IMG/VR virus record: IMGVR_UViG_3300034375_010007
Span: 17,490 to 81,489 of that record
DNA from: a virus
Length of the DNA stretch: 64,000 bases
Strand: one strand, 5' to 3'
Below, piece by piece: positions 1 through 64,000 of the stretch (position 1 is its first letter; the number at the start of each line of letters is the position of its first letter). The notes under the pieces were generated by a model, which saw only the letters and a list, made by a program, of their open reading frames with translations, did no database searches and was not told the origin of the DNA. The translations under genes and the position numbers were made by a program.

Positions 1-269
1 TTGTGACAGCTAACTCAATCACATAAATCTTTAGTTAGAAACATATAACTGCAAACGACGCAAATTACGGTTTAGCACTAGCTGCTTAATCCCCGGTTGT
101 TCTTCACCGGGTGTCCAAGAAGAACAAACAAAAACAAAACGCTTTTGCTTTTTTGAGCGTATCGAATCAAATTTGATACTTTGTTTATTTAGAGAAATAA
201 ACTAAACCTGTGAATGACTTGAAGTTGGATATACTTTGGACGCGCGTTCGAATCGCGCCACCTCCACCA
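1..269 (+). ncRNA. ssrA: tmRNA, 5' end outside the window; tag peptide (A)ANDANYGLALAA* encoded at 51-89
   Basis: Pseudoknot-1 pairings TGTGA(2-6)/TCACA(19-23) and CTAACT(10-15)/AGTTAG(33-38). Resume context ATAACT-GCA. Tag reads GCA AAC GAC GCA AAT TAC GGT TTA GCA CTA GCT GCT TAA. A second pseudoknot pairs CCCGGT/ACCGGG and TTGTTCTTC/GAAGAACAA. T-arm GCGCG-TTCGAAT-CGCGC, acceptor strand CACCTCC-A-CCA with U70. Confidence 0.95.
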
Positions 270-305
270 AATTATTAGGCGTTTCCACCAAAATATAAAT
301 TTTAT

Positions 306-334
306 TTGACATATACAAATATCTGTTGTATTAT
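306..334 (+). promoter_or_regulatory. sigma70-type promoter, probably giving a leaderless mRNA
   Basis: TTGACA(306-311), 17-nt spacer, TATTAT(329-334); ATG at 341 with no SD. Confidence 0.7.
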
Positions 335-340
335 GTCTCT

Positions 341-868
341 ATGAGAACTGAGACTAGAAGACAAAGATATGATAAGAAAATTAAAACTAATGTTACTAAA
401 ACTTACCCGATTAGCTTATGTGCTATTAATTTCCGGGTGGATGATAACCTCGCTCACCTTGTGCGCTCTGCTGCCTGTTTTGGCGCTGAAACTGTTTATG
501 TTATTGGTTCCGTACCTGAGCGGAGCACTATAAAGTCAGCATCAGGAAGTTTGATAGATTATGTTAATATTGTTCAATTCTCTACTCCCCAAGCGTTTTT
601 GGAGCATTGTAGGAAAGAGAAAATTAAAGTTGTGGCTGCAGAACTGGTGGAAGGAGCAAGACCACTTTCTTCTTACGATTTCAATTTTGATGGCCATACT
701 TGCTTGGTTGTTGGCAACGAATCAACTGGAGTTCCCACAGAGATAATCAGTTCTTCTGATGTGGTATACGTTGAAATGCCCGGTGTAGGCTATTGTCTAA
801 ACACCGCTCAAACAGCAAATATACTTCTTTACGAGGCTGTGAAACAATACGAAGGGAACCAGAGGTAA
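341..868 (+). CDS. SpoU/TrmH-family (SPOUT) RNA 2'-O-methyltransferase
   Basis: NLAHLVRSAACFG, LVVGNESTGVP and MPGVGYCLNTAQTANILLYE match SPOUT motifs 1-3. Confidence 0.9.
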   Translation: MRTETRRQRYDKKIKTNVTKTYPISLCAINFRVDDNLAHLVRSAACFGAETVYVIGSVPERSTIKSASGSLIDYVNIVQFSTPQAFLEHCRKEKIKVVAAELVEGARPLSSYDFNFDGHTCLVVGNESTGVPTEIISSSDVVYVEMPGVGYCLNTAQTANILLYEAVKQYEGNQR

Positions 869-880
869 TACCAAACTTAG

Positions 881-888
881 ACTACTTA
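881..888 (+). promoter_or_regulatory. putative late-promoter motif ACTACTTA
   Basis: Intergenic copy of the recurring ACTA(T/C/A)TTA motif, upstream of SD AGGAGG and GTG 911. Confidence 0.5.
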
Positions 889-910
889 TAACATAACAGG
901 AGGACACAGT

Positions 911-1111
911 GTGTCTGAGCAAAAGGAAATAAAGACACCGTCTTTTCTAAAAACGGTTTATCTCTCAAATCGAGAAATCCGTCTTATTCTGGCAGGTTTG
1001 TATTCTTTGAATATGTCGGAAGAAGAAATAGAAGGAACACTTTGGAAAAAGCTATTGTTTGAAAAACTTCATAAGAAAACCAGACGAAAAAAGAACAGTG
1101 GTAAAGAGTAA
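911..1111 (+). CDS. hypothetical protein
   Basis: GTG start with strong SD AGGAGG. Confidence 0.7.
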   Translation: MSEQKEIKTPSFLKTVYLSNREIRLILAGLYSLNMSEEEIEGTLWKKLLFEKLHKKTRRKKNSGKE

Positions 1112-1340
1112 AAAGTTATCAAGACATCAAAAAGATGTATTGTTGGTGAAAGCATCAGCACAGTTTGGCAACAGAGCCTTGTATTCAATAGAGCAAAAAA
1201 CACAAGGATTAGCTTTATACGCTTACGCTGATTCAAAGCAAGACGCCGAGATCCTAAGAAAAACCATTCCTCTTCGGTGGAATGGTTTATTTACTGTTGT
1301 TATTTATATTGATTTACCTGACGAAGAAGACGAGGATTAA
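1098..1340 (+). CDS. hypothetical protein
   Basis: Fills the gap between neighbouring genes; probable GTG start at 1098 overlapping the upstream stop. Confidence 0.6.
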   Translation: MVKSKKLSRHQKDVLLVKASAQFGNRALYSIEQKTQGLALYAYADSKQDAEILRKTIPLRWNGLFTVVIYIDLPDEEDED

Positions 1341-1342
1341 TA

Positions 1343-1954
1343 ATGTTAACCGCCATTGGGGATGTGATGAGAGAATGCTATCGACGTGGTTGGATTACAA
1401 CTCGCGACGGTAACTGCTCTGTCCGTAAAACAAAAGATAATAAGATCTTTATCACCCCATCAGGCGTTAGAAAAAACCTTATACACCCTGAATATATTGA
1501 GAGAATAAAGATTCTAGAGGGTGGAGAATTTTTAAAGATTGAAGAGGACGAGAACCCATCCGGTGAGTTAGAGATGCACTGGCAACTTCTAAGAAATGCT
1601 AGATCTACAAGATGCGTTCTTCACGTTCATCCAACAAATATTATTGCCGCTATGTATGCTGGCTGGGACTTAGAGAAACTATCCAAGCAGTTTCCAGAAG
1701 TCCACAGATACACAAGAGTAGGACCCAATGTTCCAGTCCTTCCGGCAGTATCCAGAGAACTAGCAGACGCAACATCAAAAAGCTTTGGATTGGTCGGAGG
1801 CAGAGTTGTTTATGACGTTGTCGGTCAAGGAAATCATGGCGCTTGTGCTGTCGCAGCAAATCCTTGGGATGCATTTGAACACATAGAAAGATTAGAACAT
1901 ATTTGTCAGATTGTCTTGACATCTGGCGTAAGACCCTGTAATATGTTTGTATGA
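1343..1954 (+). CDS. class II aldolase/adducin family protein (FucA/MtnB-like)
   Basis: GNCSVR, ITPSG, PSGELEMH, VLHVHP and GNHG Zn-binding motifs. Confidence 0.9.
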   Translation: MLTAIGDVMRECYRRGWITTRDGNCSVRKTKDNKIFITPSGVRKNLIHPEYIERIKILEGGEFLKIEEDENPSGELEMHWQLLRNARSTRCVLHVHPTNIIAAMYAGWDLEKLSKQFPEVHRYTRVGPNVPVLPAVSRELADATSKSFGLVGGRVVYDVVGQGNHGACAVAANPWDAFEHIERLEHICQIVLTSGVRPCNMFV

Positions 1955-2163
1955 TAGTTAAAAAAGGAACAACAGTTTATCCTTCCATAAAAGGAGAATA
2001 TAATTTTCATTATCCTCAGATCGAGGATCCATATGTTTTACTGATGGACATAGAAGTTGACAGGCTTCATTGGGCAGAAAGAGATAATAAAGTTGCTGTA
2101 AAAGTTTGTAGTCCTGAAAACTATCTACCTTATAGTGTACTATGGTTAGAGACGCCGGTATAG
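1951..2163 (+). CDS. hypothetical protein; stop codon lies inside tRNA-Thr
   Basis: ATGA overlap with the upstream gene; 70 aa. Confidence 0.55.
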   Translation: MIVKKGTTVYPSIKGEYNFHYPQIEDPYVLLMDIEVDRLHWAERDNKVAVKVCSPENYLPYSVLWLETPV

Positions 2164-2229
2164 CTCAGTTGGTAGAGCACCATTCTTGTAAAGTGGATGT
2201 CCACAGTTCGAATCTGTGTGCCGGCACCA
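2154..2229 (+). tRNA. tRNA-Thr(UGU)
   Basis: Cloverleaf GCCGGTA...TGCCGGC-A-CCA; anticodon loop CTTGTAA. Confidence 0.95.
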
Positions 2230-2248
2230 TAAAACTAAATATTTCCTT

Positions 2249-2324
2249 GGGGATGTAGCTCAGTTGGGAGAGCATCAGTTTTGCATACTGAGGGTCGTAG
2301 GTTCGATTCCTATCATCTCCACCA
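2249..2324 (+). tRNA. tRNA-Ala(UGC)
   Basis: GGGGATG...CATCTCC-A-CCA; G3:U70; loop TTTGCAT. Confidence 0.95.
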
Positions 2325-2329
2325 TTTTA

Positions 2330-2406
2330 GGGCGGCTAGCTCAGTTGGTTAGAGCAGTTGTTTTACACGCATCAGGTCGGGAGTTCGAATCTCTCGCCGC
2401 CCACCA
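2330..2406 (+). tRNA. tRNA-Val(UAC)
   Basis: GGGCGGC...GCCGCCC-A-CCA; loop TTTACAC. Confidence 0.93.
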
Positions 2407-2410
2407 TAAT

Positions 2411-2486
2411 CAGGGCGTAGGGCAGGGGATGTCCCGCTGGTTTTGGGAACCAGAACACGTTGGTTCGATTCCAACCGCCCTGACCA
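2411..2486 (+). tRNA. tRNA-Pro(UGG)
   Basis: CAGGGCG...CGCCCTG-A-CCA; loop TTTGGGA; C1-G72 and A73. Confidence 0.93.
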
Positions 2487-2491
2487 TTTTT

Positions 2492-2582
2492 AGAGAGGTG
2501 TCCGAGTGGCCGAAGGAGCAGCATTGGAAATGCTGTGTAGGTTCAAAGCCTACCGGGGGTTCGAATCCCCCCCTCTCTGCCA
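2492..2582 (+). tRNA. tRNA-Ser(GGA)
   Basis: AGAGAGG...CCTCTCT-G-CCA; loop TTGGAAA; long variable arm; G73. Confidence 0.95.
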
Positions 2583-2591
2583 CTTAATATT

Positions 2592-2927
2592 ATGAAACCA
2601 TACTTTTACAAAGCAAAAATAATCTCTGTTTATGATGGTGACACTGTAACAGCTGTTATAGATTTGGGATTTAACATTACAAATAAGATCAAGATTAGAC
2701 TTTACGGTATTAATGCTCCCGAAATAAGAGGTAAGCAAAGACCAGAAGGTCTAAAAAGTAGAGATTATTTAAGATCTTTAATCCTTGACAAAGATGTAAT
2801 CATACAAACATTAAAAGATAAGAAAGGCAAATACGGTCGTTATATTGGAATTATCCACTTAGAGGATAAAAATATTAACGAACTTCTTGTAGAGTCAGGA
2901 CATGCCGTAAAAAGGAGTATTAAATGA
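2592..2927 (+). CDS. thermonuclease (SNase-like) family nuclease
   Basis: VYDGDT, IRLYGINAPE, GKYGRY and INELLVESGHA. Confidence 0.9.
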   Translation: MKPYFYKAKIISVYDGDTVTAVIDLGFNITNKIKIRLYGINAPEIRGKQRPEGLKSRDYLRSLILDKDVIIQTLKDKKGKYGRYIGIIHLEDKNINELLVESGHAVKRSIK

Positions 2928-3163
2928 GTAACATGATGGCTGAACAGTTAGTACGAGCAGCGCTAGCTCGATTTGAGGCAGATAGACAAGAGGCTATCGC
3001 CGTTATTGAGTTGTATTTGAACAACCCCGCTGGTGTTGCAGAGCACCCCAGTGTTGTAAATGAAATTGCCACAGCAATTGGAAATCTAGCAGACGCCGAA
3101 GAGGCGATTGGCGCTATTGAGAGGAACTTTCTTTCACGTCCGGAAACAGATGAAGATGAGTGA
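2924..3163 (+). CDS. hypothetical phage protein
   Basis: SD AAGGAG, ATGA overlap; YLNNPAGVAEHP motif. Confidence 0.75.
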   Translation: MSNMMAEQLVRAALARFEADRQEAIAVIELYLNNPAGVAEHPSVVNEIATAIGNLADAEEAIGAIERNFLSRPETDEDE

Positions 3164-3674
3164 TGGTCCCAGACCAACTCCTTACACAACTGTTTGTGTA
3201 TCAGGAGGTTTTGATCCTGTTCATATTGGACATCTTCGCATGATTCAAGAAGCAGCAGAATACGGTCATGTTGTTGTTATTGTAAATTCTGATGATTGGT
3301 TGATGCGTAAGAAGGGTTATATTTTCATGCCCTTTGAAGAACGTTGCGAAATTCTTAGAGGCTTTGCAACAACAGGCGAAACGACTTTTGTAGATGATAC
3401 AGACGGAACAGTTTGCGAGGCTCTCCGAAGAATTGAGCCAGATTATTTTGCCAATGGCGGCGATCGCAAAACCAATAACACTCCCGAGATGGATGTGTGC
3501 GAAGAGCTAGGCATTGAAATGCTTTGGGGCGTAGGTGGAGGCAAGATTCAAAGTTCTTCCACATTGGTCTCTGATGCAGGAATGAACCCGGACCTCCCAA
3601 GCGACGATGAGTTACAGCCGTCTAAAGTTGAGATTGTTCAGTCGGGCGATGTGGCAAAAATAGGAAACTATTAA
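3156..3674 (+). CDS. cytidylyltransferase (TagD/RfaE-II-like, HIGH superfamily)
   Basis: SGGFDPVHIGH, VNSDDWLMRKKG, FANGGDR and KIQSSS; start could also be 3150. Confidence 0.9.
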   Translation: MSDGPRPTPYTTVCVSGGFDPVHIGHLRMIQEAAEYGHVVVIVNSDDWLMRKKGYIFMPFEERCEILRGFATTGETTFVDDTDGTVCEALRRIEPDYFANGGDRKTNNTPEMDVCEELGIEMLWGVGGGKIQSSSTLVSDAGMNPDLPSDDELQPSKVEIVQSGDVAKIGNY

Positions 3675-3682
3675 AAGAGGGC

Positions 3683-3690
3683 GCTATTTA
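3683..3690 (+). promoter_or_regulatory. putative late-promoter motif GCTATTTA
   Basis: Intergenic, 18 nt upstream of ATG 3709. Confidence 0.5.
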
Positions 3691-3708
3691 GTATAGAACG
3701 GGGTCTTA

Positions 3709-5028
3709 ATGAGCCGCAAGAAGATTTATGTGTTAGATACCAGCGTTTATCTAACAAATGCAGACGCAATATACGCTTTTAAAAACCACGATATTTATGT
3801 TCCTCTGAAAGTATTTGAGGAGATCGATAAACACAAGAAACGCCAAGATCTTGTTGGAGCACAGGCACGAAAGATTATTCGTATCTGGGATGAACTTCGC
3901 TCCAAAGGATGCCTTAAAAAGGGTGTTCGCATTCGTCAAGGTCTTGGTATCATCAAATCTGTATCTGCATCTGATATAGAACAGAACTATCTACCACACG
4001 ATCTGGATATCAAGATCCCAGATCATCTTATTATCGCCACAGCAAGAACCGTTGAGAGAGAATCAGCAAGAAAAGTTATTCTTGTTTCTCGCGACATCAA
4101 TATGCGCGTTATTGCTGACGCGATTGGATTGCCTTGCGAGGACTTCCAAAACCAACAGATTGTTGACGACAGCGACAGCATTTACACTGGCTTTACAGAG
4201 GTTCTTGTAGATGATGAGATTATTGATCAGTTTTATGAAAAGAAAGATGTTTATCTTGATGGTCTCAATCTCAAAACAAACGAATACGTAATGCTTATCT
4301 CCAACGCAAACGAAAAGAAAACAGCGTTGGGCAGATACATAAACGAGCACACTCCTATTCGTCAGCTTTACAAGGATAAAAAAGGCGTGTGGGGCATCAA
4401 ACCAAGAAACAAAGAACAATCTTTCTTGATTGACGCTCTTATGGACCCGAACATCGAGGTTGTTACGGCCATCGGCAAAGCAGGTAGTGGTAAGACGCTC
4501 TGTGCGATCGCTGCGGCGCTTGAACAGACCCTAGACGACAGATCATCCATCTACACCCGTCTAATCGTTTCTAGGCCCGTGCAGCCGCTTGGAAAGGACA
4601 TAGGTTTCTTGCCGGGAACAATGGAAGAGAAAATGTCTCCTTGGTTGATGCCTATTCAGGATAACCTTCAAACTCTTATGGGTAACGATAAGGTTACGCT
4701 CGATATGTATATGGAACAAGGCACTATTGAGATTGAAGCAATCACTTATATTCGTGGTCGCTCTATCGGAAAAGCCTTTATTATTATTGATGAAGCACAA
4801 AACTTGACAACTCACGAACTAAAGACTATCATTACAAGAGTTGGTGAAGGAACAAAGATTGTGCTAACAGGCGATGTAGAACAGATTGATAACGTCTACA
4901 TAGATGCTACAACAAATGGTCTCACTCACGCTGTTGAGAAGTTCAAAGACTTTGAGTTAGCCGCTCACGTAACCTTGTTAAAGGGTGAGCGTTCAAGAGT
5001 TGCTACCTTCGCTGCTGAAAATCTGTGA
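3709..5028 (+). CDS. phoH: PhoH-family ATPase with N-terminal PIN domain (PhoH2/YlaK-like)
   Basis: YVLDTSV (PIN), GKAGSGKT (Walker A), IGFLPG, YIRGRS, IIDEAQN and GDVEQID. Confidence 0.93.
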   Translation: MSRKKIYVLDTSVYLTNADAIYAFKNHDIYVPLKVFEEIDKHKKRQDLVGAQARKIIRIWDELRSKGCLKKGVRIRQGLGIIKSVSASDIEQNYLPHDLDIKIPDHLIIATARTVERESARKVILVSRDINMRVIADAIGLPCEDFQNQQIVDDSDSIYTGFTEVLVDDEIIDQFYEKKDVYLDGLNLKTNEYVMLISNANEKKTALGRYINEHTPIRQLYKDKKGVWGIKPRNKEQSFLIDALMDPNIEVVTAIGKAGSGKTLCAIAAALEQTLDDRSSIYTRLIVSRPVQPLGKDIGFLPGTMEEKMSPWLMPIQDNLQTLMGNDKVTLDMYMEQGTIEIEAITYIRGRSIGKAFIIIDEAQNLTTHELKTIITRVGEGTKIVLTGDVEQIDNVYIDATTNGLTHAVEKFKDFELAAHVTLLKGERSRVATFAAENL

Positions 5029-5035
5029 GGTTAAA

Positions 5036-5272
5036 ATGGAAAACGAGACTTTAAATGAGAGTGTGAGCACCGATACAGGACTCAAAGAGTTGGTTGTTAA
5101 TTATATTGGCGAGAGATTAGCTCGGTCCGAAGAGGTGACTGTCGATATGGCAGTTGAAGTTTTCGCAGCCGAATTCCCAGAGTTTCTATTGGCAGTAGCG
5201 GAAGAGAACTTTCTTCGTGGATACGAGCAAGCTCTAATTGATGTTGCAGCGACGGAAACAAAAAATGTTTAA
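5036..5272 (+). CDS. hypothetical protein
   Basis: SD GAGG, ATG at 5036. Confidence 0.7.
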   Translation: MENETLNESVSTDTGLKELVVNYIGERLARSEEVTVDMAVEVFAAEFPEFLLAVAEENFLRGYEQALIDVAATETKNV

Positions 5273-5894
5273 TAGAGAATATTATATTCATAGCATCCCA
5301 GTATTTGTGTTTGGGGAAACTGAACCATTGGTGGACATTCCTCTATTTTGCTATCAGGTAGAACAGATGTTGCCAAGAACCGCTTTAACAAATGTTGAAG
5401 TTTGTTATATTTCAGACAATCCTGAATTAGACGGGCGCAATGCAGCTTACAATGATGGTGCCATCTATATGAAGCTTGATGAGCCAACAAACGATGATAT
5501 GATCGAGAACTTTGTTCATGAAGTTGCTCATGCTGTGGAAACAACAGATCCTTATTCAATTTACGATGAGAGATTGCAAACAGAGTTCTTGGGCAAAAGA
5601 AGAAAGTTGTATCATCTTCTACAAGCGGAAGGGTACAACCAAGTGCCTTTGGTTCGATATGAGATGATGGAATACAACAAGATGTTTGATGACTTTCTAG
5701 CTAACGTAGTCGGCTATCCAACACTGCTATCTTTGACAATGGGTCTGTTTTGCTCTCCATACGGTGCTACTTCTATCCAAGAATATTTTGCAAATGGCTT
5801 CGAAAAGTTCTTTACAGAGAACCCTGGGTATGTTAAAAGTGTAAGTCCGGTCTTGTACCAGAAAGTTGTAGCAGCCCTGAATGACGACAAGTAA
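5265..5894 (+). CDS. putative zincin-like metallopeptidase
   Basis: HEVAH (HExxH) with downstream EYFANGF. Confidence 0.6.
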   Translation: MFNREYYIHSIPVFVFGETEPLVDIPLFCYQVEQMLPRTALTNVEVCYISDNPELDGRNAAYNDGAIYMKLDEPTNDDMIENFVHEVAHAVETTDPYSIYDERLQTEFLGKRRKLYHLLQAEGYNQVPLVRYEMMEYNKMFDDFLANVVGYPTLLSLTMGLFCSPYGATSIQEYFANGFEKFFTENPGYVKSVSPVLYQKVVAALNDDK

Positions 5895-6666
5895 GAAAAC
5901 ACACATATCATATTCCGAACTAAAAGATTGGGCTCACTGCCCGCATTACCACAAGAAGAACTGGATCGAGAAGGTTGCTTCATTTGAAGGCAATGAGTAT
6001 ACTGCGTTTGGAACTGCTATCCACGATGTCTGCGAGAAGAAGCTTCTGCGCGAGAATATCGATGAAGCGAAGGTATTCCAGATTGGATTCGACAAGGAAC
6101 TGGAAAAACTTGCGGAAAAAAATATTGAAGTAAATCAGAAGAATGTTGAGCAAATGCGAACAGCAGGACCAGAGGTCTTAGCTGAGGTTGAGGACGCTCT
6201 AGAGGATTACTTTGGAGATTATGAGGTATACTCTTCCGAGGAGCTTCTATACGAAGAAATTGAAAACTTTGGATATAACTTTAAAGGTTTTGTTGATGCC
6301 GTCGTTAAGGTAGGTAACAAGTATCACATCTTTGACTGGAAGACCTGTTCGTGGGGCTGGGATTCCCGCAAAAAGGCTGAAAAGATGGTTACTTACCAGC
6401 TAACCTTATACAAGCACTTTTTCTGTCAGAAGCATAATCTAGACCCCAAAGATGTGGAAACTCACTTTGCTTTGCTAAAAAGAACTGCCAAGAAGAATAG
6501 AGTAGAAATATTTAGAGTAACAAGCGGTCCTAGAAAAACTGAGAACGCTCTTAAACTTTTATATCAAGCAATATACAATATCCAAAAAGGTGTCGCATTT
6601 AAGAACCGACTTAAGTGCTTGAAGCCCTACCCCTGTTCATTGCGCAATACCGAACACTGTAGATAG
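5881..6666 (+). CDS. PD-(D/E)XK nuclease, Cas4/AddB-like
   Basis: ISYSEL..W..CP, FGTAIH, GFVD, DWKT and YQL..Y motifs; three C-terminal Cys give the 1+3 Fe-S pattern. Confidence 0.85.
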   Translation: MTTSKKTHISYSELKDWAHCPHYHKKNWIEKVASFEGNEYTAFGTAIHDVCEKKLLRENIDEAKVFQIGFDKELEKLAEKNIEVNQKNVEQMRTAGPEVLAEVEDALEDYFGDYEVYSSEELLYEEIENFGYNFKGFVDAVVKVGNKYHIFDWKTCSWGWDSRKKAEKMVTYQLTLYKHFFCQKHNLDPKDVETHFALLKRTAKKNRVEIFRVTSGPRKTENALKLLYQAIYNIQKGVAFKNRLKCLKPYPCSLRNTEHCR

Positions 6667-6674
6667 GAAACTAA

Positions 6675-7925
6675 ATGTCAGACAAGATAAAGATCTTTAC
6701 CATCAGCGATCACCCGCTGTCTCCGAGTGGTGTCGGAACACAAACAAAGTACATTATTGAAGGAATGTTAAAGACTGGTAAGTACCAGTTTGTTTCTTTT
6801 GGCGGTGCGATTAAGCACCCAAACCACGATCCGCAGAGAACCGAAGAGTGGGGCGAGGATTGGATTATTTGGCCTGTTGATGGTTATGGCAATCAAGATA
6901 TGGTCCGAGCAATGATCCGTCAGCAAAAGCCGGATATTCTTTGGTTTATGACAGATCCACGTTTTTATGAGTGGCTTTGGTCAATTGAAAATGAAATTCG
7001 AGCGCATGTTCCAATGGTTTATTATCATGTTTGGGACAATTATCCATATCCAAGTTTCAATCGTAAGTTTTACCTATCAAACGATCACGTTGCTTGTATT
7101 TCAAAGCTAACACATGACATTGTACAGACAGTGGCACCAGAGGTAGAGTCCTCCTATGTTCCCCATGCGGTAAATCCAGATATCTTCAAGCCTCATACTG
7201 CTCAAAAGATAAAGAGTTGGAGAATGTCCAAGAACTTAGATGATAAATTCGTCTGTTTCTGGAACAGTCGCAATGCTAGACGCAAGCAATCGGGCACATT
7301 AATTTGGTGGTTTAAAGAGTTCTTGGACAAGGTCGGTCATGATAACGCATGCCTTATCATGCACACAGACGTAAAGGACCAACATGGACAGGATTTGGAA
7401 GCAATTATCCATGAATTAGGGCTTACCAATGGAGAAGTTCTTTTCTCAAGAGAGAAGGTCAATGCAGCAGACCTAGCTGGCATGTATAACATGGCTGATC
7501 TTACAATTTGTATCTCGGATGCAGAAGGTTTTGGACTTTCTACCTTAGAGTCTCTATCTTGCGGCACACCAATTTTGGTAAACATGACCGGAGGTCTTCA
7601 AGATCAAGTAACGGACGGAGAGAAGTTCTTTGGTATCGGATTACAACCGGCATCAAAAGCAATTATTGGATCACAGCAGGTTCCATACATTTACGAAGAT
7701 CGTCTAAATAAGGATGATTTTATTAATGCTTTGGTTGAACTTTATGAGATGACACCAGAAGCTAGAAGAGAATTAGGAATGGCTGGTCGTGCTTGGTCCG
7801 AAGATCGCTTTGGATTTGATAAGTTCATCCAAACATGGGATGATTTATTTACGTCAATTTACGAAGAAAAAGGCTCTTGGGAAGACCGCAAGGGTTACAA
7901 CTCATACGAAGTAAAGGTATACTAA
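6675..7925 (+). CDS. glycosyltransferase, GT-B/GT4
   Basis: SGVGTQ, RNARRK and EGFGLSTLESLSCGTP. Confidence 0.9.
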   Translation: MSDKIKIFTISDHPLSPSGVGTQTKYIIEGMLKTGKYQFVSFGGAIKHPNHDPQRTEEWGEDWIIWPVDGYGNQDMVRAMIRQQKPDILWFMTDPRFYEWLWSIENEIRAHVPMVYYHVWDNYPYPSFNRKFYLSNDHVACISKLTHDIVQTVAPEVESSYVPHAVNPDIFKPHTAQKIKSWRMSKNLDDKFVCFWNSRNARRKQSGTLIWWFKEFLDKVGHDNACLIMHTDVKDQHGQDLEAIIHELGLTNGEVLFSREKVNAADLAGMYNMADLTICISDAEGFGLSTLESLSCGTPILVNMTGGLQDQVTDGEKFFGIGLQPASKAIIGSQQVPYIYEDRLNKDDFINALVELYEMTPEARRELGMAGRAWSEDRFGFDKFIQTWDDLFTSIYEEKGSWEDRKGYNSYEVKVY

Positions 7926-9169
7926 TGTTAAAGAAGGTTTTAATCAAAGGTCCAGTGCTATCGCGCTCAGGATATGGCGAGCAAGCTCGGTTTGCTCTCA
8001 GGGCGCTGCAGTCGCGACCGGATCTGTTCGACATTTATATTGTTAATATCCCATGGGGACGGACAGGACAAATCTCAGAGGTAGATGAAGAAGCAAATCT
8101 GATTCATGAGATTCTCATGAAGACCCAGGCATATGTGCAACAAAAAGGACAATTCGATGTTTCCTTGCAGGTTACGATTCCAAATGAATTTGAGAAGATT
8201 GCTCCTATTAACATTGGTTACACTGCAGGTATTGAAACAACAAAGGTATCTCCACAATGGATTGCGAAATCTAATGAAACGGTAGACAAGATAATTGTTG
8301 TTTCCAATCATTCTAAGAAGGTATTTGAGCAGACTAAGTACGACGTTAAAGACCAAGCTGGCTATGAACATAAGGGTTGGGGACTTCAAGTGCCTGTAGA
8401 AGCCGTTAACTACCCTGTCAGGATGTTTGAGCCGGAAGAACTAAATATTGAATTTAGGACCAACAAGAACTTTCTCACCGTTGCTCAATGGGGACCGAGA
8501 AAGAATCTAGAAAATACGATTAAGTGGTTTGTGGAGGCTTTTGCCGATGATGAAGATGTCGGACTGGTAGTAAAGACTAGTACCGCATCCGATTCTGTAA
8601 TGGACAGAGAGGTTACACAGAAGCGCCTAGAAGCTCTTCTAAACGCTTGTGGTCCTCGTAAGTGCTCTGTGTACCTAATTCACGGTGAAGTATCTCCTGG
8701 GAACCTAGCGTGGCTCTATGGGCACCCCACTATGAAGGCAATGATTAACATTGGTCACGGAGAAGGTTACGGACTTCCTTTATTTGAGGCTGCTTATCAC
8801 GGATTGCCGCTTATTACAACAGCTTGGTCTGGACAAATGGATTTTATTTGTAAGCCAAATAAGAAAGGCAAGCAGGTTCCAAGAGTCATTAAGGTTGATT
8901 ATGATATTAAGGAAGTGCAGAAGCATGCTGTATGGAATGGAGTAATTCAAGCAGACTCTAAATGGGCATATGCCAAGGAAAAGTATTATAAGAGCGCTTT
9001 AAAGGATTCTCTAGAGAAGGAAGGGCACTATCGTAAAGAAGCGTTGGCTCTACAAAAGTACATCATTGATAAATTTACGGATGAAAATATGTATGCTGCT
9101 TTTGTCGACAGCATGTGCACAGGACAAGAGGAAGACAACACCCTCGATGAGGGTGTCTTTATATTATGA
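7925..9169 (+). CDS. glycosyltransferase, GT-B/GT4
   Basis: SGYGEQAR, QWGPRKN and GEGYGLPLFEAA. Confidence 0.9.
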   Translation: MLKKVLIKGPVLSRSGYGEQARFALRALQSRPDLFDIYIVNIPWGRTGQISEVDEEANLIHEILMKTQAYVQQKGQFDVSLQVTIPNEFEKIAPINIGYTAGIETTKVSPQWIAKSNETVDKIIVVSNHSKKVFEQTKYDVKDQAGYEHKGWGLQVPVEAVNYPVRMFEPEELNIEFRTNKNFLTVAQWGPRKNLENTIKWFVEAFADDEDVGLVVKTSTASDSVMDREVTQKRLEALLNACGPRKCSVYLIHGEVSPGNLAWLYGHPTMKAMINIGHGEGYGLPLFEAAYHGLPLITTAWSGQMDFICKPNKKGKQVPRVIKVDYDIKEVQKHAVWNGVIQADSKWAYAKEKYYKSALKDSLEKEGHYRKEALALQKYIIDKFTDENMYAAFVDSMCTGQEEDNTLDEGVFIL

Positions 9170-10443
9170 AAACTGTAGTATTAGTAGGACAACTAACTGA
9201 TATATCAGGATACGGGCATGGAGCACGTAGCTATTTCAGCAATCTTCTAGATTTGGACAGAAGGGGCCTAATAGAGTTAAAATTAATAAACTTGTCATTT
9301 GAATCGGTTATTTATAAGGATAAAAAATTAGACAAAGATTATAATGAGAAGTTGATTGCTTCTGTTCTCCCTGATGGCCGTGGCAAGCGTAGTTTTGGAA
9401 TAGTAGATAACAAATTTTTTGATGAAATATCAAATGGTAATAAAAAATATTCTGTTGTTTTTTTTCTTACCAACGATTGGCTTAATACTTTCACCGAAAA
9501 AGCATTTCCTGGGGTGAATTTAGAACCTATTGCCTCTTTTCTAAAAAACGCAGAAGAAATATATCCTTGCGTAGTTTGGGAAACTGATAAGCCACCATCC
9601 TCGTGGCTAGCAGGATATAAACGATATGAAGATAAGATAAGCAAGCTAATTTGTGCATGTGATTGGAACAAGGAACAGTTTTCTAAACACACAAATTTTG
9701 AAACAGTCAAAATACCGTATACTATTAATGAAAAGTTATTAGTTGATGACGATTTCATTAGTGAACGCCTGTCGGGTTTAGAAAATAAATTTAATTTTGT
9801 AACTGTTGGTCAGTGGGGAAACAGAAAGGGGTTTGATAAGCTTATCAAAGCTTTCCTGCTTGAATTTAAAGATGACAAAGATGTTAACTTGATAATCAAA
9901 AGTTATCGTAATGCAACCTTTCAGCCAAATGTTAGCGAAAGACAATTCTTCAAAGATGAGATAGAAAAAATTAAAGATCAAGTAAAAATGTATGGACGCC
10001 AAATTAAAAGTGATGCAAAAATAGTTATAATTTCTAGTATATTGAGTGCTGAGCAGATCAACTCTTTATATCATGTAAGTGACTGCTATGTTACTACTAC
10101 AAGAGGCGAGGGATTTTGTTATCCAATAGCAGAATATTCTTGGTTTGGCAAACCGATAATATCTCCGTCCAAGGGAGGGCACACTGATCTTCTTCCGGAA
10201 GGAAGTATGATGATTGATTCATCCTACGAACCAGTTGAAAATCAACCATCTTTATATTCATCAGACATGAATTATGTTGAGTGTTCAATCAATTCAACCA
10301 GAAATAAAATGAGAACCATCTACAATTTAAAAATAAATAACTCTGATGATTATGATAAACTTGGCAAACAGCACCTTAGCCATATAAAACAATATTTAAA
10401 CCACGAAAGAATAACAAGCTTATTTGAAGAAGCTTTACGGTAA
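9166..10443 (+). CDS. glycosyltransferase, GT-B/GT4
   Basis: SGYGHGAR, QWGNRKG and RGEGFCYPIAE. Confidence 0.88.
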   Translation: MKTVVLVGQLTDISGYGHGARSYFSNLLDLDRRGLIELKLINLSFESVIYKDKKLDKDYNEKLIASVLPDGRGKRSFGIVDNKFFDEISNGNKKYSVVFFLTNDWLNTFTEKAFPGVNLEPIASFLKNAEEIYPCVVWETDKPPSSWLAGYKRYEDKISKLICACDWNKEQFSKHTNFETVKIPYTINEKLLVDDDFISERLSGLENKFNFVTVGQWGNRKGFDKLIKAFLLEFKDDKDVNLIIKSYRNATFQPNVSERQFFKDEIEKIKDQVKMYGRQIKSDAKIVIISSILSAEQINSLYHVSDCYVTTTRGEGFCYPIAEYSWFGKPIISPSKGGHTDLLPEGSMMIDSSYEPVENQPSLYSSDMNYVECSINSTRNKMRTIYNLKINNSDDYDKLGKQHLSHIKQYLNHERITSLFEEALR

Positions 10444-10448
10444 TTGAA

Positions 10449-11426
10449 ATGAAAAAAACTGCAATAATAACTGGGATTACCGGGCAAGATGGGTCTTATT
10501 TAGCTGACTTATTGCTAAGTAAGGATTACAACGTTGTAGGTACTCTTAGAAGAACAGTAGTTTCTGAGAAAGAAAAGCTGGCCAACTTAAGTAATATAGA
10601 CGATAATCGTCTTACTCTTATAGACGTTGATATTACGGATTCCGCTTCCGTATATAGGATGGTCAAAGAGCACCAACCAGATGAGTATTATAATTTAGCT
10701 GCCCAATCTCATGTCGGCACATCATTTAGAACTCCTGCTTCTACTTTTGATATTAATGCAACAAGCGTTATTTACGCTTTAGAAGCTATTAGACTTGAGA
10801 GGCCAGAGTGTAAATTCTATCAAGCTTCAACATCAGAGATGTTTGGAGATAATGTTACAAACCCTCAAGGGGAAGATACATTCTTTTCTCCGGTTTCTCC
10901 ATATGCTTGTGCAAAGCTAGCTGCTCACCATATGACGCAGACATATAGAAAATCTTATGATTTATTTGCCTGCTCTGGAATACTTTTCAATCATGAATCA
11001 CCTAGAAGAGGTGAAAATTTCGTTACTAGAAAGATTACCAAGGCAGCTGCAAGAATCAAGCTTGGGTTACAAGACGAGCTAAGACTCGGCAATCTAGAGG
11101 CTCTCAGAGATTGGGGGCACGCCAAGGACTATGTACGCGGGATGTGGTTGATGCTCCAACAGGATACCCCGGATGATTATATCTTAGCCACAGGCGAAGC
11201 TAACTCGGTAGAACAATTTCTAGAATATGTTTTTGACTATGCGGGGCTAAGCATCGATGATCGAGTTGTGATAGATCCTAAATTCTATCGACCCTGTGAG
11301 GTCCCAGAGTTGCGAGGAGATCCTTCAAAAGCTGAGAGAGTTTTGGGGTGGAATCGAGAATATGACTTTAGATCTTTAGCTATTGAGATGTTTGAAGAAG
11401 ATTATAGGAGAGAAGAAAAATTATGA
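10449..11426 (+). CDS. gmd: GDP-mannose 4,6-dehydratase
   Basis: ITGITGQDGSYLA, NLAAQSHV, YQASTSE, SPYACAK, GILFNHESPRRG and RDWGHAKDY. Confidence 0.97.
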   Translation: MKKTAIITGITGQDGSYLADLLLSKDYNVVGTLRRTVVSEKEKLANLSNIDDNRLTLIDVDITDSASVYRMVKEHQPDEYYNLAAQSHVGTSFRTPASTFDINATSVIYALEAIRLERPECKFYQASTSEMFGDNVTNPQGEDTFFSPVSPYACAKLAAHHMTQTYRKSYDLFACSGILFNHESPRRGENFVTRKITKAAARIKLGLQDELRLGNLEALRDWGHAKDYVRGMWLMLQQDTPDDYILATGEANSVEQFLEYVFDYAGLSIDDRVVIDPKFYRPCEVPELRGDPSKAERVLGWNREYDFRSLAIEMFEEDYRREEKL

Positions 11427-12079
11427 ATTATTATGGCCAACTGGCAATAGACTTTATATTGCATTCTAGATATTTTAAAAACAAAAAAAATGGATTATTT
11501 GTAGAGTGTGGTGCTTTTAATGGAGTAGCCGATTCGAATACTCTGTTTTTTTATAAAAATCTAAATTGGAGAGGTTTTAATTTTGAGCCAATTCCAAGCA
11601 TTTATCAGCAACTAATCAAAAACAGACCAGAAGACATTAATTTAAACTTAGCTTTATCTAATAAAGACGGCACTTCGGTTTTTACTAGAGTTATAGAACA
11701 ATCTCGTTTCCCGCAGTGGGGTGGAGACTTCGCAAATGGTTCACTAAAACATACTAAAAGTCATAAAAAACAAATTGAAAAAAATTTTCCTGGCTCCGAA
11801 TATATCGATATAGAAGTAAAAACCATTTCATTAAAATCTTTTTTTGAACAAAAAATTACAAAAAAACCAGAGTTATTTATTCTAGACATAGAGGGCTATG
11901 AGAATATCGTGCTGGAACAACTAAAAGAAATTCCAGAAAAAAAACATCCAGATGTGTGGTGTATCGAGTGGGGTCATGATGATGTTGAATTAACAAAAAG
12001 CATAATGAAAGAAAATAATTATGTACTAGATTACACAGATTCAATAAATCTTATTTTTACAAAAAGCTTTAATAAATGA
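11423..12079 (+). CDS. FkbM-family methyltransferase
   Basis: FVECGAFNG..SNT, FEP and LDIEGYE. Confidence 0.88.
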   Translation: MNYYGQLAIDFILHSRYFKNKKNGLFVECGAFNGVADSNTLFFYKNLNWRGFNFEPIPSIYQQLIKNRPEDINLNLALSNKDGTSVFTRVIEQSRFPQWGGDFANGSLKHTKSHKKQIEKNFPGSEYIDIEVKTISLKSFFEQKITKKPELFILDIEGYENIVLEQLKEIPEKKHPDVWCIEWGHDDVELTKSIMKENNYVLDYTDSINLIFTKSFNK

Positions 12080-12840
12080 CAAAAAGTGAAATAAAAAAAA
12101 TAATTAAAACTACAAAAAATTTCAAAACCTATCAAAATAAATTGGATTTTTTACATAATAGATTTGAAGGAGAAACTTGTTACATTTTAGGCTGTGGGCC
12201 TTCTTTACTAGAAGCTAACAAGGATAATCTTAAAAAGGAATTACAAAATAATTTGTGTTTATCAATAAAAATTGCTTATTTTTCTTTTTTGGAGTTAGTT
12301 GATTTTCATTTTTTTAATTCTAATAATTTTATGAAATACCCCTACAGTGATGAGACGCTTATTGTTTCATCATCAGATTTTCAATCTGAGCAACAAGCTA
12401 AATCAGGTATTTGGCAGTTTCAAGAAAATGATATAAATTTTACGATTGCTAATAAATCTAAAAATGAAATGCTATCGAGGACAAAGCAAATAGAAAAATG
12501 GCTTATTTGCAATTCTGGAACGAAAAGACCTTGGGGCCCCGGCATAATATATGAATCTGTATTATTTTTTGCTTACCATTTAGGTTGTAATAAAATAAAA
12601 ACAATCGGTTGGGATTATATAGATCCTAATGATAAAAAAATATGTCACTTCTATAAAGAAGACTGGAGAATGTCACAACTTATAAACCCCGCAGCCCAAC
12701 CGTATAGTGGAGAGATTAAAGAATCAATCGAACTATCAGGCGATTTTTATTCTTGGCTTTCCCAAAGAGACGTTGAAGTTTCAGCCTATGAATCAGAATT
12801 ATGTTTTTTATCAGATAAAATAAAAAGATATAAGTTATGA
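12076..12840 (+). CDS. DUF115/Maf-like (sialyltransferase-like) protein
   Basis: CYILGCGPSL and AYHLGCNKIKTIGWD; next to a NeuA-like gene. Confidence 0.7.
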   Translation: MTKSEIKKIIKTTKNFKTYQNKLDFLHNRFEGETCYILGCGPSLLEANKDNLKKELQNNLCLSIKIAYFSFLELVDFHFFNSNNFMKYPYSDETLIVSSSDFQSEQQAKSGIWQFQENDINFTIANKSKNEMLSRTKQIEKWLICNSGTKRPWGPGIIYESVLFFAYHLGCNKIKTIGWDYIDPNDKKICHFYKEDWRMSQLINPAAQPYSGEIKESIELSGDFYSWLSQRDVEVSAYESELCFLSDKIKRYKL

Positions 12841-13502
12841 AAATTAATATAATAATTCCCGCTAAAGGAAATAGCGAAAGAATAAAAAACAAAAACCTGT
12901 ATGAAGTTGGGGGTAAAAGTCTAATATATCATGCATGCGAGAAAGTTCTTGATTGTAAACATATTGATAACGTGTACTTGGACACAGAAAGTAGAGATGT
13001 TATTGCAAGTGTGACACCACTATTCTCAAAAGGACTAAAACTAATCAAAAGACATCCAAGTCTGGCCACAAACGATATTGGTGCCAATGAGATGATGATT
13101 TATGGGCTACACAGTATTGAAGAGTGCGATGTGTTATTGCAGACATTTTGTACATCACCATTGCTGACATCAGAAACAATTGATAGGTGCATCGAGACAT
13201 TTATAAACCACGGCATGACTAAGCACGATTCCTTTTTTACAGTTGTTGATGTGCAAGAGTATTTTTGGAAAAATGGTAAAGCATATAATTTTTCAACTAA
13301 AGAATTACCAAATAGTTTTGAACTTGACATATTGAAAATGGAAACTCATGGACTATACGGCATAACAGTAGACTCTTTGCTAAAAAATAAAACTAGAGTT
13401 GGCAACAACCCAATGATGATTAATATTACAAAAATGGAATCACTTGATATCAATGTAGAAGAAGATTTACAACTAATAGAGAGGATAATGAATGCTTCCT
13501 GA
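12837..13502 (+). CDS. neuA: acylneuraminate/ulosonate cytidylyltransferase (NeuA/KdsB-like)
   Basis: IIPAKGNSERIKNKN, TSPL and SLDINVEED. Confidence 0.85.
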   Translation: MKINIIIPAKGNSERIKNKNLYEVGGKSLIYHACEKVLDCKHIDNVYLDTESRDVIASVTPLFSKGLKLIKRHPSLATNDIGANEMMIYGLHSIEECDVLLQTFCTSPLLTSETIDRCIETFINHGMTKHDSFFTVVDVQEYFWKNGKAYNFSTKELPNSFELDILKMETHGLYGITVDSLLKNKTRVGNNPMMINITKMESLDINVEEDLQLIERIMNAS

Positions 13503-14142
13503 CGACATATACATGGGAATAGTTTACGATTCTTTAAGAATTATGGGCGAAAAATATAAAAATTTCTATATTAACATTAAACCAAAATGCGGCTATGATT
13601 CGATCATACAAGGAAATTGTTTCACAACTTATGGAGAGGTTGTTGAAGATTGGGATGTAGATTACACCGAAGTAGACAACATACGTCTTGAGATGTATAA
13701 GTTAGATGTATTTTCGGACAATCCGATTGTGTTCCTTCAAGCTAATGACGATAAAGTAGCCCACAGTGGCGATATAACTTCTTTGATATATAAAAAGCTT
13801 GGAGCGAAGGGGTTTGTAACAGATGGAATAGTTAGGGACATTGATATCATAGATAAACTACAATTTCCCGTATTCTGCAGAGATGAGAACCCAATTGATG
13901 CTATTGATTATTGGGCCCTAACAAAATTTCAAAATACTATTGAAATTGATGGAGTCGTAATAACACCAAATGATTATTCATTCGCTAGTAGAGATGGTGT
14001 AATAATTGTCAGATCTGATCTGAAAGAAAAGTTTAAGAAAATCGCACTTGAACAGCTAGAGAGAGAGAAAAAAGTACGTTTTTTGATTAATGAGAAAACA
14101 AAAACGTTTGAGCAAATAGTAGAGGAAATGGGAAGATGGTAA
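13492..14142 (+). CDS. RraA-family / HMG-aldolase-like protein
   Basis: AHSGDI, GFVTDGIVRD, FPVF and IDGVVITPND..FASRDGVI. Confidence 0.85.
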   Translation: MLPDDIYMGIVYDSLRIMGEKYKNFYINIKPKCGYDSIIQGNCFTTYGEVVEDWDVDYTEVDNIRLEMYKLDVFSDNPIVFLQANDDKVAHSGDITSLIYKKLGAKGFVTDGIVRDIDIIDKLQFPVFCRDENPIDAIDYWALTKFQNTIEIDGVVITPNDYSFASRDGVIIVRSDLKEKFKKIALEQLEREKKVRFLINEKTKTFEQIVEEMGRW

Positions 14143-14978
14143 TAGAGAAGCCAATCATGGTGGCTGAGCTAAGCATTAACCATCTGGGGATGGTCAAAAT
14201 AGCTCAAAAAATGATAGATGAAGCTATTGGCGGCGGCGCGGATCTTATCAAACTTAAATTCAAGAATGTTGAAAAGTATTATAAAGATGACGGCAAGAAA
14301 TGGAGAAATTTTAATTTCAAAACTTATCGAGGATCTCTAGAGCTAAGTAAGGAAGATTTTGGATATTTAGCCGAATACTGTAATTCTAAGGGGATTAAGT
14401 GGTTCTGCACAGTACACGATGAAGAGGGGCTAAATTTTATAAAGACGTTTGATCCTCCATTCTATAAGGTTGCTAGTATGGACGCTGGCAAAACTGAATT
14501 AGTCAAAAAGGTTATGAGTCTGTGCGCATCAGAAGATAAGCCTCTTATTATTAGTTTGGGTGGAAAATCTAATGAATTTGTTACTACATTAGTAGATAAA
14601 ATCAACGCACATAAGCTAAAAGCTTTCTTATTACATACTGTTTCTATTTATCCAACACCAGATGGCAAGTCTAATATATCTTACATTACTAATCTTCGTA
14701 AGAAATTTGAAAGTGATAACATTAAAATTGGATATTCGGGCCATGAAGTGGGGTATGCTCCTTCTATCTTGGCAACCCTTCAAGGAGCTAGAATGATAGA
14801 GAGACACTTTACGTTGTCTTTAGATTGGAATATACACCATTTGGGGTGTGCTTTGACCCCAGAAAAATATAGAGAAATGAACGAAACAATAGATAAGTTA
14901 ATTTTAGAAAACAATGCTGGATTAACTGAGTTTCACAAAGAGGAATTAGATTTCCTTAAAGATATGAAGTACGCATGA
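14136..14978 (+). CDS. neuB: NeuB-like ulosonic acid synthase (TIM barrel only)
   Basis: AELSINHLG, GADLIK, YKVAS, HTVSIYPT, GYSGHE and IERHFTL; no C-terminal AFP-like domain (280 aa). Confidence 0.85.
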   Translation: MVIEKPIMVAELSINHLGMVKIAQKMIDEAIGGGADLIKLKFKNVEKYYKDDGKKWRNFNFKTYRGSLELSKEDFGYLAEYCNSKGIKWFCTVHDEEGLNFIKTFDPPFYKVASMDAGKTELVKKVMSLCASEDKPLIISLGGKSNEFVTTLVDKINAHKLKAFLLHTVSIYPTPDGKSNISYITNLRKKFESDNIKIGYSGHEVGYAPSILATLQGARMIERHFTLSLDWNIHHLGCALTPEKYREMNETIDKLILENNAGLTEFHKEELDFLKDMKYA

Positions 14979-15565
14979 TTTATATTGTTAGACATGGACA
15001 AACAGCCTGGAATTTACAAGGCAGAAAACAGGGGAGAAAAGATTCTCCCTTAACTTTGAAAGGAGTTGAACAAGCAAAAGAAGTCTCTAAAATTTTGAAT
15101 GATTCCATCAAAGATTATACTAAGTTCAAGATAGTAGTATCTCCCCAGTGGAGATGTCAGCAATTTGCTAGTATCATATGCGAACTTGCTGGTATTGATT
15201 TTTCTGCATGTATATTTGAAGAGAATTTAAGAGAGCATTGTTTTGGATTGTGGGAAGGCAAAACAGAAGAAGAGATAGAGGAAGAATTTCCCGGGTTTTT
15301 AGCAAAAAGATATATCCCAGAAAATTACTGGAGTTATGTGGTTCCGATGGGTGAGAGCTATGAGTTGCTGTATTCCAGAATTAAAAAAGTTTTAGATAAG
15401 TACGAAGGACAAAAAGTTGTATATATTTGCCATGAAATGGTGTCAAAAGTTATAAGAGGTAAAACTCTGAACTTATCCCCAGAGCAGATACTTCCTCTTA
15501 GGCACCCACAAGACTGTGTGTATAAAGTAGAGAACAATACATTGACGGAGTTGCGAAGTGTTTGA
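14975..15565 (+). CDS. histidine phosphatase (phosphoglycerate mutase family)
   Basis: RHGQT.WN, DSPLT, LREH.FG.WEG, GESY and ICH. Confidence 0.9.
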   Translation: MIYIVRHGQTAWNLQGRKQGRKDSPLTLKGVEQAKEVSKILNDSIKDYTKFKIVVSPQWRCQQFASIICELAGIDFSACIFEENLREHCFGLWEGKTEEEIEEEFPGFLAKRYIPENYWSYVVPMGESYELLYSRIKKVLDKYEGQKVVYICHEMVSKVIRGKTLNLSPEQILPLRHPQDCVYKVENNTLTELRSV

Positions 15566-15668
15566 AAATTGGACATTTAAAGAACCTACAAGTGAATTTG
15601 TAGAACAAAGGAGTTGCTTAGATATTGGTGCTAGAAAAAACATGTCTGATTTCCCACTAAAATACTAA
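15558..15668 (+). pseudogene. truncated SAM-methyltransferase fragment (36 codons)
   Basis: GTG start with SD GGAG; MFENWTFKEPTSEFVEQRSCLDIGARKNMSDFPLKY*; LDIGA resembles SAM motif I; lies at the island edge. Confidence 0.45.
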
Positions 15669-15682
15669 AAAGGAGTAGAAAA

Positions 15683-15880
15683 ATGAAACTATCAAACCAA
15701 GCAGTAGGGGCTCTAATGATGGCCCTTCAAAGATCTCTAATGGAGCAGTCGGACATTGTTCCTGTTCTACAAGGGATGGATTTTCAGGTAAATCCAGAAG
15801 ATTCGTCACATTCGGAGTTGGTTGTCACGAACCCACCAACAATTAATTTTGACAATGTCGAACTAAACGAGGAAGGATAA
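15683..15880 (+). CDS. hypothetical protein
   Basis: Strong SD AAGGAG. Confidence 0.75.
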   Translation: MKLSNQAVGALMMALQRSLMEQSDIVPVLQGMDFQVNPEDSSHSELVVTNPPTINFDNVELNEEG

Positions 15881-15884
15881 TAAA

Positions 15885-16043
15885 ATGTTTAAGAAGACAC
15901 AGGAAACTCGATACATCACCGAGGGTCAGGCCCGAGAATTAGCAGATGAGCTTGTTCGTACAGCACTTAGAGAGCAAGCTAGAGAGCTTGAGAAGCACCT
16001 TGCCGATATAGACAAACGACTTAAAACTCTAGAGAGAAGGTAA
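15885..16043 (+). CDS. small coiled-coil hypothetical protein (52 aa, absent from the ORF track)
   Basis: MFKKTQETRYITEGQARELADELVRTALREQARELEKHLADIDKRLKTLERR*; SD AAGGA; fills the gap exactly. Confidence 0.7.
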   Translation: MFKKTQETRYITEGQARELADELVRTALREQARELEKHLADIDKRLKTLERR

Positions 16044-16045
16044 TA

Positions 16046-16294
16046 ATGCCCAGATATGTCTATCGTTGTACGGAATGCGAAGAGCTTTCAACTATCAATC
16101 ACTCATCCGATGAGGTAGAAACAAAGTGCCCTAAGTGCGCCACCGATAGAGGACTAGTGAAATTACTTACCAATTTTACTACGAGAAAAAATGGAACAAA
16201 ACTTAACAAGGTTGGTCAAGTAACAGAGCAATTTATAGAAGATTCGCGTCAAGAGTTGGAACAACAAAAAGAGCAACTAAATAAAAACAAATAA
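16046..16294 (+). CDS. FmdB-family zinc-ribbon protein
   Basis: MPRYVYRCTEC...CPKC. Confidence 0.8.
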   Translation: MPRYVYRCTECEELSTINHSSDEVETKCPKCATDRGLVKLLTNFTTRKNGTKLNKVGQVTEQFIEDSRQELEQQKEQLNKNK

Positions 16295-16662
16295 TGTTCA
16301 TTCATATTGTATTAATCATATCCCTTGCAATAAACGTACTTTTGGGTTGGTATATATCAAGGATGTTACAAAAGTTTATATTTATCTCAGACAATATGTC
16401 TGATTTGTTTTTGACCACAAAAGCTTTTCAAGTGTTTGTAAAGGATATGTATAGCATGGATTCTTTTCACGGGGAGCCGATCATCCAAGAATTGGTGCTT
16501 CGTATAAGAGAAGTAAATGAAGAAATGTCTAATTTTAAAGAGATATTTGAATATACAATAGACGCTGAATTGGAACAAGAACTAGAGGAAGCGCTAAATG
16601 CCGAGGAAGAAGAGCAAGAAAAATTATTACTTTACGCAGGCACACGAAGACGCAATAGTTAA
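16294..16662 (+). CDS. hypothetical membrane-anchored protein
   Basis: N-terminal hydrophobic helix; 65-nt overlap with the sigma gene. Confidence 0.7.
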   Translation: MFIHIVLIISLAINVLLGWYISRMLQKFIFISDNMSDLFLTTKAFQVFVKDMYSMDSFHGEPIIQELVLRIREVNEEMSNFKEIFEYTIDAELEQELEEALNAEEEEQEKLLLYAGTRRRNS

Positions 16663-17284
16663 GTATGCCCTGACAAATGACAGGGAATTGCGATCTAAGT
16701 TATACGAAGAGTACATACAGCCTGCGTTTGACGATATGGTAGACAAGATAATCTACACTTATCGTTTTACCACACTGCCAAACATTGACTATCTCAGAGC
16801 AGATTGTAAGGTTTGGTTAACGACCATCCTAAACAAATACGATCCGAACAAAGGCTCCAAAGCCTTTTCATATTTCTCGGTTGTAACAAAGAACTGGTTT
16901 ATCCATAAGGTAAAGAGAACCAAAAAGCGTCTACAAACAGAAGTCTTTATGGAGGATGTTCTGAATGAGATGGATGAAAACCTAATATCGGAGGATCCCA
17001 GTTATTTCGACAAAAGATCGGAGATGGAATTTTGGATGTCTCTCAATAATGAGATAGATACTTGGGATTCATTTATGATAAAAGAAAACGAGAAGAAGGT
17101 TCTTATGGCTGTTCGTATTCTTTTAGACTCCGCTGATCAAATAGAAATTTTTAATAAGAAGGCAATCTATCTATATTTGAGAGAAATTACAGGACTTAAT
17201 ACAAAACAGGTTGTCAATAATCTTAATAAGCTTCGCAAGAGGTACAGGACGTTTAAGACAAAATGGGAAAACAGCGAGATCTAG
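16598..17284 (+). CDS. phage RNA polymerase sigma factor (gp55-like, late)
   Basis: YYF at the N-terminus; KYDPNKGSKAFSYFSVVTKNWF resembles sigma region 2 as in gp55; sits directly before the structural block. Confidence 0.75.
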   Translation: MPRKKSKKNYYFTQAHEDAIVKYALTNDRELRSKLYEEYIQPAFDDMVDKIIYTYRFTTLPNIDYLRADCKVWLTTILNKYDPNKGSKAFSYFSVVTKNWFIHKVKRTKKRLQTEVFMEDVLNEMDENLISEDPSYFDKRSEMEFWMSLNNEIDTWDSFMIKENEKKVLMAVRILLDSADQIEIFNKKAIYLYLREITGLNTKQVVNNLNKLRKRYRTFKTKWENSEI

Positions 17285-17384
17285 TATTTTTCGCCTTTTT
17301 GTGGAATAAAAACTATAAAGATTCTACCTACTAATGCTGACAAAGAGGGTATTTAAAGAAAAATGGGAAAACAGCGAGATTTAA
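17246..17384 (+). repeat. direct repeat of the sigma-gene 3' end, 100-nt offset
   Basis: 17246-17284 vs 17346-17384: 31/39 identical, with a 21-nt perfect core AAAATGGGAAAACAGCGAGAT. Confidence 0.9.
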
Positions 17385-17671
17385 GTTTAGAGCATTACAT
17401 AGAAGAAACCACGACAAACATCAAAGAAGATCGTGCGATGGCCAAGTCTTTACTAATGGATGTAATGGCCGATATGAAAGCCTCTCCCGCCGATAGAAGA
17501 GAGATGGGCCCAATCGCGGCCAAGTATGTAGAAAACCTTCAAAGATCCAATGAGCAGATGGTGAAGCTTGCTGCGATCCTTCAACGCCAAAAGACAGGCC
17601 AAGTAGGTCTCACAGCCGACGACAAAGAGCAGTTGTTTGATTTGTTGAACGAGAGCAAAGAAGATGGCTAA
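17363..17671 (+). CDS. hypothetical protein (helical)
   Basis: 102-aa ORF overlapping the next gene's start. Confidence 0.75.
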   Translation: MGKQRDLSLEHYIEETTTNIKEDRAMAKSLLMDVMADMKASPADRREMGPIAAKYVENLQRSNEQMVKLAAILQRQKTGQVGLTADDKEQLFDLLNESKEDG

Positions 17672-19001
17672 CGAAATAACACCCCAACAGATATTTAGCC
17701 AATACGGTATCCTGAATGATCTTAGACCAGCTGACGGTCTTTCTGGTGATAGAAGATCCTTAACTACAACCGATGCTATATCTACTGTTCTGGAGCAAGC
17801 ATTTACTCCTGATGCTATTGGAAATAAAACGGTTTTCGGTGGTATTGTTTTTGGTACTTATTATGGGGACCAACCAGTAATATCCAATCCGGTGGAAAAT
17901 TTGGAGTACGTCTCTAAACAGCTTGCGCTAGCAGATAGTCCAGAATTAACTGGCGAAGCAGTATATTACAAATATAAGGTTTATGTCCATGAAGGTGATC
18001 CTAGAGTTCTCATAGATATTGATGAGCTTCTAAAAGACAATGCAACCGGGAAGTTGAATCTTCCAGGCATGTCTTTGGCTGATCGAGTTGATTCGTTACC
18101 TGACGCGTCGTTATCGCTTGATGCTAGTGTACCCAACGGTCAGTTGGCTATTTTGCCTGGAACACTGGTTAGTATAATATACGCCGACGAAAAGTTCCAA
18201 AAACCTCAAATTATAAAAGTAGGACCTAAAATATTTGATATTAATCTTCAAAATTCATCAATAAAGATGGATTTCAAAGATAAAAAATCTATGCTTATGG
18301 GTCCTAGGGGTACAGTTTCCAAGGATGATCCGGGCATCTTTAGTTGGTCTAATAGAGCTAAACAAGAAACAGCGATTTATATTCCAACAGGCGAACCCAT
18401 CAATAATGGAGAGCTAGAGGAAGCCGGTTTGTTGTATACTGATCCAGCCTCTGGTGCTCAATTAATAAAAGATGCTAAAGATGATTGGCTTAAATTAACG
18501 GCTGCATATAAGCGAAAATTTGGCAAACAACTAAAAGGTAGTGGCTATCGAACTTATGATAGTCAAGTTAATGTGCGTATGATTAGGGTTGGTGGCGATG
18601 AGGCAGGATGCCCCGGACCGCATCGTAATGGTATAAAAGGCGAGGGCGCAGGACAGTACAATAAAAATTGTAAATTTGTTGGGTATGCAGCAATTCCTGG
18701 CACATCCAATCACGGATGGGGATCTGCTGTAGATATAGATAGACCAGCTAGTGGATGGACCGGAGATCAAGCGGGGAACTCACCAGAATTTAAGTGGTTG
18801 AATAAATTTGCCCCCGACAAATTTAACTTTAATTTTGGTGTATCAAACGAACATTGGCACTTGGATTGGATCGGACTTAACAAAGTAGTTAAAGGGGTCT
18901 CGGTAAACACTAAACGTTGGACTCAAGAGGGGCTTGAAGATACACAGGTAACATTTGGGGCAGATCCGCCCGCCACAGCAGGACCTAGTGCGTTATCTTA
19001 G
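17664..19001 (+). CDS. virion/baseplate-hub protein with C-terminal M15-family peptidoglycan peptidase
   Basis: SGYRT..SQ, PGTSNHGWGSAVD and EHWH are VanY/M15B motifs; located at the head of the baseplate block. Confidence 0.75.
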   Translation: MANEITPQQIFSQYGILNDLRPADGLSGDRRSLTTTDAISTVLEQAFTPDAIGNKTVFGGIVFGTYYGDQPVISNPVENLEYVSKQLALADSPELTGEAVYYKYKVYVHEGDPRVLIDIDELLKDNATGKLNLPGMSLADRVDSLPDASLSLDASVPNGQLAILPGTLVSIIYADEKFQKPQIIKVGPKIFDINLQNSSIKMDFKDKKSMLMGPRGTVSKDDPGIFSWSNRAKQETAIYIPTGEPINNGELEEAGLLYTDPASGAQLIKDAKDDWLKLTAAYKRKFGKQLKGSGYRTYDSQVNVRMIRVGGDEAGCPGPHRNGIKGEGAGQYNKNCKFVGYAAIPGTSNHGWGSAVDIDRPASGWTGDQAGNSPEFKWLNKFAPDKFNFNFGVSNEHWHLDWIGLNKVVKGVSVNTKRWTQEGLEDTQVTFGADPPATAGPSALS

Positions 19002-19010
19002 GAGAAAAAA

Positions 19011-19985
19011 GTGTCTAAAGTAAAAACAATATCAGCCATACAAAAACCAACAGACCCAATTGAAAAAAGAAAGTTGGACAACGCATCCCCAGCCGAAGAG
19101 GCTGATATACGCGGAGTTGGCTCAAAAGAGACAGAGAACTATGACACGCCAGATTTAATCCTGACCTCTAATGAGAAAGTTATAAGAAAAGGCAACGCAT
19201 CTATTAAATTAGGAAAAGATAGAAACTCTAACAGACTCTCTGGCACCGGAGGTAAAGGACAGTCTCATTGCGCTGCAATAGATATTGTTGCTGGAACTTT
19301 GGGACATAGCGCGCGCAGTAGAGACCGAAAGGGTAACAAACTTTATGCAGATCCCAACTTTGTTCTGGACTCGGCAAGAATCTATGTCAGTCAAAAGGCA
19401 GATATCGATGGGTACTTTAGACTCAAAAAGCCAAAGGGCGCAGGATCTACTTCCTCGGTAACACCCAGATCTAGTATCGCCCTCAAGGCAGATAACATTA
19501 GAGTTATTGGTCGCGAAAACATTCGACTTATTACCCGCACAGACTCTATCAACTCACAGGGCGGGGAATTGTCAAACGCTGATAAGAGTGGATACGGAAT
19601 TGATTTGATTGCAATGAATGACCCAGAAGATCTTCAGCCGATGGTAAAAGGTGAAAATCTTAAGGATTGCCTGAACGCTATGCTTCAGGTTATAGAAAAT
19701 GTAAGCACAATATTGGACAACTTTATATCGTATCAGCAAAGCTTTAATAGATCTGTCCAAAACCACACTCATATGTCACCTTTTTATGGAACTGAAACAG
19801 CGCCTGATTTCAAGCAGGTTATGAGTGCGGGAATAGAAAATATGATTAATGTTACTTTAAATTGTCAAGTACCAATGATTGCGGACATACCTTTAAGTAA
19901 TGTTGCTATTGTAAATGATTACTTGGACAACTCCGGGGTCGCCGGCGATAAGTATATCCTAAGCTTATATAACAGGACAAACTAA
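19011..19985 (+). CDS. putative baseplate hub/spike protein (gp5 C-terminus-like)
   Basis: Beta-rich repeats, QPMVKGENL and an HTH spike-tip-like motif (NHTH); context. Confidence 0.55.
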   Translation: MSKVKTISAIQKPTDPIEKRKLDNASPAEEADIRGVGSKETENYDTPDLILTSNEKVIRKGNASIKLGKDRNSNRLSGTGGKGQSHCAAIDIVAGTLGHSARSRDRKGNKLYADPNFVLDSARIYVSQKADIDGYFRLKKPKGAGSTSSVTPRSSIALKADNIRVIGRENIRLITRTDSINSQGGELSNADKSGYGIDLIAMNDPEDLQPMVKGENLKDCLNAMLQVIENVSTILDNFISYQQSFNRSVQNHTHMSPFYGTETAPDFKQVMSAGIENMINVTLNCQVPMIADIPLSNVAIVNDYLDNSGVAGDKYILSLYNRTN

Positions 19986-22900
19986 TGGCAATACCAGAAA
20001 TACAAGCTATATCTCTACAAACTTTAATCTCCAAAACTTTACCGGGTATACCATTTGTCAATAAAGTAGACAACATAATGAACTTTTATGTTAATGTCAC
20101 GAGTCGTGGATCCAAAGAGACCCAAGAGCGCTTGTGTACAGACTATTTTATTGAACACTATTTTCCAGAGTATTATCCTTTAGTAGTTGACAGAGATAAT
20201 GCTGAGTTCGCTAGTTTTGGTGGCTTCTATGACGAGCTTCGTAATACAATTTCAGATTCGCTTTTTTTGGAAAAAGTTGGTCCATTTAACGTCAAAGATA
20301 CATTTAAGTTATCCCTACAGGAAGGGAATATCTATGACCTTAAAGAAGCTTATGAAGAAGAAGAAAAGTTACCTGATTTCTTAGATGCTCTAGCATTCTT
20401 TAACGCTGAAAGAGGCGCAGGGGCTGAGACAGGTGCAACAAGCTTTGAGTTTACAAATGTACCAAATTCTTTAGACAAATTAACAGGAACGATTAGTGAC
20501 TTTTCCACCGCTATCTCGTTGTTCAAGGGAATAGTGCCTTTATCTTTGGATGCCAATAGTCTTGGAACCTTTACCAACAGGATTGTTAACGCGCTGCTAA
20601 GAGTTATCTACGAGAGCTTAGATTTTAAGCTCCAAGAAAGTAACTTCTTCGACTCCGATTATTTGACAATGTATTTTGATAGTGATTCAAACATAGTCCG
20701 AGTTGATTACTTTGTTTTGAATGTAACTCGTGGAGAAACCAAGCAAGCTAAGATCGGGTTTATCACAAACTCTAAATACAATCCAATTTTTAGTGATCCC
20801 CTAGCCCTAAAGACAGTTGAAAATTACAAAGAAATTATTGAATCATCGGAGCAACAGTCAAACTTAACAAAGCAGCAGTCAATAACAGGCTTTTTCTCGA
20901 CGCTTGGAATTGAAGGCTCTTTCACTGCACCACAGATAGGAGACATTCCTGGCTCCATCACTCCCGGTAATAATATCTTTGGGAACAGATCATCAGACGA
21001 TCTGATTGATGTAAGTAATATGCAACAGCTTGAGGACACGTTCAGTAAGCTTAAAACCAAAGAAGAGTTGCTAAAAGAGATTGAAGAGGCCGAAAATGAA
21101 GAAACGAAAAAGAACATCCTTCAGGCAGAAAAAGCTAAGAAACTCAACGCCGCAGTCCAAATTGTAGATACAATAGATGCCGTTCTAAATTTTAACGTTC
21201 CAATATTTGGACCCAACGCCACAAAAGAACAAAAAATTGTAAATCAAATCCTAAACCAGTTCGGAATTCAAGCTCTTGCAAAAGAGGCAATTATCTGCTT
21301 AACATTGGGACTTGGGGCAACAGCTTCTAGAATTACGCAGTCAGTTAGAAACTCAATCATTCAACAGGCTAGTTCGCTTCAATCAGAACCAACACCTCCA
21401 TCTAAAGAAATAAACATAAAAAGACCGAACTTAGGAGAACTGTTTTCAGACCAGTTTAAGCCGTTCTCTGTTAACGGCGATATCAAAGATCAAATAAAAG
21501 ACATTATTCTAGGCGCTATCGCCAATGCTGCATTTGAAGTTATTAAGTCCCTAGTGGAATTGATACAATTTAATTGTGGCTCTATTTTAAGAGGCAATAC
21601 GGGTGCCATTGATGTAGGAAGTAGGATAAGGGACGAGAACCAGAGGGCAGCTGTTAGCTTCCCAAACCTTGAGGAGCTTTTGGAGGCTGAATTTGCCCAG
21701 GATGGTTTGGCTCTAGATCAGGTTTATACTTATTTCTCAGATGTATCAAGCGTGTTGAATCCCATAGAAGTATGTCGTTTACTCAACTCTCAGAGAGAAG
21801 TTGAGCCGTTTACATATGCAAAAATTCTTGATTTTAATTCAGACTATTCTTCACCACAGATCAGAAATAATATCAATACAATTGGCTCCATTAACAGTTA
21901 CTTTTCGAGAATCTCCCAATATGTTGACACAGTGACATTCTGCAACGATATTATCAATAATAATATCTTACAGGTCGTAGAAAACTGTAATATATGTCTA
22001 GACGAAGATTTCTTCGATTCAACACCAGCGCTGGACGAATTAATAAGGATTGCCGAAGACGGAATTCAAATCGCCCCGCCGCCACTTGATTTCTTGTGCC
22101 CGGATTCCCCAAACTATCTTGAAAATCCTATCGCAACAACAATTTTACCTAATTTGTTCAACAACATCTTAGATACAACAAAGACTTATATGGCAGGGTC
22201 CCTTGAAGCTGCGCGCACGTCCTTGCTTGAACCTACAGTGTCAAACGATATAAATCCAGATGTTGCCGGGGCGTTCGGTGCTCTAGGAATTCAGCCTCCA
22301 ACTGCCTCCTTGGATCCAGCAGTTTTAAACTTTATCACGGACATGTTTGAATTTTTTGACAATATAAATGAAGAAGTTGTTGCTGCAGCCCAAAGTGGTG
22401 TATGTCAAGAAATCGATAGTGCCAAAATACAAAATATTATTGATAATGCTGGGATTGTGGCCACTGCCATACGAGCCGGATTAAGTGAAGTCCCGGGCGT
22501 TATAGAGGAGGTTGATAACAAGATTACTTCCATTCAGGATCAGGCGACTGGCACTGGACCCGCACACACGAAATATGTATTCCCGGAGGCATTCCGTAAA
22601 CGGTTTGCAGAAGCTGTACAGCCTCTTAATTATGTTTCTCCCGTCGGGGGCCTGCTGCGGGGGCGACGCGTCGACGAGGCCATTTACCAGACAAACTATA
22701 ATTCGTCTGGCCAAGAACAATTAACTTTAAATTTTGTGTTCTCTAGAAATCAGCAATTTTCTGTTCAATATCCGGAATGGTCTCAAAACGTAGAGAGTTT
22801 TATAAATCTTTCCTATAACCTACAGAATGTGGATCCATCTTTAGCTGGTGAGCTTAGCAACTTAGTTCCGCCTGAAAACTCACAACTTCCTATTAGTGAG

Positions 22901-24832
22901 GCTTACCAAGATTTACAATTAAATCCATATATTTATCGCTTTGTAGAGCCCATCTCTATAGCAGAGAACGAGTCGTTAGGCGACTCATCTTTTATTCAAG
23001 AAGTGGTAGGAGAAAAATACACTTCGGTGTATGGCTCATTGTATAGAAAGCTTTACAATTACATTTTAGATAATGGTGCTTTTAGTGCTTTTAAGGTAAA
23101 TAATCTAAAATTCTTTAAAAATAATGATTTGTGCGACCCCTCTAACGTTGGAGATTTGTTCGATGCAGAGGGTATTTTAGATCAAATGAAGAAAGAGTTT
23201 GCCGCAGCTGCTTGTTACGACGATGGATCAGCCAAAGACAAAACTAGAAACACTCTTTATTACGGTTTAATCCTAATGTTAATCCAGTCAATAATAGATG
23301 AGTTTGTGATTAAGAACATTGTTGTGTTCTCAGCATTTAAGATGGATTCCCTACTCGATCTACCTGTTATGAGAGAGTACATGGTCAACCGACTAGTGGC
23401 ATCATTTAATGAAATTAAATCTGATGGGAATTCAATCCTAGAGCGTGAACTCTTTAATTACTTCGATAGAGTATCTCGCAGAGAGTCAACCATCAATAAT
23501 GGGGGAATTGCCCACACTTATCCTCCTTTCCAAATTCCTCAAGGATTTGAACTAAATGACGACGGAACGGCAGCTAATTTTCCTTTAAATGATGAAAGTG
23601 CTCTTATTCGCTTCTTGGTTGAGGAAAGATTATATTATACTTGGGATAATGGACAAAGAAGTACCTTGGGCGCAATAAACAACATTATTGATCCAAAGGG
23701 TGAAAACAAATCATTTGACGATGTGTTTTTAGAGGATGTGATAACTGTTAATACTATTAATGCGCAACAAGAAGCGTCAGTAGATTTTGATAATGCTGCT
23801 TACATCACAAATATAGTGAACGATAGCTTTGACATTAATGGTGTGTACTTCACAGATGGTGTAACAATATCAAATGACGTGCAAAATTCAACAGGCCTCT
23901 CGATTCAGAGAGACGCTAATATCTTAAGCTTAAATTTATACTCTTCTCACAACAGCGACAGTACGCTGTTTTCAGTTACGCCTCTTTTCTCGATACCGAT
24001 AGACTCTAACAACACAAGACAGGAAAACCTTGCCCTAATCAAGCAAGACCCACAGTATCAGCTTTTTAAGAACCAAGTATTCAATCAAGATGCGATTATC
24101 CTTGGTCCTATATTACACAATTTTTATTTAACAGAGTTGTTCTTCTCGGACATTACAGACGCATTCAGAGGAACAAAGCGAGCAATCATAAACTTTATGA
24201 ATATGACTGATGCTTCAACAAGACCTCCACTTCCAGATACGCCAAATAATAATTTCCAAAATACTTTGGCAAACAATGGACAGCAGGATATGGGCTCCCT
24301 CGCAAGAGAGATTTTCTTAAAGTTCTTGAGAGAAACACCTATCCAAATTCTTAAGGGATTGGTGGAGCTAATTGATCCTCACGTCGCCATATCAAAGATT
24401 GTAAAAGATGTCACAGGGCAAGCTTTCATAGCGGTTTCGCAGGCCATACAGACTGGGCTTGATGCCGCCGCTCCCTCCGACTCCGAAGCGCCCAATCCAT
24501 TAGCAGGCATCACGGGTGAAGATATATTGGCTCTTATGTTCTGCATTTACGACACAACTAATGAAGTAACAAGCGGAACTCTTGGTACTGGCGCTACAGG
24601 CGAAGATAGTCCATTAGCTTCAAATGCTGAAGCGGAGCCTCTATTCGGACCTAGAATTACTCTTGACGGAGTTGATTTTAAGGGAACAGTCGCTGGCATG
24701 TTTATGGCTCCTCCGTCTCCCTTGGGAATTCTGTATCTGTTGATCGAGCTTCTAAAAATCAAGATAGATGAGGAACTATCGGAAGAAGATGTTGGCGATG
24801 CAACTGAGCCTCCCCCACCAGAGGAGTGCTAA
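19985..24832 (+). CDS. large putative virion structural protein (1615 aa)
   Basis: Long ORF between spike-like and gp25-like genes. Confidence 0.7.
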   Translation: MAIPEIQAISLQTLISKTLPGIPFVNKVDNIMNFYVNVTSRGSKETQERLCTDYFIEHYFPEYYPLVVDRDNAEFASFGGFYDELRNTISDSLFLEKVGPFNVKDTFKLSLQEGNIYDLKEAYEEEEKLPDFLDALAFFNAERGAGAETGATSFEFTNVPNSLDKLTGTISDFSTAISLFKGIVPLSLDANSLGTFTNRIVNALLRVIYESLDFKLQESNFFDSDYLTMYFDSDSNIVRVDYFVLNVTRGETKQAKIGFITNSKYNPIFSDPLALKTVENYKEIIESSEQQSNLTKQQSITGFFSTLGIEGSFTAPQIGDIPGSITPGNNIFGNRSSDDLIDVSNMQQLEDTFSKLKTKEELLKEIEEAENEETKKNILQAEKAKKLNAAVQIVDTIDAVLNFNVPIFGPNATKEQKIVNQILNQFGIQALAKEAIICLTLGLGATASRITQSVRNSIIQQASSLQSEPTPPSKEINIKRPNLGELFSDQFKPFSVNGDIKDQIKDIILGAIANAAFEVIKSLVELIQFNCGSILRGNTGAIDVGSRIRDENQRAAVSFPNLEELLEAEFAQDGLALDQVYTYFSDVSSVLNPIEVCRLLNSQREVEPFTYAKILDFNSDYSSPQIRNNINTIGSINSYFSRISQYVDTVTFCNDIINNNILQVVENCNICLDEDFFDSTPALDELIRIAEDGIQIAPPPLDFLCPDSPNYLENPIATTILPNLFNNILDTTKTYMAGSLEAARTSLLEPTVSNDINPDVAGAFGALGIQPPTASLDPAVLNFITDMFEFFDNINEEVVAAAQSGVCQEIDSAKIQNIIDNAGIVATAIRAGLSEVPGVIEEVDNKITSIQDQATGTGPAHTKYVFPEAFRKRFAEAVQPLNYVSPVGGLLRGRRVDEAIYQTNYNSSGQEQLTLNFVFSRNQQFSVQYPEWSQNVESFINLSYNLQNVDPSLAGELSNLVPPENSQLPISEAYQDLQLNPYIYRFVEPISIAENESLGDSSFIQEVVGEKYTSVYGSLYRKLYNYILDNGAFSAFKVNNLKFFKNNDLCDPSNVGDLFDAEGILDQMKKEFAAAACYDDGSAKDKTRNTLYYGLILMLIQSIIDEFVIKNIVVFSAFKMDSLLDLPVMREYMVNRLVASFNEIKSDGNSILERELFNYFDRVSRRESTINNGGIAHTYPPFQIPQGFELNDDGTAANFPLNDESALIRFLVEERLYYTWDNGQRSTLGAINNIIDPKGENKSFDDVFLEDVITVNTINAQQEASVDFDNAAYITNIVNDSFDINGVYFTDGVTISNDVQNSTGLSIQRDANILSLNLYSSHNSDSTLFSVTPLFSIPIDSNNTRQENLALIKQDPQYQLFKNQVFNQDAIILGPILHNFYLTELFFSDITDAFRGTKRAIINFMNMTDASTRPPLPDTPNNNFQNTLANNGQQDMGSLAREIFLKFLRETPIQILKGLVELIDPHVAISKIVKDVTGQAFIAVSQAIQTGLDAAAPSDSEAPNPLAGITGEDILALMFCIYDTTNEVTSGTLGTGATGEDSPLASNAEAEPLFGPRITLDGVDFKGTVAGMFMAPPSPLGILYLLIELLKIKIDEELSEEDVGDATEPPPPEEC

Positions 24833-24845
24833 AATAAATAAATCA

Positions 24846-24853
24846 ACTATTTA
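24846..24853 (+). promoter_or_regulatory. putative late-promoter motif ACTATTTA
   Basis: Intergenic, followed directly by SD AGGAGG and ATG 24870. Confidence 0.6.
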
Positions 24854-24869
24854 AGGAGGAGGGCAGCAC

Positions 24870-25271
24870 ATGGCTTCTGGATTGGCACCAAGATTACCGC
24901 TGGTTTTTGATGATGTATATGGTCCGTATGGGCTGATCACTGATTTTAGTTCTCTCGCAAAGCAAAACTTAAAAATGCTTATTTTGACAACTCCTGGCGA
25001 GAGGATGATGGATACCGACTTTGGAGTCGGCTTGAAGAAATATTTATTTGAACAGAACACGGCGTCTACTTATTCTGAGATTGACAGCAATATCAGACAA
25101 CAGGTACAGAGATATTTGCCTTATATTGGCATTGATAGAATCGACTTTACTGTCCCCGAAAACAACCCGGATCTTTTTCCTAACAATATATCAGTTTCTA
25201 TATTGTTTACGATATTGCCACTTCAAACCAATGCGATTCTAAATGTAGAAGTTAATAATAACACTAACTAA
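24870..25271 (+). CDS. baseplate wedge protein gp25-like (GPW/gp25)
   Basis: KQNLKMLILTTPGERMMDTDFGVGL..YLFE. Confidence 0.92.
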   Translation: MASGLAPRLPLVFDDVYGPYGLITDFSSLAKQNLKMLILTTPGERMMDTDFGVGLKKYLFEQNTASTYSEIDSNIRQQVQRYLPYIGIDRIDFTVPENNPDLFPNNISVSILFTILPLQTNAILNVEVNNNTN

Positions 25272-25274
25272 TTA
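25267..25274 (+). promoter_or_regulatory. putative late-promoter motif ACTAATTA
   Basis: 18 nt upstream of ATG 25293. Confidence 0.5.
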
Positions 25275-25292
25275 TAAAAGGTGCAGAAATAG

Positions 25293-27086
25293 ATGTCCAA
25301 AAAGAACGTTGCAATCAATTATACAAGTAGAGATTTTGAATCTATCCGTCGCGATTTAGAGGAGTTTGCCAAAAGATACTATCCAAACACCTATAAAGAT
25401 TTCAATAGAGCTTCATTTGGATCCTTGATGCTTGATTCTGTCTCTTATATCGGAGACATTTTATCATTCTATCTTGATTATCAAATGAATGAGACATTCT
25501 TGGATAGTGCCGTCGAATACAACAATGTTGTAAAGCTAGCCAGACAACTCGGATACAAACTTCAAACAAGCCCATCATCATATGGGAAAATGACATTTTT
25601 TATTGAGGTCCCCGCCGGTAGCTCGGGCTTAGGACCTGACCCGACACTTATCCCTGTTTTGCAGGCTGGTTCTACATTTACATCGACTGGTGGTGGATTC
25701 TACACTCTTTTAGAAGACGTTGACTTTGATAAAGAGGGCAATCAGGTGGTCGTTGGTTCTGCCGATTCCACAACAGGCGCTCCACTTACATATGTGATCA
25801 GAGCGATAGGAACCGCCGTTTCGGGGAGATCCGGAACTGAAAGCTTTACAATCGGAGGCTTTGAGAGATTTAGAAAAGTTCCTTTAGGGGTAACAAACGT
25901 ATCCAATATCGTTAGCGTGACAGATTCCGAAGGCAATGAGTATTTTGAGGTTGACCATCTCTCACAGAACGTCATATACAAAGCAATAAGAAACACTACA
26001 ACAACGCGGTCGACAGTGCCCAATTTACTGAAGGCTACACCGGTAGCTAGAAGGTTTGTTGTCGAGACAGTTGACAACCAGACATTTATACAATTTGGAT
26101 ATGGATCAGATAGTAACAAGCTCACCAATCCTGTTGTAGATCCAACAGAGGTTGTATTAAATTTAAACGGTAGAAGCTACACTACTGATGTAGACTTTGA
26201 CCCCACTAAGCTTATTGACACAGACAAATTTGGCATTGGACCATCGAACACTACATTAACAGTCCGGTACCGTTTTAATACGACATCAGACGTTAACGCT
26301 GCCGTGGATACAATTACGGGCATAGCATCGTCCAACTTTAAATTCGGTAACCAAGGGGCCATATCCTTGACCAACAGAAATGCAGTTATCAACTCTTTGG
26401 AGGTGACAAATGAAGAGCAATTTGTTGGAAGTGTGTCTCTACCTTCATCCGAAGAGATACGACAAAGAGCGTTCAGTTACTTTGCGACACAGAATAGAGC
26501 GGTTACAGCACAAGATTATCAAGCTATTTGCTACGGCATGCCAGCAAAGTTTGGAATGATTAAGAGAGTTGCCATTCTAAAAGACCCAGATGAATTTAAG
26601 AGAAATGTCAACATTTATGTAATGTCAGAGAACAGCTCCGGAAAGCTGGTTGTCGCCAACACAACACTTAAAAATAATTTAAAAAATTGGATTACCCAAT
26701 ATAAAATGATATCTGATACGGTTGATATTTTAGATGCTGAGATTGTTAATTTTGACATTAGTTATGAAATACTAATCGATATTAATGCGAATCGATTTGA
26801 TGTTATTAGCACTTGCAACCAAAGATTGGCGAATAAATTCGCTATGAAGCAGGATATCGGAGAGCCAATAAAAATCACGGATGTCTACAAAGAACTGCAA
26901 AAAGTGGATGGTGTTGTAGACGTCACGTCTGTTGATGTTGGGCTGAAGTCAGGCGGGATATATTCTGAATCCAACTACGATTTTGATGCATCCTTATCGT
27001 CGGATGGTAGGATGATTGAAGCACAGCCAAATGTCATTTTTGAACTGAAGTATCCAAATATAGATATTAAGGGATCTATTAGATAA
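25293..27086 (+). CDS. baseplate wedge protein gp6-like
   Basis: RDFESIR, E.FLDSA, LARQLGY and QNRAVTAQDY. Confidence 0.9.
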   Translation: MSKKNVAINYTSRDFESIRRDLEEFAKRYYPNTYKDFNRASFGSLMLDSVSYIGDILSFYLDYQMNETFLDSAVEYNNVVKLARQLGYKLQTSPSSYGKMTFFIEVPAGSSGLGPDPTLIPVLQAGSTFTSTGGGFYTLLEDVDFDKEGNQVVVGSADSTTGAPLTYVIRAIGTAVSGRSGTESFTIGGFERFRKVPLGVTNVSNIVSVTDSEGNEYFEVDHLSQNVIYKAIRNTTTTRSTVPNLLKATPVARRFVVETVDNQTFIQFGYGSDSNKLTNPVVDPTEVVLNLNGRSYTTDVDFDPTKLIDTDKFGIGPSNTTLTVRYRFNTTSDVNAAVDTITGIASSNFKFGNQGAISLTNRNAVINSLEVTNEEQFVGSVSLPSSEEIRQRAFSYFATQNRAVTAQDYQAICYGMPAKFGMIKRVAILKDPDEFKRNVNIYVMSENSSGKLVVANTTLKNNLKNWITQYKMISDTVDILDAEIVNFDISYEILIDINANRFDVISTCNQRLANKFAMKQDIGEPIKITDVYKELQKVDGVVDVTSVDVGLKSGGIYSESNYDFDASLSSDGRMIEAQPNVIFELKYPNIDIKGSIR

Positions 27087-28615
27087 TGGCTATTTTAAGA
27101 TATACGGCAAGTGCTGACAATACGATCACAAACGCTTATGAAGCCAACTTGGTGACAAGAGGTACAGGCTCCAATATGGGCTATGCAGATTCTCTTGAAG
27201 TCTTCTCAATCTATGCACAAGAGTCGGGCTCTAATGGGCAGTCTCAAGAACTTTCTAGAATTCTAATTCAATTTCCTGTGTCTTCTATCTCTGCAGACAG
27301 AACTGCCGGCACAATCCCAGCATCTGGCTCGGTATCGTTTTATCTTAAGATGTTCAACGCAGAACATCCCTTTACACTTCCGCAAGATTTTAATTTAATT
27401 GTTGCTCCCGTCTCACGCTCTTGGACAGAAGGAGCGGGACTGGACATGGATGAATATCAGGACCTTGGAGAGTCTAATTGGATGAAATCCGATTCAAGCA
27501 CATCTTGGTCTAGCGTCGGAGGCGACTACTTAGCTCAAGACAATTATAACGTTAGTTTTCCACAGGGGTACGAAAATCTAGAAGTTGATGTTACAACCGT
27601 TGTAGAAAATTGGATTACCGGCGCAGCGGGAGGAGGATATAACAACTACGGCTTCGGCATTCGCCTAACTGCCTCACAGGAAGCTTATTTTTCATCATCT
27701 CTCGGTACAGACTCGGGCTCTGTAATTCAGAATACTGGAGGCGCAACCCAATCATATTACACAAAGAAATTCTTTGCTCGCTCAAGTGAGTTCTTTTTTA
27801 AGCGTCCTGTTATCGAAGCTCGCTGGGACTCTCGCACAATGGATGATAGAGAGAACTTTTTCTTCTCCTCATCACGAGCACCAGCAGCAGACAACCTGAA
27901 TACTTTACAATTCTACAACTATGGAAGACGTGGTCTTAATAATGTTCCAGCTGTTGGAACAAGCGACATACTTGTTTCTTTCTACTCAAGCTCTAATGGA
28001 TCCCCCACCGGCTCGAAGCTCTCCCTTCAGGGTGGTGGTAGCGTCGTCTCTACCGGCGATACAAACGCTACAGGAAGTTACGTGAGTCCTGGCATCTATT
28101 CGTGCGAAGTCGCGCTTACAGCGGCTTCTACGCCCTTACAGGAGATACACGACGTATGGCACTCTGGAGGAGTTGAATACTTTACTGGCTCATTTTTCCC
28201 AGAGCTAATGCCAACTTATGACAGCGCACCGACATTCAATAGAATCACATCTTGCAAGAATCTTAAAAAGAAATACTCAAGACAAGATACAGCAAGGTTT
28301 AGATTCTTTGTTCGTGATAGAAACTGGTCTCCAACGATTTACACAGTCGCGACTGCCAATAATCCAACGGATATTATTGAGAGCGCATCATTTAGTATTC
28401 ATCGCGTAACAGACAACTTGGCCGCAATTCCATACGGTACCGGATCAGACCTTAGCACTTATTTATCATACGATAAGGAAGGAAATTTCTTTGATTTAGA
28501 TATGTCTCTGTTAGAGGCTGATTATATGTATGAGATAAGGTTGTCTTATTACAACGACAGCATTGGGGACTGGCAAGAACAACCTCAGACGTTCAAATTT
28601 AGAGTTGAAGAATAA
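27086..28615 (+). CDS. putative baseplate/tail structural protein
   Basis: SRILIQF and KKFFAR.S motifs; beta-rich; context. Confidence 0.65.
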   Translation: MAILRYTASADNTITNAYEANLVTRGTGSNMGYADSLEVFSIYAQESGSNGQSQELSRILIQFPVSSISADRTAGTIPASGSVSFYLKMFNAEHPFTLPQDFNLIVAPVSRSWTEGAGLDMDEYQDLGESNWMKSDSSTSWSSVGGDYLAQDNYNVSFPQGYENLEVDVTTVVENWITGAAGGGYNNYGFGIRLTASQEAYFSSSLGTDSGSVIQNTGGATQSYYTKKFFARSSEFFFKRPVIEARWDSRTMDDRENFFFSSSRAPAADNLNTLQFYNYGRRGLNNVPAVGTSDILVSFYSSSNGSPTGSKLSLQGGGSVVSTGDTNATGSYVSPGIYSCEVALTAASTPLQEIHDVWHSGGVEYFTGSFFPELMPTYDSAPTFNRITSCKNLKKKYSRQDTARFRFFVRDRNWSPTIYTVATANNPTDIIESASFSIHRVTDNLAAIPYGTGSDLSTYLSYDKEGNFFDLDMSLLEADYMYEIRLSYYNDSIGDWQEQPQTFKFRVEE

Positions 28616-28622
28616 TTAAAGT

Positions 28623-31600
28623 ATGAGTTTTAAAACTTTATTCGATAAAGCCAAGAAAGTAAGCTCCCTCTCAAACAAATCATCAAAAGATATTGGTGCT
28701 GAAGTTGAGTCGGTTGGCTACCATAAAGAAGACATCATTCATGAAAAGCGTTACATTCCAAATGTAGACTTTTCAGATCCGTCTAGTTTCGCCCGTTATG
28801 GTTCTGCCGAAGAATATTACGTTCAGTCTATAGATAGAGTTAGCGAAACTTATCCTTATGATGGTTCTCTAAAAGAGAGGCTTGAATGGGAGAATGAATC
28901 GACTTACATCGATCTGCATATTCTGGATAATTTATACCCTAGAACAAACGGGTATGCAATATTCTCGGCAGATGGCTGGGGATCTTCATCAGTAACGGAA
29001 ACTTACGGTCTTTCTGATGACTTAGAGTATGTGTATTTTGAGGGAGGTCCGCATCCAAACCCCAATGGGATGACCCCATATTCATTGCAGTTCACGGGGT
29101 CCAATTACTACGATGCAAGCACAAACCGCGAAAGCAATCTTAAATACGATCTTCAAGGCAATGGCGTAACAGTAGAATTTTGGCTGAATAAGAGTGAGTT
29201 CCTGACTTCCCTTACAGAGAAAGAAATAATTTTTGATCTTTGGAATGGTGAGACATACAATACCCCAACCTATGGTCGCTTAACGATTGAGCTTACTGGT
29301 GCTGCTGATGGGCAAAATCCATTTTTGATTACTGCTTTATCTGGTACAACTGGCATCACAAGGCAGACATTAACAAACGATTCTACTTTCACAACGGCAT
29401 CTGTTGCTGATGGATCTTGGCACCATTATGCTGTTAGTCTTATGTCAGCCTCGGCTGGTATCGAAACAAAATTTTATATTGATGGTTCACTAAGGAGTAC
29501 AATAACGCAAGGGTCGTCTGGTATTAATGAAGTTACCGGCGCCTTGCGAGCAAACCTAGCAGCTGCTGTTACGAGTCCCGCAGCGACATCTGCGCCGGCG
29601 TATTCGGGTAAATTATCTGGCTCGTTAGACGAATTTAGATACTGGAAGACCCAAAGAAGCTCCAAAGACGTAGGTAGATACTTTATCAGCCAAGTCGGAG
29701 GTGGTACAAACTCTGACCCAGAGCCCTTCACGGACACACGGGAAGATGTTAACACAAAGCTGGGTGTTTATTACAAGTTCAATGAAGGAATTACTGGGAT
29801 AGCTGCGACAGACAGCGTAGTTTTGGATTACGCAGGTCGCGTCACAAATGGTGCTTGGACTGGATATGGAACAAATTCAAGAAACACGGGGTCCGCGATA
29901 GTTCTTTCCAACGCGGCAACAAAAGAATTTTTAGATCCAATTATTAGATCAAATCACCCCGATGTTGTAGCGCTTAGGGCAGGATTGGCTAGTTCTGGCT
30001 CGGTATACGATGTCAACAACAATGCTTCCATATATAATTCAATACCTGCTTGGATCACAGAAGAAGATTCAGAGGGCGAAAAGCAAGTAAAATACTTAAC
30101 CCAAATCATCTCTAGCTATTTTGATACCCTCCATATTCAGACTTCTGAATTAAACAATCTAAAGAATGTTGAATATGTAAGCGGCAGTGATAAGCCATTT
30201 CCCTATTCTTATAAGAAGCTTAACGCACATGGCTTTGTATCTCCGGAGATTTTTCTTGATGCCGATGTGTTGGAAAAGTTGGCCGATAGAAGTGAAGACA
30301 GGATCTATGACAAATCTTTAAATGATATTAAAAACATCATTTACCAGAACATTTACAACAACTTAACTTACATTTACAAATCTAAGGGAACTGAGAAATC
30401 CTTTAGAAACCTGATTCGCTCATTCGGAATCGATGATGAGTTGATAAAACTCAACATGTATGCTCAGAACACTGAGTACGAATTCCGAGAGAATAGAAGA
30501 AATATTCTTGTTAACGATAAACTTGTTAACTTTAACAGCGAGACTAACAAGAGTGCTGTTGTATACTCGTTTTCATCGTCTGTAAATCCAAATTCAACTG
30601 GAGTTATCCCCGAGGCGACACAACTTACAGGTGGCTATGCTATAACGTTGGAGGCGGATGTCACTTTCCCAACAAAGCCGCTTGAATCTCAGGATGCAAA
30701 TTACTTCTTTACGAATGCTATAAGTTCCTCTGTATTTGGTATTCACGGCGCCGTCGCTGACCAGACAGACACAACTTGGAACAGCACCGATGCTGTGAAC
30801 TTCCAAGTGCTTTCGATTCGCGACGAGCTAAACTCTGATAATGCATACTTTATGCTTACCGGAACAGTCGGCGGATATGTACCGCAATTAACCTCATCTC
30901 TTTATGAAGACCTTTACACCGATTCCACTTGGAACCTATCAGTCAGAATAAAGCCAGAAAATTATCCTTTATCCAATTTTGTTGATGGCGCAGACACCGG
31001 GAATTACACTGTTGTGTTTGGTGGTGTTGAAGTTAGATCCGGCGAAGTTGTAAACACCTTTACAGTTTCTGGAACAGTTAACTCCCCACCAGACTCGTTT
31101 ATAAGTGGCTCTAGAAGAGTTTTCCTCGGCGCCCACAGAACAAATGTCACCGGAGCAATCTTACAAACTTCTGATGTAAAGATTAACTCTTGTAGGTTCT
31201 GGCTGGATTACGTTGAGGACAAGGCTCTACGCGAGCACGCACTTGACACAGAAAACCACGGTGCGCTACGCCCAAGCTTGTATGCTTTCCCATGGGATAC
31301 TGATGCGACGTATGGCGAAGTATCCAAATTAGATACGCTGGCATTTAACTGGGAGTTCAGTGAGAACACGGGCTCAAATGCATCTGGTGAGTTCACAGTA
31401 CAAGATGAGTCTTCAGGATCAGCAACTTTGGCTTCAACAAGATTCGGTTGGATTGGCGATGTAGTTAATCAGCAGGTAACTGCAAAAGCATTTGGATTTG
31501 AACCATCATCTACATCAGCCATCAAAAAGGACTTTATTGTTGCGGCCCGACTGAACGAACTGGAGACAATTGCGCCGTCCGAAACAGTGCAAGTTCTAAG

Positions 31601-34600
31601 TGCTCAAGATCAAAAGGAATTCAAGATTGATTCCCGACCAATAAACTACTTCTTTGCTTTCGAAAAGAGCATGAGCAAAGTTATTTCCGAAGAGATGATT
31701 AATGCATTCGGAAGCCTTAAAGACTTTAATAACTTAATTGGCGAGGGAGTCAACAGATACCGTGATGAATATAAAGCTCTTAAGTTTGTAAGACAGAAGT
31801 TCTTTGAGAAGGTTGGAAATGATGAGATTGATTTTGATCGTTTCTACGAGTTCTATAAATGGTTTGATTCATCACTATCGTTTATGTTGGGGCAGCTTGT
31901 CCCAGCATCGGCAGAGTTTGCCGACAATGTTCGAACAGTTGTAGAAAGCCATGCTTTAGAGAGAAGCAAGTACAGAAATGTTTTCCCGTTTATTGATAGT
32001 GAAAAGTCGGTTTTCGAAGCAACAGCATCATCAAATGTAGATTACGGAGAAGCTATTTCATCACCAGATGATGATCCGCAGGGAACGGGCTTCTATCCTG
32101 CTCATGCGCCTAGAAGAAGAGCGGTGGGATTGACACCACGGGATTTGGTGAAAAAGTGGAAGTACGTTCACGCACCCGAAGATGGAGATCAAAAGAAAAA
32201 CTATCTTTGGTGGAAGAACAAAGCCGAAAGAGACAATCCTACAATTACCGAAAACAGCGCTGTAGACAACTCCAGAGGAGCAATACTGTCTGTTATCGAG
32301 CAAGTATCCATTAGAGAGAATAACAGACCATATCGCTTCTCTGTCGGAGGAACGAAAGTCTTAGGCGGCGTCGGACAACATCAAAACAAGGATGTTAATT
32401 TTGTTTTCCAAGCAACCCAGCCGTATGGTCCAACCATCACGGCGACTAATATTCCAATTAACATCATGCTGTCGTTCGATACAGAAGTGGAAAGGCTGCT
32501 AGATACAGAAGACGAATTCTTCCCAACATATAAGCAAAGATTGGGATTTGGGTTAGACCCCGATATCAACAGAAGTAACAATAGTAAACTGAAGATGAAT
32601 GGTAATAAGTTGGCTCCGTTCAGCTTATATGAGACATCAGAGCAAACAACTTTTAATGCTACAATTTCTAGTTCCTATAAGCCGGGTGTTACTGTCACCA
32701 ACCTACACCATGATTTTGTTGTGGACACTGATATAACCGCCCAGAGTCCATTCACAGAGAAGTTTGTTGGTGGTAGATATTACCGACATACGGAAATCAA
32801 CGATGGCACCGACACAAGAGAAACTAGGGCAGAAGGTTTTCGTTTAGCACTTGGTCTCAACTCAGCAAGCTCTAACATCCCTGTAGGCGCTTCTGGTGCT
32901 CTTGGTATTATTCCTCCAAACTACCCGTTCCTTGATTCGCCATCAGGCTCAGCGCCACATGGATGGCTTCCAGAACTTCCTACAGCACAGCGCTTCCGCG
33001 ATGAAACAGCAAAGCGTCCTGTGAACATAAAGAACATTTTGATGACGACTGCTTCGGTTGGAACACGCCTTTCGGGAACAATTGTTCACAACCAAATCGG
33101 TAACTATCAAAAGAATTATCAAGTTGTACAGACATCTGGCCGTTCTATTAACGACCCATTCTTCCAAGATCAGTCATTTAGTTTCGCACCAAATCCAGAA
33201 ACACTTGCGACAAGAGGACGTTTTCCTCTTGTGGAAGACTCAACAGAAAATACTGGTGGTGATTTGGATTACCAGTTACCTAATCGAGTTGGCGCGAATT
33301 CTAACAAGACAGTATTTGTTAACTTATTTTCGTCCCCCGGATCGTATGAAGTTATGTCTAGGGGCTACAGAGATCCCGCACACGAAGAGCTATCTGTCTA
33401 TAATGCTTTGCCATATCGTAATCTTGGCATTATTAATAGAGGGCTATCAGGCTCCAATACAGATAATACTCTAACAGGATCAATTAGAGTTGATGATCAT
33501 ATCGGAAAGCCCCGAGGTTTAAATCAGTTAGCGACTTTGCACGCCGGCGCTTTTGGTCATGACCCTGTTTTTGGTTCGGTGCCTGAATTAACATATATAA
33601 CAACGCCTTCTTGGCACAAGACAAATAGAAATGCAAAGACAAGAGTTGTAGAAGGTGGATTAAACGAGTCGGTGTTCGATAACTTATTTGTGCAGCATGC
33701 AATCCCGCGCTCTACGCAGCAGTATTCCTGGGTTACGGCGTCATTAGATTACGGATTGACAATCTACGGACTCCAGGCGCCAACCTGCTATAGCGCTAGC
33801 GCACTGTCGGAATTAATTATAACTGGCTCTGATTATGAAGATCTTACTTTTGTTGGTCTTAACACGGCTATTGTTGATCCTTTGACAGCTTCATCACATA
33901 TTCTAGGGTTTCCTCTGGCGGCTAATGCTAGTGCTTCTTACAACAATGATGATTATTGGGAGCCTCCTTCACTAGACACAGGCGCAGATTACTTTAATTT
34001 TGTAATTACAACCAGAAATGGTCCATGGGGCTACCCAACTTGGAAGCAAATTAGAACCGGTGAAACAAAGGTTGCGAGAAAGCTTCGCGAAACAAATCAG
34101 ATTGGATTGGTTACAACACCTCCACAAGTTCCTGTTTTGGCGGCGGGGGGAGCAGCATATCAATATGTTCAACCATTAAGACCTAATAGTTTTGTTGATT
34201 ATACGGAGCAACCAATTAGCTCTCGTTATTCGCCAACGTCAGTTTTGTTGGAAGACAACTCAGAGGACTCTGATCCACTAAACGATATTTCTTTGAAAGT
34301 AACTTATGGTAATGAGTTGGATTTATTTTCCAATGAATCTTTAAACAATAGATTAAACATCCCAGTTCCTGATTTAACAAATAATACATTAAACAGAGTA
34401 TTTGATTATGTGGTTGGAAGTAACCTAAGCACCATCATTGATTACGAAGAGAGAATATATCCAGCAGAAATAAATGCTTATAAGAACTCTGTTAGAAGAA
34501 GAACAGAATTTTCTATCACAAATATATGGGATAATGATCGCACAAATCGCTCTACTACATACGGCGGTAATGATAACTCGCAGGGTGTGAATATTGAAAG

Positions 34601-37127
34601 TTCTTCTATATGGCCTCTAGACGGGCACCTTGACTTTGCTACTACGCAATCTGTAGAGGTAAGGGATGGCGCTGGTGAATTGCTGAACTCATACTCAAGG
34701 TTTGCTCAGACTTCTGCAAATATAAGACCGGCTGTTACATACGCACAGAGAGTGCCGGCTGGATCCTCTTCTGCGGGGGGAGATAAGGTTTTTGCCGGAG
34801 ATGCTTTGTGGGAAGCCGGAACTCAGTCGGGCAAAACTCCTTACGAGAGTTATGACTCTTATTCACAATACATTGCATTAGTAGGTAAGGATTATTCTAT
34901 TGTTCCAGAATTTAGGATTAGCGAGTTGTTTGAAACTTATATTGAGGACAACGGTGGCGACTTCCTAGCAGAAATTAATAATACTTTTAACTTAACTGGA
35001 GCATCTATTACAGATTCAAGCGTTGATGATTTTTATAGAGTATATTCTAATTCAGATTTTATGAAGTATTTCTCTGTTGTAGATGATAGTTTAAACGATC
35101 AAAGGTCAGGAGACCTAAAAATTCAGAGAGATAAAGCAGCAATCCGCTGTAATGCCATCACTAAATTCTTGCCATATAAGGGATTCTATCCTGCCGAAAG
35201 AGTTGTGGAATTGGGAACATTATTCTCTCAATCCTACGGACCGCAAATTCTTGCAAAGCTGGGTGGCACCGTCACGCAACAGCAGGCTTATAGAGTTCTG
35301 CTGGAGCCAATGATGTCTCCGGGAATTTTATGTAATACAATTAAATCTGGTATTGCTGTTAGTTACCCTGTTCTAGTCAACACTGCCTCAAATGCCGACG
35401 ATGCGGCTGGTAATGCTAGTTTGTTAGCTGACAGGCGAGTTGATGGTACAAATACAACGCTATTCGAAGGCGTGGTTAAATACCCGAAAGTTCTAATACA
35501 ATATGCTTTAAGCAACGGAGAAATGACTAGGCCAGAGGCTAGTGGTTCAACTAACGAAGTCCTACCATTTGAAACAATATACCGCCCTGAAAATTACTTA
35601 ACTCCAGAGTATTTAACCGGCTCCGGTGCTATTTTTGATAGCGGGGTTGATAATAATTCACTGCTTGATACGAGCGCCGGCCCATTATACGTTAAGTTTG
35701 TGGATGGCAAGAAGCTTTATCGTCATGCGATTGATAACTTTTTATGTGCCACAACAGAGTTTTTCACAAACTCGCCAGCTGCTTTTGTGTCTAATCGCGA
35801 GGATCAGTTTAATCATGTAACAAGCGGTTCTACATATGACATGGAAGTTGAACTTTATAGAACTCGACGCGCCCACAACGGAGAAATCGTTGTTGATACC
35901 TCCTCTTTTGACATGTACGTTCGAGAGTCCGCATTCGGTAACCCGCTATCTCCGTCCGGAGTCTATGCCGGTCAAGCTACATTTGATCATGTGACGCCTC
36001 CTTATTTCTCTGGCTCTGCAAAGGCAACAATAACATACACTCCGACCACTACAGGAAAGCCAACACTAGATGACATTCTAGCAAACTCAACCTTTGCATA
36101 TAGTCGTGATGTGAGTGGATCATCTCCATCGGACTTTAGAATGAATGTGGATTCATGCTTAAATCTCACAGACTATTTTGCATCTGTTCCGGCTGGAACA
36201 AATTCGCAATCTAAATCATGGCTAATTCAAAGCAAGTTTGAAACACCAGTCCTGAACTTTGCTGGCATTGTGCCAACTAACACAACATCTAGTTTGGTTG
36301 ATTCGGGCGTCTCTACGGCAGAACAATTGAAAACCGGAGGAATGTGGCACCTGTATGGAAACCTGCCAAATAATTCTAGAGAAGGAATTTTCATTACCCT
36401 GAAGGATACAAAGTCTAATCTTTCATTAGCAGACGTTTGTGGGTTTGACACAGGAGTCCCACAAAGAGTGGGAGAAGTAAGAGAAGCTGGTTTGCTGGAA
36501 GAGGCAGTTGTGGCTGTGCCATTCATAGAGACAAGCAACAGAAGAAAATTCTTCACAATGTCCAAAGAAGAGTCACAACATAGAGTTGTCGCATCAGGAC
36601 TACAAAAGTATGTTTTCCCGCCAAGGTTTGATTTTGTTACCAACAAATCAGTTAAGCCAATATTGATGTACATGTTTGAATTTAGTGCCAAGGTAACCAA
36701 ACAAGACATAGCGGATATGTGGCAGAACCTACCTCCAGATATTAGTGAAAAGTTTGAACAAAAAGAAGCTATAATTGATGATGACAGAATTCTAGAACTT
36801 CTAGCCACAAAGTCAAACGAAATTAAATGGATGGTATTCAAAGTCAAGAAGCGCGCCAGCAAGTCTTACGAGAAGTTTAGAAGATCTCTCGTCACAGACG
36901 ATACAAGCGCCATTCCGGATAGCATTGGTAATTACTCATACAACTGGCCATACGATTACTTCTCTCTTGTAGAACTAGTTAAGATTGATGAAACAATAAG
37001 GTATTCCTCTGTAGACCTAACAGATAAGCCAGACAGCAAGGTTGAGATAGTAGGAAATGTTAATGTCCAGGGTGTTCCGGGTAGCCCACCTCCCGTGATC
37101 ACACTGCCAGAGGGATCTGAAGGATAA
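28623..37127 (+). CDS. giant baseplate/tail protein with LamG/concanavalin-like domains (2834 aa)
   Basis: VTVEFW, WHHYAV, FYIDG, GSLDEFRYW and YYKFNEG; IYKSKGT..S baseplate-wedge-like motif. Confidence 0.75.
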   Translation: MSFKTLFDKAKKVSSLSNKSSKDIGAEVESVGYHKEDIIHEKRYIPNVDFSDPSSFARYGSAEEYYVQSIDRVSETYPYDGSLKERLEWENESTYIDLHILDNLYPRTNGYAIFSADGWGSSSVTETYGLSDDLEYVYFEGGPHPNPNGMTPYSLQFTGSNYYDASTNRESNLKYDLQGNGVTVEFWLNKSEFLTSLTEKEIIFDLWNGETYNTPTYGRLTIELTGAADGQNPFLITALSGTTGITRQTLTNDSTFTTASVADGSWHHYAVSLMSASAGIETKFYIDGSLRSTITQGSSGINEVTGALRANLAAAVTSPAATSAPAYSGKLSGSLDEFRYWKTQRSSKDVGRYFISQVGGGTNSDPEPFTDTREDVNTKLGVYYKFNEGITGIAATDSVVLDYAGRVTNGAWTGYGTNSRNTGSAIVLSNAATKEFLDPIIRSNHPDVVALRAGLASSGSVYDVNNNASIYNSIPAWITEEDSEGEKQVKYLTQIISSYFDTLHIQTSELNNLKNVEYVSGSDKPFPYSYKKLNAHGFVSPEIFLDADVLEKLADRSEDRIYDKSLNDIKNIIYQNIYNNLTYIYKSKGTEKSFRNLIRSFGIDDELIKLNMYAQNTEYEFRENRRNILVNDKLVNFNSETNKSAVVYSFSSSVNPNSTGVIPEATQLTGGYAITLEADVTFPTKPLESQDANYFFTNAISSSVFGIHGAVADQTDTTWNSTDAVNFQVLSIRDELNSDNAYFMLTGTVGGYVPQLTSSLYEDLYTDSTWNLSVRIKPENYPLSNFVDGADTGNYTVVFGGVEVRSGEVVNTFTVSGTVNSPPDSFISGSRRVFLGAHRTNVTGAILQTSDVKINSCRFWLDYVEDKALREHALDTENHGALRPSLYAFPWDTDATYGEVSKLDTLAFNWEFSENTGSNASGEFTVQDESSGSATLASTRFGWIGDVVNQQVTAKAFGFEPSSTSAIKKDFIVAARLNELETIAPSETVQVLSAQDQKEFKIDSRPINYFFAFEKSMSKVISEEMINAFGSLKDFNNLIGEGVNRYRDEYKALKFVRQKFFEKVGNDEIDFDRFYEFYKWFDSSLSFMLGQLVPASAEFADNVRTVVESHALERSKYRNVFPFIDSEKSVFEATASSNVDYGEAISSPDDDPQGTGFYPAHAPRRRAVGLTPRDLVKKWKYVHAPEDGDQKKNYLWWKNKAERDNPTITENSAVDNSRGAILSVIEQVSIRENNRPYRFSVGGTKVLGGVGQHQNKDVNFVFQATQPYGPTITATNIPINIMLSFDTEVERLLDTEDEFFPTYKQRLGFGLDPDINRSNNSKLKMNGNKLAPFSLYETSEQTTFNATISSSYKPGVTVTNLHHDFVVDTDITAQSPFTEKFVGGRYYRHTEINDGTDTRETRAEGFRLALGLNSASSNIPVGASGALGIIPPNYPFLDSPSGSAPHGWLPELPTAQRFRDETAKRPVNIKNILMTTASVGTRLSGTIVHNQIGNYQKNYQVVQTSGRSINDPFFQDQSFSFAPNPETLATRGRFPLVEDSTENTGGDLDYQLPNRVGANSNKTVFVNLFSSPGSYEVMSRGYRDPAHEELSVYNALPYRNLGIINRGLSGSNTDNTLTGSIRVDDHIGKPRGLNQLATLHAGAFGHDPVFGSVPELTYITTPSWHKTNRNAKTRVVEGGLNESVFDNLFVQHAIPRSTQQYSWVTASLDYGLTIYGLQAPTCYSASALSELIITGSDYEDLTFVGLNTAIVDPLTASSHILGFPLAANASASYNNDDYWEPPSLDTGADYFNFVITTRNGPWGYPTWKQIRTGETKVARKLRETNQIGLVTTPPQVPVLAAGGAAYQYVQPLRPNSFVDYTEQPISSRYSPTSVLLEDNSEDSDPLNDISLKVTYGNELDLFSNESLNNRLNIPVPDLTNNTLNRVFDYVVGSNLSTIIDYEERIYPAEINAYKNSVRRRTEFSITNIWDNDRTNRSTTYGGNDNSQGVNIESSSIWPLDGHLDFATTQSVEVRDGAGELLNSYSRFAQTSANIRPAVTYAQRVPAGSSSAGGDKVFAGDALWEAGTQSGKTPYESYDSYSQYIALVGKDYSIVPEFRISELFETYIEDNGGDFLAEINNTFNLTGASITDSSVDDFYRVYSNSDFMKYFSVVDDSLNDQRSGDLKIQRDKAAIRCNAITKFLPYKGFYPAERVVELGTLFSQSYGPQILAKLGGTVTQQQAYRVLLEPMMSPGILCNTIKSGIAVSYPVLVNTASNADDAAGNASLLADRRVDGTNTTLFEGVVKYPKVLIQYALSNGEMTRPEASGSTNEVLPFETIYRPENYLTPEYLTGSGAIFDSGVDNNSLLDTSAGPLYVKFVDGKKLYRHAIDNFLCATTEFFTNSPAAFVSNREDQFNHVTSGSTYDMEVELYRTRRAHNGEIVVDTSSFDMYVRESAFGNPLSPSGVYAGQATFDHVTPPYFSGSAKATITYTPTTTGKPTLDDILANSTFAYSRDVSGSSPSDFRMNVDSCLNLTDYFASVPAGTNSQSKSWLIQSKFETPVLNFAGIVPTNTTSSLVDSGVSTAEQLKTGGMWHLYGNLPNNSREGIFITLKDTKSNLSLADVCGFDTGVPQRVGEVREAGLLEEAVVAVPFIETSNRRKFFTMSKEESQHRVVASGLQKYVFPPRFDFVTNKSVKPILMYMFEFSAKVTKQDIADMWQNLPPDISEKFEQKEAIIDDDRILELLATKSNEIKWMVFKVKKRASKSYEKFRRSLVTDDTSAIPDSIGNYSYNWPYDYFSLVELVKIDETIRYSSVDLTDKPDSKVEIVGNVNVQGVPGSPPPVITLPEGSEG

Positions 37128-37130
37128 TAA

Positions 37131-38114
37131 ATGAGCTTTTTTGACAAAAAAGAAGAAGTCATAGAAATGAAGTTGACTGAGTATGGTAAAAGAAAGCTTG
37201 AGCTTGGTCGCCTAAATCCAACTTTTTACGCGTTCTTTGACGATGATATTCTGTACAATACAGAAGCAGCCGGATTCACGGAGGCGCAGAATGATGCAGA
37301 CAGAAGAATTCGTTTTGATACGCCTTCTCTTAGGGTCCAAAAAAGCACGACAGGTGCAGAAACAAGAGTTAACCAGTTTTTGGATGATGTTTCTGATCAA
37401 CTACAAGAGAAGACTGGTAGTGCCGGGCAATATCTTATTTCTGAAAATTCTGTTGCATTTGTTAATGCTTTTCAAGACACGCCACAGTTTGCGCAAAAGT
37501 TTTTCTTAGGATCGGATCCCCTCGGAACAAGTGATTTAAAAACTCAGTATGCTCCAGCATGGCATATTAACGCCCTAGCAGGAGAGATAAGCTCTAGCCA
37601 GTATTATCAAACCGTCAACCTTACATCAAGCAATACGAGTCTTGCAAATGGAATTGTTAGAAACATTCCACAATTAGATATTACAATTGACTATAAAACT
37701 TTCTATTCATCAGACAATGAAATAGATGATCTTACGGGCGAAGCAGCAGAAAAAATTGTTAGGCTGACTCAAGATAATGATGCTGGTGTAGCATTATACA
37801 TGCAAGAAAATTATTTAGTTTTAGATATTGTTGAAAGAAACTCGGACAACTTAAAAGAGAATTTTGAAATAGAAGTGTTTCTCTCGGGCTCGGATGGAAC
37901 TTATTCCAAAAAGACTTTCTTAACAGAGCAAGATTTAGCTGTTGGTATGGACGACCAAAAAGTTGAATATTATGCAAACATACTTGTTGATACTGAGATG
38001 CCAAACGAGGCTATCAGCAGGCTAAATATACAAGAAAGCACACTTAAGGGTACAATCGCCAGAACACAGCTTTCTAGAAACCTATATACTTCTGATAATG
38101 AGGAGCCTTGCTAA
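37131..38114 (+). CDS. putative tail/baseplate protein
   Basis: N-terminus LTEYGKRKL..G....YAFFDDDILY is paralogous to that of 45072..46031. Confidence 0.65.
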   Translation: MSFFDKKEEVIEMKLTEYGKRKLELGRLNPTFYAFFDDDILYNTEAAGFTEAQNDADRRIRFDTPSLRVQKSTTGAETRVNQFLDDVSDQLQEKTGSAGQYLISENSVAFVNAFQDTPQFAQKFFLGSDPLGTSDLKTQYAPAWHINALAGEISSSQYYQTVNLTSSNTSLANGIVRNIPQLDITIDYKTFYSSDNEIDDLTGEAAEKIVRLTQDNDAGVALYMQENYLVLDIVERNSDNLKENFEIEVFLSGSDGTYSKKTFLTEQDLAVGMDDQKVEYYANILVDTEMPNEAISRLNIQESTLKGTIARTQLSRNLYTSDNEEPC

Positions 38115-40933
38115 TGTTGAATGTATCACCCGCGGTCTTCAATTCTAGGTTACCGGTACCGCTTATTAAAGAAATAAGAATTATCCCTGTGGAGCAAGAG
38201 CAGATAAAGCAGTTTAACTTTATTGTTGATGTAGTTGTTAGTACAACAAACGATAGTTATGATAATGCTTTTAATTTAAATGTTAGCGCTATAACATCTA
38301 GGAGGGAGGAAGACCGCCTTAAGATACCACAGATCTTGATAGGCTATGCTAAAGCTTCCTCCCCATTAATTAAAAATGTTAAAGTTGATAACTTAGTCAA
38401 GAATATCTCGCGACAGTATTTTAATAAAGACGCAGATTCAACTTTATATTCAAAAGTTGTTAGTGTTCCCTTCAGCTTGGAAACGGTAAATGATATAAGG
38501 CATCTTTCAATTTTGTGCTTTACAAACAGCATAAGTAAAAGGCAAGATTCTAACGTCCCATACAATATGGCGGCTCAAACAGTAAGCACCAGTCGACCAA
38601 TTCTGGAAAAAGTATTTAGGCGAGGTTCAATTAGCAGACAATCAGCTGTATATAAAATGCTTAATACAGTAGCAGATTATGGGAAGGAAGGAGATGTATG
38701 GGTTGGTCCGGTTCATTTTCATCCAGGCAGTGGTTTAATGGCAGAGGCACAACATGTTGATCGTCCTCATCCTCGTCTCAGCATGATTATGCTGCCAAAC
38801 CAGAAGATAAAAGACTATAGAACTAGAGTAGTTAATGACTTTATAAATTTGCGCCGCCCCATGGAGGCATCAGGGGATTATCTTTCAAAAGTATACTACT
38901 CTAGATCCAAAGATGGTTCTGTAAAAATACACACAAATTTTAGTCTTCTTAGATATTTGAGGCACAATGCCCAACTATCTCACTTGCTAGACAATAACGA
39001 GAGTCTTTTATCTACCGCTGAATTATTAGATATTAAGGTTTACAGAACCTCTGTAGGTAAAACAAATTATGGTAATTTTTTAACACCTGACAAGATTAGC
39101 GATTCTGACTGTGTTGATGAAACCGCGTCGAAGAGGTTGATTGGTACCTTGGCAGATGGAGCAGTACAAATTATCAAACCAAATCCTACTACAACAGACA
39201 ATAATCATTTGTCTTTGCTAATAGTTGATAGTCAAATGACTAACGAGTCGGAGGGCTTATATCATTACGACATTGAAATAGAGATTAATGATAACTCCGC
39301 GAAGGTCATTTCAGAGTTAACAGAGCAACTAAGAAATGCTCTGGTCGAAGCACAATACTATGACTTGAAAGTCAACAACTATGATAAAAAAGTTAAGGAT
39401 TATGATTTTAATACGCTAGCTAGAGAGCAGCAACTTAAAACAGACAAATCTTGGAAAAAGTCTTTAGAACTATACATCTCGGCCTTACGATTTATGTTTG
39501 GTAATTCGGTAGGCAATATTCCAACTACCTTGGTAGCGAGAAACATGCTGGCGTTTGCAAATCCTTACTCGGTAACACCAGAGTCGCTGAGTGAATTTAG
39601 CAATATTTTAAATGGCTTTATAGAAATATTAGATAAAAATATTCAAAAATCTACTGGCAACATACACAAAAACCAAAACTTTAATTCTAAGATTGCTGGT
39701 TCCAATCCTTTGGTTAAGAAGCTAAAATTTGTTTCCGATATAAAAGAAACCTATCTTAATCAGTTGACAAAAAACAATGGCTTTGATTATTTTGGAGAGT
39801 TTATTGCGTCGTCTAATGCAGGATTAGGTCAAATAAGTTTCCGACAATATGAATTAAGAATTGACAAAGAAGTTCAAAAATATGACGTTTCATCTCCCAA
39901 TCAAATAGGCATTAACAAGTATGGCTTTTTATCACCTAGAATTATCTCAACAAATACAGTATCGATAGAGACTGCAAAAAACATGGATTTTAATCAGTCC
40001 TTGGACCTTTTGAGTGCAAACGAAAATAAGTCTACAATGTCTAAGAACTTTAAAGCCAATCCTACAATAGAAACGGCAAAACTTGATTCAATGAATTTTC
40101 TTCTGGGACAGTCAGGGCTTCAGTTTGAGCCCAAGTTAACAAGTCTTAAAAAGATTCGTAACAGTGTTCCTGGCAAAACAGCTGAAGTTATAGACTCCTC
40201 GGAGTATTTGTCTGATTCAAGTCCGTTTGTTAAAACGGGACGAGATGCAAGGACGGCAGTATCAGGAAGTGAGCTTATAAAGTTCAAGAATAGTATTAGA
40301 GAAAATACAAAGTTTGCGGATAATCCTTTGCTTAGGAGAATATTGGAAGCTAAAGCAACGTCGTTTAGAGCCGTCCAAGCGTCGGATATTGAATTAATAT
40401 CTGGTTCTTTAGCAGCTACTCAATTACAAAGTGTTCCTGAGAGTATACAAGAGCTTAACAGCCTGGAGCAAAACATCAATTTTAATTCAGTTGTAAGAGT
40501 GGAATATTCAACGGGCATAGGCGACCAGTGGCTTCCACTGAATAATCAGAGCTACCAAACAATTAAAAATGCAAATGGCGCCATAGTATGTCGGATATCA
40601 CAACAGAATAAAGTTCTTAATGTCGAGAACAGATTTTATTTAGAGGGTTATGATCAGCTGTTTATTCTGGGTGATACCGCTGGGCAAGCAGCAAATAGTC
40701 GTCCTACATCTGATCAGCTAATAGATTCTATCAAGAAAGATGTTAAAAAACTATTTACTGAAACTCTTAACTATAAGAGCGCTGGCGGTGGAGTAATGTC
40801 AGAATATCTTTCAAGTCCAGTAACATCCAGGGATTTAGCTGCGAGGGCACCCCGCCGCTCCAGTCGTAGACAGAGGACAACCACGACAGCACGAACTACA
40901 GGCGGAACAACTAGTGGAGGGGGCAGTTACTAA
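38114..40933 (+). CDS. putative virion structural protein
   Basis: Long ORF in the structural block; W.GPVH.H motif. Confidence 0.6.
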   Translation: MLNVSPAVFNSRLPVPLIKEIRIIPVEQEQIKQFNFIVDVVVSTTNDSYDNAFNLNVSAITSRREEDRLKIPQILIGYAKASSPLIKNVKVDNLVKNISRQYFNKDADSTLYSKVVSVPFSLETVNDIRHLSILCFTNSISKRQDSNVPYNMAAQTVSTSRPILEKVFRRGSISRQSAVYKMLNTVADYGKEGDVWVGPVHFHPGSGLMAEAQHVDRPHPRLSMIMLPNQKIKDYRTRVVNDFINLRRPMEASGDYLSKVYYSRSKDGSVKIHTNFSLLRYLRHNAQLSHLLDNNESLLSTAELLDIKVYRTSVGKTNYGNFLTPDKISDSDCVDETASKRLIGTLADGAVQIIKPNPTTTDNNHLSLLIVDSQMTNESEGLYHYDIEIEINDNSAKVISELTEQLRNALVEAQYYDLKVNNYDKKVKDYDFNTLAREQQLKTDKSWKKSLELYISALRFMFGNSVGNIPTTLVARNMLAFANPYSVTPESLSEFSNILNGFIEILDKNIQKSTGNIHKNQNFNSKIAGSNPLVKKLKFVSDIKETYLNQLTKNNGFDYFGEFIASSNAGLGQISFRQYELRIDKEVQKYDVSSPNQIGINKYGFLSPRIISTNTVSIETAKNMDFNQSLDLLSANENKSTMSKNFKANPTIETAKLDSMNFLLGQSGLQFEPKLTSLKKIRNSVPGKTAEVIDSSEYLSDSSPFVKTGRDARTAVSGSELIKFKNSIRENTKFADNPLLRRILEAKATSFRAVQASDIELISGSLAATQLQSVPESIQELNSLEQNINFNSVVRVEYSTGIGDQWLPLNNQSYQTIKNANGAIVCRISQQNKVLNVENRFYLEGYDQLFILGDTAGQAANSRPTSDQLIDSIKKDVKKLFTETLNYKSAGGGVMSEYLSSPVTSRDLAARAPRRSSRRQRTTTTARTTGGTTSGGGSY

Positions 40934-40935
40934 AA

Positions 40936-43761
40936 ATGTCAATAGGTTTTAAAGTATATGAAGCTGTAAATGCAAATTTGCTCGGTCTAAATAAAGACGA
41001 GCGAAAATCTGGAGATTATCAGTTACATCCCTTAATCAGAGATGACTGGAGGTCAGTTGATAAATATAGAGATCTGCAGGGCAACGTTCCGGCTTTTACA
41101 ACCAATCAAGATGGTGATTTAATAGTTGAAGAACGTGTGGCTGTTGTAGGATCGACGTTCTTTAGACCTTTCGGAGGCCCGAACAGTGCTTATACCCAGA
41201 TCGACGGGTCGAGCCCTAGTGAGACAATAACCATAAAACTGAGAGCAGAAAACTATTTTGCGAATACGGATTGGAATGAGGGGAACATTAATGGAATCCA
41301 AGATCTGAATGATCTTTTGGAGCAAAATAACCCCGGTGGCGACTTTGCAGGCATTCCCTATTTTGAAAAGTTCTTTCATGTTAACAACCCTAATCTCTCG
41401 GAACCTTATGGGCTGCTGACAACAGACCCGAGAATGGCTGGCGCCACCAGAAATATTAAGCCCATAATGCAGCAAGATTGGACAGCTGGCTTGAGTGCTA
41501 GTAATCCTATTTTTAATCATAAGTTTAATTATCGCTATTATGATCGAACAATGCAGGGTTCCACGTACGATATAGAAGTGGAGTCTACATATAATCTATT
41601 TTTAGATACGGATCCTGACTATGAGGCTGCTATAGCTGATGTGCCAGAAGCCACAATACCCAACTTCTACCATATTGAGATCTCTACTGGCATTGTTCAG
41701 AATAATCCAAACGGACTGGTTCCGCCGGCATACAAACTGTTTGATATTAATAATGAAGATTACAGTCAGCTATTAGCAGGAAGCTTAAGCGGGTCGGATA
41801 TAACCGAAGACCAAACCAATTCACAAGGATTTCTACAATTTTACGCAAATAACGTAAGTAACATATCTGAAGATTATAAGACTGATTTTGGAAACGTTGC
41901 AGTTTTATCACACGATGTGGCCGATGGAATTCTAAGTGCCATCAATGGCACAATAAGAGATGACAGAGGCACCACCACTGAGCAGGACGATTTCTATGCT
42001 ATTGAAACCTATCCGTTTTACAACAAGATAACAATCCCGTATGCAAATCAATGGGACACGGGCAATAATATAATAGAGACGCTAATTGGCGCCCCCGGCC
42101 TCGACCTTGAATGGACTCAGAATTTCATTACTTTATTAGAATTATTAATTATTGAGAAATACAAAGGGTCTAATACGCCCTCTACTTCTCTACCTTTTGT
42201 GATATACGATACCGATGATGGAAATAAAGTTGTTTCTCAAAGTCAAAATGTTGACTTGGCGATAAGAGTGGAAGATGTGTTAAATGCTTTGATTGCTTTG
42301 ATAAATCAAGATACAAGCAACAGCCTTTACCAAGATATAGACGATATTTTTTCAACTGAAAACGGAATCGGAATCGAGAATTATCTTACTGGCGAAGTTC
42401 CTCCTCGTGGCGCTCGTAGCGGCGCCTCGTTTATACAGAATTACGGCGATCCAAGTGCAGCTGATAGCTTTTTTAATAGCTTTTCTAACTGGTATACTAA
42501 TCTCGATCTTGATCAATTGAATGCCGCTAAAAACATCTTTGGCTCATTTAGACTCGGCGGAAACGGAACAACAGGAGAATTCCGAAGAATTTATCAATCC
42601 AGACCGGCGACATCAAACCACTCAGATACACCCATTATGTATATGGTTGAGAAAAGGGTGATACCAGTGGGACAGTTATCAGTTGATGCAAATGATTCTA
42701 GCACAGTGGTGCAACGGTTCTTCTTTGGTAGAGACATAGCATCTGCCCCGGGTCAAGAAAAAGGAATTACTTACTACGACACTCAGATCAAGTATGGTGT
42801 TCGGTACCAATACGATATCAAGCAAATTAGATTGGTTGTTGGAGAGCGATACTACTATCATGACTATGCATCGATCACCAACTCTGGCTCTGTCCATCAG
42901 GGTCGTGCCATAGGCAATGCTCTAGGGTTCTATGCGGAAGAGAGCATTGGTATTACTTCAACCCAAACATTCCAAATTGCTAACAATTTGGAAGGATTTA
43001 GTTACTTACCTGAGAATGAGGAGACTCCGTTCATTCCAGTGACCGGTGCCCATCAAGGATATTACGTCTATAAAATCCCAGTACTTGCCGAGATTGGTAG
43101 CACCGTTGCCGACATAAATGATATCTTTTTTGATGGATTAAGCCCGAATTTGTTTAACGAGACCGTCAGCCCAACTTGGGGTATATCCCCAGACGCATTT
43201 GACTTGAACTTGCTTTTAATACAGATCAGAGGTGGCGACGGTTTTGATGGAAACTTTTCCGGCGGCGCGATTGGTGTGGCAGATGTTGGGGAGCTTCCTC
43301 AGTCCACCACGGACCAGCTATCGGGAGAAAACCCCGTTGCCCTCACCCTGCCTGATGGCGACGACATTCCAGTTCAACAAATGACCGGACAAGCAGCCCA
43401 AACAGTACAACAACAGGCGACATCCGCAATGGAAGCTGTGATAGCATCACAAATATCATCCGGTCAGATACAGACAGGTCAGGTGAGTATCCCTGGACTC
43501 ACCAACCTCCCGGGGAATCCTGGCGGCCCATCTGCTTCTGGTGGATTTGGGGGCAATATACCGAATATCAGCAACTTATCACTTAATCCATCAGATCCGT
43601 TGAGTAGTAATGTCACTAGCTTGCCTCCGGGAGCAGGGCTACAACAGGATGTTCTTCAAAATGCTGGTATTAATACGGAGCAGAGTGTTGATCAGGGTGT
43701 TGCTAGTAATATTCAAGACCGGATAATCAATTTCAGAAATAATGGTTATTTAGGTCGATAG
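40936..43761 (+). CDS. putative virion structural protein
   Basis: FN3-like YYDTQIKYGVRYQY motif; low-complexity Q/G/S C-terminus. Confidence 0.6.
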   Translation: MSIGFKVYEAVNANLLGLNKDERKSGDYQLHPLIRDDWRSVDKYRDLQGNVPAFTTNQDGDLIVEERVAVVGSTFFRPFGGPNSAYTQIDGSSPSETITIKLRAENYFANTDWNEGNINGIQDLNDLLEQNNPGGDFAGIPYFEKFFHVNNPNLSEPYGLLTTDPRMAGATRNIKPIMQQDWTAGLSASNPIFNHKFNYRYYDRTMQGSTYDIEVESTYNLFLDTDPDYEAAIADVPEATIPNFYHIEISTGIVQNNPNGLVPPAYKLFDINNEDYSQLLAGSLSGSDITEDQTNSQGFLQFYANNVSNISEDYKTDFGNVAVLSHDVADGILSAINGTIRDDRGTTTEQDDFYAIETYPFYNKITIPYANQWDTGNNIIETLIGAPGLDLEWTQNFITLLELLIIEKYKGSNTPSTSLPFVIYDTDDGNKVVSQSQNVDLAIRVEDVLNALIALINQDTSNSLYQDIDDIFSTENGIGIENYLTGEVPPRGARSGASFIQNYGDPSAADSFFNSFSNWYTNLDLDQLNAAKNIFGSFRLGGNGTTGEFRRIYQSRPATSNHSDTPIMYMVEKRVIPVGQLSVDANDSSTVVQRFFFGRDIASAPGQEKGITYYDTQIKYGVRYQYDIKQIRLVVGERYYYHDYASITNSGSVHQGRAIGNALGFYAEESIGITSTQTFQIANNLEGFSYLPENEETPFIPVTGAHQGYYVYKIPVLAEIGSTVADINDIFFDGLSPNLFNETVSPTWGISPDAFDLNLLLIQIRGGDGFDGNFSGGAIGVADVGELPQSTTDQLSGENPVALTLPDGDDIPVQQMTGQAAQTVQQQATSAMEAVIASQISSGQIQTGQVSIPGLTNLPGNPGGPSASGGFGGNIPNISNLSLNPSDPLSSNVTSLPPGAGLQQDVLQNAGINTEQSVDQGVASNIQDRIINFRNNGYLGR

Positions 43762-43774
43762 AGAGTAATAAATT

Positions 43775-45025
43775 ATGACTACGTTAACAAACTGGTGGCT
43801 TGACTTTGATGAGGTGTACAATAATGGAAGTACGGTCCAATATTCTTATGGTCCATTTGAATATGACTTAAATGGAGATATCAGCGTTCAGCAGTTTTTG
43901 GACGACATTAATAATAGATTTGTAGGCCGCGCGCTTACTGGGTTCCTCGACTGGCCAACATATGAAATAAGTGCTCAAATTTTAGGAGGGTATTACAACA
44001 ATGACGCTCCAAAAAACAACTTCGCGGTAAAATACACGATCACTGCTGCTGACCCTGGAAATCAGTTTGGTGGACTAAGTGAATATAAGATAGCGTTCAG
44101 AAGTGGACCACACGGTTCGAACGTTCCTGTTTATATAAATGATGCCCCTGTTCCTCGCGGCGAGATTACCATCAAGTCAGACATGGATACAAGAGCGGCA
44201 GTTATCCCATATTCAACACATATTAATACTATTTTAGATAACCCGCCTGTTCCGCCAGACTTCAGAATTGTTCCGTTCAGTGGCGTAAGTAATCGTTTGC
44301 TATTGTTGCTCAATTCTAGCACTGGTGAATTTGATGCAACTCCGGTTTTGATTAAAGAAAACGATCTAGAGGCGGTTGTAAATCAGTATGTTGCACAGAC
44401 AAACAACCCCATTACTCTTGAGGATGCTCGGGAACAGATTAACAATAGAACTTTAAAAATAACCTACAAGAACGATGACCCGATCGACAGATACGAAATT
44501 TTTAGAACAACGACAAAACCAGAGTCATATGCAGACTTTGCGTTATCGGCTGCACCATACAAAACAATTAGCGGCAGAATAACAATGGATAAAAGAGCAT
44601 CCGGTGCTCACTTGATTGATGATATTCAACCTAATACAAAATATTATTATTGTGTTCGAGCAATAGACGTTCATAATAATTTCTCAAACCCAACGCACGT
44701 TTTTGAGGCTGAGTTGGTTGACAACGAAGGACAAGTCTATTTGATTCTAAAGACTATTTATTTTGAAGAAAAAATAGAAAGAACTGAAACAAAGCCCGGA
44801 AGAAGGTATATTTATATTGAGCCTTCGTTACGTAACTTGGTCTACGATGATTCGATTAGTTCGGATCAAGCATCCAACCAAGCGCCCTCTAGTAACATTC
44901 TTGGACCCGCTGGGGACGCCGATTGTTGGGATAAAACATTGAAAATTAGAGTAACAAGTAAAAAGACAGGCAAGAAAGTAGACTTAAACGTTACATTCAA
45001 AAATACTGGAGTTGTAACTCCATAG
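43775..45025 (+). CDS. putative virion protein with FN3-like domain
   Basis: YEIFR and DDIQPNTKYYYCVRAIDVHNNFSNP. Confidence 0.65.
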   Translation: MTTLTNWWLDFDEVYNNGSTVQYSYGPFEYDLNGDISVQQFLDDINNRFVGRALTGFLDWPTYEISAQILGGYYNNDAPKNNFAVKYTITAADPGNQFGGLSEYKIAFRSGPHGSNVPVYINDAPVPRGEITIKSDMDTRAAVIPYSTHINTILDNPPVPPDFRIVPFSGVSNRLLLLLNSSTGEFDATPVLIKENDLEAVVNQYVAQTNNPITLEDAREQINNRTLKITYKNDDPIDRYEIFRTTTKPESYADFALSAAPYKTISGRITMDKRASGAHLIDDIQPNTKYYYCVRAIDVHNNFSNPTHVFEAELVDNEGQVYLILKTIYFEEKIERTETKPGRRYIYIEPSLRNLVYDDSISSDQASNQAPSSNILGPAGDADCWDKTLKIRVTSKKTGKKVDLNVTFKNTGVVTP

Positions 45026-45044
45026 GATTTATTTAAAACAAACA

Positions 45045-45052
45045 ACTATTTA
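45045..45052 (+). promoter_or_regulatory. putative late-promoter motif ACTATTTA
   Basis: Intergenic, 19 nt before ATG 45072, SD GAGGT between them. Confidence 0.6.
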
Positions 45053-45071
45053 AATAACGAGAGGTAAACAC

Positions 45072-46031
45072 ATGGGATTTCTAGACAATTCAGGCGACAT
45101 TATATTGGACGCCGTACTAACAGACACAGGCAGGATGCGCTTGGCAAAGGGCGATGGCACCTTTAGGATTTCGAAATTTGCTTTAGGCGATGACGAAATC
45201 GATTACGGACTATACGATAAGAACAACGCTAGCGGATCTGCATATTATGACATCACAATTCTTCAGTCTCCGGTTTTAGAAGCTTTTACCAACAACACCT
45301 CTCTGATGAAGTCAAAGCTTTTAACTGTTAACAGAAACGATTTACTTTACCTACCGGTAGTTAAGTTATTCACAACAGCAGGACAGGGCTCAGCGAAGCA
45401 CTCTTCTGGAACGTTCGTCATCCCGGTAGATAAAACTACAATTGACAACCTAGGGACTCTGTCAGAGGGTATTCTAAATGGCTATAAGCCAAACGACGAC
45501 GTTTCGCACATCGCCACCGATCAGGGACTAGACACCACGGAGGTTTCTAACGAAGAGACACTAGCGAGAGATTTGATTGAAACACAGTACATTGTAGAGT
45601 TGGACAATCGATTGGGACAAATTTTCCCACCTCCATCAGCGCCGGGTTCTACCAACACAAGACTAACTACTGATACAGCGATTCCGGGAGCTACACCATC
45701 CTTTATCGATGATGACAATATTGCTTCATACTTCTTTAATCTGACTGCTGGAACAGGCTATGTAACAAACTTAGGTGGAACAACCGAATCTTCTGTCGCC
45801 GGTCCAAGAGGAACCAGATTCCAGTTTAGAATTGGCTCGTCTTTGGATTTGAGAACCAGTGATTTTCTTTTCACCCAGATTGGAACATTGGCTACCACAA
45901 ATCTCTCCAACCCATCAGGGAACGACTTGTCGGCAAATCAGTGGAGATTTATTGACTCAACTGTTCGCGTAACAGGTGTTAACACAGGGTATCGTGTAGA
46001 TGTCCCAATTAGATTTGTTAAATCGGTATAG
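45072..46031 (+). CDS. putative tail/baseplate protein
   Basis: MGFLDNSGDIILDAVLTDTGR..LAKG...ISKFALGDDEIDY resembles a tail-collar N-terminal motif. Confidence 0.7.
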   Translation: MGFLDNSGDIILDAVLTDTGRMRLAKGDGTFRISKFALGDDEIDYGLYDKNNASGSAYYDITILQSPVLEAFTNNTSLMKSKLLTVNRNDLLYLPVVKLFTTAGQGSAKHSSGTFVIPVDKTTIDNLGTLSEGILNGYKPNDDVSHIATDQGLDTTEVSNEETLARDLIETQYIVELDNRLGQIFPPPSAPGSTNTRLTTDTAIPGATPSFIDDDNIASYFFNLTAGTGYVTNLGGTTESSVAGPRGTRFQFRIGSSLDLRTSDFLFTQIGTLATTNLSNPSGNDLSANQWRFIDSTVRVTGVNTGYRVDVPIRFVKSV

Positions 46032-46040
46032 GAATAAAAA

Positions 46041-47102
46041 ATGGCTACTACTTTCAAAACTTTAAATGCAAAAGACGTAATTTCTACGAGGAATCTTCTT
46101 CATGAGGCCATTCCTATTACCGGACAGATTGTGTCTGGAACTTACAGTGATCTAAATATTAAAAACTTTTCTCACGGGATCTTCCAGTCAGTTTACGATT
46201 ATCCTTACCTTAGCTCCTCAGCGAACCATATTTTTGATCTAACGGCTGGCTATGCAGCCACTTCTTCTTTGGCCGGCGCCGGCAATGTGCAGAATGCCAA
46301 AAAGATTAACATTTATAATCAGATGGCTCAAGTATTGGTCGGGTTTGATGAGAACAATGATATTAGACGATTCGATGAAGATGGAAACCTAACAGATGGC
46401 GGTACAAAAATTGATGAAGCTTACTTCTTTAACTTTACTCGACTTCTCACAAAGGATGAGGTAAAGAAAGGATCGTTCACACTTGAGCTTGGAGTTAATG
46501 CGACATACGGCAGCCCCTTCTCATCCCGAGTTACTCTTAAGGATAGCGATGGAACGACATCATACAAGGTAAACTCTCCTGCGGGCGAGTACGGAATCTT
46601 GTATGTTTCTAACAGTGCCGGCACCCCATTGAATGGAATCACTGGCTCCACGCAGCAACCCGCAGGTTTGATTTATTATCAGGCTGGTGTTGCAGTTATT
46701 ACCGGTTCTGTTTTTGGTTCCTTGCTTAGCTCATCTGTACAAATGAATTCTGCAGGTGATGATGTTAACGACATCTTGACTGGCTCGGCAATCTCAGGAA
46801 ACTGTGATGATATAAGACATAGAGTTTACGATCTTTCGTTTAACAACTCTGTCGAACTAAATTCAACAGTATATTTCTGTAGAGCAAACCACAATGAGTT
46901 TAACTATTCTGCGAACCCAACGTACTTAAGTGCTAGTAAGCTAGTTGTTAAGAATGATTCTGCGGACGTTCCAGTATCTTATGCTACCACCGTTGGTTTA
47001 TACTCGCCAGATAACGAATTGTTGGCCGTTGCTAAGTTGTCAGAGCCTCTTAAGAAAGATCCGACGACAGAGTTTACAGTTCGCGTAAGACTAGATTACT
47101 AA
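46041..47102 (+). CDS. putative tail/baseplate protein
   Basis: C-terminal TTVGLY..DNELLAVAKLSEPLKK...VRLDY. Confidence 0.7.
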   Translation: MATTFKTLNAKDVISTRNLLHEAIPITGQIVSGTYSDLNIKNFSHGIFQSVYDYPYLSSSANHIFDLTAGYAATSSLAGAGNVQNAKKINIYNQMAQVLVGFDENNDIRRFDEDGNLTDGGTKIDEAYFFNFTRLLTKDEVKKGSFTLELGVNATYGSPFSSRVTLKDSDGTTSYKVNSPAGEYGILYVSNSAGTPLNGITGSTQQPAGLIYYQAGVAVITGSVFGSLLSSSVQMNSAGDDVNDILTGSAISGNCDDIRHRVYDLSFNNSVELNSTVYFCRANHNEFNYSANPTYLSASKLVVKNDSADVPVSYATTVGLYSPDNELLAVAKLSEPLKKDPTTEFTVRVRLDY

Positions 47103-47120
47103 TAATGTTATGGGCGTTAA

Positions 47121-48398
47121 ATGTCTTTTTACAAGTTTAACAGGAATGATGTATTCACCAATACACTAAAATTATATCCAGAAGTTAAATTTGTAATTTA
47201 TAGTGGCTCGGCTTACTACAACAATACGCCTAATATCTCTGGAGCGTTTGCGAATCCAATTAGGCTTACAGACGCCGGTAACGTTTCCTTATATGAGTTA
47301 AATGTCGACCGTGCTGAGTCTTCTACCGGAAGGACAATTGGCCCAGATGGTATTGAAGATCGCGGAATTATATATCCTTGGATTGTTAAAGACGGTTCCC
47401 GACTAAACTTTAGAACAAGTACATCTGAAGCTTTTAATTTAAAAAATCCTGGCGACATCATTACTGGCAGTCTGTATCCTTACACAGCCTCGATATCTAA
47501 AGAGTATTATTCCGCGACGGACGCTAGGTTTGTTGCAGCCGTCATAAGCCAGTCAGTAACAGGACCTACAATCACAAGCAACGGATCTGTCTCAAATCTC
47601 CGCGCTCTTAAGAATACCATCAATTATTACAGAAACATATCTCCTCATTTTGAGTATTCTTCTTCTGCTGATTCGGTAACTGCCGGAATACACAATAGAG
47701 ATTTTGATAGCTCTTCATTGGGTTTGGTTTCTATGCCAAGCATATTCTATGGTAGCCAAATAAAGAAGGGCTCTGTAAATCTAGAGTTTTACTACACCGG
47801 GTCTCTTATCGCCCGCGCGCAGGATATCAGAAGAAACGGAGAATTAGTACAGACCTACGGAACCTCCTCTTTGTCAGGTTCGGTAATTGGCTTGGTTTTG
47901 TACAATGAAGGGTTCGTAATTCTAACAAGTTCAGTAGATCTCTCGGTAAATCAGGATTATTATACTAGCTCAGTTGGTTTAAGCACTACAAACTGGACTT
48001 ACTTTGGGCAATCCATTTCTGGTTCCATAATAGCGCCTAACTCTTCATTTAACATGATAATGAGTGGCACAACCAATACGCAAGTAATTACAATGTTTGC
48101 AAACGCCCCTAAAGGCGAACTAAACCACTCCAATAATCCATCGTTCTTAACTAACGGCGCCGAGACTCTAATTTCAACTGGCTCATTTGGATATATTGAA
48201 AGTGATACTATTGAAGTCAAAAACATCGTTAGCTCTTCGTATCCCGACCCGACCGGATCGTTCGAGAAAACAACATACATCTCAAAGGTCGGTATCTATG
48301 ACGACGAGAAGAACTTGATTGGTATAGCTAAGGTTGCAACTCCTGTAAAGAAAACCGCTGAACGCGACTTCACATTTAAGATCAAGCTTGACATCTGA
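47121..48398 (+). CDS. putative tail/baseplate protein (paralog of 46041..47102)
   Basis: C-terminal ISKVGIYDDEKNLIGIAKVATPVKK...IKLDI; shared KKGS and N.S.NP motifs. Confidence 0.7.
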   Translation: MSFYKFNRNDVFTNTLKLYPEVKFVIYSGSAYYNNTPNISGAFANPIRLTDAGNVSLYELNVDRAESSTGRTIGPDGIEDRGIIYPWIVKDGSRLNFRTSTSEAFNLKNPGDIITGSLYPYTASISKEYYSATDARFVAAVISQSVTGPTITSNGSVSNLRALKNTINYYRNISPHFEYSSSADSVTAGIHNRDFDSSSLGLVSMPSIFYGSQIKKGSVNLEFYYTGSLIARAQDIRRNGELVQTYGTSSLSGSVIGLVLYNEGFVILTSSVDLSVNQDYYTSSVGLSTTNWTYFGQSISGSIIAPNSSFNMIMSGTTNTQVITMFANAPKGELNHSNNPSFLTNGAETLISTGSFGYIESDTIEVKNIVSSSYPDPTGSFEKTTYISKVGIYDDEKNLIGIAKVATPVKKTAERDFTFKIKLDI

Positions 48399-48410
48399 TA
48401 TCATTCGGAT

Positions 48411-48947
48411 ATGATCTGCGGACTTGACATCTCAACCAGTATTACTGGCTTAACAATATTAGACCCCGAAACTGGCGACATTCTTTACTGCGACCATGTT
48501 GATATGCGCAAAGAAAAGAACTTCTTTAAGAAAGCTGAAATGATTGAGAAGAAGCTTGATTATATCTCATATCGTTTTCACGTAAGCAAAGTTTACATAG
48601 AGCAATCGCTTCAATCATTCCGTTCAGGGTTCTCATCAGCACAAACGCTTTCGCTTTTATCAAAGATCAATGGTATAGTTTCTTGGCAATGTTATAAGAT
48701 CTTTGGCTTACAACCTCAATATCTCGCAGCCATATCTGCTAGAAAGTTGGTCGGCATCAAAGTTCCGAAGGGTCAAAAAGCAAAAGAAGTCGTTATGAAG
48801 TTTGTTATTGACAACGTGGAAGACTTTACTGTAGAGTATACCCGTCACGGCAATCCAAAGCCCGGTTATGCTGACCGCGCCGACAGTTACGTGATAGCAA
48901 AAGCGGGGTATATAAATGAAAGACAAGAAGCTCAAAATCCTAACTAA
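48411..48947 (+). CDS. RuvC-like Holliday junction resolvase
   Basis: GLDISTSITG, YIEQ and DRADSYVIA (RNase H fold acidic residues). Confidence 0.8.
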   Translation: MICGLDISTSITGLTILDPETGDILYCDHVDMRKEKNFFKKAEMIEKKLDYISYRFHVSKVYIEQSLQSFRSGFSSAQTLSLLSKINGIVSWQCYKIFGLQPQYLAAISARKLVGIKVPKGQKAKEVVMKFVIDNVEDFTVEYTRHGNPKPGYADRADSYVIAKAGYINERQEAQNPN

Positions 48948-49851
48948 TGTTCTCGGAGCATCTTATCGCTCGAACAATGAGTTTCTTTTTCACTGTCCTT
49001 ATTGTAATCATCATAAAAAGAAAATGTCTATCAACATTGATAAGGGATATTTCAAATGTTGGACGTGTGATACACGAGGTAAAAATCTTTACAGGATAAT
49101 ACGGAAGTATGGAACCCACAATCACAAGTCTCAATGGCGTGATATCACAGGCACCGTTGATTATGAGAAGCTTGAAGATCTTTTTGCCGAGAAAGTAGAA
49201 GAAAAACAAATACTTGATATGCCCGAAGGTTTTGTATCTTTGGCGAATAAAGATATTCCACCTACCGGATTTGCTGCCCGAAACTATCTACGAAAGCGCG
49301 GTATCACAAAGCAAGATATTGTTTGGTGGAAGATGGGCTATTGTAGTAGTGGAGAGTATGAAGGTCGCGTTGTGATTCCTTCGTTCGATGATGAAGGCGA
49401 TCTAAACTACTTTATCTCTCGATCCTATGACAAGAAAGCGTATCCAAAGTATAAGAACCCGCCAGCAAGCAAGAACATTATATTCAACGATTTGTTTATG
49501 GATTGGAGTTCGGACATTATTTTGGTGGAGGGGGTGTTTGATGCTGTGGTTGCCGGTCGTAATTCTGTACCTCTTCTTGGGTCCACACTAAATCAAAACT
49601 CTGTTCTTCTACAAAAGATTGTTAAGGAAGACGCAGGCGTTTATATCGCTTTGGATCCCGACGCAAAGAAGAAAGAGTTGGAGATCATCAAAACTTTATT
49701 GGATTTTGATATTGAGGTTTGGAAAGTAAACATCGGAGAGAACGAAGATGTTGGGTCAATGTCAAAGGATAACTTCCAGAAATGCCTAAACAAAGCAACC
49801 CTTATCACATCAGACAACTATTTATTGTTGACGCTCGCTATGTCGGTGTAA
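48916..49851 (+). CDS. DNA primase
   Basis: CPYC...FKCWTC zinc finger, GRVVIP, KYKNP, TOPRIM LVEGVFDA and ALDPDA. Confidence 0.9.
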   Translation: MKDKKLKILTNVLGASYRSNNEFLFHCPYCNHHKKKMSINIDKGYFKCWTCDTRGKNLYRIIRKYGTHNHKSQWRDITGTVDYEKLEDLFAEKVEEKQILDMPEGFVSLANKDIPPTGFAARNYLRKRGITKQDIVWWKMGYCSSGEYEGRVVIPSFDDEGDLNYFISRSYDKKAYPKYKNPPASKNIIFNDLFMDWSSDIILVEGVFDAVVAGRNSVPLLGSTLNQNSVLLQKIVKEDAGVYIALDPDAKKKELEIIKTLLDFDIEVWKVNIGENEDVGSMSKDNFQKCLNKATLITSDNYLLLTLAMSV

Positions 49852-49867
49852 AAAAGGAAACATAAAA

Positions 49868-50185
49868 ATGAAACTTATATTAGAAAACTTTAAAAAGTTT
49901 ATCAACGAAGAGGAAGACGCTATGCGCGGCTCCGATCGCCTAGGCGCGGACATTGAAGGCGTTCCACAGCCAGAAGGTGAAGAGCCAATCGATGTTCTTA
50001 TGGATGTGAAGACACGCCTAGCAGGTATGAGCGATGAAGAGTTGATGCAGTTAGCCGCAGACTTAGACGGCGATATGGTTACAGCACTTCGCCACATCCT
50101 TTCTGATAAGATGTATGCTCCAACGGGCGACTCAGATATGCTTCCACAGATCGGTGATGATCCACGAGATCAAAGTCCTTTATAA
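49868..50185 (+). CDS. acidic hypothetical protein with MKLILENFKKFINE leader (possible internal head protein)
   Basis: SD AAGGA; ACTATTTA at 49817-49824 upstream; leader shared with 60586..61080. Confidence 0.7.
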   Translation: MKLILENFKKFINEEEDAMRGSDRLGADIEGVPQPEGEEPIDVLMDVKTRLAGMSDEELMQLAADLDGDMVTALRHILSDKMYAPTGDSDMLPQIGDDPRDQSPL

Positions 50186-50204
50186 TCTAAAATAACACTT
50201 GACT

Positions 50205-50242
50205 AACTCTACCGTTGGTATATACTGACGGTAGAGTTTTTT
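50205..50242 (+). terminator. intrinsic terminator overlapping a sigma70-like promoter
   Basis: AACTCTACCGT(50205-15)/ACGGTAGAGTT(50228-38) inverted repeat with a T-run; TTGACT(50199-204), 16-nt spacer, TATACT(50221-26). Confidence 0.7.
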
Positions 50243-50256
50243 ATTAGGAGTAAATC

Positions 50257-50922
50257 TTGGGATACAAATTTGGACACGTGAGTGACACACACGTGCGGAA
50301 CCTAAAATACCACTACGAATATCGTGTAGTCTTTGAGCAGCTCTATCAAAAACTACGCGACGAGAAGGTAGACTACATTATCCATACTGGCGATATCGCC
50401 CACACAAAGACACAAATCTCACCAGAGTTTGTAGATCTGTGTTCTGATTTTTTCAGAAATCTTGCGGCAATCGCACCGACATACGTGATACTTGGAAACC
50501 ATGATTGCAACCTAAAGAATAATAGCCGACAGGACGCTCTGTCGCCCATTGTAAGCGCTTTGAACCTCCCTAACCTTCACCTACTCAAAGATGCGGGCGA
50601 AACCGTTCTAAGAAGCGATCTAGCGCTAAATGTTTTGTCTCGTACAGACGAGGAGAACTGGGTTGCTCCAAGCGATCAATCACGCATCAATATTGCTTTG
50701 TATCACGGTGCTATTGGTGGTGTCTCAACTGACGTTGGTTGGGTCATGGACCACGGCGATCATGACATCGGAGTATTTGCCGGCCATGATTATGCGATGC
50801 TTGGAGATATCCACAAAACAAATCAGGTAGTTCAGTCAAAATGGAAAGAAGAGATCGTTGATGAAAAAGATCTTGATAAATACCTTGAAGACGGTTGGGA
50901 GATAGTAGAAGAAATCGTATAA
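50257..50922 (+). CDS. sbcD: Mre11/SbcD (gp47-like) metallophosphoesterase nuclease, N-terminal fragment
   Basis: SDTH, TGDIAH, GNHD, YHG and LGDIH; SD AGGAG with TTG start; the ORF ends before the YPGS motif. Confidence 0.88.
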   Translation: MGYKFGHVSDTHVRNLKYHYEYRVVFEQLYQKLRDEKVDYIIHTGDIAHTKTQISPEFVDLCSDFFRNLAAIAPTYVILGNHDCNLKNNSRQDALSPIVSALNLPNLHLLKDAGETVLRSDLALNVLSRTDEENWVAPSDQSRINIALYHGAIGGVSTDVGWVMDHGDHDIGVFAGHDYAMLGDIHKTNQVVQSKWKEEIVDEKDLDKYLEDGWEIVEEIV

Positions 50923-50925
50923 TAA

Positions 50926-51078
50926 CAATGCTTTTATGGATGGTTGAATAATATACCGGAAGAGATTATTGCGGACATTTCTAACTTGCGTTTTATACCC
51001 GGTCGTGATAATCTAGCAAAAAGTTCCAAACACGAAGGAAAACTTTGGAGATCAGATGACGAAGAAATACAAGATTAG
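50926..51078 (+). pseudogene. decayed HNH homing endonuclease, C-terminal remnant
   Basis: Start-less frame QCFYGWLNNIPEEIIADISNLRFIPGRDNLAKSSKHEG... carries the HNH NL.....N..K pattern. Confidence 0.65.
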
Positions 51079-53647
51079 AAAAGCACAATGCCTCGCGATT
51101 TATCCAGGGAGCACTGTTCAGCAGAATCACGGCGAAACCAATGATAAAGGATTCTTAACTTGGGAAATTCGTAGTAAAGATGACTTTACTGTCAAACATC
51201 ACGTTCTCCTAAACCCCAAGCCTTTCGTTACTATTGAACTAACACCAAAGGGTCGGATGCCAAAGGGCACAAATATTCCTTCTGGTGCGCGTCTGCGTCT
51301 TGTAAGTAATAACAATCTACCTCTAGACGTAATGCGCAAGGCTGTTGAGGTTGCAAAGTCTCGCTTCAAGCCTGAATCAATCTCGTTCCTAAACAGAGCA
51401 GCCGGCGAAAGAGGTGAGATTAGTCTTAGAAAGAACTTCAAGATTGAGAACTTGCGAGATGTAGCAGTTCAGGAAGAACATATTCGTGAGTATCTACAAG
51501 ATTACGAGCCTTCTGAGACTGTGTTACAGAAGGTTTATGAACTAAACCGTAAGTATAACTCTCACATTGAAGAGAATGAAGACATTGCGAGAAACGTAAA
51601 CTGGAATATCAACCGCTTTGAGTGGGACAATCTGTTCAACTACGGTGAAGACAACACTCTTGACTTTACAAATCTCAACGGTATTGTCGGGATCTTTGGA
51701 AAGAACTATTCAGGCAAGTCATCTGTTATTGATGGAATGCTTTACACTATGTTCAATACAACGTCAAAGAACGAGCGCAAGAACTATAACATCATCAATC
51801 AAAACAAAAAGAACTGCACTGGTACGATAGAGCTTCAGATTGGCGAGAAGACTTATACCATTGAGAGAAAGTCAGAGAAGTATGTAAAGCGCCTCAAGGG
51901 TGTGGAAACTAATGAGGCCAGAACATTCTTGGACTTTACACAGGACGGTGATTTAAGTCTCAACGGCACAACCCGTAACGAAACTGATGCCAACATTCGC
52001 AAGCAGTTTGGCACGATTGAAGACTTTTTGCTAACGTCTATGGCTAGTCAGCTTGATTCTTTGAGCTTTATTAAGGAAGGGTCTACAAAACGTAAGGAGA
52101 TTCTTGCTAAGTTCTTGGATTTAGAGATCTTTGAGAAGAAGTTTAAGCTAGCAAAGGAGGACTCTTCTGATCTAAAAGCTGTCCTGCGACGTATCGGTGA
52201 CGTAGACTATGATAAAGATATAGCAATTGCGGAGGTTCATTGCGAAGAAGCACAGAAGGAACTACAAGCTGACACCGAAAGATGCGATGCAATACGTCTA
52301 CAGTTGGCTCAAAACGAGCAAATACATAGCGATTTGACTGAACAGATTGATTCAATCCCGACTGAGCGTCTAAACATCAAGAAGCTGGTTGAGAGAAGAA
52401 CACAGTTAACCAACAATATCGAGGACACAAAGGAAAACATTTCTGAACTTAAACTTGAAATCTCGGAGTTTGATGACAAGCTTAAGACTTACGATGATTT
52501 CTTGACAACGATCAACATTGAGGAGTTGCTAGAAGAGAAGAAGCAATACGACGATTTCAAGCAACGCTATGACAGCACTGTAAACCGTGCTCGTATCATG
52601 GACAACGACTACAAGACTATGTCAAAGAAGCTTACACTTCTTGATGAGGTTCCTTGCGGTAGTGCTTATGTTTCGTCTTGTAAGTTTATTAGCGATGCTC
52701 ACAGCGCTTCGTTGGAGTTGCCTCTGCTTGAGAAGACTATCGTCCAGAAGATTGAGGAAGCTAAGGGCTACAAAGAAAAGGTAGTGTCAGTTAACTCTGC
52801 CGAGATGGTTGAGTTGATTGATCGATACAATGAAACAATCATTGCGAAGAACGCTATTGAGATTGAGAAGAGAGACAACAAGGTTTCAATTGAGAAGCAG
52901 TTTGCAAAGATCAAAACGATGACCTCTGATTTGTCCGAGACAAATGAAAAGATTGCATTGTACGAGGACAACAAAGAAGCTATCCAGAACATCGAGAATC
53001 TTATTTCTTCGCGGAATGAGGTTGCCGAGATGATTGAGGCTAATAAGAGAGACATCGAAGCTTTTGAGGAAGGTCTATCAACTCATAACAGAACAATCGG
53101 TTCACTAGAGCAGAAGGTAGAGACACTTAAAGATAAAAAGCAGGAGCTACTTGATATTCGTGCCGAGTTTGCTGCTTACGATTTATTTATGCGTTGCATG
53201 CATTCCAACGGTATTGCTTACGATATTATCAAGAGAAGACTGCCTGTTATTAACGAAGAGATTGCGAAGACAATCTCAAACATTGTTGACTTTGAGGTGT
53301 TCTTCCAAGAGTCAGGCAACAAGTTGGATGTGCTTATCAAGCATCCCAATTACGAAGCACGTCCCATTGAGATGGGTTCAGGCGCCGAGAAGACTCTAGC
53401 ATCAATGGGTATACGTTTGGCGCTTCTATCTGTGTCGTCGTTGCCGAAGGGTAACATCTTTATTCTAGACGAGCCAGGAACAGCTTTGGACGCAGAGAAT
53501 ATGGAAGGCTTTATTCGGATGCTTGATCTAGTTAAAACGTATTTCAAGACAGTCATTCTTATTTCTCACTTGGATTCTCTAAAAGATATCGTTGATATGG
53601 AGATTACAATTGAGAAGGACAAGGGATACGCGAGGATTAACCAATGA
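51056..53647 (+). CDS. sbcC: C-terminal part of Mre11/SbcD fused to Rad50/SbcC (gp46-like) ATPase
   Basis: YPGSTVQQNHGE..KGF (end of the nuclease domain), GKNYSGKSS Walker A, coiled coil with CxxxxxxxC hook-like region, MGSGAEK signature, LDEPG and ISH; SD GGAG. Confidence 0.9.
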   Translation: MTKKYKIRKAQCLAIYPGSTVQQNHGETNDKGFLTWEIRSKDDFTVKHHVLLNPKPFVTIELTPKGRMPKGTNIPSGARLRLVSNNNLPLDVMRKAVEVAKSRFKPESISFLNRAAGERGEISLRKNFKIENLRDVAVQEEHIREYLQDYEPSETVLQKVYELNRKYNSHIEENEDIARNVNWNINRFEWDNLFNYGEDNTLDFTNLNGIVGIFGKNYSGKSSVIDGMLYTMFNTTSKNERKNYNIINQNKKNCTGTIELQIGEKTYTIERKSEKYVKRLKGVETNEARTFLDFTQDGDLSLNGTTRNETDANIRKQFGTIEDFLLTSMASQLDSLSFIKEGSTKRKEILAKFLDLEIFEKKFKLAKEDSSDLKAVLRRIGDVDYDKDIAIAEVHCEEAQKELQADTERCDAIRLQLAQNEQIHSDLTEQIDSIPTERLNIKKLVERRTQLTNNIEDTKENISELKLEISEFDDKLKTYDDFLTTINIEELLEEKKQYDDFKQRYDSTVNRARIMDNDYKTMSKKLTLLDEVPCGSAYVSSCKFISDAHSASLELPLLEKTIVQKIEEAKGYKEKVVSVNSAEMVELIDRYNETIIAKNAIEIEKRDNKVSIEKQFAKIKTMTSDLSETNEKIALYEDNKEAIQNIENLISSRNEVAEMIEANKRDIEAFEEGLSTHNRTIGSLEQKVETLKDKKQELLDIRAEFAAYDLFMRCMHSNGIAYDIIKRRLPVINEEIAKTISNIVDFEVFFQESGNKLDVLIKHPNYEARPIEMGSGAEKTLASMGIRLALLSVSSLPKGNIFILDEPGTALDAENMEGFIRMLDLVKTYFKTVILISHLDSLKDIVDMEITIEKDKGYARINQ

Positions 53648-53758
53648 ACGCAGCATTCTGGGAAGCGCTTTTAGGCGGCTTGACTTTTAAGAAAAAGAAT
53701 AAATAAATTAATACGTTCCAACTCAAGTAACAGATTCTAATTATTTATGAAGGAGTGC

Positions 53759-53962
53759 ATGGTGGGACACATGAGACACGCAATAGATAAAGGATTAGAG
53801 AAGGTAGTATCAAGAAAGCTTTTAGCTTGGGCAACAGCCACTGGCTTGCTTTTATTTTCTGATTTACAATCAGCGGATTGGGTTATAATCACCACTGTTT
53901 ACATTGGTGGTCAAACTGTTATTGATGCTGTAGCCAAACTTAAAGGATTTGGTGACCGTTGA
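53759..53962 (+). CDS. putative holin
   Basis: Small two-TM protein (SRKLL..., YIGGQ..ID); SD AGGAG. Confidence 0.55.
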   Translation: MVGHMRHAIDKGLEKVVSRKLLAWATATGLLLFSDLQSADWVIITTVYIGGQTVIDAVAKLKGFGDR

Positions 53963-54366
53963 AACTTAAATTACTTGCAAAACAAGCTTGGCTTTGGGCT
54001 AAAAAGTTTTGGTGGGCAATCATTATTGTCTTATTGTTTATAGGCGCAGCATTAGCTTCTGCTCTTATGAGAAACGGAGTGTTATTAGCGCGCGTTATGG
54101 ATCTGCTTGATGCAAAGAGAGACCAGCACGATCAAGAAATGGAAACACTCTCGCATATTCATAATACGGAAATAGATGAGAAAAACCGGCGCCTCGAACA
54201 ACATCTTCAAGAGAAAGATGATATTCAAAGAAAGTTTGAAGAAGAAGCCGACAAGCTCGATAAGGCAAAAGAAGAAGAACTTAAAAAGCTTGTAGATGAA
54301 AGTTATAATGATCCAGAGAAGTTAGCTAAGGAAATAGCCGACGCTTTTGGATTAGAAAATGGTTAA
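53959..54366 (+). CDS. putative inner-membrane spanin-like protein
   Basis: N-terminal TM helix followed by a coiled coil; follows the holin-like gene. Confidence 0.5.
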   Translation: MKLKLLAKQAWLWAKKFWWAIIIVLLFIGAALASALMRNGVLLARVMDLLDAKRDQHDQEMETLSHIHNTEIDEKNRRLEQHLQEKDDIQRKFEEEADKLDKAKEEELKKLVDESYNDPEKLAKEIADAFGLENG

Positions 54367-54808
54367 AAGATTATTACTTTTTTGTTTGGTTCTTAGCTTA
54401 TTAGCACCAAACGTAGCATATGCCCAAGACAACACAGTTCTTTCAGTGAAGAAAGGCGACCCTGTTCCTTTTGATGGTGTCTTACTATCTTTGGACGCTG
54501 CGGCAAAGGTTCTAAACGATAAAAGATTTACAGACGAAGAATGCGATCTGCGTTTAGAGTATCAGCTAAGCCTTCTAAAAGAAAACTATGAGCTACAACT
54601 TGACTTTAAAGATATTGAGATTACATCTTGGAAAGATAGATACGAGTCAATGATGATATTGAAGACAGCAGAGAATGATCGTCTAACAGATTTGATTGTA
54701 AAACAAAAGCCAAGTCAGGGCCCACTATGGGTTGCGTTAGGGTTTGGTGTTGGTACTCTTACTTCATTAGGCATCTTTGCTTTATCTACGGAGATTGTAA
54801 AGCAATGA
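54359..54808 (+). CDS. putative spanin partner / membrane protein
   Basis: Sec signal peptide (AYA|QD), PFDGVL, coiled coil and C-terminal TM. Confidence 0.5.
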   Translation: MVKRLLLFCLVLSLLAPNVAYAQDNTVLSVKKGDPVPFDGVLLSLDAAAKVLNDKRFTDEECDLRLEYQLSLLKENYELQLDFKDIEITSWKDRYESMMILKTAENDRLTDLIVKQKPSQGPLWVALGFGVGTLTSLGIFALSTEIVKQ

Positions 54809-55188
54809 GCGATAAACAAGATTACATCGTTAAGTTAGAAAAAGCTATTTCACAAAAGTATGGCGAAGAAGCCACACACAATCCAAGACGCTATTGGGAT
54901 GAAGACAAAGAAAAAGAATATATCCAACAGTCTAAGATAGAACAGCAGAAGTTTGCGAAGAATGCTGAATCTCAAGACAAAATAGAAGCAGACGGATTTT
55001 TAATAAACAAAAAACTACTTAATAGAGATATTAATAGGACTTGTCCTGTTTGTTCCAAATATTCTTTTCATCCTCGTGATGATTTGTATATGAATAAGTT
55101 TGAAGCTTGCTTTAAATGTTATATTCTACACATCGAAGGAAGAGAAGATAGATGGACAGAAGGATGGAGACCAAACAAGGAACAATAA
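54805..55188 (+). CDS. hypothetical zinc-finger protein
   Basis: CPVC...CFKC. Confidence 0.7.
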   Translation: MSDKQDYIVKLEKAISQKYGEEATHNPRRYWDEDKEKEYIQQSKIEQQKFAKNAESQDKIEADGFLINKKLLNRDINRTCPVCSKYSFHPRDDLYMNKFEACFKCYILHIEGREDRWTEGWRPNKEQ

Positions 55189-55189
55189 A

Positions 55190-55732
55190 ATGGCATCAGT
55201 ATACGACATTGTAAAAGGAATCAGCCAAGCGGCTGCAAATGCTTATGACGGAGCCCACGACGCTACGTTACAAGCAGATGACAGAGCAAGAGAAGTAGGT
55301 CTCAAAAGAGAGAACGGACACTTTATTAGAGACCGCCGCGTAATGGATGGTTTTGGTGTTAAGTTTCACGGTCCAATTCTTCGCATTACTTATCAAGCAG
55401 AGACAAGACTAAAAGAAGTCCAAGACAAAGGCTTTGAAGGTGAGATTGAGCAGCGTCTGCAAGACATTGCTAACTTCCTAAAGAAAGAATACAAAGCCGT
55501 CACGGGCGATTCACTAACCTTAACAAAGGAAGGTGAGCCACATGTTTTGGTGCAGCGTATTTCCAACTACCGCACCGACGTTCAGGCTCATTGTGATTAT
55601 CGCATCGGCGGTTTAACTGATGTTGTTGAGGTTAACGGCGGTTCTGATGAAGAGCGCGTTGATAAAGCAATCAGAGATTTTCTTGCATTAGGGAGAGATA
55701 AAGCTAAGAAGCCTTCAAACGTGAAGGTCTAA
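55190..55732 (+). CDS. hypothetical protein
   Basis: ORF abutting the terminase gene; SD AAGGA. Confidence 0.75.
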   Translation: MASVYDIVKGISQAAANAYDGAHDATLQADDRAREVGLKRENGHFIRDRRVMDGFGVKFHGPILRITYQAETRLKEVQDKGFEGEIEQRLQDIANFLKKEYKAVTGDSLTLTKEGEPHVLVQRISNYRTDVQAHCDYRIGGLTDVVEVNGGSDEERVDKAIRDFLALGRDKAKKPSNVKV

Positions 55733-55733
55733 T

Positions 55734-57317
55734 ATGGCTGCTCTTACAAAGAAAGAGATACTAAAAGAGATTGTTAAAGCCGGCAAAGATCCGGTTTACT
55801 TTACAACAAACTACTGTCGCATCTCACACCCGCAGAAAGGTTTAATTCCTTTCAAAGCATTCGATTATCAGCAGGATCTTTTAAAAGACTTCCGCGATTA
55901 TCGTTTTAATATTATTCTAAAAGCCCGACAGTTGGGTATTTCTACTATTAGTGCTGCGTATGTGGCGTGGCTAATGTTGTTTCATAAAGACAAGAACATT
56001 CTTGTCGTTGCTACCAAGCTACAAACGGCTACTAACTTAGTCAAAAAAGTAAAAGCGATCATTAAGAACCTGCCCAAGTGGATGCAGATCTCTGATATTA
56101 CAGTAGATAACAGAACATCATTTGAGCTTTCCAATGGTTCGCAGATTAAAGGCTCATCAACTTCTGGCGATGCTGGTCGTTCCGAGGCACTTTCGCTTCT
56201 GATCATCGATGAGGCTGCTCACGTTGAGAAGTTAGAAGATCTATGGACCGCGCTTTATCCCACACTATCCACAGGTGGTCGCTGCATTGCGCTATCCACT
56301 CCTAACGGTGTAGGTAACTGGTTCCACCAAAACTGTGTTGAAGCAGAAGCCGGCATAAATGATTTTCATATGACGACCCTTATGTGGGATGTTCACCCTG
56401 AGCGTGATAAGAAATGGTTTGAGAAAGAAACCAGAAATATGTCCAAGCGCCAGATCGCTCAGGAGTTGGAGTGTAACTTCAATGTATCTGGTGAAACTGT
56501 TATCCACCCAGATGATCTACAATGGTATATGGAAAAAGCCCGCGCACCAGAGTATCGCACTGGCTTTGATAGAAACTATTGGATTTGGAAACAATACGAC
56601 CCAGAGAACCATTATCTGATTGTTGCCGACGTTGCTCGTGGCGACGGTAAAGATAACAGCGCTTTTCATATTATAGAACTTGCGAACCTTGAACAAGTCG
56701 CTGAATATGTAGGCAAACCAACACCAGACGACTTTGCAGATATTCTATCTAATGTAGCAGCTGAATACGGCAATCCTATGTTGGTAATAGAAAACAATAA
56801 TATTGGCTTTGCTGTTCTTAAAAAGTTGATAGATAAAGGGTATCCTAATCTCTACTACACAACAAAGGGTGATCACCAATATGTCGATCCCCTAACCGCA
56901 CAATGGCAATCAAACGTAATACCCGGTTTTACAACTTCTTCCAAAACAAGACCTTTGATCGTTGCGAAAATGGAAGAGTTTATGAGAAATAAACTAATTA
57001 CGATTAACTCAAATCGTTTGCTTTCTGAAATGAAAACATTTATTTGGCATCACGGAAGACCGCAGGCGATGAGAAGTTACAACGACGATCTAACAATGTC
57101 GTTCGCTATTGGATGCTGGGTGAGAGATACCGTGATTGTAGAAAGCCAAAAGAACGTGGAGTACAGCAAATCTTTCTTGTCTGCTATCAGCACGGCGAAA
57201 ACTTCTATTGCCACGACTATTCCTGGGATGCAGGGACATAAGATAACAAAAGAATCTGAAAGAGCTAAGCAGGCAGTAGACTTTCAACACCAATACATAG
57301 GATTAATAAAAGGTTAG
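55734..57317 (+). CDS. terL: terminase large subunit (gp17-like)
   Basis: LKARQLGIST, LLIIDEAAH, LSTPNG, QELECNF, ADVARGDGKDNS, IENN and NDDL. Confidence 0.95.
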   Translation: MAALTKKEILKEIVKAGKDPVYFTTNYCRISHPQKGLIPFKAFDYQQDLLKDFRDYRFNIILKARQLGISTISAAYVAWLMLFHKDKNILVVATKLQTATNLVKKVKAIIKNLPKWMQISDITVDNRTSFELSNGSQIKGSSTSGDAGRSEALSLLIIDEAAHVEKLEDLWTALYPTLSTGGRCIALSTPNGVGNWFHQNCVEAEAGINDFHMTTLMWDVHPERDKKWFEKETRNMSKRQIAQELECNFNVSGETVIHPDDLQWYMEKARAPEYRTGFDRNYWIWKQYDPENHYLIVADVARGDGKDNSAFHIIELANLEQVAEYVGKPTPDDFADILSNVAAEYGNPMLVIENNNIGFAVLKKLIDKGYPNLYYTTKGDHQYVDPLTAQWQSNVIPGFTTSSKTRPLIVAKMEEFMRNKLITINSNRLLSEMKTFIWHHGRPQAMRSYNDDLTMSFAIGCWVRDTVIVESQKNVEYSKSFLSAISTAKTSIATTIPGMQGHKITKESERAKQAVDFQHQYIGLIKG

Positions 57318-57325
57318 GATAAGAC

Positions 57326-59281
57326 ATGGCCAAGAAAGAGAACAACCCAAGGAATCCAGCGTCACCGCTGTTCAAAAGACTAACCAGACTTTTATCTGGA
57401 CCAGTCGTTAACTACCGTACACAAGTTGGTAGACAGGAAAGAAGAGCGGATCTGGATAAATATCGTTATCGTTTTCGTTCTATGTCTGGCCAGGAGTTCA
57501 AGAGACACGATTCTAACATGTCTCAGAACTACAACCTTTACACATCAGCAGCATTCCGTAACCAAAACCGAGCAGAGCGCTACATTGATTTTGAGCAAAT
57601 GGAATACATGCCTGAGATTGCTACCGCTCTAGATATCTATGCTGATGAGATGACGACATCAAACGAATATGATCGTCTTCTAAACATTGATTGTCTCAAC
57701 CACGAAATTAAAACTATCCTTGAGTCCTTATTCTACGACGTTCTAAACATTGAGTTCAACTGCTTTGGTTGGGCGCGCTCTATGTGCAAGTATGGCGATT
57801 TCTTCCTTTATATGGACATTGACGAGAAGCTAGGCATTACATCTCTTATTGGTATGCCCAACAACGAAGTAGAGCGCCTTGAAGGTCAGGACCAAACAAA
57901 CCCTAACTACGTTCAATATCAGTGGAACGGCGCCGGTATGACCTTTGAGAACTGGCAGGTTGCGCACTTCCGCATTTTAGGCAACGATCGTTACTCGCCA
58001 TACGGCACATCTGTTTTGGATCCTGCCCGACGTATTTGGCGACAGCTTACACTTCTAGAAGATGCGATGATTGCTTATCGTGTTGTTCGTGCCCCAGAGC
58101 GCCGAGTATTCAAGATTGACGTAGGCAACATTCCGCCACAAGATATTCCACAATATATGGAAAAAGTCAAGTCGGAAATGAAGCGTAACTCTCTTGTGAA
58201 TGCCACAACTGGCCGCGTGGATCTTCGCTACAATCCGCTATCACTTGAAGAAGATTACTTTATTCCGATGCGTGGTGGCGTTGGATCGGAGATTACATCG
58301 CTTCCTGGCGCCAAGTCTTTGGACGATATTGAAGACGTTAAGTATCTTCGTGATAAGTTATTCGCAGCGATCAAGATCCCACAGTCTTATCTAACCAACC
58401 TTGAAGGCGGGACAGAAGATAAGACTACCTTAGCTCAGAAGGATATCCGTTTCGCAAGAACTATTCATAGACTTCAAAGATCGTTGGTTTCCGAGTTGGA
58501 GAAGATGGCGATAGTGCATCTTTACACACTAGGCTTTAGAGGTCAAGACCTTTTAGGATTTAAGATTACTTTGAACAACCCCTCACGCCTTGCCGAACTA
58601 CAGCAGCTTGAATACATGAAGACAAAGTTCGAGACTGCTACATCAGTTCCAGAAGGTACATTCTCAAAGCGTTGGGTTGCAGCCAACATTCTTGGAATGT
58701 CCGATTCCGAGTTCCTTCGCAACCAGCGCGAAACTTTCTATGACCGTAAATATCAGCAGGCTCTTGAGTCGGTTGTTGACGAAGGCGCTGAGCTTGGTGG
58801 CGAAGAAGGCGGTGGTCTCGGAGGAGATCTCGGTGGCGACTTGGGTGGCGACCTTGGGGGTGACCTAGGCGGTGACTTGGATCTCGGTGGTGAAGAAGGC
58901 GTAGGAGCGCCGGAAGGCGGCGAGGATGACGTTTTATTGGCGACTCCTGGGCGTAGAGAGGACAACCCAACAAAGCATCAAGGTGCGCCTTATAAGCGTG
59001 TCGATGTAGATAAAAGAAAAGGATCTTCAGCAAGATATTCGCAAGGTCCGATGAAGCGCGAAATCAAGCGAATGGTTCGCGGTCCAGAGATGGGAACAAC
59101 CTCCAGAACTGTACATCCCGGCAAGGTAGGAGTTCCTGATATGAGAGCACTAGTTGGTCTAGAAGAGAATCTCAAGCCTACTTATACTAGGGACGAGCAC
59201 ACACTTTTCGAGAACACCAATAAAGTTCGTATGTTAGTAGAACAAATGGAGAGCAAAGAGGTAGACAAAAATGAAGCATAA
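57326..59281 (+). CDS. portal protein (gp20-like)
   Basis: EDAM..YR..RAPERRVFKIDVGN, EEDYFIP.RG and DDIEDVKY. Confidence 0.95.
   Translation: MAKKENNPRNPASPLFKRLTRLLSGPVVNYRTQVGRQERRADLDKYRYRFRSMSGQEFKRHDSNMSQNYNLYTSAAFRNQNRAERYIDFEQMEYMPEIATALDIYADEMTTSNEYDRLLNIDCLNHEIKTILESLFYDVLNIEFNCFGWARSMCKYGDFFLYMDIDEKLGITSLIGMPNNEVERLEGQDQTNPNYVQYQWNGAGMTFENWQVAHFRILGNDRYSPYGTSVLDPARRIWRQLTLLEDAMIAYRVVRAPERRVFKIDVGNIPPQDIPQYMEKVKSEMKRNSLVNATTGRVDLRYNPLSLEEDYFIPMRGGVGSEITSLPGAKSLDDIEDVKYLRDKLFAAIKIPQSYLTNLEGGTEDKTTLAQKDIRFARTIHRLQRSLVSELEKMAIVHLYTLGFRGQDLLGFKITLNNPSRLAELQQLEYMKTKFETATSVPEGTFSKRWVAANILGMSDSEFLRNQRETFYDRKYQQALESVVDEGAELGGEEGGGLGGDLGGDLGGDLGGDLGGDLDLGGEEGVGAPEGGEDDVLLATPGRREDNPTKHQGAPYKRVDVDKRKGSSARYSQGPMKREIKRMVRGPEMGTTSRTVHPGKVGVPDMRALVGLEENLKPTYTRDEHTLFENTNKVRMLVEQMESKEVDKNEA
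58820..58879 (+). repeat. 5 x GGDL tetrapeptide repeat in the portal C-terminal tail
   Basis: 12-nt units with different synonymous codons (GGAGGAGATCTC, GGTGGCGACTTG, GGTGGCGACCTT, GGGGGTGACCTA, GGCGGTGACTTG). Confidence 0.85.
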
Positions 59282-60083
59282 TAAAAAAAGAAACACAGCC
59301 TTTATTTATGAAACGCTCACAAGAGAACTAACAAAGGCAATCGTTGATAAGAACAGCGATAGAAAAGAAACTGTTCTTGCGATCATCAAAGAAGGATTTG
59401 GTGGCGACTCAACATTAACAAAAGAACTTTCTCTTTACAAAACTTTGCTTGAGACGAAAAACATCCAACCTAAACTTGCTGAGAGAATGCTTCAAGAAAC
59501 AAAGTTTGCTTATTCAAAGTTGGATTCCTCCGAGGTTTTTGACGCACAGTCTCGAATGATTGCTGCTATCAATAAACAACTAGGACAGGACGTTTGGTCT
59601 AACTTTGTCCCAAACTTTAAGTCTCTTGCTTCCGTAAATGCTATCTTCAACACAAAGACGCCTGTAAAAAGCAAAGTTCTTTTTGAGCAGGCAATCGTAG
59701 ATTCAATGAGCGCTGACCAGCCTCTTACCGAGTCTAACAAAATGGAGTCTTTGGACAATCTAACTTACAACTCTTTTATTAAGAAGTTTAACGAGAAGTA
59801 CACCACTCTTCTTAAGGAACAGAAAGATCTTCTTAACCAATACATTACAAGCTTTGCAGATGACGGGTTCGAACTTCGTATTTACTTGAACGAAGAATTG
59901 GAAAGGCTTAAGAGCTTAATTAGTGACGCGAGTCAAAATACTGTCGAACCTCTCATTTCGCAAAAACTAAACGAAGTGTCCGAGTACCTTGAGGAGTTCC
60001 GCAAGCGCGAGTTTACAGATAACGATCTAAACAAGGTTCTCAAAACACAAGAACTTGTTCAGGAACTAACTCAAAATGATTAA
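59271..60083 (+). CDS. hypothetical head-module protein
   Basis: MKHNKKRNTAFIYE; helical; follows the portal. Confidence 0.75.
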   Translation: MKHNKKRNTAFIYETLTRELTKAIVDKNSDRKETVLAIIKEGFGGDSTLTKELSLYKTLLETKNIQPKLAERMLQETKFAYSKLDSSEVFDAQSRMIAAINKQLGQDVWSNFVPNFKSLASVNAIFNTKTPVKSKVLFEQAIVDSMSADQPLTESNKMESLDNLTYNSFIKKFNEKYTTLLKEQKDLLNQYITSFADDGFELRIYLNEELERLKSLISDASQNTVEPLISQKLNEVSEYLEEFRKREFTDNDLNKVLKTQELVQELTQND

Positions 60084-60582
60084 GATTAAAGTCGGTGGAC
60101 CACAGGCAACCGTCGAGCTTCAAGCGCGCAAAGCCCTTGATGGTTCACTTCTTATTATGGATCACAACAAGATTGACATTGCCGTGATGCCAAAGCAAAT
60201 GAAAGTTGTGACCGTTCCAAAGACTAATACGTCTGAAGATGTCTATGCTTATCAGGACCGGCTACTAGAGCTTCTTGCCGATAAGGGTGTTATTGACCGT
60301 TCTTCCATTCAGGGCGGAAATGTTTTTCGCTCTCTGGAAGGTAAGTTACTTACTAATGATGATATCAATCCTCTGCAGGCTGCTACATTTGTAATCGCAG
60401 AGTTTATTGAGTACGAGGCAGAGCACGAAAGGATTGCCGACGAATACGAGAAGGAGTTGGAGGATATGTATACACGTCCATCCGACCGCGACTCCACCGA
60501 ATACGGCGAGGTTCCACAGTATGCCGAGAAGGGCTCTATGCGTCCTGGCTACTACTATTACCCACTACGCAACAGGTACTAG
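60076..60582 (+). CDS. hypothetical protein
   Basis: Overlaps the upstream stop; SD AGGA. Confidence 0.75.
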   Translation: MIKIKVGGPQATVELQARKALDGSLLIMDHNKIDIAVMPKQMKVVTVPKTNTSEDVYAYQDRLLELLADKGVIDRSSIQGGNVFRSLEGKLLTNDDINPLQAATFVIAEFIEYEAEHERIADEYEKELEDMYTRPSDRDSTEYGEVPQYAEKGSMRPGYYYYPLRNRY

Positions 60583-60585
60583 ATT

Positions 60586-61080
60586 ATGTCTGATATGAAA
60601 CTCATAATGGAAAACTGGCGACAGTTTAGCGAACAGGAAGGCGACCCGCAACAAGCCGAGCCAAAAGTTCAGACTGTTGGTCAGCTTCGCACATTGTTTA
60701 AAAATATGAAACTTAAAAAGGCTGGTGGTGCTGCAGCAAAGCGGCTTGCTAAATTTGGTCTTAGTTTCCTGGGGCCTGTTGGTGCGGTCCTTGATACAGC
60801 TTGGGACGCTGCTGACGATGGCTCTGAGATGGTTGGTGCCGTAAAGGCACTTTACGGAATGGATGATAAATACAAATCCAACACCGGACTCGATGCACTC
60901 AATGTTGATGACAACGTATCCAAAATTGTGGATGATCCTATCGAGGTAGCTTTCCTAAAATATTTTATCAAAAAGCTATCAGCTGCTGACGATTACACGC
61001 TTCTTTCGGACTATGATATGGAAAAGGAATTACAAGATTTTCTGGCTGCACGGTTCGATGGACATTCAGTAAAGAAATAG
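60586..61080 (+). CDS. hypothetical protein with MKLIMENWRQFSE leader (possible internal head protein)
   Basis: Leader similar to that of 49868..50185. Confidence 0.7.
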   Translation: MSDMKLIMENWRQFSEQEGDPQQAEPKVQTVGQLRTLFKNMKLKKAGGAAAKRLAKFGLSFLGPVGAVLDTAWDAADDGSEMVGAVKALYGMDDKYKSNTGLDALNVDDNVSKIVDDPIEVAFLKYFIKKLSAADDYTLLSDYDMEKELQDFLAARFDGHSVKK

Positions 61081-61091
61081 CAGAGGCTTAC

Positions 61092-61409
61092 TTGGAACTA
61101 CTACATTTTATTCTTGCCGCTTATGGCATGACCTTCATTATTGTTCACGGACACATCTTCAATAAAATACGACCACCCTGCGCAGCTTGGGGTGGCTTCG
61201 GACGTTTATTTCACTGTTGTTTGTGTATGGGATTTTGGGTTGGAGTGTTTCTCTGGGGCATAAGTCCATATACAGAACTATTTAATTTTGATCGTACACT
61301 TGCAGATGCTTTTATTTGTGGGTGTATTAGCGCTGGAACATCATACATTTTAAGTATGATAGTAAATGATTACGGGATCAACTTGGTCCACAAAGGAGGT
61401 GAATCATGA
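61092..61409 (+). CDS. small Cys-containing membrane protein (DUF1360-like)
   Basis: TTG start with SD GAGG; TM helices; LFHCCLCMGFWVG. Confidence 0.7.
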   Translation: MELLHFILAAYGMTFIIVHGHIFNKIRPPCAAWGGFGRLFHCCLCMGFWVGVFLWGISPYTELFNFDRTLADAFICGCISAGTSYILSMIVNDYGINLVHKGGES

Positions 61410-61456
61410 AAAAGTGGCAAATCCAGCCTGTACGCCGCTGCTGCTCCGGTAGCTGA
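61406..61456 (+). CDS. 16-aa leader peptide MKKWQIQPVRRCCSGS, in frame with the prohead protease
   Basis: Near-perfect SD AAAGGAGGT, ATGA overlap with the upstream stop, ends in TGA followed by a hairpin. Confidence 0.55.
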   Translation: MKKWQIQPVRRCCSGS

Positions 61457-61495
61457 ATTTATGTGGGGGTGAAAGCCCCCACGTTAAATCTTTTT
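61457..61495 (+). promoter_or_regulatory. stable GNRA-capped hairpin with T-tract directly after the UGA
   Basis: ATTTATGTGGGGGT-GAAA-GCCCCCACGTTAAAT forms 14 bp with one bulge, then CTTTTT. Confidence 0.75.
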
Positions 61496-61507
61496 GAGAG
61501 GACGACG

Positions 61508-62107
61508 ATGGCTAAACTACTACGAGAATTTTATGAACTATGCGAAGGTGGCGTCTGCCAAGACCTTCTGACCGAATCTGAAAAGCAGTTTGTTCGCGAT
61601 GGCGGTATGATGCTAACAGGCAAACTACAAGAAGCTGAGGTCCAGAACGGAAACGGACGCGTATATCCTCGCCGTGTATTGGAAAGAGAAGTTAAGCGAT
61701 ACGCAAAGGTCGTTGAGGACCGTCGCGCTCTTGGCGAGTTGGATCATCCGGATTCTTCTATTATTAATTTAGCCAACGTGTCCCATATGATTACAGAGGT
61801 TTGGATGGATGGTGCCTCTGTGATGGGCAAATGCAAAGTTCTTGACACCCCATCCGGTCAGATTCTACGTGCCTTGGTAGACTCCGGAGTAAAGATTGGA
61901 ATCTCTTCCCGTGGTATGGGATCTGTAAGAGAGCAAAGAGGACAGACAATCGTAGAAGACGATTTCCAGTTGATTTGCTTTGACATTGTGTCCGAGCCTT
62001 CGACTCCAAATGCTTTCATGGCTTTGTCTGAAGGTAAACTAATGAATGAAGAAGTTCAAAAAAATAACAAGATTATAAATCTTATGAATGACATTATTGG
62101 AGATTAA
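61508..62107 (+). CDS. prohead maturation protease (gp21-like)
   Basis: NGNGRVYP, ALGELDHP, VSH, GISSRGMGS and FDIVSEPSTPNA; SD GAGAGGA. Confidence 0.95.
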   Translation: MAKLLREFYELCEGGVCQDLLTESEKQFVRDGGMMLTGKLQEAEVQNGNGRVYPRRVLEREVKRYAKVVEDRRALGELDHPDSSIINLANVSHMITEVWMDGASVMGKCKVLDTPSGQILRALVDSGVKIGISSRGMGSVREQRGQTIVEDDFQLICFDIVSEPSTPNAFMALSEGKLMNEEVQKNNKIINLMNDIIGD

Positions 62108-62109
62108 AG

Positions 62110-62505
62110 ATGGAAATTTCAAAAGAAGAATTAGAAAAGATTATTAAAGAAGAAATTGACGTTGCTGTAGAGGAGGGTCTGTTCGATAGACTGTCAGCTA
62201 GAGCGAGAGGAACCGCAGCCAGTCTTGGTCAAAACATTAAAGCTACTCGCAAGCAGCTTGGTGGTAAATTAGCTGGTGGTAAAGACGAAGAACGTGGTAA
62301 ACAGCAGGCTAAATCAATGCGTGGGCAGGCTGCTGCAATGAAAAAAGCTAAGCAAACCGAGATCATTGTTGGCAACCATCTTAAAAGGCTGCAGAAAGAT
62401 TTAGATAAATTGGGACTTGGAGACCAGCAATCAGTAAGGTCTGCGCTAGGACAACTAGAAGCAGCCGTGAAGCAAGCTGCAGCAGGTAGAACTAGCGAGG
62501 AATAG
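62110..62505 (+). CDS. hypothetical protein with ISKEELEKIIKEEI leader (possible internal head protein)
   Basis: SD GGAG; EEGLFDRL resembles a processing-site context. Confidence 0.7.
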   Translation: MEISKEELEKIIKEEIDVAVEEGLFDRLSARARGTAASLGQNIKATRKQLGGKLAGGKDEERGKQQAKSMRGQAAAMKKAKQTEIIVGNHLKRLQKDLDKLGLGDQQSVRSALGQLEAAVKQAAAGRTSEE

Positions 62506-62955
62506 ATGAAAAAGTCGGAGTTCAAAAAGCTAATCAAGCCCATTGTTCAAGAGTGCATCAAAGAGTCGCTTCTTGAAAATGGTTTAATTTCCGGCATTAT
62601 TGCCGAGGTTGTTAAGGGAATGTCTTCACAAACTATTGTCGAAGCAAAGGCACCACAACCAAAAGTAGATCCTGTTATGGAAAGAATGAAAGCAAACGCT
62701 TTCAACAAAGAACAATCCGGCAAACTAAAAGAACATAAGAAAAAGCTTATGGCTGCTATTGGCGGTTCGGCTTACAACGGCGTTGATTTGTTTGAAGGAA
62801 CAACACCAGCCCCAGCGCAGGCAGCCCCAACCTCACAGGCATCTCCAATGTCCGGGCAAAGCCCAAGCGATCCAGGCGTAGATATCTCTAGTCTCTTTGG
62901 AGCAGTAGGTAGAAACTGGAACGCTCATATGAACGAAATGAAAGAAAGAGAGTAA
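62506..62955 (+). CDS. hypothetical head-module protein
   Basis: MKKSEFKKLIKPIVQECIKESLLE; C-terminal PSDPGVDIS. Confidence 0.75.
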   Translation: MKKSEFKKLIKPIVQECIKESLLENGLISGIIAEVVKGMSSQTIVEAKAPQPKVDPVMERMKANAFNKEQSGKLKEHKKKLMAAIGGSAYNGVDLFEGTTPAPAQAAPTSQASPMSGQSPSDPGVDISSLFGAVGRNWNAHMNEMKERE

Positions 62956-62959
62956 CAAA

Positions 62960-63181
62960 ATGGCTGTTAACCTTAAGGTAGTCAAGAGACACGGCGAGTC
63001 AGATGAGAAACTAATTCGTCGTTTTAACCGCAAGTGTAAAAAACAAAAGATTGTCCAAGAGTATAGAGAAAAAACTGATTACTATATCAAGCCGTCTATC
63101 ACAAAAAGATTGAAAAAACAGAAAGCAATTCGCGAACAGCAGAAGCAAATGCGAAAAGAACAAGAGAAATTGTTTAGGTAA
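62960..63181 (+). CDS. rpsU: phage-encoded ribosomal protein bS21 homolog
   Basis: V..RHGES.EKLIRRF.RK.K...I..E.R....Y.KPS..KR.K matches the bS21 pattern; 73 aa, basic. Confidence 0.85.
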   Translation: MAVNLKVVKRHGESDEKLIRRFNRKCKKQKIVQEYREKTDYYIKPSITKRLKKQKAIREQQKQMRKEQEKLFR

Positions 63182-63195
63182 TCTTAATTTAATTT

Positions 63196-63203
63196 ACTAT
63201 TTA
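63196..63203 (+). promoter_or_regulatory. putative late-promoter motif ACTATTTA
   Basis: Intergenic, 17 nt before ATG 63221, SD GGAG between them. Confidence 0.6.
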
Positions 63204-63220
63204 ATAACGGAGAATCATAA

Positions 63221-63619
63221 ATGACAACTTACAATTACAAACCAGGGCTAGGAAACGTTGGATCTTACCAAGCATCCGGCATTCCTTATGTTACATGCTC
63301 TTTAACAGTTCCGGCCAACAATGCTGCTGGAGGGGCTCTTAATGTTCAATTTCCGTCTGTAACAAGAGAGTTCACCGTTCGTAATGACGGTAGTCAGGAT
63401 ATTAGAGTTGGATTTTCTGCAGCCGGTGTTTCGGGTTCTGCCACAAACTTTTTTAGTCTTGCTGCTACTGGGTCTTTCTCTGCTCCCATGAAAGTAACTG
63501 ATTTATTTTTGATTTCTTCTGATACCTCGGCAGGCGAAGCAACTGTTATTGGCGTTCTTACAGGGATCGATAGACATCAAATAAATAATAACTGGTCAGG
63601 ATCTGCGGGCGTAGGCTAA
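63221..63619 (+). CDS. putative virion structural protein
   Basis: GLGNVGSYQASGIP, FPSVTR; beta-rich, small-residue composition. Confidence 0.7.
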   Translation: MTTYNYKPGLGNVGSYQASGIPYVTCSLTVPANNAAGGALNVQFPSVTREFTVRNDGSQDIRVGFSAAGVSGSATNFFSLAATGSFSAPMKVTDLFLISSDTSAGEATVIGVLTGIDRHQINNNWSGSAGVG

Positions 63620-64000
63620 TGGGCAAGTTTGCCTTTGATCCAGATCTTGCTAGTGAAGCTGTTTCTTCTTTCGCAGCCAATGGATTTAGCTCAGACTTTT
63701 CAAAACCTTCCGATGATAGCGGTGGTGGTGGCGCCGATGCGTTTCTGACCGCCGTGCAGGCCATCTCCGGCCTGCTGTACATCTACCAGCCGCCGGATTC
63801 GGTGGGTTCGCTGTCGTCGGGCGACGACTCGATGGTGGACCGCCAGGAGACGGGGACGACGGGCACTGTCGGCACGTCGGCGGCTGATGCGTCGATCGTC
63901 AACTCGGGGTTCTCGACGGACTCGCTGTCGCGCGCACTCGTCCGCGACGCTGGCGCAGCTGCGAACGGCACGAACCCGGCACCGGCCGTCGGTGTTTCGG
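63619..64000 (+). CDS. partial ORF running off the window end; chimeric, with a GC-rich distal domain
   Basis: ATG overlaps the upstream TAA; MGKFAFDPDLASE...SGGGGADAFLTAVQAISGLLYIYQPP... stays open to 64000. Confidence 0.7.
   Translation, partial: MGKFAFDPDLASEAVSSFAANGFSSDFSKPSDDSGGGGADAFLTAVQAISGLLYIYQPPDSVGSLSSGDDSMVDRQETGTTGTVGTSAADASIVNSGFSTDSLSRALVRDAGAAANGTNPAPAVGVS

Follow-up and report, generated by a model that had tools for sequence, protein, structure and literature searches.

Introduction

Genes broken into two by free-standing homing endonuclease genes have been described in several phages and environmental sequences. A split of this kind in the gene considered here was first noted in 2009, when an intein-less 'SbcD-like' fractured gene was reported from the Lake Gatun GOS data (Dassa et al., 2009; NAR 37:2560, PMC2677866). 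That paper describes one such locus and gives the extra residues at its new ends no role. In the nrdA-a/mobE/nrdA-b arrangement of phage Aeh1, oppositely charged tails derived from the mobile element are essential in the split NrdA (Crona et al., 2010; NAR 39:1381, PMC3045599); in that study, the tails are needed for the dimer of heterodimers and not for the pairing of the fragments. These papers also cite the gp39/mobA/gp60 topoisomerase of phage T4 and a GIY-YIG gene that splits the polymerase gene (gp43) of Aeromonas phage 25; tail-like extensions are noted for gp39 and gp60 (PMC3045599; PMC2677866).

In this work, we examined a 64,000-nt stretch of DNA from a freshwater phage (hereafter, the window), in which a single-chain Mre11-Rad50 type repair gene is present in two parts, ORF1 and ORF2. 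Both this locus and that of Lake Gatun concern the same enzyme family and are intein-less; in each, a free-standing homing endonuclease gene separates two conserved motifs that follow one another, and the endonuclease 3' end overlaps the downstream half. Extra residues are found at both new ends in each case (25 + 9 at Lake Gatun and 31 + 11 in the window). The Lake Gatun endonuclease is intact and Vsr-like, as that of the related contig L001 appears to be, whereas the endonuclease of the window is of a predicted HNH type and has decayed to 50 codons. The parallels to Aeh1 nrdA are an essential gene into which an HNH-family endonuclease (in the window, a predicted one) has entered, with the break between neighbouring strands of the catalytic fold, C- and N-terminal tails of opposite charge that came with the insertion, a downstream half overlapped by the endonuclease gene, and no splicing. 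An endonuclease gene between the halves, unsplit homologs without tails, and opposite charges, which characterize the Aeh1 type, were all found for the window. However, the Aeh1 enzyme is a different one and the charges are reversed, the upstream tail being basic there; we know of no contiguous or widely shared tail domain described there. Fractured genes with split inteins likewise have the order half, endonuclease gene, half, with charge-complementary pieces at the new ends (PMC2677866), but there a single chain is restored by splicing, whereas the pieces in the window total approximately 42 residues, lack intein blocks, and are retained in contiguous alleles.

Given the 25 + 9 extra residues in PMC2677866 and the essential charged tails in PMC3045599, an earlier model-made interpretation of the letters alone (hereafter, the sequence-only reading) had overstated the novelty of the locus, as the underlying principle was already published in 2009–2010. 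The locus is better regarded as a well-documented addition to a small class, namely essential genes that are broken by free-standing homing endonucleases and would be functional without splicing. The T4 and phage 25 genes encode other enzymes but likewise serve phage replication or repair and are interrupted by free-standing endonuclease genes. We know of no shared mini-domain for these genes.

Organization of the split gene

ORF1 (221 aa) starts with TTG, and its C-terminus reads LGDIHKTNQ followed by VVQSKWKEEIVDEKDLDKYLEDGWEIVEEIV and the stops TAATAA. ORF2 (863 aa) starts with ATG in a different reading frame, 133 nt further downstream, with the N-terminus MTKKYKIRKAQCLAIYPGSTVQQNHGE (Table 1). 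Motifs I to V of the phosphoesterases are D-x-H, G-D-x-x-H, G-N-H-D, H, and G-D/H-x-H. In ORF1 these are legible as SDTHV, TGDIAH, GNHD, YHG, and GDIH, and this ORF matches Pfam Metallophos (5.2e-13; cutoff 21.5 bits) and phrog_100 'SbcD-like' (2.5e-18). When compared with solved structures, the family profile A4 matches Mre11 of T. maritima (3qg5_C, 1.7e-21) and SbcD of E. coli (6s6v_A, 2.5e-13), such that both the motifs and the family-profile match of a Mre11/SbcD metallophosphoesterase are present. Rad50/SbcC ABC ATPases have Walker A, signature, Walker B, and H-loop motifs, with a long coiled coil in between. The ATPase motifs of ORF2 read GKNYSGKSS, MGSGAEK, FILDEP, and ISHL, and its matches include AAA_23 (2.7e-09, 38.4 bits; cutoff 27) and phrog_77 'SbcC-like' (7.5e-57), with SMC_N at 33.8 bits, under its cutoff of 40. 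The family profile matches Rad50 (5f3w_B, 1.1e-36) and E. coli SbcC (6s6v_C, 6.6e-35), in line with the assignment of ORF2 to the Rad50/SbcC ABC ATPases.

Table 1. Coordinates of the features of the split gene, numbered from the first letter of the window.
Feature	Positions	Strand	Evidence
ORF1	50257..50922	+	
ORF1 core: SbcD/Mre11 metallophosphoesterase N-terminal part, motifs I to V, to GDIHKTNQ	50257..50826	+	Pfam, PHROG, translation
ORF1 tail, acidic (31 aa, net charge -7), with a strand-helix-strand prediction; followed by TAATAA (50920..50925)	50827..50919	+	Tail-only HMM
Block of 154 nt absent from contiguous alleles L003/L004, between direct repeats GAAGAAAT	50915..51068	+	Alignment A1, mismatch map
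Gap between ORF1 and ORF2	50923..51055		
Predicted HNH-type homing endonuclease remnant, last 50 codons and stop, start-less, overlapping the ORF2 start by 23 nt	50926..51078	+	ORF scan, phrog_5104, L164
GGAG Shine-Dalgarno of ORF2, within the endonuclease remnant, 5 nt 5' of the ATG	51047..51050	+	Read from the letters
ORF2	51056..53647	+	
Basic head of ORF2, MTKKYKIRKAQ (11 residues), predicted last strand of the mini-domain	51056..51088	+	Translation, charge count
ORF2 remainder: CLAIYPGS strand, rest of SbcD, Rad50/SbcC ABC ATPase and coiled coil	51089..53647	+	Translation, Pfam, PHROG, profile

The sequence-only reading had named assembly error as a danger to its claim. The split gene is no assembly error, as contigs from four runs of different samples bridge the break, each covering at least 50681..51156 with 0, 0, 3, and 21 differences. 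A joint that skips the gap was absent among the contigs of these four independent metagenome runs, and L166, a separate metagenome contig, has the same arrangement as the window. The gene is unsplit in 209 of the 225 stretches compared (the window and L001–L224, with several contigs present more than once), and the GDIH motif and the Y-x-G-S strand are 10–22 residues apart in these (13 residues in 152 of them), consistent with the closeness stated in the sequence-only reading. Other split representatives are P0002, P0008, and P0018.

A scan of the gap found no terminator-like site in it. The promoter scan found a TTGGGA-17-TATAAT match at 50895..50923, which carries no weight because three sites were found and 2.8 were expected. 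The RNA runs contain only 0.05–0.11 of the sampled words of the stretch.

Endonucleases at the break

The gap had been described as holding a start-less HNH-like frame, and the start-less frame was borne out, as was the presence of a ribosome-binding site belonging to ORF2 itself. The remnant shares the frame of ORF1, directly after both stops, and matches phrog_5104 (1.2e-6) as well as residues 228–263 of an ORF in contig L164 (64% over 36 aa, E 8e-14). This L164 ORF (269 aa) is intact, lies at the same site, and overlaps with its end the start of the downstream half. It matches phrog_5104 (3.9e-19), phrog_6050 'HNH endonuclease' (5.9e-5), phrog_1035 'endonuclease VII' (5.8e-4), and NUMOD3 (0.0011), with Pfam HNH_4 at only E 0.19. 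HNH (beta-beta-alpha-Me) homing endonucleases have a catalytic His and an Asn...Asn core. The remnant in the window lacks the part holding the H-L-D-H stretch and a start, and therefore cannot be active.

A second type of occupant was found at the same site, as an intact 305-aa ORF in L001 (Tn7_TnsA-like_N, 5.8e-6) and as a decayed remnant in L165 (48% over 61 aa, E 4e-16). This is a PD-(D/E)xK endonuclease, unrelated to the HNH type. No intact endonuclease copy was found elsewhere in the 81.5-kb record, which is about half complete (49%). In IMG/VR scans, the L164-type protein found itself only, and the L001-type protein found 11 loci whose common part is the zinc-ribbon repeats only; at one of these (L226), a free-standing gene adjoins a helicase-like gene. 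Sequence searches of solved structures with both endonucleases returned nothing meaningful.

A mini-domain divided between the new ends

The tail of the window matches a tail-only HMM (2.3e-13), and the head has a net charge of +5 over the first 12 residues and is resembled by the heads of L164, L165, and L001. The tail is missing in the unsplit relatives examined, which comprise all loci collected except the insert alleles L003/L004, the split L001, and the end-truncated L030. In the near relatives L003/L004 and in P0022 and P0081, tail and head form one contiguous insert, and in L164 and L001 they flank intact endonuclease genes. These arrangements agree with the earlier proposal and identify the two peptides, at the level of sequence, as two parts of one small inserted domain of approximately 40 residues. 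The end peptides are one recurring module rather than random leftovers, and a comparable module closes some integrases in uncut form, in line with a single domain. Eleven of 11 tails are acidic and four of four heads are basic; 27 further tails, all acidic, were found among the 120 short homologs listed, and tail net charges range from -3 to -11. Only four distinct heads were found; a separate search for more listed 120 proteins, which include no split downstream half, the six without GNHD being N-terminally cut fragments. Among the 80 loci from an IMG/VR scan with the 62-aa alignment A2, the tail was present in only one (the L003 contig); the scan pattern had landed on DYAMLGDIH, which is conserved. 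Further scans, with P0018 as query (3 loci) and with P0114 (52 loci), returned unsplit genes only, and the apparent tail matches in these were loops of 20–22 residues.

Our preferred explanation, to which we assign a probability of about 60%, is a single-chain SbcD-SbcC (Mre11-Rad50) encoded in pieces, whose halves reassemble and for which tail and head are probably the tie. A mobile cassette would have taken the place of the short hairpin that leads from motif V (GDIH) to the YPGS strand after it, bringing sequence that codes for the tail and has a stop, a free-standing homing endonuclease gene, and the start codon and coding sequence of the head. In the window, about four fifths of the HNH-type endonuclease gene would have been deleted with its 3' end left, which survives probably because the ribosome-binding site and start of ORF2 are in it. 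One transcript would yield both halves by separate translation, and these would come together again as an active enzyme. With its strand-helix-strand pattern, the acidic tail would be one part of a mini-domain cut at its last hairpin turn, and the basic head would supply the remaining strand; strand pairing, aided by opposite charge, would probably tie the halves beside the split core sheet. We infer the binding of tail and head, and its importance for assembly, from sequence patterns and contiguous homologs. If the clasping is true, it would explain the harmlessness of such invasions and provide a small natural protein-pairing tag.

The most serious alternative, although a rather unlikely one, is that the enzyme works with tail and head as mere passengers from the cassette, a scar that is tolerated, and that it assembles through the split core sheet and the nuclease-capping domain interface alone. 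In its favour, and against a clasp, ORF2 gives the last core strand (CLAIYPGS) in trans anyway, the Aeh1 NrdA heterodimer forms without tails (PMC3045599), and the pairwise identity of the tails (0.33–0.36) is somewhat below that of the nuclease core (0.42–0.45). However, all 11 tails and the 27 further ones, from lineages that are only 40–60% identical, keep the acidity, the G-W motif, and the order of strand, helix, and strand. The uniformly basic heads and the retention of the module after re-fusion in L003/L004, P0022, and P0081 also argue against a mere scar.

It is more doubtful still that the mini-domain does not clasp but serves another function (binding DNA close to the nuclease site, or aiding the homing of the endonuclease) and comes from DNA-binding repeats of mobile-element proteins. 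The tail HMM matches five tandem repeats of P0155, a GIY-YIG homing endonuclease (full-sequence E 3.9e-13; E 1.3e-5 in a search of 5.8 billion proteins); this likeness concerns the helical portion of the tail and may indicate a DNA-binding role. A similar module is found, uncut, at the C-terminus of tyrosine-recombinase-like proteins; these integrase C-termini likewise match the tail HMM, with 1.5e-6 to 1.9e-4 for ORFs of contigs L167, L168, and L169 (Phage_integrase 8.6e-8 in L169) and 9.9e-6 for P0153, with P0154 missed (full E 2.8). Yet the strong acidity of the tails is unusual in a DNA-binding surface, and the cut is always at the same hairpin turn of the module, fitting two complementing pieces. 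DUF4177 (PF13783) was considered as the family of the mini-domain and rejected, as the integrase C-termini reached only 12.7–13.7 bits (E 0.076–0.16), below 25; DUF4177 had no match in the L003 insert and no copy in the phage record.

Mobility of the cassette

The tree and the comparison with the contiguous alleles show the mobility of the cassette. The copies of the direct repeat are located at 50908..50915 and 51061..51068, and the limits of the absent block are ambiguous by a few bases. In a tree of 149 N-domains, 13 changes are needed for 14 insert-bearing rows. The window and L003 have one mismatch in 50809..51108 excluding the indel, with mismatches dense on either side, and the dS between them is 0.07 in the tail vs 0.80 in the ORF1 core. 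Because the mini-domain is patchy on the tree and the block is nearly identical despite differing flanks, it seems, from tree and alignments, to belong to the mobile cassette and to move together with the endonuclease; an old landing pad is the less likely reading. The earlier proposal of a safe landing site for endonucleases fits less well if the site is taken to predate the cassette; the two unrelated nucleases at the same turn do fit a shared harbour. Several life stages of the element are visible, with the nuclease intact (L164 and L001), decayed (the window, L166, and L165), or gone from a re-fused gene that has the mini-domain (L003/L004).

A wider reading is possible but tentative: the split mini-domain may be portable and derived from repeat modules of homing endonucleases and integrases, with the cassette used in turn by at least two unrelated nucleases. 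Following decay of the nuclease (as in the window and L165), a deletion would re-fuse the gene and the mini-domain would stay as a permanent insert, for which L003/L004, and perhaps P0022 and P0081, would be examples. If so, neither intron nor intein would be required for a selfish endonuclease to enter the catalytic core of an essential gene, and invasion, decay, and healing would form a full cycle from which new protein insertions arise. Tail and head would, moreover, make up a natural split tag of approximately 40 residues that pairs non-covalently.

Selection on the halves and tests for splicing

Purifying selection acts on both halves and not on the remnant. The dN/dS values relative to L003 are 0.071 for the ORF1 core and 0.042 for ORF2, and those relative to the likewise split L166 are 0.12 (ORF1) and 0.11 (ORF2); for the remnant, dN/dS relative to L166 is approximately 0.9 (one synonymous and four non-synonymous changes). 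A recently inactivated pseudogene, in a phage that manages without SbcCD, would suit an interruption inside the catalytic domain, and the incomplete record leaves room for a second copy. This is nevertheless very improbable, as both frames are fully open, the halves keep a dN/dS of 0.04–0.12 even between two split alleles while the remnant is near 0.9, and many lineages have split forms.

Removal of the gap from the RNA or its skipping by the ribosome, resulting in one chain, can practically be dismissed: the in-frame joined form is viable, as seen in L003/L004, but no Rfam family came near threshold in 50000..51500 (best match 17.2 bits vs a gathering score of 70), the RNA fold of the gap was no more stable than those of shuffled sequences (z -0.13), the sequence of the gap shares homology with the 3' coding part of an endonuclease gene, ORF2 lies in a different frame with a GGAG and an ATG to itself, and a whole gene occupies the gap in L164 and L001. 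The Rfam and folding results also led us to reject a group I/II intron or other ribozyme in the gap.

Split inteins have a HINT fold of at least ~130 residues, in which the N-piece begins with Cys/Ser and the C-piece ends in His-Asn followed by Cys/Ser/Thr. A split intein is ruled out here by the total length of tail and head, the start of the tail (VVQS), the absence of intein blocks, the insert remaining in frame within L003/L004, and the lack of any intein-family match to ORF1 or ORF2 in the Pfam search. Together with the ORFs and their Pfam and PHROG matches, these results uphold the description of an SbcD, fused to SbcC, that is fractured with no intein or intron. With the same family library, inteins were recognized at a different position in two homologs, P0068 and P0082.

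Organization and authenticity of the split sbcD locus

The window locus is a further member of an already known kind, the endonuclease-split SbcD that has no intein. What it adds are stages of decay and of probable re-fusion, and the kinship between the module at its break and repeats in mobile-element proteins. ORF1 and ORF2, the two halves of the fractured single-chain SbcD-SbcC (Mre11-Rad50) gene, match Pfam Metallophos (5.2e-13) and phrog_100 (2.5e-18), and AAA_23 (2.7e-09) and phrog_77 (7.5e-57), respectively; the family profile also matched solved Rad50, SbcC, Mre11, and SbcD chains. ORF1 ends in an acidic tail, and the basic head of ORF2 reads MTKKYKIRKAQ, followed by CLAIYPGSTVQQNHGE and the Rad50/SbcC ATPase.

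Features of the split sbcD locus (window positions)
Feature	Position	Description
Upstream ORF	49868-50185	105 aa, immediately upstream of ORF1; begins MKLILENFKKFINEE
Promoter-like site	50199..50226	10-of-12; overlapped by the terminator-like hairpin
Terminator-like hairpin	50205..50238	15 pairs and a T-run, directly 5' of ORF1
ORF1	50257..50922	221 aa; SbcD/Mre11 phosphoesterase motifs through GDIHKTNQ, then 31 more residues; stop TAATAA
Block additional to L003	about 50915..51068	154 nt, bounded by direct repeat GAAGAAAT
Endonuclease fossil	50926..51078	50 open codons in the ORF1 frame, directly 3' of both stops
ORF2	51056..53647	863 aa; GGAG 5 nt before ATG; separated from ORF1 by a 133-nt gap
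Coiled-coil apex of ORF2	about 52590-52620	P-C-G-S-A-Y-V-S-S-C (C-x7-C), not C-x-x-C, in the position that the zinc hook occupies in Rad50

The fractured gene noticed in the sequence-only reading is confirmed by contigs of independent metagenome runs. The region 50600..51300 is present (at least half of the sampled words) in 14 DNA runs labelled freshwater metagenome, and in each of four runs, from different samples, one contig bridges the ORF1 end, the gap, and the ORF2 start. Three of these contigs cover 50681..51156 or 50681..51207 with 0, 0, and 3 differences, and the fourth covers 50535..51151 with 21 differences; no joint skipping the gap was found among them. The same arrangement is found in L166, a separate metagenome contig. 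Both halves are under purifying selection, with dN/dS values for ORF1 and ORF2 of 0.071 and 0.042 against the related locus L003 and of 0.12 and 0.11 against L166, another split allele, while the fossil has one synonymous and four non-synonymous changes. The gap contains no terminator-like site, which makes co-transcription of ORF1 and ORF2 likely, and no RNA family or unusual fold was found in it.

Two types of endonuclease at the same position

The open codons in the gap match phrog_5104 (1.2e-6) and residues 228-263 of an intact 269-aa ORF (64%, E = 8e-14) that separates the SbcD halves in the related locus L164. This intact ORF matches phrog_5104 (3.9e-19), PHROGs annotated as "homing endonuclease" and "HNH endonuclease," and DUF7487; NUMOD3 is slightly below its cutoff. 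We label it HNH-type based on the PHROG matches and a visible H-L-D-H ... N ... N pattern, as Pfam HNH_4 gives an E-value of only 0.19. Its 3' end overlaps the start of the downstream half by 22 nt. Similarly, the window fossil shares 23 nt with ORF2 and also includes its GGAG, which may be the reason that exactly this end of the endonuclease gene survived. No intact copy was found elsewhere within the 81.5-kb IMG/VR virus record (completeness rating 49%).

A second nuclease type occupies the same turn in L001 (huge-phage record LR756508.1), where a 305-aa ORF intervenes between the SbcD halves; it has zinc-ribbon repeats as well as a TnsA-like PD-(D/E)xK domain (5.8e-6; 27.2 bits vs. a cutoff of 26.5). 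In the related locus L165, a 225-nt gap holds a 70-codon fossil of this type (48% across 61 aa; E = 4e-16). Similarity between the two types is limited, at most, to a weak resemblance of their zinc ribbons (E = 0.037). Each is represented by one intact and at least one decayed example, in every case located at an identical point within the insert.

The passages of Dassa et al. (2009; PMC2677866) on a Lake Gatun locus describe SbcD-like halves that flank a Vsr-like endonuclease ORF, with no intein, and with 25 extra C-terminal and nine extra N-terminal residues between consecutive conserved motifs; there, too, the endonuclease overlaps the downstream half. A limited literature search found no later publication on split SbcD.

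The tail and the head form one module

Most relatives are unsplit. Microcystis phage Mel-JY01 has a single 1066-aa chain in which GDIHKMQ (motif V of the phosphoesterase) and AYPGS (the next core strand) are separated by eight residues, and near relatives in IMG/VR (N-domain identity 66-84%) read GDIHKTNQ-ILDTEGRVR-YCGS or similar. Among 225 stored stretches (several contigs are present more than once, five have no reading, and L030 stops at the contig end), 209 are unsplit and have 10-22 residues at the break position. In L003 and L004, which are 91% identical to ORF1, GDIHKTNQ is followed in frame by the same 29 tail residues and then by NKIRKAQCLAIYPGS. Two full-length representatives at greater distance, P0022 and P0081 (1089 aa), likewise have the insert in one piece, with 54 and 49 residues. 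The proposal that the tail and head are halves of a single small domain flanking a decayed HNH gene is supported: the two occur as contiguous inserts in these proteins, and the fossil matches the intact ORF of L164.

Every one of the 11 aligned tails is acidic (-3 to -11), as are 27 further tails (among 120 listed short homologs), and the four distinct heads are all basic, with charges of +2 to +7 across 12 residues. The tails have in common an alternating stretch (e.g., EEIV), followed by D/E-x-x-L-x-x-Y/F-L/I-x-x-G-W and then by E-I/V-V/I-E-E; the strand and helix labels used here are read from such sequence patterns. Three proteins (P0090, P0114, and P0151) have a second tail type without G-W (...EEIxNExxLxxLKxxYxxxxIEIIEE) at an identical break point. 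For Aeh1, passages of Crona et al. [quoted passage not shown] By analogy, the SbcD tail and head probably act as a non-splicing clasp.

The module appears to be kin to repeats of mobile-element proteins. When metagenomes were scanned with three of the tails, matches included non-SbcD, tyrosine-recombinase-like ORFs in L167 (45-1361), L168 (2-640), and L169 (3-923; Phage_integrase, 8.6e-8). The C-termini of such ORFs end in ...SEKELNKYLEDGWEYVTSISNDQAIVKIT or ...SEEALTKYIEDGWEIVRELRDGRIAIRRLKES; these proteins, together with P0153 and P0154, carry a single-piece module of ~35 residues (...ELxKYxEDGWExV...turn...basic strand). The strand past the turn (AIVKI, IAIRRL) aligns with the SbcD heads (YKIRK, IKLRK, IKVRK, YRVKR). 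Weak, sub-threshold likeness to DUF4177 was found for these C-termini. Among longer proteins, a contiguous-module profile found P0155 (E = 1.3e-5 vs. 5.8 billion sequences), a 361-aa GIY-YIG homing endonuclease (phrog_314, 6.9e-20) that repeats the helix part of the module five times in tandem (x-sEL-x-KYL-x-x-GW-x-KG); one repeat has a 10-residue run in common with the window tail. In a set of 22,264 ORFs, which P0155 and the integrase proteins had entered through earlier module searches, an HMM based exclusively on SbcD tails scored P0155 at 3.9e-13, the L167, L168, and L169 ORFs at 1.5e-6 to 1.9e-4, and P0153 at 9.9e-6; it missed P0154 (full E = 2.8), and no further window ORF scored.

Mobility of the insert and probable re-fusion of the halves

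A rapid maximum-likelihood tree was built from 149 N-domains with the insert columns excluded. In this tree, whose inner branches are in many cases weak (70 of 146 open), the 14 insert-bearing rows require 13 changes. The window and L003 are the only insert-bearing pair grouped (99*), and are surrounded by the insert-less L006, L010, and L013 (98*). These two differ by one mismatch across 50809..51108 (indel excluded), compared with 11 mismatches in the 70 nt 5' of this block and eight in the 31 nt 3' of it; dS is 0.07 in the tail, 0.80 in the ORF1 core, and 0.235 in ORF2. Exchange of the block is therefore more recent than that of the flanking sequence, which is what a homing cassette would produce. 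Against L166 the right-side pattern is reversed (dS of 0.08 in ORF1 and 0.43 in the ORF2 N-terminus). Across distant lineages the tails have diverged as much as the genes, so the insert has been spreading for a long time and is still doing so. An insert-less allele co-occurs in the same samples (a loose end in X13). Given its scattered distribution on the tree and a block more alike than its flanks, the module looks more like a component of the mobile cassette than like the safe landing site for homing endonucleases that had been suggested.

L003 and L004 probably descend from a split allele that was healed. At their junction, the codon AAC combines ATC of ORF1 with TAC of ORF2; their head lacks the K-K-Y/I residues that are present in all four split heads and in P0022; and the observed difference is 154 nt and in frame, whereas a plain repeat-mediated deletion would remove 153 nt and be out of frame.

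Frequency of split forms

The IMG/VR searches yielded few split loci. Among the best 150 representatives of 2840 hits (50% clusters), nine are N-halves with such a tail and two have a contiguous insert. At the 90% cluster level there are 431 short homologs, and a script found that 37 among the 120 listed end 25-45 residues past GDIH; by reading, 27 of these have true tails and the remaining 10 are insert-less frames that enter unrelated letters. Certain database "short SbcD" proteins, such as P0284 and P0390, end in unrelated letters (e.g., ...SYTHLTLPT). Such endings look like read-end or adaptor artefacts rather than tails, and inflate split counts unless read by eye. P0068 and P0082 have an intein with a LAGLIDADG domain immediately after GNHD (motif III); P0082 thus combines two mobile elements in one gene, this intein and a split with an acidic tail after motif V.
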